A stretch of DNA of 39,764 bases from an uncultured Rubrivivax sp. (GTDB taxonomy: Bacteria > Pseudomonadota > Gammaproteobacteria > Burkholderiales > Burkholderiaceae_C): assembly GCA_937967345.1 (NCBI GenBank), contig CALBTN010000104.1:1-39764 (forward strand). The letters are read 5' to 3'. Shown in pieces: positions 1 through 39,764 of this stretch; positions within the stretch are counted from its first letter, which is position 1, and each line of letters opens with the position of its first letter. Both the position numbers and the translations under genes were made by a program. The notes beneath the pieces are model-generated. The model was not told the origin of the DNA. It did no database searches and worked only from the letters and a program-made list of their open reading frames with translations.

Positions 1-207
1 GGCCAGCAGATGGATGTGGTGGTCGTGCAGCCCCGGCAGCACCGCCGCGCCGGCCGCGTCGAACTCGTCGCCGCCTGTCACTGCAGGCAGCCGCTCATCG
101 TGGCCGGCGATGGCCGCGATGCGGCCGTTGGCGATGCGGATCGACGCCAGCGCGCCGCGGCCGAGGTCGGCGCGGTGGATCGTCAGCGTCGGCCTGGCCA
201 CCGTCAT
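1..207 (-). CDS. Amidohydrolase family protein, N-terminal part (runs off the window)
   Basis: Not in the ORF track. Manual translation from ATG at 207 gives MTVARPTLTIHRADLGRGALASIRIANGRIAAIAG...EFDAAGAAVLPGLHDHHIHLLA: the typical N-terminal beta domain plus the PGxxDxHxH metal motif. It starts 7 nt after the upstream stop, with a GAGGG RBS. Confidence 0.88.
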   Translation of the reverse strand, partial: MTVARPTLTIHRADLGRGALASIRIANGRIAAIAGHDERLPAVTGGDEFDAAGAAVLPGLHDHHIHLLA

Positions 208-214
208 CCCGCCC

Positions 215-1651
215 TCACGCGGCCAGCTCGCCGAGCACCGCCGCGGTGTCGGCGCCGAACACGCGGGCACGCCCGCGCGGCTGCGGCGCCAGCGGCCGGC
301 GCTCGGCCAAGCCTGCGGCGCGCACCGTGTCGGTCCAACGCCGGGCGCGTTCGGTCAGGGCCTCGGCTGAGCTCGGCAGCTCGAAGCTCGCGCAGTGCGC
401 CACCACGCGCTGCATCGCGATGTCGACCAGCACGCCGCCGCCACCGAGCCAGGCGCTCCATGCGGCCAGCGCCGCATGCAGGCCAGTCAACGGGTCGGCG
501 ATGGCGTCGCCGCAGAAGGCCCAGGCGTCGCGGTCGGCGCCGCCGTCGCTGGCGCTGCTTGCGGCCAGCAGCGCGCTCAGCCCGCCGGCGACGCCGGCAT
601 CGTCGCCGAACGCCACCCAGTGGGCGGCCGGTTCGTCGCGCCCGTAGCCGCTCAGGGCCACCCAGCTCAGGCCGGGGTTCCCGGCCAGCAGTTGCGCGGC
701 GTCGATGCCGAGCTGGCGCAACGCGCGAGGCCGTGCCGATTCGATGACGATGTCGGCCCGCTGCAGCAAGCGGCGCAGCCGCGCCAAGCCGGCCGGGTTG
801 CCGAAGTCCAGCACCACGCTGGCCTTGCCGGCATGCAATCGGTCGAAGAAGACGTCCGCGCCGGCGCGCGCATCGCTGCGCGCGCCATCGGGCCGCAGGG
901 CACTTTCGACCTTGATCACGCGCGCGCCGAGCTGGTGCAACACCTGCGCGCACAGCGGCCCGGCCCACAGCGACGACAGGTCGACCACCAGCGGCCGCCG
1001 GCCGCCGCGATCGGTCGCCAGCGGCGGCGCGTGGCGCTGCACCCGGCACCAAGGCTCGGATGCGGGTGCGGGCAGCGTGGCGGCAGCCACCGGCAGGCCG
1101 AGCAGCCGCGCACGCTCGACTACCTCGGCGCTGCCATGGCGGCGCAGCCGCTGCGCCAACGTGCCCCAGTCCACCACCGCGCTGTCTACCAGCCAGGCGG
1201 GCAGCAGGCCCCAGTCGTCGCGCCGCGCCAGGTTCACCGCCAGCATGGCGTCGGCGCTGCGCAGCAAGCGGCAGCTGCCGCCACTGGAGGTGGCGCCGTT
1301 GCGCTGCAGGCCGAGCAGCGCCGCGCGTTCGGCGAGCAGCGCCGCGCCATCGGCATAGGCCTCCGGCACGCGCGCGCCCAGCGCCGCCGCCGCGCGCACC
1401 ACACCGTCTGCGCAAGCCGCCAGCGGCGCGGCGAGCATGCGCGGCGGCGCATCGCGCGCGCCGGTCAGCGCCATCAGCCCGCTGCGCGCCCAGACCAGCG
1501 CCGGGTGTTCGTCCGCTGCACCACCGCACGCGCGCGGCGCGGCGCCGAGAGATTCCAGCAGCGCGGCGGCGTAGCGGCTGGCGACACCGTCGCCGTGCAC
1601 GTCGACGGCCCACGCCGCAAGCGGCATCGCAGTGTCGGCGGCCGGCAGCAT
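215..1651 (-). CDS. Family III CoA-transferase (CaiB/BaiF), degenerate N-half fused to an intact C-half
   Basis: The C-half has VVDLSSLWAGPLCAQVLHQLGARVIKVES, ADIVIESARP, SGYG and IADPLTG. The N-half shows a remnant (ASRYAAALLESLGA, WARSGLMALTG). Confidence 0.85.
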   Translation of the reverse strand: MLPAADTAMPLAAWAVDVHGDGVASRYAAALLESLGAAPRACGGAADEHPALVWARSGLMALTGARDAPPRMLAAPLAACADGVVRAAAALGARVPEAYADGAALLAERAALLGLQRNGATSSGGSCRLLRSADAMLAVNLARRDDWGLLPAWLVDSAVVDWGTLAQRLRRHGSAEVVERARLLGLPVAAATLPAPASEPWCRVQRHAPPLATDRGGRRPLVVDLSSLWAGPLCAQVLHQLGARVIKVESALRPDGARSDARAGADVFFDRLHAGKASVVLDFGNPAGLARLRRLLQRADIVIESARPRALRQLGIDAAQLLAGNPGLSWVALSGYGRDEPAAHWVAFGDDAGVAGGLSALLAASSASDGGADRDAWAFCGDAIADPLTGLHAALAAWSAWLGGGGVLVDIAMQRVVAHCASFELPSSAEALTERARRWTDTVRAAGLAERRPLAPQPRGRARVFGADTAAVLGELAA

Positions 1652-1661
1652 CGAGTCGCCC

Positions 1662-3161
1662 TCAACTCGACGCGGCGAACTCGTCCTTCAGCACGCGGCG
1701 CAGGATCTTGCCCATCTCGTTGTGCGGCAGCTCGCTGCGAAAGCGCAACTGCGCCGGCACGCGCGACGAGCGCAGCCGCTGGCGCACCCAGTCCTGCAGT
1801 TCGGCCGCGCCAACCTCGGCGCCCGGCGCCTTGACGATGACCGCGCCCACCGCCTCGCCCCACTGCGCGTCGGGGATCGCCACCGCCGCGGCGTCGGCCA
1901 CCGCCGGGTGCGCGCGCAGCACGTCTTCGATTTCGCCGGGCGAGATGTTCTCGCCGCCGCGCACGATGACGTCGTCGGCGCGCCCGTCGAGGTAGAGAAA
2001 GCCGTAGGCGTCGAGGTAGCCGCGGTCGCGCGTGGCGAACCAGCCGCCGTCGTCGCGCAGGCTGCCCACGCCCAGGTACTCGCCGGCCACCTGACCGCCG
2101 CGCACGAAGACGTCGCCGACTTCACCCTCGGCCACCGGCCGGCCGTCGGCGCCGCGGATCTCGAGCTCGATCGAGCCGATTGGCTTGCCCACCGAATGCA
2201 GCCGCTTGCGGATCGCCGGGTCGGTGGCGCCGAAGCCGGTGCGGTGCTCGTCGGGGTCGAGCAGCGCGATGGTCGAACTGGTCTCGGTCAGGCCGTAGGC
2301 GTTGGTGTAGTCGACGTGCGGCCAGGCCTGCATCGCGCGCTCGATCACCGGCGCGGGCATCTTGCCGCCGCCGTAGGCCAGGGCGCGCAGCGCCGGCAGC
2401 TCGCTGGCCACGCCCTCGTTGTCGATGCACTCGATCACCCGCGACAGCATGGTCGGCACGACGAAGGCGTGGCTGACGCCCTCGCTGCGGCACAGCTCGA
2501 GCCAGGCGCGGCCGTCGAAGTTGGACAGCTGCACCATGCGGCGGCAGGCGTAGGTCGAGCTCAGCACCGCCGAGATGCCGGCGATGTGGTACGGCGGCAC
2601 CGCCACCAGCGTGGCCTCGGCCTCGTCGGCGGCGCCGAACTCCACCGTGCCGAGGATGTAGCTCATCAGGTTCTCGTGGCGCAGCACCGCCGCCTTGGGC
2701 ACGCCGGTGGTGCCGCTGGTGAACAGCTGCACCGCCACCGCGGACGGGTCGGCCTGCACGTCGACCTCGTCACCCTGCTCGGCCTGCGCCATGAACTGCT
2801 CGCGCGACACGGTGTGGATGCCGTCGGGCACCTTGACCCCGGCCAGCAGCTGCGCATCGGCCACCAGGAAGGCCGGTGTGATGCGCGCCAGCAGCGCTTC
2901 GATCTCGGGCGGCGTGAGCCGGTAGTTCAGCGGCACGTAGGGCACGCCGGCATAGGCCGCGGCATACAGCGCGACACAGGCCGCCGGGCTGTTGACGTCG
3001 AGCAGCCCGACATGGGCGGCACCGCTGGCGCGCACATGGCGCGCCGCACGTTTGGCCAGCTGCAGCCAGCGGCCGTAGCTCAGCGACTGTTCGCCGCAGC
3101 GCACGCCGATGCGCTCGGGATGGCACTCGGCGGCCATCTCCAGGGTCATCACGATATTCAT
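1662..3161 (-). CDS. Acyl-CoA ligase / class I adenylate-forming enzyme
   Basis: Motifs FTSGTTGVPK, NAYGLTE, GRADDVIVRGGENISPGEIE and MGKILRR. Confidence 0.95.
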   Translation of the reverse strand: MNIVMTLEMAAECHPERIGVRCGEQSLSYGRWLQLAKRAARHVRASGAAHVGLLDVNSPAACVALYAAAYAGVPYVPLNYRLTPPEIEALLARITPAFLVADAQLLAGVKVPDGIHTVSREQFMAQAEQGDEVDVQADPSAVAVQLFTSGTTGVPKAAVLRHENLMSYILGTVEFGAADEAEATLVAVPPYHIAGISAVLSSTYACRRMVQLSNFDGRAWLELCRSEGVSHAFVVPTMLSRVIECIDNEGVASELPALRALAYGGGKMPAPVIERAMQAWPHVDYTNAYGLTETSSTIALLDPDEHRTGFGATDPAIRKRLHSVGKPIGSIELEIRGADGRPVAEGEVGDVFVRGGQVAGEYLGVGSLRDDGGWFATRDRGYLDAYGFLYLDGRADDVIVRGGENISPGEIEDVLRAHPAVADAAAVAIPDAQWGEAVGAVIVKAPGAEVGAAELQDWVRQRLRSSRVPAQLRFRSELPHNEMGKILRRVLKDEFAASS

Positions 3162-3215
3162 GTCATGGGCTCCAGCGCGCGGCGCGCAACGGATGGCTCA
3201 GCAGGCCATCGAGCT

Positions 3216-3527
3216 TCAATCGGACGACGGCAGCGCCTTGGCCTGCTTGACCTCGAGCGCCTCGCCGTCCAGCGTGAGCGAACCCTTGCCGCCCTTGGTG
3301 CACAGGAACTCGAAGCGCTGCGCCGCGTCGGCGTAGCGCTTGCCGATCAGCGTGCCTTGCGCCTGCGCGGCGTCCAGCGCCACGCCCTCGGGCTTGGCGG
3401 CGGCCAGCGCGACCATCTCGGCGCCGCCGCAACACAGGCGGTGCTCGCCTTCGGCGGCGCGCACCACCATCACTTCGGCGTCGCACACCGCGCTCTTCAG
3501 GCGCGAACCGGCTTTCAGACTGCTCAT
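3216..3527 (-). CDS. Small (103 aa) hypothetical protein with two desulforedoxin-like repeats and an LPSSD C-terminus
   Basis: ATG at 3527 follows a GAGGAG RBS; GC3-rich codons. Sequence MSSLKAGSRLKSAVCDAEVMVVRAAEGEHRLCCGGAEM...GKRYADAAQRFEFLCTKGGKGSLTLDGEALEVKQAKALPSSD. First gene of the ligase operon. Confidence 0.85.
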   Translation of the reverse strand: MSSLKAGSRLKSAVCDAEVMVVRAAEGEHRLCCGGAEMVALAAAKPEGVALDAAQAQGTLIGKRYADAAQRFEFLCTKGGKGSLTLDGEALEVKQAKALPSSD

Positions 3528-3778
3528 TGGGGGCTCCTCGGCTGACCAGGGGAATCGAAGCATCGCGCATCGGCCCGGCCAGCGGCGCTGCGCAAGCGCA
3601 CGCCAGCAGCGATGCACGGGTGCGTGGTTGCCATTCTGTCGGCGCATGGCCCGCACCACAAACGCCCAGCGCGCGTCTGACCCGAATTGCGCTCGGATAG
3701 GCCGCTTCAGAATTGACGCGCGCAGCCGCACGCAAAGCCTTGGCCTATGCTGACCGCAACCCCCCACGGCACCCGTCC

Positions 3779-5014
3779 ATGCACAACCCACCCAACGCAC
3801 CGCTCGCCGGCCTGCGCGTGATCGAAAGCGCGATCCTGGCCCCGGCGTCCATCACCACCTCGCTGGCCGACCTCGGCGCCGAGGTGATCAAGGTCGAGAC
3901 CCCTGCCGGCGACTACATCCGCGAGATGACCTGGCCGATCATCGAAGGCGTGTCGCTCATGCACTATCACCTCAACCGCGGCAAGAAGAGCCTGACGCTG
4001 GACCTGAAGAACGAAGCCGCGCGCGAGGTCTACCGCGAGCTGGTGCGCGCTTCCGACGTGGTGATCGAAGGCTCCAAGCCGGGCGCGCTGGCGCGCTTCG
4101 GGCTGGGCTACGAGCAGCTGCGCGAGATCAACCCGAAGATCGTCTTTTGCACCATCTCCGGCTACGGCACCACGGGGCCGTACAAGGACATGCCCTCGCA
4201 CGGCATCGCCTACGACACCTGGTCGGGCGTGGTCAAGCCGGCGTACGACGAGCAGGGCTTTTGCTACATCGCCGAGCACGTGGCGATCGGCATCTCGGCC
4301 GCGCCGCTGTACGGCGGGCTGGCGGTGCTGGCCGGCGTGATCCGCGCGCGCGCCAGCGGCGTCGGCTGCTTCCTCGACCTGGCGCAAAGCGACGCCTCGG
4401 CCGCCTTCGACTGGTATCGCAGCGAAAGCCACATGGCCTACGCGCGGCCCGAGCACGTGGTCACCGGCAACAAGTCCGACAACTTCGTGCGCCGCCCGGT
4501 GGCCACCGCCGGCATGCGCGAGGGCGTGCGCTACCAGCTGTACGACTCGGCCGACGGCCACGTGCTGTTCATGGCCTCCGAGCAAAGCCTGTGGAAGAAC
4601 TTCTGCCTCGGCGTCGGCCGCGCCGACCTGTTCGAGAAGTGGCCGGGCTCCAAGTACGCCGACCACGCGCGCGGCAACACCGAGTTGCGCGCGATCCTGC
4701 GCGACATCTTCCGCACGCGCAGCACCGCGCAGTGGATAGCTTTCGGCATCGAGTTCAACACCCCGATCGCCCCGGTCAACACCGCCGCCAACCTGACGGA
4801 CGACCCGCAGTTCAAGGCGCGCTTCAAGCTGCTGCCGCACGAGCAGCACGGCGCCGACATGCTCGGCTTTCCGGTGAAGTTCGTCGGCGAGGCCGAGATC
4901 ACGCCGACCAAGGCGCCGACGCCGGGCCAGCACAGCGAGCAGGTGCTGCGCGAGGTGCTGGGTTACGACGCAGCGCGCATCGCCGCGCTGCGCGGCGGCG
5001 GCGCGCTGGGCTGA
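3779..5014 (+). CDS. Family III CoA-transferase (CaiB/BaiF)
   Basis: PLAGLRVIE, LADLGAEVIKVETPAGD, LNRGKKSLTLDL, SGYGTTGPY and C-terminal APTPGQHSEQVL. ATG 3779 preferred over TTG 3713. Confidence 0.93.
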   Translation: MHNPPNAPLAGLRVIESAILAPASITTSLADLGAEVIKVETPAGDYIREMTWPIIEGVSLMHYHLNRGKKSLTLDLKNEAAREVYRELVRASDVVIEGSKPGALARFGLGYEQLREINPKIVFCTISGYGTTGPYKDMPSHGIAYDTWSGVVKPAYDEQGFCYIAEHVAIGISAAPLYGGLAVLAGVIRARASGVGCFLDLAQSDASAAFDWYRSESHMAYARPEHVVTGNKSDNFVRRPVATAGMREGVRYQLYDSADGHVLFMASEQSLWKNFCLGVGRADLFEKWPGSKYADHARGNTELRAILRDIFRTRSTAQWIAFGIEFNTPIAPVNTAANLTDDPQFKARFKLLPHEQHGADMLGFPVKFVGEAEITPTKAPTPGQHSEQVLREVLGYDAARIAALRGGGALG

Positions 5015-5138
5015 AGCGCACCGCCCCGCGCAATGAAACACCTGCGGCCGCATCCGATACCGGGCGCCTGACGCGGCGGCGCGCCACCGGCCCACAATGA
5101 ACCACCCCGACTGGACATAGCCCGAAAGAGACAAGCCC

Positions 5139-6233
5139 ATGAACAGCCCGCTGCATACCCCGCTGTGCGACAAGCTCGGCATCGAGTACCCGATCGTCGC
5201 CTTCACGCACTGCAAGGACGTCGCCGTCGCGGTGATCAACGCCGGCGGCTTCTCGGTGCTGGGCGAGGCGCTGCACACGCCCGAGCAGATCGACTCCGAC
5301 ATCAAGTGGATCAAAGAGCGCGTGGGCGGCAAGCCCTTCGGCATCGACCTGGTGCTGCCGTCGACCGTGCCCGAGGAAAAGAAGCTCGAGGACCTGCTGG
5401 CGATGATCCCGCAGGGCCACCGCGACTTCGAGCAGATGATCAAGCACAAGTACAACGTGCCCGACCCGAAGATCGCGCCCGACATCCACCACTGGGGCGG
5501 CCTGGACCAGAAGCGCGCGATGGACCAGCTCGACGTCATCTTCGACCATCGGGTGCCGGTGTTCGCCTCGGGCCTGGGCTCGCCGGCCTTCCTGCTCGAG
5601 CGCGCGCACCAGCTGGGCATGCAGGTGTGGGGCCTGGTGGGCAAGCCCAAGCAGGCGCGCCGCCAGATCGCCGCCGGCACCGACGTGATCATCGCGCAGG
5701 GCTACGACGCCGCCGGCCACACCGGCAACATCGGCACCTTCTCGATCGTGCCGCAGGTGGTCGACGCCGCGCGCGAGGCCGGCGTGCCGGTGATCGCGGC
5801 CGGCGGCGTGACCACCGGGCGCCATCTGGTGGCCGCGCTGGCGCTGGGCGCGGCCGGCGTGTGGACCGGGTCCCTCTGGCTGACCTCGCGCGAGTCCGAC
5901 GTCAACCAGCCGCTGAAGGAGCGGCTGCTCGAGGCCGAGACCGAAGACACCGTGTACTCCGACTGCATCTCGGGCTACACCATGCGCACCACGCGCAGCC
6001 CCTGGCACGACGAGTGGGCGTCCGAGCAGGCGCCGCCGATCCTGAAGCCGCCGCTGCAGATGCTGCTGTCGTCGAACTACATCCAGGGCTCGCTGGACTA
6101 CCAGCGCAAGGACCTGATGACCGAGGCCGCCGGCCAGGGCATCCACTACGTGCGCGAGATGAAGCCGGCGCGGCAGATCCTGTCCGACATCGTCGAAGAG
6201 GCCCTCGATGTCTTCGACCGCTTCGCCGCCTGA
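5139..6233 (+). CDS. Nitronate monooxygenase / FabK-like FMN TIM-barrel flavoprotein
   Basis: LGIEYPI, IIAQGYDAAGHTG, PVIAAGGV, ALALGAAGVWTGS and AAGQG motifs. Confidence 0.92.
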   Translation: MNSPLHTPLCDKLGIEYPIVAFTHCKDVAVAVINAGGFSVLGEALHTPEQIDSDIKWIKERVGGKPFGIDLVLPSTVPEEKKLEDLLAMIPQGHRDFEQMIKHKYNVPDPKIAPDIHHWGGLDQKRAMDQLDVIFDHRVPVFASGLGSPAFLLERAHQLGMQVWGLVGKPKQARRQIAAGTDVIIAQGYDAAGHTGNIGTFSIVPQVVDAAREAGVPVIAAGGVTTGRHLVAALALGAAGVWTGSLWLTSRESDVNQPLKERLLEAETEDTVYSDCISGYTMRTTRSPWHDEWASEQAPPILKPPLQMLLSSNYIQGSLDYQRKDLMTEAAGQGIHYVREMKPARQILSDIVEEALDVFDRFAA

Positions 6234-6555
6234 ACCTGCCAGCGGCGCGCCCGCAGCGCCGTACCGCAGCGGCTTCAACGCCGCGCTGCGCGGCATGCAG
6301 GTGCAGTGCGAAGGCGGTGGCCCGATCGCCGGCACGCACCTGGCGGGGCGCCAGAATTTCTCTGGCACGCTCAGCGGCGATTACCGCGACTTCGGCTCGT
6401 ACCAGCCGCACGCCTGGCGCTGGTATCTGCTGACCGCGCTGACGCAAAAGCCCGACGGCTATGCACACGAGGCGGTGTGGTGCGAGGCCGAAAGCCTGTC
6501 CGCGGCGGGCAGCGACGATGCCAGTCTGCGCCAACATCTCTACTCCACAGGGTGA
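6208..6555 (+). CDS. Hypothetical protein (~115 aa, aromatic-rich)
   Basis: AGAGG RBS before ATG 6208 and GC3-rich codons. Non-random composition (GTHLAGRQNFSGTLSGDY, WRWYLL, AVWCEAESL). Fills the gap between the flavoprotein gene and etfB. Confidence 0.65.
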   Translation: MSSTASPPEPASGAPAAPYRSGFNAALRGMQVQCEGGGPIAGTHLAGRQNFSGTLSGDYRDFGSYQPHAWRWYLLTALTQKPDGYAHEAVWCEAESLSAAGSDDASLRQHLYSTG

Positions 6556-6560
6556 TCTCC

Positions 6561-7349
6561 ATGCGTATCGTGGTTTGTGTCAAGGAAGTGCTCGATCCGG
6601 CGGCGGTGAACAACTTCGCGCTGGCCGGCGGGCTGAAGATAGCCGCCGACGGCAAGACGCCCGAGGTCGCCGCGATCCCGCGGCTGATCAACGGCTACGA
6701 CGAGCAGGCGATCGAAGCCGCACTGCGGCTGCGCGACGCCGGCATCGACTGCCGCATCACGGTGGTGACGATCGGCGCCGACGCGCAGGCCATGCTCAAG
6801 CAGTGCGCGGCCCTCGGTGCCGACGAGATCGTCGCGCTCGACCCGGGTGCACGCGAGCTCGACTGCGCCGGTGTGGCCAACGTGCTGCACGCCTACATCG
6901 CCGGCAGCGGCGGCGCCGACCTGGTGCTGTGCGGCCGCCAGGCCTCCGACGACGACCAGGGCGTGGTGCCGCTGCTGCTGGCCGAAAAGCTCGGCTTCGC
7001 GGTGACCACGCTGGCGCGCCAGCTGCAATGCGCGGGTTCGGTGCTGAGCGTCACCCGCGCCACGCCCGACGGCGACGAGGTGGTGCGCGCCAACCTGCCG
7101 GCGCTGGTCACGGTCAGCAGCGAGCTCGGCGCGCCGCGTTTCCCGTCGGCCAAGGCCAAGATGGCGGCGCGCAAGATGAACGCGCAGCTGATCGGCATCG
7201 ATACGCTGGGGCTGGACGCCGCGGCGCTCGAGCCGCAGGTGGTGCTCAAGCGCCAGTTCGTGCCGCAGGTGCAAGGCAACTGCGAGTTCTTGAGCGGCAG
7301 CCCGGCGCAGATCGCGCAGGCGCTGATGGAACGCATCCGCCAGGCCTGA
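6561..7349 (+). CDS. etfB: Electron transfer flavoprotein beta subunit
   Basis: MRIVVCVKEV, INGYDEQAIEAAL, ALGAD, LVLCGRQASDDDQG and LPALVTV...PRFPS. Start at ATG 6561. Confidence 0.93.
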   Translation: MRIVVCVKEVLDPAAVNNFALAGGLKIAADGKTPEVAAIPRLINGYDEQAIEAALRLRDAGIDCRITVVTIGADAQAMLKQCAALGADEIVALDPGARELDCAGVANVLHAYIAGSGGADLVLCGRQASDDDQGVVPLLLAEKLGFAVTTLARQLQCAGSVLSVTRATPDGDEVVRANLPALVTVSSELGAPRFPSAKAKMAARKMNAQLIGIDTLGLDAAALEPQVVLKRQFVPQVQGNCEFLSGSPAQIAQALMERIRQA

Positions 7350-7415
7350 GCCTCGCGCGGCCCACAATCGCCGGCCGCTGCGCCGGCGGCGAACCCGATC
7401 CACGGAAAGCAAGAC

Positions 7416-8087
7416 ATGACACAAACCATCGCAGTCATCGGCGGCAGCGGCAACCTGGGCGCGGCGCTGGCGCGGCGCTGGGCCAAGGCCGGACGCAGCG
7501 TGATCATCGGCTCGCGCGACGCGGCCAAGGCCGCCAACGCCGCCGCGCAGCTCGCGGCCGAGCTGAAGGTCGAGGTCGGGGGCGCTGGCAACCTCGAAGC
7601 CGCACAGCGCGCCGACGTGGTGGTGGTGGCGGTGCCCTTTGCCTCGCAGCTGCAGGTGCTGGAAGAAATCCGCCCTGCCCTGGCCGGCAAGGTGGTGATC
7701 GACACCACGGTGCCGCTGCTGCCGCCCAAGGTGATGCGGGTGCAGCTGCCGGCCGAAGGCAGCGCGGCGCAGCGCGCGCAGGCGCTGCTGGGCGCCGAGG
7801 TGCGGCTGGTGTCGGCCTTCCACAACGTGGCGGCGCACAAGCTGGCCACCGACGAAGAGGTGCAGTGCGACGTGCTGGTGTTCGGCGACGACAAGGCCGC
7901 GCGCGCGGTGGCGGTGGAGCTGGCGCAGCAAGCCGGGCTGCGCGGGCTGCACGCCGGCGCGCTGGCCAACTCGGCGGCCGCCGAGGCGCTGACCTCGGTC
8001 CTGATCTTCATGAACAAGACCTACCGCGTCGACGGTGCCGGCATCTGCATCACCGGCCAGCTCGACATGGCGGCGGCCGCCGCCTGA
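7416..8087 (+). CDS. npdG: NADPH-dependent F420 reductase (F420H2:NADP+ oxidoreductase, Fno)
   Basis: IAVIGGSGNLG Rossmann motif, IIGSRD, VAVPF, DTTVPL, VSAFHNVAA and EALTSVLIFMN..Y. Adjacent to cof genes. Confidence 0.93.
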   Translation: MTQTIAVIGGSGNLGAALARRWAKAGRSVIIGSRDAAKAANAAAQLAAELKVEVGGAGNLEAAQRADVVVVAVPFASQLQVLEEIRPALAGKVVIDTTVPLLPPKVMRVQLPAEGSAAQRAQALLGAEVRLVSAFHNVAAHKLATDEEVQCDVLVFGDDKAARAVAVELAQQAGLRGLHAGALANSAAAEALTSVLIFMNKTYRVDGAGICITGQLDMAAAAA

Positions 8088-8112
8088 CCCAGCCGAGTCG
8101 CGGGCCCTGAGC

Positions 8113-8907
8113 ATGGGCGCATCGGTCAGCTTCACGCCGCTACCCGGTCTGCCGGAGGTGCATGCGGGCGACGACCTGGCCACGCTGATCCTGGCTGCGG
8201 CGCAGCGCGCCGGCATCGCCATCGGTGACGACGCCATCGTCGTCGTCGCGCAGAAGATCGTCTCCAAGGCCGAGGGCCGCAGCGTCGCGCTGAACTCGGT
8301 GACGCCGTCGGCACGCGCGGTCGAGCTGGCCGGCATCACCGGCAAGGACGCGCGCGTGATCGAGCTGATCCTGTCGGAGTCCAGCGCGGTGCTGCGCGCG
8401 GTGCCCAACGTGCTGGTGGTGCGCCACCGCCTGGGCTACGTGATGGCCAACGCCGGCATCGACCGCTCCAACGTGCCCGGCGACGAGGGGCGCCATGGTG
8501 GCAACGGCAGCGGCGGCGCCGAGCGGGTGCTGCTGCTGCCGCTGGCACCCGACCGCTCGGCCGAAGACCTGCGCGAGCGGCTGCAGCAGCGCGCGGGCGT
8601 GCGCCCGGGTGTCATCGTCAGCGACAGCTTCGGCCGGCCCTGGCGCAACGGCGTGGTCAACGTCGCGCTGGGCGCGGCCGGCGTGCCGTCGCTGATCGAC
8701 CGCCGCGGCGAGCTCGACCGCCAGGGGCGCAAGCTCGAAGTCACGCAGGTGGCCTTTGCCGACGCGGTGTGCGCCGGCGCGGCGCTGGCCATGGGCGAGG
8801 CCGCCGAAGGCACGCCGGTGGTGGTGGTCGACGGGCTGCGGCCGCGCGCGCCGCTGTGCGATGCCAGCACGCTGGTCCGAGCGCTCGAGCAGGACTTGTT
8901 CCAATGA
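8113..8907 (+). CDS. cofE: Coenzyme F420-0:gamma-glutamyl ligase (stand-alone CofE, no nitroreductase domain)
   Basis: LPEVHAGDDL, QKIVSKAEG, MANAGIDRSN, VSDSFGRPWRNG and MGEAAEGTPV. Start at ATG 8113. Confidence 0.95.
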   Translation: MGASVSFTPLPGLPEVHAGDDLATLILAAAQRAGIAIGDDAIVVVAQKIVSKAEGRSVALNSVTPSARAVELAGITGKDARVIELILSESSAVLRAVPNVLVVRHRLGYVMANAGIDRSNVPGDEGRHGGNGSGGAERVLLLPLAPDRSAEDLRERLQQRAGVRPGVIVSDSFGRPWRNGVVNVALGAAGVPSLIDRRGELDRQGRKLEVTQVAFADAVCAGAALAMGEAAEGTPVVVVDGLRPRAPLCDASTLVRALEQDLFQ

Positions 8908-9899
8908 CCCAACCCGGCGGCGCGCGCGTGGCCGCGCTGTGCGGCGGCGTCGGCGGCGCCAAGCTGGCCGACGGCCTGCTGCGCGTGCTGCCGCCCGACT
9001 GCCTGGGCCTGATCGTCAACACCGGCGACGACTTCGAGCACCTGGGGCTGCACGTCTCGCCCGACATCGACACCGTGGTCTACACGCTGTCGGGGCTGGC
9101 CAACCCGGCCACCGGCTGGGGCCGCCGCGACGAGAGCTGGAACTTCATGCAGGCGCTGCAGGCGCTGGGCGGCCCCACCTGGTTTCGCCTGGGTGATGGC
9201 GACCTGGCGATGCACGTGCAGCGCACCCAGCGGCTGGCGCAAGGCGAGCCGTTGAGCGCGATCACCGCCGACATCGCGCAGCGCCTGGGCATCGCCGCGC
9301 GGCTGCTGCCGATGAGCGACGGCCGGCTGCGCACCCGGGTGCGCACCGACAACGGCTGGATCGACTTCCAGGACTACTTCGTGCGCCAGCAGTGCCAGCC
9401 GACGGTGCGCGAGATCGGCTTCGACGGCGCCGCGGCGTGCACGCCGGCGCCGGGCGTGGCCGAACTGTTGGCGCAAGCGCAACTCGAAGCCATCGTGATC
9501 TGCCCGTCCAACCCCTACCTCAGCGTCGCCCCGGTGCTGGCCGTGCCGGGGCTGCGCGGGTTGCTGCGCGCGGCCGGCGTGCCGATCGTCGCGGTCTCGC
9601 CGCTGATCGCCGGGGCCGCGGTCAAGGGGCCGACCGCCAAGATCATGGCCGAGCTGGGCCACGCAAGCAGCGCGGCCGAAGTCGCGCGCTACTACGAAGG
9701 GCTGATCGACGGCTTCGTGCTCGACGAGCGCGACGCGGCGCTGGCCGCCCGGATCGGCGTGCCGGTGCGCTCGTGCGACACGCTGATGCAATCGGCCGAC
9801 GACCGCCAGCGCGTCGCGCGGCACACGCTGCAACTGGCCGGCGAACTGGCGCGCAGCCTGGCCACCGAGCTGGCCGCCCGGCGATCGAGGGCGACATGA
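8904..9899 (+). CDS. cofD: 2-phospho-L-lactate/PEP transferase (CofD/FbiA)
   Basis: LCGGVGGAKL, VNTGDDF, SPDIDTV, WFRLGDGD, FQDYFV, PSNPYLS and VSPLI..AVKGP. ATGA overlap with cofE. Confidence 0.96.
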   Translation: MTQPGGARVAALCGGVGGAKLADGLLRVLPPDCLGLIVNTGDDFEHLGLHVSPDIDTVVYTLSGLANPATGWGRRDESWNFMQALQALGGPTWFRLGDGDLAMHVQRTQRLAQGEPLSAITADIAQRLGIAARLLPMSDGRLRTRVRTDNGWIDFQDYFVRQQCQPTVREIGFDGAAACTPAPGVAELLAQAQLEAIVICPSNPYLSVAPVLAVPGLRGLLRAAGVPIVAVSPLIAGAAVKGPTAKIMAELGHASSAAEVARYYEGLIDGFVLDERDAALAARIGVPVRSCDTLMQSADDRQRVARHTLQLAGELARSLATELAARRSRAT

Positions 9900-10570
9900 G
9901 CTGCTGGGCACTGATCGCACTGAAATCCTTCGCCTGCGGCAAGACCCGGCTGGCGCAGGTGCTGCCGCTGCCCGAGCGCGAAGCCCTGAGCCGCAGGATG
10001 CTCGACCAGGTGGTGTGCGCGCTGCAGGCCGCACACGAAGTCGACGGCATCGCCATCGTGACGCAGCAAGCCGGCCCGCTGCCGGCCAACGTGCTGCCCC
10101 TCCCCGACCCCGGCGGCGGTCTGAACGCCGCGCTGGCCAGCGGCGCAAGGCAGCTGGCCGCCATCGGCGCGACCGAGTTGCTGGTGCTGCACGCCGACCT
10201 GCCCTTGCTGGCGGCCGACGAGATCGACGACTTCATCGTGCAAGCACGCCGCACCGGGCTGGGCCTGGCCAGCGACCGCATCGGCCACGGCACCAACGCG
10301 GTGTTCGTCGCGCCGCCGCTGGCCTTCGATTTCTGCTTCGGCCGCTACAGCTTCATGCGCCACCGCCAGCAAGCGCGCGAACGCGGCCTGCAGCCCTTTG
10401 TCGCCAGCGCGCCGGGTTTCGCCTTCGACATCGACGAGCCGGCCGACCTCGCGGCGCTGCTGGCGGCCCACGGCGAGCACTTCGCCCCAACCCTTGACGC
10501 CTGGAAGCCGATGCCATGGACCACGCGATTGAACGACTGCTCGGCCTCGCCCGCGACGCAGGCCGACTGA
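9896..10570 (+). CDS. cofC: 2-phospho-L-lactate/PEP guanylyltransferase (CofC/FbiD)
   Basis: LK...GKTRL, GGLNAAL, LHADLPL, GTNA, FG..SF..H and DIDEPADL. ATGA overlap with cofD. Confidence 0.93.
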   Translation: MSCWALIALKSFACGKTRLAQVLPLPEREALSRRMLDQVVCALQAAHEVDGIAIVTQQAGPLPANVLPLPDPGGGLNAALASGARQLAAIGATELLVLHADLPLLAADEIDDFIVQARRTGLGLASDRIGHGTNAVFVAPPLAFDFCFGRYSFMRHRQQARERGLQPFVASAPGFAFDIDEPADLAALLAAHGEHFAPTLDAWKPMPWTTRLNDCSASPATQAD

Positions 10571-12963
10571 GCCCGCAGCAACTGCTGACGCTGGCGCAGC
10601 ACGCGCCGCTGCACGCGCTTGTGGATTGCGCCGAGCAGCTGACGCTGCAGGGCCACGGCCGGCGCGTGGGTTATTCGCGCAAGGTCTTCATCCCGCTGAC
10701 GCGGCTGTGCCGCGACGCCTGCGGCTACTGCACCTTCGCCACCGCGCCGCGCTCGCTGCCCAGCGCCTACCTCAGCGCCGACGAGGTGCTGGCGATCGCC
10801 CGGGCCGGCGTACAGGCCGGCTGCCATGAGGCGCTGTTCACCCTGGGCGAGAAGCCCGAAGCGCGCTACCGCGCGGCGCGCGAGGCGCTGGACCGCATGG
10901 GCCACGCCAGCACCATCGACTACGTGGCGGCGATGGCCGAGCTGGTGCACCGTGAAACCGGCCTGCTGCCGCACCTGAACCCGGGCAACCTGAGCACGGC
11001 CGAGCTGGCCCAGCTGCGCCCGCTCGCGGCGTCGATGGGGCTGATGCTCGAATCGTCGGCCGAGCGGCTGACCGAGCGCGGCGGGCCGCACTGGAAGTGC
11101 CCCGACAAGCTGCCCGCCACCCGCCTCGCGACGCTGGACGCGGCGGGCGCGGCCCAGGTGGCGATGACCAGCGGCATCCTGATCGGCATCGGCGAGACCC
11201 GCGCCGAGCGCGTGCACTCGCTGCTGGCGCTGCGCGAGTTGCACGAGCGCCACGGCCACGTCCAGGAAGTGATCGTGCAGAACTTCCGCGCCAAGCCCGG
11301 CACGCGCATGGCGCATGCGCCCGAGCCGACGCTGGACGAGCACGCCTGGAGCATCGCGATGGCGCGGCTGGTGTTCGGTGCCGCGATGTCGATCCAGGCG
11401 CCGCCGAACCTGCGCCCCGGCGAACTGGCGCCGCTGCTGCGCGCCGGCATCAACGACTGGGGCGGCGTCTCGCCGGTGACGATCGACCACGTCAACCCCG
11501 AGGCCGCGTGGCCGCACCTGGACGAGCTCGAAGCTCAGACCCGCGAGTGCGGCCGCGAGCTGGTCGAGCGTCTCGCTTTGGTGCCGGCCTACGCGCGCGA
11601 CGCCGCGCGCTGGACCGAAGGCACGATGCGCAAGGCGGTGCTTCGCCTGGCCGACAGCGAGGGCTTCGCCCGGCCCGACGCCTGGCTGGCCGGCACCGGC
11701 GCGGCGCCGACGCCCGCCGTCGCCGCAGCCGTGGCCGGCGCCGCGCGCAGCGACCCCGCCAAAGCCTCGCGCGAAGTGGCCGCACTGCTGGCGCGCGCGC
11801 GCGACGGCCACGAGCTGGACGAAGCCGGCATCGTGCGCCTGTTCGCGGCACGCGACGCCGACTTCCAGGCGGTGGTGCAGGCAGCCGACGCGCTGCGCGC
11901 CGAGGTGGTCGGCGACACCGTCACCTTCGTGCGCAACTGCAACATCAACTACACCAACATCTGCCAGCACCGCTGCGGCTTTTGCGCCTTTGCCAAGAGC
12001 CGCAGCGCGCACAGCCTGCGCGGCCCGGCCTACAAGCTCGAGGCCGACGAGGTCGCCGAGCGTGCGCTGCAAGCCTGGGCCGACGGCGCCGGCGAGGTCT
12101 GCATGCAAGGCGGCATCCATCCGCACTACACCGGGCAGACCTACCTCGACCTGGTGGCTGCGGTGAAGGCCGCGGTGCCCGGCATGCACGTGCACGCGTT
12201 CTCGCCGCTGGAAGTGCTGCACGGCGCGCGCACGCTGGGGCTGAGCACCGCGCAGTTCCTGGCGCGGTTGCGCGACGCCGGCCTGGCCACCCTGCCCGGC
12301 ACCGCGGCCGAGATCCTCGACGACAAGGTCCGTGCGGTGATCTGCCCGGACAAGCTCAGCACCGACGAGTGGCTGCAGGTGATGCGCGACGCGCACGGCG
12401 TGGGCATCCGCAGCACCGCGACCATCATGTTCGGCCATGTCGAGCAGCCGCTGCACTGGGCGCGGCATCTGCTGCGCATTCGGCGGCTGCAGGCCGAGAC
12501 CGGCGGCTTCACCGAGCTGGTGCCGCTGCCCTTCGTGCACATGGAGTCGCCGCTGTGGCACAAGGGCGCGGCGCGTTCCGGGCCGACGCTGCGCGAAGCC
12601 GTGCTGATGCACGCGGTGGGCCGGCTGGTGCTGCACCCGCTGATCCCGAACATCCAGACGTCATGGGTCAAGATGGCGCCCGAGGGTGCGGCGTTGTGCC
12701 TGCGCGCCGGTGCCAACGACCTGGGCGGCACCTTGATGTACGAGTCGATCACCCGCGCCGCGGGCGGTGTCAACGGCCAACTGCTGGACGAATCGGACAT
12801 GCGCGGCATCGCCGCCAGCGTCGGGCGTGCGCTGGCCGAGCGCACCACGCTGTACGCGCGCGCTGCCGGGGTTGGCGGCGGCTTGTCGGCGCGGGCCTGC
12901 GCCGCATCGGCCACGGCGCCCATGGCGACCGCGACGGCGGCACCAGCGAAGGTTGCGGTCTGA
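10516..12963 (+). CDS. fbiC: Bifunctional FO synthase (fused CofG-CofH radical SAM enzyme)
   Basis: Two radical-SAM CxxxCxxC motifs (YSRKVFIPLTRLCRDACGYC; NINYTNICQHRCGFCAF), plus GINDWGGVSP, LPGTAAEIL and GANDLGGTLMYESI. Confidence 0.97.
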   Translation: MDHAIERLLGLARDAGRLSPQQLLTLAQHAPLHALVDCAEQLTLQGHGRRVGYSRKVFIPLTRLCRDACGYCTFATAPRSLPSAYLSADEVLAIARAGVQAGCHEALFTLGEKPEARYRAAREALDRMGHASTIDYVAAMAELVHRETGLLPHLNPGNLSTAELAQLRPLAASMGLMLESSAERLTERGGPHWKCPDKLPATRLATLDAAGAAQVAMTSGILIGIGETRAERVHSLLALRELHERHGHVQEVIVQNFRAKPGTRMAHAPEPTLDEHAWSIAMARLVFGAAMSIQAPPNLRPGELAPLLRAGINDWGGVSPVTIDHVNPEAAWPHLDELEAQTRECGRELVERLALVPAYARDAARWTEGTMRKAVLRLADSEGFARPDAWLAGTGAAPTPAVAAAVAGAARSDPAKASREVAALLARARDGHELDEAGIVRLFAARDADFQAVVQAADALRAEVVGDTVTFVRNCNINYTNICQHRCGFCAFAKSRSAHSLRGPAYKLEADEVAERALQAWADGAGEVCMQGGIHPHYTGQTYLDLVAAVKAAVPGMHVHAFSPLEVLHGARTLGLSTAQFLARLRDAGLATLPGTAAEILDDKVRAVICPDKLSTDEWLQVMRDAHGVGIRSTATIMFGHVEQPLHWARHLLRIRRLQAETGGFTELVPLPFVHMESPLWHKGAARSGPTLREAVLMHAVGRLVLHPLIPNIQTSWVKMAPEGAALCLRAGANDLGGTLMYESITRAAGGVNGQLLDESDMRGIAASVGRALAERTTLYARAAGVGGGLSARACAASATAPMATATAAPAKVAV

Positions 12964-13099
12964 CGCGCAGGCTTCGACGATGGCGCACCTGTGCAGCGTC
13001 GGGCGGTTTTGGCGCTGCGTGGGCTGGCCAGGCCCCCGACACAGACCGCTGCGGATCGATTCGTACCACGCAGCGCCGGCGCGAGCGCTGCGAAGGCAC

Positions 13100-13362
13100 C
13101 CTTTGTCCCTTCCCCGGCATGGGCTGGCGGGCCCGATCGGGGTCGACGCGCGGGCCAGGCACTGGATGAGGTGTGACGCGGCGCCGAGTGCGCGCGTCGC
13201 CTGCGCGAAGATCGGCGCGCTCGACCAGTGGGGGGCGAAGTACAGCCGGATGCGCCGGGTGTTTCGGGGCACCACCGCAGTGAACACGTAGCCCAGCGCG
13301 GCCGGCAAAGTCTTGTCCAACCGGGCGTGAGCCTGGAGCCGGGCGCAGACCTCGTTGGGCAC
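13100..13362 (-). pseudogene. Possible degraded coding remnant, family unknown
   Basis: Minus-strand frame from GTG 13362 (LGYVFTAVVPRNTRRIRLYFAPHWSSAPIFAQAT...) is GC3-biased for ~75 codons, then decays into the fbiC antisense. The left boundary is approximate. Confidence 0.25.
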
Positions 13363-13418
13363 GACTCACGCTTGATCCATCGCCCAGCGCCCGCTAAGGT
13401 GCGGGCGGGTGACAGCGC

Positions 13419-15185
13419 ATGTTCGACGCGTCCAGGCTCTTCATCAGCTATCGCCGCAGCGATGCCGAGCGCACCGCTCGCGCGCTGTGCGAGGCCTTGC
13501 GCGCGCGCTTCGGCGCCGAGCGGGTGTTCTTCGACACTTCTGACATCCCCTTTGGCGAGGACTTCCAGCGCCTGGTGCGCGAGCGCATCGACGCCAGTGA
13601 TGTCGTCATCGCCGTCATCGGTCCGCGCTGGCTGCGCGTGACGAACGACAAGGGGCGCCGGCTGGCGCAGGCCGACGATCCGGTGCGCTTCGAATTGGTC
13701 ACCGCGCTGCAGTCGAACAAGCGCATCGTGCCGCTGCGGGTCGATGGCGCCGGCGCCCCGGCTGCCGATGAGCTGCCGGAGCCGTTGCGCCAATTGGCAC
13801 TGCTGAACATGCCCGAGTTGCGCGCCGCCAGCTTCGACATCGACATCAACGAACTGATGCGCCAGCTGCTCGGGCTGCCCCGGCACGACGTCGGACGCGC
13901 GGCGCGCTGGGCCGGCGCCGCCAAGGGCGGGCCGCTCGCCATCGTGCTGCTGGCCGCAGCGGTGCTGGCTGCGAGCTTCACCGGACTGTTCGACCTGCTG
14001 GGCCTGCACACGCGCTCGCAGCGCTGGCTGCTTTCTGCCGGCGAGTATCGCGGCGAGCGCGCGCCGGTGTTGCTGGTCACGCTCGACGCAGCCAGCGAGG
14101 CCGCGCTCGGCCGTGCGTTCTCCGCGGCCAACGCGGCAGCATGGCGTCGTGACCATGCGCGGCTGATCCAGCGCGCGGCGGATGCGGGCGCGAGCGCGAT
14201 CGCCTTCGACCTGTTCTTCGAAAGTCCGACCGCGGCCGACGCTGAACTGGCCGAGGCCATCGCGCAGGCGCGACGGCGCCAGCCGCCGCTGCAGGTGGTG
14301 GTCGGTGCGCGCGCTGGACCTGACGGCGAGCCGCGCCTGGTTCCCGCGCTGCGCGCCGCCGCCGCGTGGGGCTCGCTGTGCCTGACCGATCGCGGCGGCG
14401 GCGTGCTGTGGTCGGCTCCGCTGGCGGTGTTGCGGCCGCAGCGCGGCGCCGCGGGTGAACTCGCCAGCGCCGACACGCCGGCGCTGGCGCTGGCTGCGGT
14501 GGCGCCCTCGACCTTGCGCGCCGCCGACCTGTCGCGGCGCGAACTGCTGTTCGACGGCCCGCCGCGCGATCCACCGCTGCGCTTCAGCACGGTGGAGCGT
14601 CAGCGGGTGGCCTTGCCTGGCTGCACTCTCAGCAGCGCTGGCGATGATCTGGCGATGCTGCGCTTGCGTGTGTCGCGCGAAGGCTTCTGGCGCCAGCCGG
14701 CGCGCAGCCTGTCGTATGCCGCAGCGCTCGACGAGCACGACGCTGCGCGTTTTGCAGGCCGCATCGTGCTCGTCGGCGTGACGGCCTTGGGCAGTGGCAC
14801 GCCCGATGCGCATACCGTGCTCGACGGCCTGCGCCCGCGCAGCGTCTTCGGCGTTGAACTGCAAGCCGACGCGCTGCGGGCACTGGCTGCCGCGCGCGTG
14901 CCGCGGCTGCCGACGCTGGATCGGCAACTGGCGACGACGCTGCTGGCGTGCGCGCTCGGCGCGGCGGTCGCCGTCTGGGGCTTCGAGCGCGCCGCCTGGC
15001 GGCGCCGCCTGGTGTTGCTCGCGGTGGCCGCGGCATGGACCGCAGCGGCATGGTGGCTGGCGCGGCACGACCTGCTGAGCGACCTCGTCACCGACTTGGT
15101 GACGCTGGCGCTGGCGGCGGCGCTGATTCGCGCGGTGCAGATCGTCGTCGTGCTCCTGCGCGCTTTCCGGAGGATTGCGAAATGA
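13419..15185 (+). CDS. TIR (TIR_2) domain - TM - CHASE2 sensor - 3 TM membrane protein
   Basis: N-terminal LFISYRRSD...VFFDTSDIPFGEDF...DVVIAVIGPRW...DDPVRFEL (TIR; E92 at the usual catalytic Glu position). TM at ~aa172-190. CHASE2 hallmarks VLLVTLD, W RR.HARLI...AGASAIAFDLFF...D..LA.AI, GRIVLVG and GVELQA. Three C-terminal hydrophobic helices, then stop. Confidence 0.9.
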   Translation: MFDASRLFISYRRSDAERTARALCEALRARFGAERVFFDTSDIPFGEDFQRLVRERIDASDVVIAVIGPRWLRVTNDKGRRLAQADDPVRFELVTALQSNKRIVPLRVDGAGAPAADELPEPLRQLALLNMPELRAASFDIDINELMRQLLGLPRHDVGRAARWAGAAKGGPLAIVLLAAAVLAASFTGLFDLLGLHTRSQRWLLSAGEYRGERAPVLLVTLDAASEAALGRAFSAANAAAWRRDHARLIQRAADAGASAIAFDLFFESPTAADAELAEAIAQARRRQPPLQVVVGARAGPDGEPRLVPALRAAAAWGSLCLTDRGGGVLWSAPLAVLRPQRGAAGELASADTPALALAAVAPSTLRAADLSRRELLFDGPPRDPPLRFSTVERQRVALPGCTLSSAGDDLAMLRLRVSREGFWRQPARSLSYAAALDEHDAARFAGRIVLVGVTALGSGTPDAHTVLDGLRPRSVFGVELQADALRALAAARVPRLPTLDRQLATTLLACALGAAVAVWGFERAAWRRRLVLLAVAAAWTAAAWWLARHDLLSDLVTDLVTLALAAALIRAVQIVVVLLRAFRRIAK

Positions 15186-15994
15186 ACGCGTTCAAGCTTT
15201 GGGTTCTGGCCGCGCTGGCGCTGCTGACCGGCTGCAGCGGTGTGCCAACCGGCACATCGGGCGTAGCGTCGATTCACCTGCAAAGCACCGTGCGCGACAT
15301 GGCGCCGGCAAGCCCGCGCTGGCAGATCGCCGAACCCGAAGCCGCCGGCGTGCGGGTGTGGCGCAATTTCGTGCCGGTGTCACCGTCGCGCGGGATGCAG
15401 CTCGAACCCGGCGACGTGGTGCAGACCGCGGCGGGTACGGCCGCCACCATCGTCTTCAGCGGCGGTGCCGGCGGCGGCACGGCGGTGCTCGACGAATCGA
15501 CCCGCGTGCGGGTCGGCTCGCTCGAGGTGTTCTTCGGACGAATCTTCGCCAACGTGCGCGGGCTGTTTGAAACCACCAGCCAGAACGTCGTCGCCGGCGT
15601 CGAAGGCACACAGTTCCTGTTCGAAGTCGGCCGTGATCGCGCCGTCCACGTCGGTGTGGTGCAAGGCGTGGTCGCCTGCCGCACGAAGGACGGCAGCTGG
15701 TCGGCGGTGCGCTTGGCGGCGGGCCAGTCGCTGCGCTCGGCGTACCCGAACCGCTCGCCGCCGCAGGTCGGGCAGGCTGATCCACGCGAACTGCGCGACG
15801 CTGCCGCATGGGCGGCGGCGGTGTCGAGTGCCGGCGAGGCCGAGCAGCCGGCCTACCGCGAGCCGCAGATCAACTTCGGCATCGGCATCGGCGGGCGCGG
15901 GGGCGATGCCCGAGGCGAGCCGCGACCGAAGTCGCAGCCCGACCCCGCCACCGGCAACAAGCCGCAGCAGCTGCAACCGCGGGGCAAGTACTGA
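15182..15994 (+). CDS. FecR-domain lipoprotein
   Basis: ATG 15182 overlaps the upstream stop (ATGA). Signal MNAFKLWVLAALALLTG-C18 (lipobox). FecR-like core LEPGDVVQT...LDESTRVRV...AGVEGTQFLFEV...VGVVQGVV. Low-complexity tail. Confidence 0.88.
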   Translation: MNAFKLWVLAALALLTGCSGVPTGTSGVASIHLQSTVRDMAPASPRWQIAEPEAAGVRVWRNFVPVSPSRGMQLEPGDVVQTAAGTAATIVFSGGAGGGTAVLDESTRVRVGSLEVFFGRIFANVRGLFETTSQNVVAGVEGTQFLFEVGRDRAVHVGVVQGVVACRTKDGSWSAVRLAAGQSLRSAYPNRSPPQVGQADPRELRDAAAWAAAVSSAGEAEQPAYREPQINFGIGIGGRGGDARGEPRPKSQPDPATGNKPQQLQPRGKY

Positions 15995-16239
15995 GCCAGC
16001 GCGGCGCAGGGAATCCTCAGGCCGACCGGCTGCCGAGCGGCTGCAGGTCGGGCTGCTGCGGCAGGCGATCGAGCTGCTGGCCGCCAGGGCACGCGGGCTG
16101 GCGCTGACCAAACTCGTGCCGGCCGAGGCGCACACCACCGAGCGTTTCGACACCAAGGAGCGCAGCCGGTCGGTGCGCTGCGGCCCGGCACGGCGCTGTC
16201 GAGGTGGGTGTTCCGCCACGTCAATCCCACGCCGGCGTA

Positions 16240-16253
16240 TTGATCTAAATCAA
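16240..16253. promoter_or_regulatory. FNR/CRP-family operator (perfect TTGAT-N4-ATCAA)
   Basis: TTGATCTAAATCAA, an AT-rich palindrome in very GC-rich DNA, 107 nt upstream of the methyltransferase ATG. TTGATC-N17-AACAAT also fits a sigma70-like promoter. Confidence 0.7.
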
Positions 16254-16360
16254 AGTCGCCCAAACAATGGCGATGCCCCGCATCGGCGGGGCCGCAGGCG
16301 GCCATGTCGCGGGCCCCGCCATCTGTCGTGCCACCAGGTCCGCATGCGGGAGACCGTGCG

Positions 16361-17408
16361 ATGACCGAGACCAAGCTTCAGGAGTTCATGGGCAGGCTGG
16401 TCGGCGACATGGGCGGCGCGGCGATCATGGCCAATGTGATCCTCGGCGACGAGCTGGGGCTGTACCGGTCGATGGCGGACGGGCAGCCGGTGACGCCGGA
16501 CGAACTCGCCGCGCGCACCGGCTGCCACCCCAGGCTGGTGCGCGAGTGGCTCAACGCCCAGGCGGCCAGTGGTTACGTCGAGCATGAGGCCGGGCGCTTC
16601 CGCCTGCCCGAGGAGCAAGCGCTGGCGCTGGCGGTCGAGGACTCGCCGGTGTACGTCGCCGGTGGCGCCAGCGTGCTGTCCAGCATGTTCCTGGACAAGG
16701 ACAAGCTGGTGGCAGCGATGCGCGGCAATGGCGCCTTGTCCTGGGCCGACCATCACCCTTGCCTGTTTTCGGGTACCGAGCGCTTCTTCCGCCCGGGCTA
16801 CAAGGCCAACCTGGTCAGCAGCTGGCTGCCGGCACTGGACGGCGTGGTGCCGCGGCTCGAGGCCGGCGCAAAGGTGGCCGATATCGGCTGTGGCCACGGC
16901 GCGTCGACCATCGTGATGGCGCAGGCCTATCCGAAATCGCGCTTCCACGGGTTCGACTTCCACCAGCCTTCGATAGACCAGGCGCGCCAGCGCGCGGCCG
17001 ACGCCGGCGTGGGCGACCGGGTGGAGTTCGCCCCGCGCGACGGCGCGCCAGTTCCCGGGCGACGACTACGACCTGGTCTGCTTCTTCGATTGCCTGCACG
17101 ACATGGGCGACCCGGTGGGCGCCGCCAAGCGCGCGCATCAGGCTCTCAAGCCTGGCGGAAGCGTGCTGCTGGTGGAGCCCTTCGCCAACGACGAACTCGA
17201 TCAGAACCTGAACCCGGTCGGACGTCTGTACTACGCAGCGTCCACCTGCATCTGCACCCCGAACTCGCTGTCGCAGGAGGTCGGGCTGGGCTTGGGGGCA
17301 CAGGCCGGCGAGCGGCGGCTGCGCCACGTCTTCGCCGAGGCAGGCTTCAGCAGCTTTCGGCGCGCTACCGAGACGCCGTTCAACCTCGTGCTCGAGGCAC
17401 GCAAGTAG
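16361..17408 (+). pseudogene. Class I SAM methyltransferase with N-terminal winged helix (Rv2258c-like), interrupted by a +1 frameshift
   Basis: LGDELGLYR..., REWLNAQAASGY and VADIGCGHGAST lie in one frame; DYDLVCFFDCLHDMGDP...ETPFNLVLEARK lies in the next. Removing one C from the C4 run at 17031-17034 restores a 348-aa ORF (VEFARATARQFPGDDYDL). Confidence 0.85.
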
Positions 17409-17678
17409 CTGCAGGAAAGCCTCAGCCGTGCGGCGGCCGCGGCGCACGCTTGGGCCTGAAAGCCTTGCACACCGCAGTGTCGGTGTCAGGGTAGAGAGCG
17501 TCGTCGATCAGGTCGACGCAGCAGTTGCTCGAAAGAGCCGGCCCGGACCACGGCTCGAGGGTTGTGCACTCGGGCGCGGGCTTCGACGCACCCCCGCGCC
17601 GCAGCCTGCTGCGGGAGTCGCTCGTCTACCCGCGCGCAGCCGATTCGACGAGGAAGGCGGGCCCCGCGCCCACTTCGA

Positions 17679-19268
17679 TCAACTGCCGGGTTCGGCCAGC
17701 ACCGCGCCCGGCTGCGGCTGCGCCGCAGCGCGCGGCAGACGCAGGCTGAGCAGCAGCGCCAGCGCCACCAGCGCCGCCAGCACGATGCCGACGTTGCTCA
17801 AGGCGGCATCCAGCCCCTCGGCGCTGGCGCGCTGCACCAGATCCTTGGCATCGACGCCGGCCGCAGCCAGCTTGTCGACCACTTCGGCCGGCAACTGCCG
17901 CGCGCGCCCACCGGCCGCGGTGGCGAGCTGGTCGAGCGTGGCCGCGTCCAGCCCCAGCGCCGCGGCCTGGCGCTGCAGCGCCTCGCGCGAGCGCAGCGCC
18001 AGCGTCACGCCGAATACCGCCAGCGCGGTGGATGAGCCGGTGGGGTTGCCCAGGTCGCGGAACATGCTGAACATGCCGGTGCCGGTGCCCATCTTCTCGG
18101 GCGGCACCGCGCCGAAGGCCATCTTCATCACCGCCGGCGAGTTCACGCCCATCGTCAGGCCCAGCACCAGCACCACGGCGATGATCACCCACAGCGGCGT
18201 GCGCGCGTCGATCGCCAGCAGCATCAGCACGCCGGCCAGCGTGCCGGCCAGCGCCGCGATGCTGATGGTGCGCGGGTCATAGCGGTCGACCCAGCGCCCG
18301 GCGATCGGCGCGCTGACCAGGCCGCCGCCGTACAGGAACAGCGTGACGAAGCCGAACTGCGACGCGCTGCCACCGGGCCGGTTGTTGACGAAGAAGGCCA
18401 GCGAATAGACCACGCCGCTGAAGCACAGCATGTGCAGCCAGTAGATCGCCGACGGCAGCGCGAACGCCGGCCGGCGCAGGATCTGCACGTCGACCACCGG
18501 CGCGGCGGCCGTCTTGCCATGGCGCCACAGCAGCGCGAGGCTGGCCAAGCCGACGATCACGATGACCCAGGTCAGCGGCGAGCGCGCGCCGAAGTTGGTG
18601 GCCCAGGTGGGCAGCGACAGCAGCGCGGCGATGGTCAGGAACAGCAGCACGGCGCCGACGAAGTCGAAGGGTGCGGCCTGCGCCGCCGGCTTGATCTCGG
18701 GCACCAGCAGCCGCACCGGCAGCAGGCCGATCAGCGCCAGCGCGCCGCTGATCCAGTACACGCTGGGCCAGCCGAAGCGGTCGATCAGCAGCCCGCCGAG
18801 CAGCCCGCCGCTGGTGGCGCCGAAGGTCATGGTCGCGGTCAGGATGCCCAGCGCCATGCCGCGGCGCTCCTGCGGGAACAGGTAGGTGACGTAGGCGAAC
18901 ACGCTGGGCAGGATGCAGGCCACACCGAAGCCCTGCACGAAGCGCGCGGCGATGAACACCGTGAAGCTGGGCGCGAAGGCGGCGGCGAATTCGGACGCGG
19001 CAAAGATCACCAGGCCGAAGCTGAGCACCTTGCGCCGCCCGTTCAGATCACCGTAGCGCCCCATGATCGGCGCCAGCACGGTCAGCCCGAGAAAGTAGAA
19101 CACCAGGATCAGCGCCGCCAGCGTCACCGGGATACCGAAGTGGCGCGTGATGCTGGGCAGTGCCGGCGCCTGGAAGGCCGCGGCCTCGATCGTGATGAAG
19201 GTGCCGAACAGCAGCGCGGTGTAGATGGTCCAGGGGTTGCGCGTGCTGGTGCCCGTGCTCGTGGTCAA
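17679..19268 (-). CDS. MFS transporter (DHA2/EmrB-QacA type, ~14 TM)
   Basis: ALPSI, MGRYGDLNGRRK (motif A), ARFVQGFG, FPQERRGMALG, GGLLIDRFGWP and FDFVGAVL. Likely TTG start at 19268 after GGAGAAGG, overlapping the upstream stop (TTGA). Confidence 0.93.
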   Translation of the reverse strand: MTTSTGTSTRNPWTIYTALLFGTFITIEAAAFQAPALPSITRHFGIPVTLAALILVFYFLGLTVLAPIMGRYGDLNGRRKVLSFGLVIFAASEFAAAFAPSFTVFIAARFVQGFGVACILPSVFAYVTYLFPQERRGMALGILTATMTFGATSGGLLGGLLIDRFGWPSVYWISGALALIGLLPVRLLVPEIKPAAQAAPFDFVGAVLLFLTIAALLSLPTWATNFGARSPLTWVIVIVGLASLALLWRHGKTAAAPVVDVQILRRPAFALPSAIYWLHMLCFSGVVYSLAFFVNNRPGGSASQFGFVTLFLYGGGLVSAPIAGRWVDRYDPRTISIAALAGTLAGVLMLLAIDARTPLWVIIAVVLVLGLTMGVNSPAVMKMAFGAVPPEKMGTGTGMFSMFRDLGNPTGSSTALAVFGVTLALRSREALQRQAAALGLDAATLDQLATAAGGRARQLPAEVVDKLAAAGVDAKDLVQRASAEGLDAALSNVGIVLAALVALALLLSLRLPRAAAQPQPGAVLAEPGS

Positions 19269-21304
19269 GAGGCCTTCTCCTGCACTGGCGCCGGCGTTGA
19301 CGCATCGGGCAGCGCCTCGGCCACCAACTCGGCGATGTCGAAAACACGGCGCGGGCCGTCGCTGGGCACGCTGGACTGCAGCATCAGCAGACAAAACGAG
19401 CACGAGGTGGCGATCTTCTTCGCCCCGGTGTCCAGCGCTTCCTTGGTGCGCACGTCGTTGATGCGCTGGGTGCCGGGTTTGCTGCGCGCCCAGTAGTTGC
19501 ACCCGCCCGCGCCGCAGCACATGCTGTCCTTGCGGTTGCGCGGCATCTCGATCAGGCTGCCGATCGACTCGAGCACGCGGCGCGGCTCGTCGACGATGTC
19601 GTTGTGCCGCGCCAGATAGCACGGATCGTGGAAGGTGATCGACTCGGCCGCGTCGCGCGCCACCTGCAGCCGGCCGTCGGCGATCAACTGCTCGATCAGC
19701 ACCGAGTGCGGCGTCGTCTGCCAGTCAGCGCCCAGCTCGGGGTAGTAGCGGTCGAAGCTGTTGAAGCAGTGCGCGCACAGCGTGATCACCTTCTGGATCT
19801 TGCGCTCCTGGAAGGCCTCGATGTTGTCGCGCGCCATGTCGACGAACTGCATCTCGTTGCCGCCCATCTTGGCCGGGTCGCCGGTGCAGCGCGCTTCGCC
19901 CAGGATGCCGAAGGACACGCCGGCGGCATTGAGGATGCGCACCATCGCGCGCGCCACCTGCTGCGCGCTTTCCTCGTAGCGCACCGCGCAGCCGATCCAC
20001 AGCAGGTATTCGGTGGTGCCGGCCTCGAACAGCGGCACGTCCAGGCCCTTGTGCCAGTCGTCGGGGTTGGCCGCGGTGCCGACGAAGGCGTGGCCGCGCG
20101 ACTCGAGGTTGCGGTTCATCGCCGCCAGCGTGTCGGGCATCTCCGAGCGTTCCAGCACCAGATGGCGGCGGAACTCGAGGATGGCCTCGGCCGGGCTGTT
20201 GCTGACCGGGCATGCCTCGACGCAGGCGGCGCAGGTGGTGCAGTCGAAGATCGCCTCGGCGCCGATGTCGTCGATCAGCTGCGCGTCGTCGGCGCGGCCT
20301 TCGCGCAGGTAGGCCGCGCCGGTCATCATCACCTGCTTGGGCGACAGCGCCTTGCCGGTCTGCGCCGCCGGGCAGACCTCGTGGCAGCGGCCGCAGCCCA
20401 CACACGCCTCGAAGTCGAGCAGCACCTTGCCCTGGAAGTCGGCCAGCTTGGCCGCGCCGAGCACGGCGTTGTCGTCGTCGAAGTCGATCGGCGGCATCTG
20501 GATGCCCGAGCGGCGCCGCGCCAGCGCCGAGTTGGCCGGCCCGACCAGCAGGTGCGACATCGGCGTCCAGCCGATCAGCGCGATGAAGGCCAGGCCGAGC
20601 AGGCCGTGGCCCCACCACATCAGCATGTTGCCGGTGCCCAGCGCGGCCACGTCCATGCCCGACAGCAAGCGCCCCAGCGCCGCGCCCAGGAACTCGCCGC
20701 CGCGGTTCTGCCCGGGGATCGCCAGGCGGAAGGCCTCGGTGACGAAGCCGGCGACGATCGTGGCCAGCAGCAGCGCTTCCATCGGCGTGAAGCCGCGGCG
20801 CTCGCCGCCGACCAGCAGCCGCGGCAGCCTGGAGGCGCGGCGCACCAGGAAGAAGGCCGCGCCCAGCAGCATCGCGATGCCGGCGAACTCGCGGCCCCAG
20901 CGCGTCAGCCAGCTGACCCAGGCGGCGTCGTAGACATCGACGCCGAACAGCTCCAAGCCATAAGCGGCATGGCCGAGGATGGCGACGATGGCGCCGAAGA
21001 ACAGCAGCGCGTGCGCGGTGCCGGCCACCGGGCGCTTCCACAAGCGCTCGGTGAAGACCGCGCGCTGCACGAAGGCCTTGGCGTTGAAGGGCCGGCCCAG
21101 CGCCAGCGGCTGGGCGTCGGGGTCGGACGCGGCGTTGCCTTCATCGTCCTTAGCACCTTCACCCTCTTCAGCCGCCCCACCGGGTGTGGCGCGGCCGGCG
21201 GCGATGCGCGCAAGGCGGCGGCGCAGGCCCAGCGCCAGGCCGGCCAGCGCGCCGACGATCAGCAGCCCGAGCAGGGCATAGCTGAGGGCGGAGGGCGAAT
21301 ACAT
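19265..21304 (-). CDS. Membrane Fe-S oxidoreductase, FadF/EtfD/EMO type (NarI-like TM domain, 2x[4Fe-4S], CCG domains)
   Basis: TM helices with His (AHALLFFG, WWGHGLLG, MSHLL). Ferredoxin motifs CVGCGRCHEVCP and CTTCAACVEACP. CCG/HdrD-type motifs WIGC, CTGD, CAHCF, HDPCYL, CCGAGG and SCSFC. Confidence 0.92.
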   Translation of the reverse strand: MYSPSALSYALLGLLIVGALAGLALGLRRRLARIAAGRATPGGAAEEGEGAKDDEGNAASDPDAQPLALGRPFNAKAFVQRAVFTERLWKRPVAGTAHALLFFGAIVAILGHAAYGLELFGVDVYDAAWVSWLTRWGREFAGIAMLLGAAFFLVRRASRLPRLLVGGERRGFTPMEALLLATIVAGFVTEAFRLAIPGQNRGGEFLGAALGRLLSGMDVAALGTGNMLMWWGHGLLGLAFIALIGWTPMSHLLVGPANSALARRRSGIQMPPIDFDDDNAVLGAAKLADFQGKVLLDFEACVGCGRCHEVCPAAQTGKALSPKQVMMTGAAYLREGRADDAQLIDDIGAEAIFDCTTCAACVEACPVSNSPAEAILEFRRHLVLERSEMPDTLAAMNRNLESRGHAFVGTAANPDDWHKGLDVPLFEAGTTEYLLWIGCAVRYEESAQQVARAMVRILNAAGVSFGILGEARCTGDPAKMGGNEMQFVDMARDNIEAFQERKIQKVITLCAHCFNSFDRYYPELGADWQTTPHSVLIEQLIADGRLQVARDAAESITFHDPCYLARHNDIVDEPRRVLESIGSLIEMPRNRKDSMCCGAGGCNYWARSKPGTQRINDVRTKEALDTGAKKIATSCSFCLLMLQSSVPSDGPRRVFDIAELVAEALPDASTPAPVQEKAS

Positions 21305-21379
21305 CGATGCAGCGGGGTCGGTGAAGGGCGCGAGGCGCCGGGCCCAGCGCCGCGCTCGCGCGCGGCGGCGAAGGCTCGG

Positions 21380-22573
21380 TCAGCGCTTGAGGATAGCCGC
21401 AGTGGCGTTGCCGCCCAGGCCGTTGGTCTGCGCCAGCCCGACGCGCGCATTGGGCACCTGGCGCGCGCCGGCCTGGCCGCGCAGCTGCCAGGTCAGCTCG
21501 GCGATCTGGAATACGCCCATCGCGGTGGTGGCCTCGCCGAAGGAGACGAAGCCGCCCGAGGGGTTGATCGGCATGCGCCCGGTGGGCGTGGTCTGGCCGG
21601 CTTCGAGCAGCCGCTCGGCTTCGCCCACGTCGCACAGCCCCCATTCCTCGGGGAAGGCCAGCTCGTAGTAGCAGGTGTTGTCCTGCAGCTCGGTGAAGCT
21701 CAGCTCGCGCGGGCCGATGCCCGACTGTTCGAAGGCGCGCATCACCGCGGCCTTGGCTTCGGTGTGGAACCCATGCCCGGCCGCCACCGGGCCGGCCAGA
21801 CTGCGCGGCAGCGCGTCGTCGAAGCCGATGGTGGCCACCGTGCTGGCCGCAACCGTCACCGGCTGGGTGGTGAAGCGCCGCGCCGTCGCGCCCGAGCAGA
21901 TCACTGCGGCGGCAGCGCCGTTGGACACCGGGCAGATCTCGAACAGCCGCAGCGGGTCGCTCACGTACGGAGAAGCCAGCACCTCTTGCAGGCTGACTTC
22001 GCTGCGAAAACGCGCGTAAGGGTTGCCCACCGCGTTCTTGCGCGCCTTGACCGTGACCTTGGCGAACTGTTCTTCGGTGGTGCCGTGCTCGTGCATGCGC
22101 CGGCGTGCCAGCGCGGCCCAGAACGCCGGGCCGGGCATGCCGACGCAGCGCTGGCGCAGGTATTCGGGGTCGTTGGGGTCGGCCACGCCGCTGGTCTGGA
22201 TCATGCCCTTGGGCATGACCTCGCCGCCGACCACCAGCACCATGTCGTGCAGCCCGCCGGCCACCAGCGAATAACCGATGTTGAAGGCGTTGCCGCCGGC
22301 CGAGCAGCCGGCCGACAGGTTGTAGACCGGGATGCCGGTATTGCCGAAGTCCTCGACGACGTCGTTGCCGTTCAGGCCCCAGCCCTTGCCGCCGGAAAAG
22401 CGCGAACTCGCCGCCGCCACCGCCTGGATCTGGCGCCACGACACGCCGGCATCGTGCAGCGCAGCTTCGACCGCGCTGCGGCACAGCTCGGTCACCGACT
22501 TGTGGCCGACGACCGCATCGCCGGTCTTGCCGAAGCGGTGCATGCCCACACCGAGAACCACGACTTCCTGCAT
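21380..22573 (-). CDS. SCP2-type thiolase / lipid-transfer-protein-like enzyme
   Basis: VLGVGMHRFGK, AGCSAGG, GGEVMPKG, ICPVSNGAAA, INPSGG and WQLRGQAGARQV. Start at ATG 22573. Confidence 0.92.
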   Translation of the reverse strand: MQEVVVLGVGMHRFGKTGDAVVGHKSVTELCRSAVEAALHDAGVSWRQIQAVAAASSRFSGGKGWGLNGNDVVEDFGNTGIPVYNLSAGCSAGGNAFNIGYSLVAGGLHDMVLVVGGEVMPKGMIQTSGVADPNDPEYLRQRCVGMPGPAFWAALARRRMHEHGTTEEQFAKVTVKARKNAVGNPYARFRSEVSLQEVLASPYVSDPLRLFEICPVSNGAAAAVICSGATARRFTTQPVTVAASTVATIGFDDALPRSLAGPVAAGHGFHTEAKAAVMRAFEQSGIGPRELSFTELQDNTCYYELAFPEEWGLCDVGEAERLLEAGQTTPTGRMPINPSGGFVSFGEATTAMGVFQIAELTWQLRGQAGARQVPNARVGLAQTNGLGGNATAAILKR

Positions 22574-22641
22574 GGAGGTCACCCTTTCAGTTAGTCCGCC
22601 GCACTTCGCGCGGCCCGCGATGTATGAAACGGCCAACAGCC

Positions 22642-22735
22642 TTCACCGCAGAGGAACGGAGTGACACAGAGGTACGCAGAGTTGAAACTGAACTCCTCTG
22701 CGCAAACTCTGCGTCCTCCATTCCTCTGCGGTGAA
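22642..22735. repeat. ~94 bp imperfect palindromic (REP/MITE-like) element with arms built of CGCAGAG-type units
   Basis: Left arm TTCACCGCAGAGGAACGGAGTGACACAGAGGTACGCAGAG; reverse complement of right arm TTCACCGCAGAGGAATGGAGGACGCAGAGTTTGCGCAGAG. The terminal 15 bp match perfectly. Confidence 0.85.
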
Positions 22736-22752
22736 TGCATTCGAATTGCACT

Positions 22753-23178
22753 TCAGATGCGCTTGAACTTCCACGAGGTCACGGCCTTGCCGTCCTCGTG
22801 GAACAACGGGGCGACGACCAGCTCGACGCGGCAGCCCACGTCTACCTCGCCGACGCCGTCGACCATCTGGCCGACCACGCGCAACCCGGCGTCGAGGTCG
22901 ACCACGCCGATGACGTAGGGCTTGAACGGCTCGTCGTAGCGGTGCGGCGGCGGCGGCGCGAAGTTGGCCACCGAATAACTCCACAAGGTGCCCTGGCCGC
23001 CGAAGCGGCAGGGCTGCAGATCCGACGCGGCGCAATCGGGGTTGCGGCAGTGTGACGGCGCCGGAAAGTACGGTGTGCCGCAGCCGCGGCAACGCGCGCC
23101 CAGCAGCGCGGCGCCGCCGTCTTCGGTGCCCCCCTCGGTAAACAGCCCCGGCACGCAGGCTTCGCGCACGGCAGCCAT
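22753..23178 (-). CDS. DUF35 / ChsH2-C-like Zn-ribbon + OB-fold acyl-CoA-binding protein
   Basis: LLGARCRGCGTPYFP...CRNPDC, GTLWSYS and PYVIGVVDL..GLRVVGQ. ATG 23178 lies 2 nt after the etfA stop. Confidence 0.92.
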   Translation of the reverse strand: MAAVREACVPGLFTEGGTEDGGAALLGARCRGCGTPYFPAPSHCRNPDCAASDLQPCRFGGQGTLWSYSVANFAPPPPHRYDEPFKPYVIGVVDLDAGLRVVGQMVDGVGEVDVGCRVELVVAPLFHEDGKAVTSWKFKRI

Positions 23179-23180
23179 GC

Positions 23181-24128
23181 TCAGCCCCTTGCCGCGCGGA
23201 TCAGCTCGGGCAGCAGCTCCACGCAGTCGCCGACCACGCCGTAGCGCGCGTAGCGGAAGATCGACGCGTCGGGGTCCTTGTTGATCGCGATGATGGTCTT
23301 GGCCGCCGAGCAGCCGGCCATGTGCTGGCTGGCACCCGAGATGCCCACCGCCACGTACAGCCCCGGACGCGTGATCTTGCCGGTCAGGCCCACCTGGCGC
23401 GACGAGTCGATCCAGCCGTCGTCGACGATGGCGCGCGAGCCGCCCCACATGCCGCCCAGCGCATCGGCCATCTGCTTGACCAGCTCGAAGTTCTCCTTCT
23501 TGCCCAGGCCGCGGCCGCCGGAGACGATGACTTCCGCGTCCTCCAGCCGCTGGCCCTGCGCCACCGGCGCCGACACCACTTCGAAGCCGGCGCGCGCGGC
23601 ACCGGCTTCGACGCTGACGCGCTGCGTGCTCACCGCCACCGGCGTGGCCAGCGGGGCATCGTGCAGCGTCGTCGTCACCACCGACACCACGTTGCGCGGC
23701 GCCTTCAGCTCGTACTCCACCTGCGTGTCGCCACCATACGCGCTGGCCTGCGCCAGCAGCCCGGCGCCGCCGGGTTGCAGCTCGAAGACGTTGGCCACCA
23801 CCGCCGCGCCAATGCGCGCGGCCAGGCGCGGCGCCACCGCACGCGCCAGCACCGTCTGGTTGACCAGGACGGTGTCGGCCGGGTGCTGCGCGCAGTAGGC
23901 GGCGAAGACCGCCACCAGCGCATCGGCGCCCTTGGGTGCGGCGTCGAGCACATCGAGCCGCTGCACGCCGTGGCTGGCCGCCAGCGGCGCGGCCGCGGCT
24001 TCGAGCGCGGCCGGGACGGCCCAGCGCAGTTCGGCGCTCTGGGCCGCGGCCAGCCGCGAGGCCAGCGTCAGCGCTTCGGCGGTGCCCCCTTCGAGGGTGT
24101 CGCCCCAGGACAGCAAGACGATCGTCAT
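23181..24128 (-). CDS. etfA: Electron transfer flavoprotein alpha subunit
   Basis: LEDAEVIVSGGRGLG, GGSRAIVD, RQVGLTGK, GISGASQHMAG and AINKDPDASIF. ATG 24128 follows an AAGGAG RBS. Confidence 0.95.
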   Translation of the reverse strand: MTIVLLSWGDTLEGGTAEALTLASRLAAAQSAELRWAVPAALEAAAAPLAASHGVQRLDVLDAAPKGADALVAVFAAYCAQHPADTVLVNQTVLARAVAPRLAARIGAAVVANVFELQPGGAGLLAQASAYGGDTQVEYELKAPRNVVSVVTTTLHDAPLATPVAVSTQRVSVEAGAARAGFEVVSAPVAQGQRLEDAEVIVSGGRGLGKKENFELVKQMADALGGMWGGSRAIVDDGWIDSSRQVGLTGKITRPGLYVAVGISGASQHMAGCSAAKTIIAINKDPDASIFRYARYGVVGDCVELLPELIRAARG

Positions 24129-24479
24129 TGTTCGCGCTCCTTGAATTCTTGCGGCTGTTCTATCGGCTATCGGGCCTCGGCGCGGCGCGATCGCGCGGTG
24201 TGCCGGGCACGGTGAAAGTCTATTGAGCCACCCCGCCGCCAAGGCAATGCAGGCGAGTCGTTCCGGGCCATTGCCATATCAATGACGGACAGCGCCGCCG
24301 CGCGTTCTTCACCGCAAATCAGCTGTCCCGATCTGCGATGACTGAGGCCAGATCCGCACCCCTTGCCGCGGCCGCGCGCAAAGGCCGCTGGCTAGACTGG
24401 CCCGAACCCAAGGCAGCACCGCTCGGTGCGTGCCGCGGCGCAGGCGCAGCGGCACCACGAGCCCCCATCGAGGACAAGC
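24129..24479. promoter_or_regulatory. Divergent promoter region with palindrome CATTG-N6-CAATG (24269-24284)
   Basis: Non-coding gap between divergent etfA and ACAD starts. A TAGACT -10-like hexamer occurs on each strand. No cognate regulator is in the window. Confidence 0.4.
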
Positions 24480-25661
24480 ATGGACTTCGAGTTTTCGCCC
24501 CGCGAACAAGACTTCTTGCGCGAGGTCGACCAGTTCCTGAAGGAGCACCACGACCCCAAGGTCATGGACGTCACCCGCGAGAACATGGCGCAGGTGTGCG
24601 ACACGCCCGAGCGCCGTGCCTTCATGAAAAAGCTCGCCGCACGCGGCTGGCTGGGCATCACCTGGCCCAAGGCGGTGGGCGGGCAGGATGGCGAAGGCTT
24701 CTACGAGTTCTTGCTCAACGAGAAGCTGTCGTCGGTGGGCGCGCCGCAGATCGGCAAGGGCGTGGGCATCATCGGCAAGACGCTGATCCGCGTCGGCAAC
24801 GCCAAGCTCAAGGCCGAGTTCCTGCCGAAGATCCTCGACGCGTCGGTGGAGTTTGCGGTCGGCTATTCGGAGCCCAGCGCCGGTTCGGACTCGGCGGCGA
24901 TGAAGCTCAAGGCCGAGCGCCGCGGCGACAGCTGGGTGCTGAATGGCCAAAAGGTGTTCACCACCTCGGCGCACTTCGCCGACTGGTACTGGGTGGGCGC
25001 ACGCACCGACCCGCAAGCACCCAAGCACCACGGCATCTCGCTGTTCCTGGTGCGCATGGACGACCCGGGGCTGACGATCCAGCCGATGTACACCATGGGC
25101 AACGAGCGCACCAACGCGGTGTTCTTCGACAACGTGGTGGTGCACGACGACTACCGCGTCGGCGAGCTGAACAAGGGCTTCCAGTACATCGCCGAGGCGC
25201 TGGACATCGAGCGCTTCTCGATGTTCACCTTCGCGCCGATCCGCGGCCGCATGGAGCTGCTGTGCGACTACGTGCGCAGCGCCAAGCGCGACGGCAAGCC
25301 GCTGCGCGACGACCCGGTGATCCGCCAGCGCATCGCGCAGCTGGCCACCGAATGCGAGGTCGCGCGGCTGCTGGGCATCAAGTTCGTCGACGCCGCGCTC
25401 AACAGCAGCAAGACGCCCACCGTCGAGGCGTCCGAATACAAGCTGTACGCCACCGAGCTGTCGCGCCGCATCGCCGACGCCACGATGGACATCGTCGGCC
25501 CCGGTGCGCAGCTGGCGCTGGGCACCGAGGACGCACCGCTGCGCGGGCGCGCCGAGAGCTGCTACACCTACACCGTGATCGACACCATCGGCGGCGGCTC
25601 GTCGGAGGTGCAGCGCAACATCATCGCCAAGCGCAAGCTCGATCTGCCGAAGAACTTCTGA
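24480..25661 (+). CDS. Acyl-CoA dehydrogenase (FadE26/29-like subunit)
   Basis: GWLGITWP, GYSEPSAGSD, WVLNGQKVFTT, KHHGISLFLV, VFFDNV and TIGGGSSEVQRNIIA. ATG 24480 follows GAGGA. Confidence 0.95.
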   Translation: MDFEFSPREQDFLREVDQFLKEHHDPKVMDVTRENMAQVCDTPERRAFMKKLAARGWLGITWPKAVGGQDGEGFYEFLLNEKLSSVGAPQIGKGVGIIGKTLIRVGNAKLKAEFLPKILDASVEFAVGYSEPSAGSDSAAMKLKAERRGDSWVLNGQKVFTTSAHFADWYWVGARTDPQAPKHHGISLFLVRMDDPGLTIQPMYTMGNERTNAVFFDNVVVHDDYRVGELNKGFQYIAEALDIERFSMFTFAPIRGRMELLCDYVRSAKRDGKPLRDDPVIRQRIAQLATECEVARLLGIKFVDAALNSSKTPTVEASEYKLYATELSRRIADATMDIVGPGAQLALGTEDAPLRGRAESCYTYTVIDTIGGGSSEVQRNIIAKRKLDLPKNF

Positions 25662-25680
25662 TCGGCGACCAGGCAGCGGC

Positions 25681-26841
25681 ATGTCATCGCTACAAGACCT
25701 CGTCGTGCTCGACCTGGCCAGCGTCGGCCCGGCGGCGCGCGCGTCGCGCATCCTGGCCGACTTCGGGCTGCAGGTGATCAAGGTCGCGCCGGTTCAGGCG
25801 CACAAGGCCAAGCAGACCGACCCGGTGTTCCACGCCTACGGTGCCGGGCGCGGCACGCAGCGGCTGCAGGTGGACCTGAAGTCCGATCACGGCCGCGCGC
25901 TGCTGCAGCGCGTGGCGGCAAAGGCCGACGTGCTGATCGAGAGCTACCGCCCCGGTGTGGCCGCGCGGCTGGGCATGGGCTGGGACGAACTGCACGCGAT
26001 CAACCCGCGGCTGGTGGTCTGCTCGACCAGCGGCTACGGGCAGGACGGCCCCTACGCGCAGTGGGTCGGCCACGACATCAACTACCAGGCGCTCAGCGGC
26101 TACCTGGACTGCAGTGCGCGCGACGCCGACGGCAACCCCGCCCTGCCCGGCGCGACCATCGCCGACGGCGCGGGCGGCGGCATGCATGCGGCGATGTCGA
26201 TCCTGGCCGCGCTGCTCGAGCGCGGCAGCACCGGCCAAGGCAAATACCTCGACGTCGCGGTGGCCGACGGCATGCTCAACCTGATGTCGCTGTACCTGGA
26301 CCAGTACCTGGCCACCGGCGAACAGACACGTCCTGGCTCGGGCGTGCTCACCGGCAAATACGCGTGGTATGGCATCTACGCCACGCGCGACGGCAAGCAC
26401 CTGAGCGTGGGCGCGATCGAGCCGCACTTCTTCCGCAAGCTGTGCCAGCTGCTGGGGTTGGAGCAGTTCGCGCAAGCGCAGTACGACGCCGGCGCGCAGG
26501 ACGCGATGCGCGCCGCGTTCAAGGCCGCATTCGCCAGCGACGACCGCGACGCCTGGGTCGAGCGCCTGGCCGCACACGACACCTGCGTCGCGCCGGTGCT
26601 GTCGGTGGCCGAGGTCTGCGCCGACGCGCACCTGCGCCAGCGCGGCAGCTTCGTCGAAGCGATCCACCCCGAGCGCGGCCGCTTCGAGCAACTGGCGCCG
26701 CTGCTGGCGGGCTGCGATCGAGCCGGCCCGGCGCACCAGGTCGCGCCACCTGGCCACACCGACAGCGACGCCATCCTGAAACGCGTCGGCGTCAGTGACG
26801 ACGAGATCGCCGCCGCGCGGCGCGAAGGCTGCATCGAATGA
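25681..26841 (+). CDS. Family III CoA-transferase, alpha-methylacyl-CoA racemase-like
   Basis: LDLASVGP, ESYRPGV, SGYGQDGPY, GHDINY (AMACR-type motif), IADGAGGG and VGAIEPHFF. Confidence 0.9.
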   Translation: MSSLQDLVVLDLASVGPAARASRILADFGLQVIKVAPVQAHKAKQTDPVFHAYGAGRGTQRLQVDLKSDHGRALLQRVAAKADVLIESYRPGVAARLGMGWDELHAINPRLVVCSTSGYGQDGPYAQWVGHDINYQALSGYLDCSARDADGNPALPGATIADGAGGGMHAAMSILAALLERGSTGQGKYLDVAVADGMLNLMSLYLDQYLATGEQTRPGSGVLTGKYAWYGIYATRDGKHLSVGAIEPHFFRKLCQLLGLEQFAQAQYDAGAQDAMRAAFKAAFASDDRDAWVERLAAHDTCVAPVLSVAEVCADAHLRQRGSFVEAIHPERGRFEQLAPLLAGCDRAGPAHQVAPPGHTDSDAILKRVGVSDDEIAAARREGCIE

Positions 26842-27365
26842 GCACCGCGCTGCTGCCCGAACTGCCCGAGGCGGTGCGCGCCCTGATCGGCGTGCCGATG
26901 TACGAGGAGCGCAGCGAGTTCGCGATCGAGCTCGGCTACGTCTTCAACACCTGCGCCGCGGTGCAAAACGGCAACCCGCTGTACTGGCAGCCCGAGGTCG
27001 CTGCCGCGCTGACCGGCGGGCCGATCACGCCGCCGACGATGATGTCGGTGTGGTTTCGCCCGCACCACTGGACGCCCGGCGCCAGCGGCGAGCGCAAGGC
27101 GATGCAATTGCACTTCGACCTGAAGGAGCAGCTCGGCCTGCCCGAGGCGGTGGTGGTCAAGCACGAGTCGGTGTTCGGCGAGCCGGTGCGCCCCGGCGAT
27201 GTGCTGAGCACCCGCCAGATCGTGCAGTCGATCGGCGAGCCCAAGCAGACCAAGGTCGGCATCGGGCGCTTCTGGACCATCGACGTGCGCGCCAGCAACC
27301 AGCACGGCGACTGGGTCGGCACCGAGAGCTACAGCTTCCTCGGCTACAAGAGACCGCCGCAATGA
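26838..27365 (+). CDS. MaoC/FAS1-like hot-dog dehydratase subunit (ChsH2 N-domain-like)
   Basis: AVQNGNPLYW, ITPPTMM, F.EPVRPGD and KQTKVGIGRF. ATGA overlaps at both ends. Confidence 0.85.
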   Translation: MSTALLPELPEAVRALIGVPMYEERSEFAIELGYVFNTCAAVQNGNPLYWQPEVAAALTGGPITPPTMMSVWFRPHHWTPGASGERKAMQLHFDLKEQLGLPEAVVVKHESVFGEPVRPGDVLSTRQIVQSIGEPKQTKVGIGRFWTIDVRASNQHGDWVGTESYSFLGYKRPPQ

Positions 27366-27853
27366 CCGCGCCGACAACCCCGCCACGGCTGCTGGCCGGC
27401 GACATCGAAGCCGGCATGCAACTGCCAACGCTGGTGCATGCCGTCAGCGCCACCACCGTGGTGCTGGGCGCGTTGGCCAGCCGCGACTGGCGGCCGATGC
27501 ACCACGACAAGGACTTCGCGGTGCAGCGCAACGGCATGAAGGACATCTTCATCAACACGCCGAACAACGCCGCCTGGTTCGAGCGCTACATCACCGACTG
27601 GACCGGGCCGCACGGCCGCCTGGGCCGGCTGACGTTCCAGATGAAAACGCCGGTGTTCCCCGGCGACGAGATGCGCTTTTCGGGCGTGGTCACTGCGGTG
27701 TCGCGCGACGACAGCGGCTGCCACTGGGTCGAGATCGAGCTGGGCATCTACGTCGGCGACCAGCTCAAGACCCCGGGCACGGCGCGGGTCGCGATCCCGG
27801 CCGACGCCCACGACAACCCCTGGCAGCGGCGCGGCGAGCGCTGGAAACCCTGA
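27362..27853 (+). CDS. MaoC-like hydratase subunit (ChsH1-like)
   Basis: GALASRDWRPMHHDKDFA...KDIFINT, RYITDWTGP and PVFPGD. ATG 27362. Confidence 0.88.
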   Translation: MTAPTTPPRLLAGDIEAGMQLPTLVHAVSATTVVLGALASRDWRPMHHDKDFAVQRNGMKDIFINTPNNAAWFERYITDWTGPHGRLGRLTFQMKTPVFPGDEMRFSGVVTAVSRDDSGCHWVEIELGIYVGDQLKTPGTARVAIPADAHDNPWQRRGERWKP

Positions 27854-27922
27854 TCGCGCCCAGCGCCGCCATCCCGCCATTCGACTGCCTTTCGATTCAC
27901 CCATTCGAGCCAAAGAACCGCC

Positions 27923-29077
27923 ATGGACCTGAAGTTCACCGACGAGCAGAACATGCTGCGCGACATGACCCGCAACCTGTGCACCGACCACAGCAGCGTG
28001 GCGCTGGTGCGGCAGATGGAGAACGACACGGTCGGCCTGCCCGCCGGGTTGTGGCAGCAGATGAGCCAGACCGGCCTGACCGGCATCCGCGTGCCCGAGC
28101 AATACGGCGGCATGGGCATGGGCCTGCTCGATGCGGCGGTGGTGTTCGAGCAGCTCGGCCGCCACCTGGCGCCGGGGCCGCTGTTCGCCAGCTCGATCAT
28201 GAGTGCCGGCGCGCTGGTGCACGGCGGCGCCGCGTTTGCCGAGCTGCTGGGCTCGATCGCCAGCGGCCAGACCATCGTCGTGCCGGCCTGGCTCGAACCC
28301 GATGGCGGCTTCGGGCCGCAAGGCGTGCAGCTGGCGGCGCAGCGCAGCGGCGACGGCTATGTGCTCAGCGGCGTCAAGCGCCACGTGTTCGACGCCAAGG
28401 CGGCGCACAAGCTGCTGGTGCTGGCGCGCACCGGAGCGGCCGACGACGCGCTGACGCTGCTGCTGGTGGACGCCGACGCCGCGGGCCTGGCCTACGAGCA
28501 GCAGCGCAGCATGGCATCCGACACCCAGTACCGCATCAGCTTCGACCAGGTGCGCGTGCCGCTGGCCGCGCGCGTCGGCGACGAGCACGGCGGTTGGCGC
28601 ATCTGGGACGCGGTGATGCGCGAGGGCCTGGTGCTGCTGGCCGCCTACGCCGCCGGCGGCGCCGAGCGCGCGCTCGAGATCACGGTGCAGTACTCGAAGG
28701 ACCGTGAGCAGTTCGGCAAGCCGATCGGCGCCTTCCAGGCGCTGGCGCACGACATGGCCAACGCCAGCCCGGTGGTCGAAGGCGCCAAGGTGCTGGTGTA
28801 CGAGGCCGCCTGGGCGCACGACAACGGCAAGGGGCGACCGCGGCTGGCGCCGATGGCCAAGCTGTTCGCCTGCAACGCCTTCCGCGACGTGACGCACATG
28901 GCGCAGCAGGTGCACGGCGGCATCGGCTTCACGCTGGACTACGACATCCAGCTGTACTACCGCCGCGCCAAGCAGCTGCAGCTGAACTGGTGGGATGCGC
29001 GCTACCTCGAGGGCCTGGTCGCGGCCGAGGTGCTCGACAGCGCCGGGCGCAGCATTCCCGACCCCTTCACCGTCTGA
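27923..29077 (+). CDS. Acyl-CoA dehydrogenase (FadE27/28-like partner subunit)
   Basis: MDLKFTDEQ, PEQYGGMG, EQLGRHLAPGP, REQFGKPIGAFQAL and QVHGGIGFTLDYD. Lacks the C-terminal GGxxE motif. Confidence 0.93.
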   Translation: MDLKFTDEQNMLRDMTRNLCTDHSSVALVRQMENDTVGLPAGLWQQMSQTGLTGIRVPEQYGGMGMGLLDAAVVFEQLGRHLAPGPLFASSIMSAGALVHGGAAFAELLGSIASGQTIVVPAWLEPDGGFGPQGVQLAAQRSGDGYVLSGVKRHVFDAKAAHKLLVLARTGAADDALTLLLVDADAAGLAYEQQRSMASDTQYRISFDQVRVPLAARVGDEHGGWRIWDAVMREGLVLLAAYAAGGAERALEITVQYSKDREQFGKPIGAFQALAHDMANASPVVEGAKVLVYEAAWAHDNGKGRPRLAPMAKLFACNAFRDVTHMAQQVHGGIGFTLDYDIQLYYRRAKQLQLNWWDARYLEGLVAAEVLDSAGRSIPDPFTV

Positions 29078-29104
29078 CGTCGCGCGGCACCGGCACGACC
29101 CGAC

Positions 29105-29887
29105 ATGGCCAAGGCCAACCCGCGCTACGGCAACGGCGTGTTCAGGCGCCGCATCCGGCTGTGCGCCGCTGACGGCCTGGTGACGGTCGAACTCGAAGAC
29201 GGCAACCACGGCTTCAGGCTGCGGCTGCGCCACGATGGCAGCGTTGTCCGCGGCGTCGAGGCCGACACCATCCGCCACCCCTTCGGCACCTGCCCCGAGG
29301 CGGTCGTGCCGCTGCGCGAGTTCGTCGGCCACCGGCTGGCCGACGGCAGCAAGGCGCTGCGCGCGCGGCTGGACCCCGGCGCGCACTGCACGCACCTGTT
29401 CGACATGGCGATGCTGGCCACCGAGCATGCGGCGCAGGGCGCCAGCGGCCGCGTCGTCGACTACGAGATGGCGGTGCACGACGAAGCCGCCGGTATCACG
29501 CGCGCCGAGCTGCGGCGCGACGGCGCAGCGCTGCACCGCTGGGACATCCAGGCGCACCGCATCGTCGCGCCGGCCGAACACCAGGGCCAGCCGCTGATGC
29601 GCGGCTTTCACGCCTGGGCCTCGGCCGCCTTCGCCGGGCCCGAGCTCGAAGCCGCCGCCGCCTTGCAGCGCGCGTACTTCGTCGCGCAAAGCCGCCGCTT
29701 CGACTTCGAGCCGCCCGAGGCCAACCCCGGCAGCGCCGACGGCATGCCGCACGGCAGCTGCTACTCGTACAACCGCGGCGTGGTCGAGCGCGCGTTTCGC
29801 AGCGCCGGCACGGTGCGCGACTTCACCCACACCCCGGAAAAGCTGCTGCGCTTCGAGCGCGATGCCGCAAGGAACCCGCATGGCTGA
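29105..29887 (+). CDS. DUF2889-like protein
   Basis: RRRIRL, ELED..H, PFGTCP, HCTHLFD and C-terminal SCYSY pattern. Confidence 0.7.
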   Translation: MAKANPRYGNGVFRRRIRLCAADGLVTVELEDGNHGFRLRLRHDGSVVRGVEADTIRHPFGTCPEAVVPLREFVGHRLADGSKALRARLDPGAHCTHLFDMAMLATEHAAQGASGRVVDYEMAVHDEAAGITRAELRRDGAALHRWDIQAHRIVAPAEHQGQPLMRGFHAWASAAFAGPELEAAAALQRAYFVAQSRRFDFEPPEANPGSADGMPHGSCYSYNRGVVERAFRSAGTVRDFTHTPEKLLRFERDAARNPHG

Positions 29888-31112
29888 CACACGCGCGACT
29901 TCACCCGCCGGCGCGCTCGCCGGGCTGCGCGTGATCGACTTCGGCCAGATGGTGTCGGCGCCGCACTGCGCGCGGCTGTTCGCCGACTTCGGCGCCGAAG
30001 TGATCAAGGTCGAGCCCCTCACGGGCGACGCCGCGCGACACAGCGGCCCGTACCCCGGCGACCTGGCCGACGCCGAAAAGAGCGGCTTGTTCTTCTTCCA
30101 CAACACCGACAAGCTCGGCGTCACCTGTGACGTCAGCCAGGCCGAAGGCCGCGCGCTGCTGCTCGAGCTGGTCAAGCGCGCCGACGCGCTGATCGAGAAC
30201 AACCTGCCGGCGCAGATGCGCCAGTGGGGCCTGAGCCACGACGAGCTCGCCGCGGTCAACCCCGATCTGGTGACGATCTCGATCACCCCCTTCGGCCAGA
30301 CCGGCCCCTACAGCGAGTGGCTGGGCAGCGACCTCAACGCCTACCACTTGAGCGGCGCCAGCGCGCGCTACTGCGGCCGCCCGGGCGAGGCGCCGCTGGA
30401 GCACGGCACCTTCTCGGCCGACTACTTCGGCTCGGTCAGCGCCGCCGCCTGGGGGCTGGCCGCGATCTACGGCCGCGCGCTGGTCGGCGGCGGCCAGCAC
30501 ATCGACGTGTCGTGCGCCGAGGCCATCGCCGCGGCCTTCGTCGGCGGCCAGAACATCGGCCTGCTGGCGCAGGACAAACGCTTCGATTCGCGCACCGGCG
30601 TGGGCATGCCGCTGGGCGCGCCGGCCACCATCCTGCCGTGCCGCGACGGGCACGTGTGGATGCTGGCGCTCGAGCCGGGGCAGTGGAAGGGGCTGTGCAA
30701 GGTGATGGGCGACCCCGAGTGGGCCACGCTGGACATCTTCGACGACATGTACTCGCGCGCGCAAAACGCCGACGTGATCTACGAGTTCATCCGCGAGTGG
30801 ACGCTCGAGCACGACAAGATGGAGATCATGGCCAAGTGCCAGGCCGCCGGCTGCCCGGTAAGCGCGGTGTTCACCATCGAAGAAGCGGTGCGCCACCCGC
30901 ACCTGCACGCGCGCAACTACTTCGTCGACGTCGAGCACCCGGCGCTGGGCACGCTGCAGTGCCTGGGCGCACCGTTTCGCCTGCCCGCCAGCCCGGGCGG
31001 GGCCAGGCGGGGTGCGCCGCTGCTGGGCCAGCACAACGACGCGGTGTGGGGCGGCCTGCTCGGCAAGCCGGCGGCCGAACTGCAACGGCTGCGCGCGCAG
31101 CGCGTGATCTGA
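29880..31112 (+). CDS. Family III CoA-transferase (BbsE-like subunit)
   Basis: LAGLRVIDF, ADFGAEVIKVEP..GD, SGLFFFHNTDK, SITPFGQTGPY and APLLGQHN. ATG 29880. Confidence 0.93.
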   Translation: MADTRATSPAGALAGLRVIDFGQMVSAPHCARLFADFGAEVIKVEPLTGDAARHSGPYPGDLADAEKSGLFFFHNTDKLGVTCDVSQAEGRALLLELVKRADALIENNLPAQMRQWGLSHDELAAVNPDLVTISITPFGQTGPYSEWLGSDLNAYHLSGASARYCGRPGEAPLEHGTFSADYFGSVSAAAWGLAAIYGRALVGGGQHIDVSCAEAIAAAFVGGQNIGLLAQDKRFDSRTGVGMPLGAPATILPCRDGHVWMLALEPGQWKGLCKVMGDPEWATLDIFDDMYSRAQNADVIYEFIREWTLEHDKMEIMAKCQAAGCPVSAVFTIEEAVRHPHLHARNYFVDVEHPALGTLQCLGAPFRLPASPGGARRGAPLLGQHNDAVWGGLLGKPAAELQRLRAQRVI

Positions 31113-31131
31113 AAGCGACGCGAGTATCGCC

Positions 31132-32352
31132 ATGGCCACACCGCTTCCGCTGCAAGGCATCCGCGTCATCAACTTCGGCTGGGTCTGGGCTGGCCCGGTG
31201 GTTGGCCAGACGCTGGGTTTCCTCGGCGCCGAGGTGCTGAAGATCGAATCGCGCGCGCGCATCGACATGACGCGCAACCTGCCGCCGTTCGCCGAAGGCA
31301 TCGTCGACCCGAACCGCAGCCTGTCCAACCACGCCTGCTGGGCCGGCAACGGCTCGGTCACGCTCGACCTGAAGCAGCCCGAGGGCCGCGCGCTGGCGCT
31401 GCGGCTGATCGCCGAATCCGACGTGGTGATCGAGAACTTCGGCCCTGGCGTGATCGAGCGGCTGGGCTTCGGCTACGAGGCGCTGCGCGCGGTCAAGCCC
31501 GACATCATCCTGTTCTCGATGCCGGCGGCCGGGCTGTCGGGGCCGCTCGAACACGTGCGCACCTATGGCCTGAGCTTGACCTCGCTCACGGGGCTGGACA
31601 GCCTGGTCGGCTACAAGGGCGAGAGCCCGCTGCCCGTGGAAAACGCCTTCTCCGACCCCTTCGCCGGCATCTTCGGCGCCTTCGCCATCCTGGCCGCGCT
31701 GAACCACCGCCGCAACACCGGCGAAGGCCAGCACATCGAGTTCTCGCAGCAAGAAGCGGTGATGCAGATGGTCGGCCCGGCCTACATGGACTACCTGTTC
31801 AACGCGCGCTCGGGCGCACCCAAGGGCAACGAGCACCCGACCGCGGCCGCCGCGCCGCACGGCGTGTTCCCGTGCAGCGGCGACGACCGCTGGATCAGCA
31901 TCGCGGTGGACAGCGACGCGATGTGGCAAGCGCTGGTGGCGGCGATGGGCGCACCCGCATGGGCCAGCGATGCGGCGCTGGCCACGCAGGCCGGGCGCAT
32001 CGCCGCGGTCGACCGCGTGCACGCCCAGCTCAGCGAATGGACGCGCGGCTTCGACGACCGCGAGCTGGCCGCCACGCTGCAGCGCGCCGGCGTGGCCGCA
32101 GCACCGGTGCTGAACATCGGCGACCTGCTCGACGACCCGCACTACAAGGCGCGCGACACCTTCATCGAAGTCCAGCACCCGCTGGGCTTCAAGGAAACCA
32201 TCTACGGCAGCTACGTGAAGATGAGCCGCTGCGAAGCCGCGGTGCGCCCCGGCCCGGCGCTGGGCGCCGCCAACGAGCGCGCGCTGCGCGGCATCCTGAA
32301 GCTGTCCGACGACGAGATCCGCCGCCTCGAACAAAGCCGGATCGTGTACTGA
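31132..32352 (+). CDS. Family III CoA-transferase (BbsF-like subunit)
   Basis: LQGIRVINFGWVWAGP, GAEVLKIES, ENFGPGV, FSDPFAG and PHGVFPC. Confidence 0.93.
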   Translation: MATPLPLQGIRVINFGWVWAGPVVGQTLGFLGAEVLKIESRARIDMTRNLPPFAEGIVDPNRSLSNHACWAGNGSVTLDLKQPEGRALALRLIAESDVVIENFGPGVIERLGFGYEALRAVKPDIILFSMPAAGLSGPLEHVRTYGLSLTSLTGLDSLVGYKGESPLPVENAFSDPFAGIFGAFAILAALNHRRNTGEGQHIEFSQQEAVMQMVGPAYMDYLFNARSGAPKGNEHPTAAAAPHGVFPCSGDDRWISIAVDSDAMWQALVAAMGAPAWASDAALATQAGRIAAVDRVHAQLSEWTRGFDDRELAATLQRAGVAAAPVLNIGDLLDDPHYKARDTFIEVQHPLGFKETIYGSYVKMSRCEAAVRPGPALGAANERALRGILKLSDDEIRRLEQSRIVY

Positions 32353-32421
32353 CGCTTGGCCGCCGCCCTTTTCTTGAAGACCCCTGCACCCCCATCCCGA
32401 CCCACGCACCGAGGCACGACG

Positions 32422-33351
32422 ATGAAATTCGCACTCGCAACGCCCGCGCTCAACACCTACCCAGCCGGCATGGCGCCGTGGGAGCCCAAGGCCGGCGGCG
32501 CCGAAGTCCTGCGCTACGCGCGCAAGGCCGATTCGCTCAGCTGGGACTGGCTGACGCTGCCCGAGCACGTGGTCATGCCCACCGAAATGAAAGAGGTGAT
32601 GGGGCCGCGCTGGGCTGAAAGCGCGGCCGCCGCGGCCACGCTGATGGGCGCGACGCAGCGCATCCACATGCTGACCTACGTGATGCCGCTGCCCTACCGC
32701 CACCCGCTGATCCTGGCCAAGCAGATCGCGACCATGGAGTTCTTAGCCGGCGGGCGCTTCACGCTGGGCACCGCGGTCGGCCACATCGAGCGCGAGTTCG
32801 AGGCGCTGGGCGTGCCGTTTGAAAAGCGCGGCGCGATGACCGACGAGTACCTGCGCGCGCTCAAGGAAATCTGGACCTCGGACAACCCGACCTTCGAAGG
32901 CCAGTTCGTGCGCTTCAAGGACATCACGGTCGAGCCCAAGCCGGTGCAAAAACCGCATCCGCCGATCTTCATCGGCGGCAACTCCAAGGCCGCGATGAAG
33001 CGCGCGGCGATGCTCGGCGACGGCTGGATCCCGTGGCTGGTGACCGCCGAGGATCTGCCCGGCTGCATCGAGTACATGAAGAGCCTGCCGGGCTTCCAGG
33101 AAAAGCACGAGGCCGGCCGCTTCGAGATCCTGGTCACCACCACCGCCTACCAGGTGGACGACCGCTCGCACTCCGAGAAGACGCGCACCCAGATCGCCGG
33201 CGACCGCGACACCGTGTTGCGCGAGGTCGAGGCGCTGAAAAAGGCCGGCGCCACCTCGGTGCAGGTGATGCCGCCGCGGGTCGAGACCTTCGAGCAGTGC
33301 CTGGAATGGATCGAGTGGTACGACCACGAGATCATTCCGCGCTTTCGCTGA
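32422..33351 (+). CDS. LLM-class (luciferase-like) oxidoreductase, probably F420-dependent (Rv2161c-like)
   Basis: LPEHVVMP, LPYRHPLILAKQIAT, GRFTLG.AVGH.EREF, RGAMTDEYL, PKPVQKPHPPIFIGGNS and GDGW. F420 dependence is inferred from family and from the co-located cof genes. Confidence 0.88.
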   Translation: MKFALATPALNTYPAGMAPWEPKAGGAEVLRYARKADSLSWDWLTLPEHVVMPTEMKEVMGPRWAESAAAAATLMGATQRIHMLTYVMPLPYRHPLILAKQIATMEFLAGGRFTLGTAVGHIEREFEALGVPFEKRGAMTDEYLRALKEIWTSDNPTFEGQFVRFKDITVEPKPVQKPHPPIFIGGNSKAAMKRAAMLGDGWIPWLVTAEDLPGCIEYMKSLPGFQEKHEAGRFEILVTTTAYQVDDRSHSEKTRTQIAGDRDTVLREVEALKKAGATSVQVMPPRVETFEQCLEWIEWYDHEIIPRFR

Positions 33352-33415
33352 CGACTCGCCAAAGAACCGCGGCAATCACCGCCATCGACGACTTCAAGCC
33401 CACGGCCCACACACC

Positions 33416-34246
33416 ATGACCGCAGACCTGCGCTACCTGCAGTTTCGAACCGAGGACAACGTCGGGATCATCACGCTGAACCGCCCGGAAAAGCTCAACG
33501 CGCTGAGCTGGGAGCTGGCCGAGGAGCTGGCCGGGTTGCTGCGCGAGCTGCGCTACGACGACGAGGTGCGCTGCGTGCTGCTGCACGGCGCCGGGCGGTC
33601 GTTTTGCGCCGGCGGCGATATCGACTGGATCGGCGGCGACAGCGACCGGCCGATGCCTGGCACCTCTGACGCCAGCCGGCCGATTCCGCGCTCGCAGCGC
33701 AAGACGCCGGGCGGCCCGTTCATGGACGTCACGCGCCAGATGGTGGCGCTGGACAAGCCGATCATTGCCGCGCTGCATGGTCATGCGGTGGGCGCCGGGC
33801 TGGCCTACGCGATGGTGTGCGACCGCCGCTTCGGCGACGCCAGCCTGAAGATGTCGGCGATCTTCACCAACGTCGGCGTCGCGCCCGACTGCGGGCTGTC
33901 GTGGTTCCTGCCGCGCGTGGTCGGGCTGCCGACCGCGCTGATGCTGGTCGAGACCGGCAAGATCTTCAAGGCCGACGATTGCAAGGCGCTCGGGCTGATC
34001 GACGAGCTGGTGCCCGAGGGCAAGAGCTTCGAGGCCGCCTTCGACTACGCGCGCACCTTGGCGCAGCGCGCCAGCGTGGCGGTGGACATGGCGCGCCACA
34101 TGATCCTGATGGGGCAGACCGCCACGCTCGAGCAGATGCTCGACTACGAAGGCATCGCCGGCGTGATCGTGGCCTCCACCTTGGATGCCAAGGAGGGCAC
34201 GCAGTCCTTCCTGGAAAAGCGCAAGCCGGTGTACCGCGGCATCTGA
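33416..34246 (+). CDS. Crotonase-superfamily enoyl-CoA hydratase/isomerase (PaaG-like)
   Basis: ITLNRPEKLNAL, FCAGGD, KPIIAALHGHAVGAG and FTNVGVAPDCG. Confidence 0.92.
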   Translation: MTADLRYLQFRTEDNVGIITLNRPEKLNALSWELAEELAGLLRELRYDDEVRCVLLHGAGRSFCAGGDIDWIGGDSDRPMPGTSDASRPIPRSQRKTPGGPFMDVTRQMVALDKPIIAALHGHAVGAGLAYAMVCDRRFGDASLKMSAIFTNVGVAPDCGLSWFLPRVVGLPTALMLVETGKIFKADDCKALGLIDELVPEGKSFEAAFDYARTLAQRASVAVDMARHMILMGQTATLEQMLDYEGIAGVIVASTLDAKEGTQSFLEKRKPVYRGI

Positions 34247-34273
34247 TCACCCAACCTGCATGGAGGCAGCACC

Positions 34274-34876
34274 ATGAACGGCATTCTCGAACCGCGGCGC
34301 GCGGCAGCACCCACGGCAGCGGCGGCGGTGGCGTCATCGCTGGCGTCGGCCTTGGCCAGGCAACCCGACGACGACGCGCTGCGCCGCGACGTGCAGGCGC
34401 TGCTCGACATCGAGGCGATCAAGCGGCTCAAGCACGCCTACTTCCGCGGCCTGGACAGCGCCAACCTCGAGCTGCTGGCCACGCTGTTCCACCCCGAGGT
34501 GCAGGTGCACTTCGTCGGCGGCGACTACGAGTGGCGGCTTGACGGGCGCGAGCAGTACGTCGAGACCATCGCCGCCAACTTCCACGCCAACGTCGTGGCA
34601 CAGCACACCGGCAACCACCCCGAGATCACGCTGCTGTCGGCTACCGAAGCCGAAGGCATCTGGTACCTGCACGACGACTTCTACGACATGGCCAAGATGC
34701 TGTTCACCACCGGCTCGGCCTTCTATCACGACCGCTACGAGAAGGTCGACGGCCGCTGGCTGATCCGCAGCACGCGCTACGAGCGCCACTACGAGCTGGT
34801 CACGCCGATGAAGCAGGTGCCCAACTTCACCGTGCGCTACCTGGCCCGCCACGGCCGCGCGGCACCCCAGGCTTGA
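34274..34876 (+). CDS. NTF2/SnoaL-fold protein, BaiE/LinA-like dehydratase
   Basis: LLDIEAIKRLKHAYFRGLD, HTGNHPEI, AEGIWYLHD and YHDRYEKVDGRWLI. GGAGG RBS. Confidence 0.85.
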   Translation: MNGILEPRRAAAPTAAAAVASSLASALARQPDDDALRRDVQALLDIEAIKRLKHAYFRGLDSANLELLATLFHPEVQVHFVGGDYEWRLDGREQYVETIAANFHANVVAQHTGNHPEITLLSATEAEGIWYLHDDFYDMAKMLFTTGSAFYHDRYEKVDGRWLIRSTRYERHYELVTPMKQVPNFTVRYLARHGRAAPQA

Positions 34877-34931
34877 GGCAGCATCGCGGCTTTCGCGGCG
34901 AGCGCTGCGCACCCGCCCACGAGGACGACGC

Positions 34932-35807
34932 ATGAAACCGGCTCCGTTCGACTACCACGCCCCCGCCACGCTCGACGAGGCGATCGCGCTGCTGGCGCGC
35001 CTCGACGACGAAGGGCGCGATGCCAAGATCCTGGCCGGCGGCCAAAGCCTGATGCCGATGCTGGCGCTGCGCGTGGCACGCCCCGAGGTGCTGGTCGACC
35101 TGCGCAAGCTGGCGGCGCTGGACTTCATCCGCGACGAGGGCTCGCACATCGCGATCGGCGCGATGACGAGCAAGCAGGCCGCCGCCGAGTCGGCGCTGCT
35201 GCGCGCCAAGCAGCCGCTGTTCCATGCCGCGACCGAGCTGATCGGCCACATCCAGATCCGCAACCGCGGCAGCGTCGGCGGCTCGTTCGCGCACGCCGAT
35301 CCGGCCTCGGAGTACCCGGCGGTGGCGCTGGCGCTGGACATCGAGTTCGTGGCGCAAGGCCCCGGCGGCCGGCGCACGATCGCCGCGGCCGACTTCTTCG
35401 TCACCTACATGACCACCAGCCTCGAAGCCGGCGAGATCCTGACCGAGGTGCGCGTGCCGGTGCTGCCCGCCGGGCGGCGCTGGGCGATCCAGGAGTTCGC
35501 GCGGCGCAACGGCGACCTGGCGCTGGCCGGCGTGGCCGTCGCGCTGGATGTGCAGGGTGGCCAGTGCCGCAACCTGCGCATCGCCGCCTTCGGCGTGCAG
35601 GCCACCGCGGTGCGCTTGGGTGCGGCGGAGCAACTGCTCGAAGGCCGCGCGGCCGATGCATCCGGTTTCGAGGCCGCGGGGCGCGCCGGTGCCGCCGCGC
35701 TGGACGAGCCGATGAGCTGCGTGCACGCCTCGGCCGACTACCGGCGCCACCTGGTGGCCACGCTGGCCGCGCGCGCGCTGGCCGAGGCCGTGGCCCGAGC
35801 CGGATGA
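34932..35807 (+). CDS. Xanthine dehydrogenase-family Mo-hydroxylase, FAD (medium) subunit
   Basis: MKPAPFDY, LAGGQSLMP, IGHIQIRNRGSVGGS.AHADP and RRNGDLA. Confidence 0.95.
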   Translation: MKPAPFDYHAPATLDEAIALLARLDDEGRDAKILAGGQSLMPMLALRVARPEVLVDLRKLAALDFIRDEGSHIAIGAMTSKQAAAESALLRAKQPLFHAATELIGHIQIRNRGSVGGSFAHADPASEYPAVALALDIEFVAQGPGGRRTIAAADFFVTYMTTSLEAGEILTEVRVPVLPAGRRWAIQEFARRNGDLALAGVAVALDVQGGQCRNLRIAAFGVQATAVRLGAAEQLLEGRAADASGFEAAGRAGAAALDEPMSCVHASADYRRHLVATLAARALAEAVARAG

Positions 35808-35835
35808 GCCCGGCACTTACCGAGAGTCCAAAGCC

Positions 35836-36330
35836 ATGACCACCCCCCAGCGCATAGAGCTTCAAGTCAACGGCCATCGCGTGGTGCGCGAAGTCGAGCC
35901 GCGCCTGACGCTGGCCGACTTCCTGCGCCACGAGCTGCACCTGGGCGGCACCCACGTCGGCTGCGAGCACGGCATCTGCGGCGTGTGCACGGTGCAGATC
36001 GACGGGCGCAGCGCGCGCTCGTGCCTGACGCTGGCGGTGCAGGCCGACGGCTGCAAGGTCAGCACGGTCGAGGGCCTGCGCGACGCCGAAAGCGGCGCGC
36101 TGCACCCGATCCAGCAGGCCTTCATCGACGCTCGCGGCCTGCAGTGCGGTTTTTGCACGCCGGGCTTCCTGATGAGCACGCAAGAGCTGCTGCGCAAGCA
36201 CCCCGATCCCAGCGACGAGCAGATCAAGGAAGCGCTGGGCGGCGTGCTGTGCCGCTGCACCGGCTACCAGAGCATCGTCGAGTCGGTGAAGCTGGCGGCA
36301 CAGCGTTTGAAGGAGCAGGCAGCGTCATGA
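35836..36330 (+). CDS. Mo-hydroxylase 2x[2Fe-2S] (small) subunit
   Basis: GCEHGICGVCTV, RSCL, LQCGFCTPG and LCRCTGY. Confidence 0.96.
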   Translation: MTTPQRIELQVNGHRVVREVEPRLTLADFLRHELHLGGTHVGCEHGICGVCTVQIDGRSARSCLTLAVQADGCKVSTVEGLRDAESGALHPIQQAFIDARGLQCGFCTPGFLMSTQELLRKHPDPSDEQIKEALGGVLCRCTGYQSIVESVKLAAQRLKEQAAS

Positions 36331-38744
36331 CGATCCAGATCCCCACCGCGCCCGACCAGTTGCCCGGCGGCGAGCCGCGCTACATCGGCAAGTCGGTCAA
36401 CCGCGTCGAAGACCCGGCGCTGGTGTCGGGCAGCGCGCAGTTCATCGACAACCTGTCGCTGCCGGGCATGCTGCATTGCGCGATCCTGCGCAGCCCGCAC
36501 CCGCACGCGCGCATCGTGCGCGTCGACGCCAGCAAGGCGCTGGCGCTGGATGGTGTGGAAGCGGTGGTCAGCGGCGAGGACTTCGCGCGCTGGTGCAACC
36601 CGAACTACACCGCGCCCGAGGGCTGGGGCACCTACAGCATGGCGGTGGACAAGGCGCGCTACGTCGGCGAGCCGGTGGCCGCGGTGGCGGCGAGCAGCCG
36701 CTACGTGGCCGAGGACGCGCTCGAGCTGATCGAGGTCGAATACGAAGTGCTGCCGCCGCTGCCCGACGCCGAGGCCGCGATCGCCCCGGGCGCGCCGCTG
36801 CTGCACCCCGAGCGCGGCAGCAACGTGATGCTCGAGCGCAACTACACCTGGGGCGAGGTCGACCGCGTCTTTGCCGAGGCCGACCGCGTGGTGCAGCGCA
36901 AGTTTCGCTGGAACCGTGTCGGCGCCAACCCGACCGAGACCTTCGGCTGCATCTGCCAGTGGGACCTGGCCGACAACAGCCTGACCTGCCACGGCTCGTT
37001 TCAGGTGCCGCGCTTCATGGCGCTGGCCAAGTCGATGACGCTGAAGCTGCCGAGCAACCGCGTGCGCATCGTGGCACTGCCGATGGGCGGCGGCTTCGGC
37101 GGCAAGGGCGGGCCGCGCGGCACCGACATCGCCGCGCTGCTGTCGCGCAAGGCCTGCGGCCGCCCGGTGAAGTACATCGAAGACCGCATGGAATACCTGC
37201 TGGCCGGCGGCGGGCAGTCGTGGGACCGGCGCTACGAGGCCGCGCTGGCGCTGAAGGCCGACGGCACCGTCACGGGCTTGCGCGTCAAGCTGCTCGACGA
37301 CCAGGGCGCCACCGCCGAGGGCTACGGCTCGATCTCGGTGGCCAAGCCGCTGGCCGCCTTCACCGGCAGCTACCGCATCGAGGCCGCGAGCTACGAGGTC
37401 AAGCTGGTGGCCACCAACCGCGCCCCCACCTATGCCTACCGCGGCTACGGGCCGCCGCCGCACTTCCTGGTGCTGGAATCGCTGATCGACATCGCGGCGC
37501 GCGAACTGCAACTCGATCCGGCCGAGCTGCGCCGGCGCAACTACATCCGCCCCGAGCAGTTCCCCTACACCATCCCCAGCGGCAACGAGTACGACAGCGG
37601 CAACTACGCCGGCGTGCTCGATCGCGTGATCGAGTTGTCCGAGTACCGCGCGCTGCGCGAGCAGCAGGCCGCCGCGCGCAAGCAAGGGCGGCTGGTGGGC
37701 GTGGGCATCGTCAGCACGGTGGAGCCCGGCGTGTTCGACTGGAACGCCTACGCCACGGTGGGCGTGCCCGGGGTGGGCGTGCCCGAGGGCGTGAAGGTCG
37801 CGGTCGACGTGCTGGGCAACATCACGGTGGCGGTGGGCTTCAACCTGCAAGGCCAGGGCCAGTTCACGGTGGCCGCGCAGGTGGTGGCCGACTACTTCGG
37901 TGTCGACATGGGCGTGGTGCGCGTGGCCACCGCGTCGTCCGACGTGGCGGTGGCGCACTTCGGCCAGGGCGGCAGCCGGCTCGGCGTGGCGGTCAGCGGC
38001 GCGATCATCGGCGCCTGCGAGAAGCTGAAGGCGCTGTTTTGCAAGGTGGTGGCGCACGTGATGCAGACCACGCCCGATCGCGTCGAGCTGCGCGCCGGGC
38101 GCGTGCAGTTGATCGGCGCGCCCGAGCACGGCATGACCGTGGCCGAGGTCGCGGGGCTGATGTTGAGCCGCACCGACCTGCTGCCCGATGGCGTCGAACC
38201 CTGCCCCGAGGCGATCTACGTGTGGAGCGCGCCCAACCGCAATGCGCCCGACGACCAGGGCCGCTGCCGCAGCTACCTCACCGCCGCCAACGCCACCCAC
38301 GTGGCGCTGATCGAGATCGACCGCGAAACCGGCCGCGTCGACATCCTGCGCTACTTCGTCGTCGACGACTGCGGCACGCGGCTGAACCCGGCCTCGGTGG
38401 ACGGGCAGCTGCAAGGCGGCATCGCGCAGGGCGTGGGCGCGGCGCTGTACGAGGAATACGTCTACGACGCGCAGGGCCAGCCGCTGGTCAGCACCTTCGT
38501 CGACTACCTGATGCCCACCATCCACGAGGTGCCGATGACGGTGAAGGACCACCTGGTCACGCCGTCGCCGGTGGCCCCGTTGGGCGCCAAGGGCTGCGGC
38601 GAAGGCGCGATCCACACCACGCCGGCCACACTGCTGTGCGCGATCAACGACGCGCTGGCGCCGCTGGGCAAGGAGATGCTGGAAACCCCGGCCTCGCCGC
38701 ACCGGCTGTGGAAGCTGCTGCACGAACCAGGAGCCGCGTCGTGA
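36327..38744 (+). CDS. Mo-hydroxylase molybdopterin-binding (large) subunit
   Basis: ATG 36327 (ATGA overlap). IGKSVNRVED, LRSPHPHARI, MGGGFGGK, AYRGYG, DCGT.LNP, QGVGAALYE and KGCGEG (catalytic Glu position). Confidence 0.96.
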   Translation: MTIQIPTAPDQLPGGEPRYIGKSVNRVEDPALVSGSAQFIDNLSLPGMLHCAILRSPHPHARIVRVDASKALALDGVEAVVSGEDFARWCNPNYTAPEGWGTYSMAVDKARYVGEPVAAVAASSRYVAEDALELIEVEYEVLPPLPDAEAAIAPGAPLLHPERGSNVMLERNYTWGEVDRVFAEADRVVQRKFRWNRVGANPTETFGCICQWDLADNSLTCHGSFQVPRFMALAKSMTLKLPSNRVRIVALPMGGGFGGKGGPRGTDIAALLSRKACGRPVKYIEDRMEYLLAGGGQSWDRRYEAALALKADGTVTGLRVKLLDDQGATAEGYGSISVAKPLAAFTGSYRIEAASYEVKLVATNRAPTYAYRGYGPPPHFLVLESLIDIAARELQLDPAELRRRNYIRPEQFPYTIPSGNEYDSGNYAGVLDRVIELSEYRALREQQAAARKQGRLVGVGIVSTVEPGVFDWNAYATVGVPGVGVPEGVKVAVDVLGNITVAVGFNLQGQGQFTVAAQVVADYFGVDMGVVRVATASSDVAVAHFGQGGSRLGVAVSGAIIGACEKLKALFCKVVAHVMQTTPDRVELRAGRVQLIGAPEHGMTVAEVAGLMLSRTDLLPDGVEPCPEAIYVWSAPNRNAPDDQGRCRSYLTAANATHVALIEIDRETGRVDILRYFVVDDCGTRLNPASVDGQLQGGIAQGVGAALYEEYVYDAQGQPLVSTFVDYLMPTIHEVPMTVKDHLVTPSPVAPLGAKGCGEGAIHTTPATLLCAINDALAPLGKEMLETPASPHRLWKLLHEPGAAS

Positions 38745-39764
38745 GCGCCGCACCCGCTGATCGCCCCGACCTGAGCAAGGGCCCGCTGGCCGGCCTGCGC
38801 GTGCTCGACTGCTCGACCATGCTCGCCGGCCCCTACGCCGCCACGTTGCTGGGCGACCTGGGCGCCGACGTCATCAAGCTCGAATCACATTACGGCGACG
38901 AAAGCCGCCACCTCGGGCCGCTGCGCGGCGGCGAGCGCGGCCCCTACCTGAGCCTGAACCGCAGCAAGCGCGCGCTGGTGCTCGACCTGCAGCAGGCCGA
39001 CGCGCAGGCCGTGTTCGCGCGGCTGGCCGCCACCACCGACATCCTCGTCACCAACATCCGCGAGCCGGCGCTGAGCAAGCTCGGCCTGGACTACGAGCAG
39101 GTGCGGCTGCACCGGCCCGACATCGTGTGGATCCACGTCACCGCTTTCGGTGCCGACGGCCCTTATGCGGGGCGCCCGGGCATCGACTTCCTGGCGCAGG
39201 GCTACACCGGGGTGCTCACGCTCAACGGCCACCCGAACGACGCGCCGGTGCGCACCGGCTTTCCGGCGGTGGACGTGATGACCTCGCTGCTGGTGGCCAA
39301 TGCCGCGCAAGCCGCGCTGCGCGTGCGCGACCTGACCGGCGCCGGCCAGCGCATCGAGGTCTCGCTGCTCGATGCGCTGATGCACGCGCAGGCCAGTTCG
39401 ATCGGCACCTATCTGGCCACCGGCGACCGCCCGGCCAAGACCGGCAACCGCAGCCTGTACTTCGCGCCGTCGGGCGTGTACCCGACGCGCGACGGCAAGC
39501 ACGTGGTCATCACCACGCCGGGCGAGAAGTTCTTCGCCAAGGTGTGCCGCGCGCTCGACGCCGACTGGGACACCGACCCGCGCTTCCATGACATCCACGC
39601 CCGGCTGGAAAACCAGGACGAACTCGACCGCGTGATGGCCGAGCGCACGCGCCAGTACGACCGCGACGTGCTGGTCGAGCGGCTGGTGGCGGCCGACGTG
39701 CTGACCGCGCCGATCAACGAGGTCGAGGACGTGATCAAGGACCCGCAGATCCTGCACAACCGCA
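38741..39764 (+). CDS. Family III CoA-transferase (CaiB/BaiF), partial (runs off the window)
   Basis: Not in the ORF track. GTG at 38741 (GTGA overlap) gives MSAAPADRPDLSKGPLAGLRVLDCSTMLAGPYAATLLGDLGADVIKLES...LNRSKR...AFGADGPY; no stop seen before the end of the window. Confidence 0.92.
   Translation, partial: MSAAPADRPDLSKGPLAGLRVLDCSTMLAGPYAATLLGDLGADVIKLESHYGDESRHLGPLRGGERGPYLSLNRSKRALVLDLQQADAQAVFARLAATTDILVTNIREPALSKLGLDYEQVRLHRPDIVWIHVTAFGADGPYAGRPGIDFLAQGYTGVLTLNGHPNDAPVRTGFPAVDVMTSLLVANAAQAALRVRDLTGAGQRIEVSLLDALMHAQASSIGTYLATGDRPAKTGNRSLYFAPSGVYPTRDGKHVVITTPGEKFFAKVCRALDADWDTDPRFHDIHARLENQDELDRVMAERTRQYDRDVLVERLVAADVLTAPINEVEDVIKDPQILHNR

What the first reader, a model, noticed from the sequence alone, without database searches (positions are those of the whole stretch)
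13419..15994. TIR-CHASE2 membrane receptor plus FecR lipoprotein: candidate trans-envelope signalling system with a TIR (NADase-type) output
Seen: a two-gene unit with an ATGA overlap. Gene 1 is a TIR domain (FISYRRSD; Glu92 at the catalytic position), one TM, a CHASE2 domain and three TMs, ending in RAFRRIAK with no C-terminal enzyme. Gene 2 is a lipobox (LTG-C, Ser at +2, predicting outer membrane) FecR-domain protein with no sigma factor or TonB receptor nearby. Known: CHASE2+3TM sensors typically signal through a C-terminal adenylate cyclase, kinase, GGDEF or HD-GYP domain and often neighbour FecR-domain genes. Bacterial TIR domains cleave NAD+ upon oligomerisation, causing NAD depletion or producing cyclic-ADPR-type signals (Thoeris, CBASS/Pycsar effectors). 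Inference: a Toll-like architecture in which a periplasmic event sensed via the lipoprotein (envelope damage, phage, predator contact) clusters the TIR domain. I know of no characterised system with this layout.
Basis: partly seen in the sequence, partly recalled or inferred. Interest (0 to 1): 0.88.

Follow-up and report, generated by a model that had tools for sequence, protein, structure and literature searches.

The report
Bacterial Toll-like receptor with periplasmic partner
A conserved two-gene cassette encodes a membrane protein that joins a predicted outward-facing CHASE2 sensor to a predicted inward-facing TIR domain, plus a predicted secreted FecR-fold partner, and it likely converts an outside danger cue into NAD+ breakdown, an untested bacterial parallel to Toll-like receptors.

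Summary
Observation confirmed. Gene 1 (13419-15185) is TIR-TM-CHASE2-3TM with no C-terminal enzyme; all 51 aligned full-length homologues end the same way. Glu92 is invariant and aligns with SARM1 E642; SARM1 is the closest solved fold. Gene 2 has a FecR/PupR fold and a lipobox. A FecR-like gene is adjacent in 33 of 34 loci, and three proteins fuse it to the receptor. The same CHASE2 subfamily swaps its N-terminal output: TIR (72 of 150 representatives), caspase-like CHAT (52), STAND, kinase, Lon-like. CHAT versions in one order sit behind Pepco, a published death effector. Best reading: a periplasm-sensing conflict receptor whose TIR likely cleaves NAD+. Against: Pro88 replaces SARM1's ligand-binding Trp; conflict neighbours are not significantly enriched (6/26 vs 1/15); a third of partners lack a lipobox, so 'trans-envelope' is unproven. 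CHASE2+FecR pairs and caspase-CHASE2 are published, and TIR+TM+CHASE2 appears unremarked in a 2021 supplement; I found no study of this wiring. The scan noted the same system earlier in other genomes (e1-5266721, e1-9974798). New variant of a known kind.

The parts
13419..15185 (+). Receptor gene, 588 aa: TIR - TM - CHASE2 - 3 TM, no C-terminal enzyme
   Evidence: 51 full-length homologues of 576-604 aa end right after the last TM
13437..13868 (+). TIR domain (about residues 7-150), predicted cytoplasmic, SARM1-like. Glu92 = 13692-13694; Pro88 = 13680-13682 (aligned with SARM1 Trp638)
   Evidence: Pfam TIR_2; phmmer to SARM1 E 1e-6; VIA-align Z 18.1, rmsd 2.7, 137 aligned; conservation counts
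13935..13991 (+). TM1 (residues 173-191)
   Evidence: hydropathy; helix in the model
13956..14945 (+). CHASE2 domain (Pfam 180-509), predicted periplasmic, with invariant Cys321 and Cys402
   Evidence: no solved homologue by sequence profile
14928..15155 (+). TM2-TM4 (residues 504-522, 530-548, 561-579), followed by a short basic tail
15182..15994 (+). Partner gene, 270 aa: signal peptide with lipobox (Cys18 = 15233-15235), FecR-fold domain (about residues 30-217) with invariant Gly142-Thr143 (15605-15610), disordered tail
13104..13278 (-). Remnant of the 3' end of a DDE transposase gene (Pfam DDE_Tnp_1_4; the name IS1380 is recalled) just upstream of the cassette
   Evidence: 80-83% DNA identity to the 3' end of transposase ORFs in G534, G561 and G587; Pfam E 1.6e-169 for the G534 ORF
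16044..16184 (+). Fragment matching the 3' end of a hexapeptide-repeat acetyltransferase gene (cysE-like; the name is my reading) just downstream of the cassette
   Evidence: 80% identity to the end of an ORF on contig C115, Pfam Hexapep

Best explanation
The two genes form a conserved, mobile receptor cassette whose FecR-fold partner likely acts on the predicted periplasmic CHASE2 domain, which would cluster the predicted cytoplasmic TIR domains so that they likely cleave NAD+ and would halt or kill the cell as a conflict response. Shown: the domain layout, the conservation and occasional fusion of the pair, the invariant Glu, the SARM1-like fold, and the swapping of TIR for caspase-like, STAND, kinase and Lon-like domains on the same sensor. 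Inferred: the membrane topology, partner-receptor contact, activation by oligomerisation, enzyme activity and the outcome. The trigger is unknown. By analogy with the NsrA-CyaK CHASE2 pathway, which responds to a free ribosomal protein found in cell extracts, a protein cue of nearby lysis or of envelope damage is the most plausible class. In most genomes no dedicated downstream gene lies beside the cassette, which favours the TIR as the terminal effector.
For: (1) Layout: all 51 aligned homologues end after TM4. Of the top 150 profile hits, 4 extend more than 60 aa past the module; three of these are FecR fusions and none has a cyclase or kinase tail. (2) Pair: a FecR-like gene is adjacent in 33 of 34 loci, in either order. 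DNA similarity in three same-genus genomes spans just the two genes. (3) Fusions: P0133 (TIR) and P0223 and P0244 (CHAT) carry the partner behind a fifth hydrophobic segment. Cluster mates P0277, P0278 and P0280 are also fused. This places FecR on the CHASE2 side of the membrane. (4) TIR: F8, S10, Y11, R12, R13, D39, G46, D87, V89 and E92 are invariant in 51 of 51. E92 is present in all 66 wider representatives that cover the position and aligns with SARM1 E642. The best folds are SARM1/TIR-1 at Z 17-18 against 13.7 for the next. Rough dN/dS is 0.20-0.25. (5) Effector swapping: TIR 72, CHAT 52, Lon-like 4, nSTAND1 1, kinase 1, unassigned 2, fragments 18 of 150. TIR also sits on scattered branches outside the main 65-member clade. 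(6) A Pepco gene lies upstream of 5 of 5 CHAT-CHASE2 loci that have upstream DNA; Pepco is a protease-activated death effector (bioRxiv 10.1101/2025.11.14.688446). (7) The cassette is rare and patchy: 7 of 201 genomes in the genus, 2 of 400 in the class, with a transposase remnant beside it. (8) Ordinary CHASE2 control loci often have a response regulator beside them (7 of 15); none appeared among the scanned neighbours of the 26 TIR-type loci.
Against: No activity was measured. The Glu is kept in more than 70% of all TIRs, including TLR1/2/6/10 (PMC7075850). Position 88, which matches a SARM1 Trp that binds ligand, is Pro in this protein and in 42 of 51 close homologues; it is aromatic in 47 of 69 wider rows. 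Conflict-type genes are among the nearest neighbours in only 6 of 26 loci, against 1 of 15 control loci (Fisher p 0.18), and the window's own context is metabolic. PADLOC and NCBIfam give only generic partial TIR matches, far below the curated cut-off where one is given. The Pepco loci all come from one order and are not independent. S. meliloti SMc02177, a FecR-domain protein beside a CHASE2 cyclase, was not needed for signal perception (PMC5498481). SARM1-likeness is probably a property of this whole bacterial TIR clade, since many TIR-only loci match at 36-48%.
Confidence: 0.5

Rival explanations
1. The TIR makes an ADP-ribose-derived second messenger (Thoeris-like) that activates separate caspase, CHAT, lipase or TPR-S effectors, rather than draining NAD+.
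For: In L016, L017, L022, L023, L024, L048 and L190 the cassette abuts caspase, DUF7379-CHAT, TPR-S, STAND or other TIR genes. The window's own genome carries such a caspase / DUF7379-CHAT-TPR-S / TPR-S operon on contig C196.
Against: About 19 of 26 loci have no such neighbour. In the genus the TPR-S protein does not track the receptor: 46 of 201 genomes match at E<=1e-20, but among the 7 receptor genomes only G000 has a full-length copy, two have weak partial matches and four have none.
Confidence: 0.2
2. A non-defence environmental signalling receptor in which the TIR is a weak or non-enzymatic assembly domain, as in animal TLRs, or tunes NAD+ for biofilm or growth control.
For: Pro88 in place of the aromatic residue. 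Mostly housekeeping neighbourhoods. Characterised CHASE2 systems control biofilm and symbiosis (PMC5192318, PMC13001267). The Glu alone does not prove catalysis.
Against: No conserved adaptor or regulator gene travels with the cassette. The alternative outputs on the same sensor are caspase-like proteases with intact dyad motifs in 39 of 46, STAND domains and Pepco-coupled proteases.
Confidence: 0.2
3. The partner is an inhibitor or trafficking reporter rather than a ligand-binding co-receptor. It normally keeps the receptor off, or leaves for the outer membrane; its loss, cleavage or mislocalisation switches the TIR on. This refines the trigger step and is compatible with either output.
For: The lipid anchor sits only about 10 residues before the folded domain (median 10 in 36 homologues), too short to span the periplasm by general knowledge. 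The model matches PupR residues 111-251 only, so it lacks the rest of that domain. Gly142-Thr143 is invariant in 59 of 59; FoxR self-cleaves (PMC10392083), at a Gly-Thr bond as I recall.
Against: Eleven of 33 partners have no lipobox by pattern. Fused forms exist, and two of them have lost the Gly. Gly-Thr may simply be the FecR family motif. L004, L007 and L022 show split receptor frames beside intact partners, which is uninformative.
Confidence: 0.08
4. A truncated CHASE2 cyclase or kinase, or a chance fusion without function.
For: Most described CHASE2 proteins have a C-terminal enzyme.
Against: The layout is conserved in 51 of 51 homologues and in about 70 clusters at 50% identity, under purifying selection, and the sequence is confirmed by independent contigs.
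Confidence: 0.02

Closest known systems
CHASE2 receptors with FecR-domain partners: S. meliloti NsrA-CyaK/CyaD1/CyaD2 (PMC7529298, PMC13001267, PMC5498481), Burkholderia BiofilmReg LysM-FecR + CHASE2 kinase (PMC5192318), Campylobacterota CHASE2 cyclase clusters (PMC9239204)
   Same: TM-CHASE2-3TM sensor beside a FecR-domain exported protein; 8 of 15 control CHASE2 loci also had one.
   Different: The output is an N-terminal TIR, not a C-terminal cyclase or kinase. The partner is a small FecR-only protein without barrel, TPR or LysM. No regulator gene travels with it.
Inverted caspase-CHASE2 receptors: Trichodesmium metacaspase-CHASE2 (PMC3501461); EACC2-caspase-CHASE2 (PMC8195603)
   Same: Predicted cytoplasmic N-terminal effector, one TM, extracellular CHASE2, three TMs. 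CHAT versions are the direct sisters of this receptor.
   Different: TIR output and a FecR partner. The main texts do not mention either. The 2021 supplement lists TIR+TM+CHASE2+3TM only as a neighbouring gene in two cyanobacterial species, and nSTAND1+TM+CHASE2 once.
SARM1/TIR-1 NADase TIR domain
   Same: Closest solved fold and sequence; shares the FISYRR box, the BB-loop Gly and the catalytic Glu.
   Different: Pro at the Trp638 position; activated, presumably, through a membrane sensor rather than ARM-SAM domains; activity untested.
TIR anti-phage systems (Thoeris, CBASS/Pycsar TIR effectors)
   Same: Bacterial TIR with the conserved Glu, patchy distribution, modular sensor-effector logic.
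   Different: No ThsA, cyclase, SAVED or STING partner. The sensor is predicted to be periplasmic. Only partial TIR matches to these models.
Animal Toll-like receptors
   Same: Outside sensor, membrane span, inside TIR.
   Different: Analogy only: no LRRs, four TMs, N-terminal TIR, probably enzymatic; the TIR fold is nearer SARM1 than TLR/IL-1R TIRs.

Membership tests
CHASE2 transmembrane receptor | [quoted passage not shown] | tested here: met
CHASE2 transmembrane receptor (canonical) | C-terminal cyclase, kinase, GGDEF or HD-GYP output | tested here: not met
   the protein ends 9 residues after TM4; 51 of 51 homologues likewise
NsrA-CyaK type outer-membrane relay | FecR-domain exported partner encoded beside the CHASE2 gene | tested here: met
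   33 of 34 loci; fold
NsrA-CyaK type outer-membrane relay | Partner carries an outer-membrane beta-barrel | tested here: not met
   270-aa protein with one folded domain and a disordered tail; homologues of 179-371 aa (near-length search only)
FecIRA cell-surface signalling | FecR is a membrane anti-sigma with an adjacent ECF sigma factor and TonB receptor | tested here: not met
   signal peptide and lipobox instead of a cytoplasmic anti-sigma domain; no sigma or TonB receptor among the window ORFs scanned; one ECF gene beside 1 of 26 loci (L191)
NADase TIR (SARM1-like) | Catalytic Glu in helix C | tested here: met
   E92 aligns with SARM1 E642; invariant
NADase TIR (SARM1-like) | Ligand-binding aromatic residue four positions before the Glu | tested here: not met
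   Pro88 here and in 42 of 51 close homologues; aromatic in 47 of 69 wider rows (role from PMC7075850)
NADase TIR (SARM1-like) | NAD+ cleavage on oligomerisation | not testable with these tools
   needs an enzyme assay
Thoeris | Adjacent ThsA-type effector binding the TIR product | tested here: not met
   no SIR2, macro or ThsA hit among neighbours of the window or of 26 TIR-type loci; TPR-S or unnamed proteins beside a few loci remain unassigned
Anti-phage defence system | Enrichment beside known defence or conflict genes | tested here: inconclusive
   6 of 26 versus 1 of 15, Fisher p 0.18
Anti-phage defence system | Protection against phage | not testable with these tools
   needs a phage challenge
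Outer-membrane lipoprotein (gene 2) | Lipobox without Asp at +2 | tested here: met
   LTG-C18-S; no Asp at +2 in 36 homologues with a lipobox; the sorting rule is recalled from E. coli and localisation is untested

The most novel reading that the evidence does not exclude
A bacterial innate-immune receptor family that watches the periplasm. One CHASE2/FecR sensing module detects a protein cue of attack or neighbour lysis outside the cytoplasm and fires interchangeable death outputs: a SARM1-like TIR NADase, a caspase with the Pepco pore, STAND, kinase or Lon-like protease. It would be a convergent Toll-like receptor that acts before the invader reaches the cytoplasm.
Probability: 0.3. Interest if true: 0.9.

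Novelty: new variant of a known kind. Interest (0 to 1): 0.66.

Why it matters
Characterised bacterial TIR systems, as I recall them, respond to phage products or nucleotides in the cytoplasm. A TIR switched on from the periplasm would show that bacteria use surface-receptor immune signalling like Toll-like receptors, possibly against predators, contact-dependent attack or neighbour lysis. Practically, a two-gene cassette with an NAD+ or viability read-out is a compact assay for two open questions: what CHASE2 domains sense (described as unknown in PMC5192318, 2016; no solved homologue found) and what stand-alone FecR-fold partners do. The TIR is also a bacterial domain whose closest solved relative is SARM1, with a natural active-site variant (Pro versus aromatic at position 88).

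Tried and rejected
Complex prediction of CHASE2 (190-500) with the partner (26-218) gave no answer, score 0.00, and is no evidence either way. RNA libraries: contigs in four runs cover the cassette and its flanks about evenly, so transcription is not shown. In-trans link to the C196 caspase/CHAT/TPR-S operon: no co-occurrence in the genus, so rejected as obligatory. Viral contigs: 94 pattern matches, none a relative. No solved CHASE2 homologue by profile; the fold searches were filled by the TIR, so the CHASE2 fold is untested. No sigma-70 promoter match, and no convincing terminator or terminal repeats. The N-terminal domain of P0170/P0182/P0186/P0213 is Lon-like only as a lead: Atlas 0.85 and 0.79, PDB E 0.14 on an archaeal-type Lon protease chain at a GDS motif. 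The unnamed domain beside L023/L024 found no family, so a SLOG label is not supported by my calls. The partner profile found no PDB hit by sequence. The FoxR self-cleavage paper was not held, so the Gly-Thr site is recalled. Long overlapping ORFs on the minus strand (12141-15068, 15380-16219) have no Pfam hit. Literature searches: CHASE2 + TIR domain (1 paper); CHASE2 + TIR + bacteria + transmembrane (2 papers); CHASE2 + FecR (4 papers, 3 listed); TIR domain + FecR (1 unrelated title, listing only); CHASE2 since 2019 (40 of 47 listed); and two broader TIR searches. None describes a TIR-CHASE2-FecR system. Subscription journals, bioRxiv supplements and file 13 of the PMC8195603 supplement were not seen.
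Full report
OBSERVATION. The window encodes a 588-aa protein at 13419-15185 and a 270-aa protein at 15182-15994, overlapping by ATGA. Pfam finds TIR_2 (8-129) and CHASE2 (180-509) in the first and nothing in the second at E 0.01. Hydropathy gives four TMs, and the AlphaFold2 model (51-row alignment, pLDDT 89) agrees. The TM2-TM3 loop and the tail each carry four basic residues and the TM3-TM4 loop one, which fits N-in, CHASE2 out, C-in; the counts around TM1 were uninformative (4 and 4). Topology therefore remains a prediction. Exact-match contigs from two other studies span the junction. The runs that hold the stretch and name a habitat are mostly sludge, bioreactor or wastewater samples. The 53 window ORFs scanned are F420, CoA-transferase, methyltransferase and transporter genes, with no sigma factor, TonB receptor or defence gene.

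NOT A TRUNCATION. A near-length search returned 59 hits, most annotated TIR_2 + CHASE2. I aligned the query with 50 full-length ones, leaving out fragments and TIR-only hits; all end within a few residues of TM4. A profile of the CHASE2+TM module from 10 loci found 290 representatives at E<=1e-30 among 1.84 billion. Of the best 150: 72 have an N-terminal TIR (68 by my profile, 4 by Pfam), 52 CHAT, 4 a Lon-like domain (lead only), 1 nSTAND1, 1 a Ser/Thr kinase, 2 unassigned, and 18 are fragments or lack an N-terminus. Four run more than 60 aa beyond the module; none has a cyclase or kinase tail. The profile was built from inverted members and so ranks them first; ordinary CHASE2 proteins score far lower. 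A FastTree of 135 rows puts the query in a clade of 65 TIR receptors (support 0.958), with 8 further TIR leaves scattered among CHAT branches; 14 label changes against a shuffled mean of 53. Deep supports are low and no clade test was run, so I claim repeated swapping but no order of events.

THE PARTNER. 68 proteins (the query included) were found. The model matches the PupR anti-sigma periplasmic domain (Z 15.1, rmsd 2.5, 130 aligned, PupR 111-251) and BDI_1681 (Z 14.8), with the next hit at 7.5. A FecR-like gene lies next to the receptor in 33 of 34 loci, upstream or downstream; the exception is the kinase version L009. Duplicates of the same genomes and contigs ending inside the receptor were left out. 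For L022, L023, L024 and L184 the receptor's N-terminus is off the contig, so TIR is assigned by similarity. 22 of 33 partners have a lipobox by pattern and 11 do not. Three representatives fuse the partner to the receptor behind a further hydrophobic segment that is the partner's own signal sequence: P0133 (TIR), and P0223 and P0244 (CHAT, 54% identical to each other). Cluster mates P0277, P0278 (91% identical) and P0280 are fused too. P0133 and its twin P0276 probably come from one assembly. I could not see the DNA of the fusions. They imply that the two domains work on the same side of the inner membrane. With the short lipid tether (median 10 residues) and the non-lipidated partners, this argues for a periplasmic co-receptor more than for a fixed bridge across the envelope. 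The complex prediction returned no answer and is not used.

THE TIR. Its closest solved relatives are SARM1 and TIR-1 by sequence (E 1e-6) and by fold (Z 18.1, rmsd 2.7, 137 aligned; next non-SARM 13.7; ThsB 12.2). Counting along the alignment, E92 matches E642, G46 G601, D39 D594 and Y11 Y568. All are invariant in 51 of 51, and E92 is present in all 66 of 69 wider rows that cover it. Rough dN/dS against three relatives is 0.20-0.25 for the TIR and 0.28-0.36 for CHASE2. Two cautions. The Glu is kept in over 70% of all TIRs, including TLR1/2/6/10 (PMC7075850 section 10). And the position matching SARM1's ligand-binding Trp is Pro in the query's subclade (42 of 51), although aromatic in 47 of 69 wider rows; many Pro-88 members have an aromatic at position 91. 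I put NADase activity of this protein at about two in three. The TIR belongs to a common bacterial clade found on many proteins without CHASE2 (also contig C417 of this genome), so SARM1-likeness is not special to this receptor.

DISTRIBUTION AND CONTEXT. Matches at E<=1e-30 occur in 7 of 201 genomes of the genus and 2 of 400 of the class, G000 included. At E<=1e-35 they occur in 8 of 251 of the family holding L005, 6 of 93 of the order holding L010, and 1 of 351 of the phylum holding L009. In three same-genus genomes the DNA match covers just the two genes, in different surroundings. A transposase remnant and an acetyltransferase-gene fragment flank the cassette here. Conflict-type Pfam domains (caspase, CHAT, TIR, STAND, TPR-S, DUF4062) are among the two nearest called genes on either side in 6 of 26 TIR-type loci (L016, L017, L022, L024, L048, L190; L023 would be a seventh on a looser rule). 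The control is 1 of 15 weakly scoring CHASE2 loci (Fisher p 0.18). Five of 20 control regions were dropped because my gene caller found no CHASE2 gene. The control receptors' output domains were not scanned, the control used three genes per side, E-value cut-offs differed between scans, L192 and L184 were not scored, and several loci are kin. The test is inconclusive. The own genome has a caspase / DUF7379-CHAT-TPR-S / TPR-S operon on C196 like those beside L017, L048 and L190, but it does not track the receptor across the genus. In contrast, all 5 CHAT-CHASE2-FecR loci with upstream DNA have a Pepco gene there (Pfam-confirmed in L010, L185 and L186; by similarity in L008 and L011). Pepco is a protease-activated pore-forming death effector (bioRxiv 10.1101/2025.11.14.688446, abstract and passages; CHASE is not mentioned there). 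These loci are from one order.

MECHANISM. Best reading (0.5): a cue in the periplasm acts through the FecR-fold partner on CHASE2, the receptor clusters, and the TIR cleaves NAD+ as the terminal effector of a conflict response. The main support for 'conflict' is the set of alternative outputs on the same sensor, the Pepco link and the patchy, mobile distribution; it is not the neighbourhood of the TIR loci. The only described CHASE2 input I found is indirect: free ribosomal protein uL2, active in plant, yeast and bacterial extracts, sensed through NsrA (PMC7529298 passages; PMC13001267 abstract and introduction). A lysis-type protein cue is therefore plausible but untested. Rivals are second-messenger signalling to separate effectors (0.2), non-defence or non-enzymatic signalling (0.2), a partner acting as inhibitor or trafficking reporter (0.08) and truncation (0.02).

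WHAT IS KNOWN. CHASE2 genes beside FecR-domain genes are published (PMC5192318, PMC9239204, PMC5498481; passages). The inverted caspase-CHASE2 layout is published (PMC3501461 passages; PMC8195603 passages). The supplements of PMC8195603 (12 of 13 files searched, one cut when stored) list TIR+TM+CHASE2+3TM as a neighbouring gene in Alkalinema and Stenomitos records and nSTAND1+TM+CHASE2+3TM once; FecR does not occur there as a domain label. The two held supplements of PMC7159879 have neither term. PMC10392083 (passages) states that FoxR self-cleaves. The searches listed under Tried and rejected found no description of the TIR-CHASE2-FecR system. Earlier notes of this scan report the same pair in other genomes; they are not independent support.

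VERDICT. Real, conserved and uncharacterised; a new variant of CHASE2/FecR signalling that works like a Toll-type receptor with a probably enzymatic TIR. It is not a member of Thoeris, FecIRA or the NsrA relay. Interest 0.66.

Noticed in passing
G000:C196:6571-15603 (L195), minus strand: Three-gene operon: caspase (C14), a 2036-aa ORF with DUF7379, lipase-like, CHAT and TPR-S domains, and a TPR-S protein with an unnamed C-terminal domain. The last gene matches 46 of 201 genus genomes. It looks like a conflict system in its own right and sometimes abuts the TIR-CHASE2 cassette.
   Followed up: partly
P0170, P0182, P0186, P0213: CHASE2 receptors with one or two copies of an unnamed N-terminal domain resembling the Lon protease C-terminal domain (weak hits).
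   Followed up: partly
L008, L010, L011, L185, L186: Pepco - CHAT-CHASE2 - FecR cassettes, often followed by a hybrid histidine kinase; a candidate periplasm-triggered pore-forming death system. L186 also has a SIR2-like gene nearby.
   Followed up: partly
P0223, P0244 and cluster mates: CHAT-CHASE2-FecR-PASTA fusions that keep an internal lipobox; the PASTA repeats hint at a peptidoglycan-related cue, and the protein might be processed into two chains.
   Followed up: partly
L009:6396-9119: Desulfonema receptor with a cyclase-like domain and a Ser/Thr kinase in front of the same CHASE2 module, with no FecR-like gene found within the fetched flanks.
   Followed up: partly
window 7416-12963: Complete-looking F420 biosynthesis cluster (F420 oxidoreductase, ligase, CofD, CofC, radical SAM CofG/H fusion) in this genome; the C-terminal part of the last gene matched only a minority of genus genomes.
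   Followed up: no
window 16304-17494: The HTH-methyltransferase gene appears frameshifted: its C-terminal part continues in ORF 17103-17408, whereas the G486 copy is in one frame.
   Followed up: no
window 13309-13344 and G000:C115:6230-6265: A 36-bp sequence (92% identical) occurs upstream of the receptor and about 0.8 kb from another TIR_2 gene on C115; possibly an insertion-sequence end.
   Followed up: no
P0078-P0086, P0093, P0102-P0126: Many partner homologues have a C-terminal tail of cysteine-rich repeats (WCC...C motifs), absent from the window's copy, whose tail is disordered.
   Followed up: no
L004, L007, L022 (receptor); L011 (last TMs): Receptor frames are split by frameshifts or a stop; these may be assembly errors or inactivation of a costly gene.
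   Followed up: no
L190:8640-10248: DUF6088-AbiEii type IV toxin-antitoxin pair directly upstream of a TIR-CHASE2 cassette.
   Followed up: no
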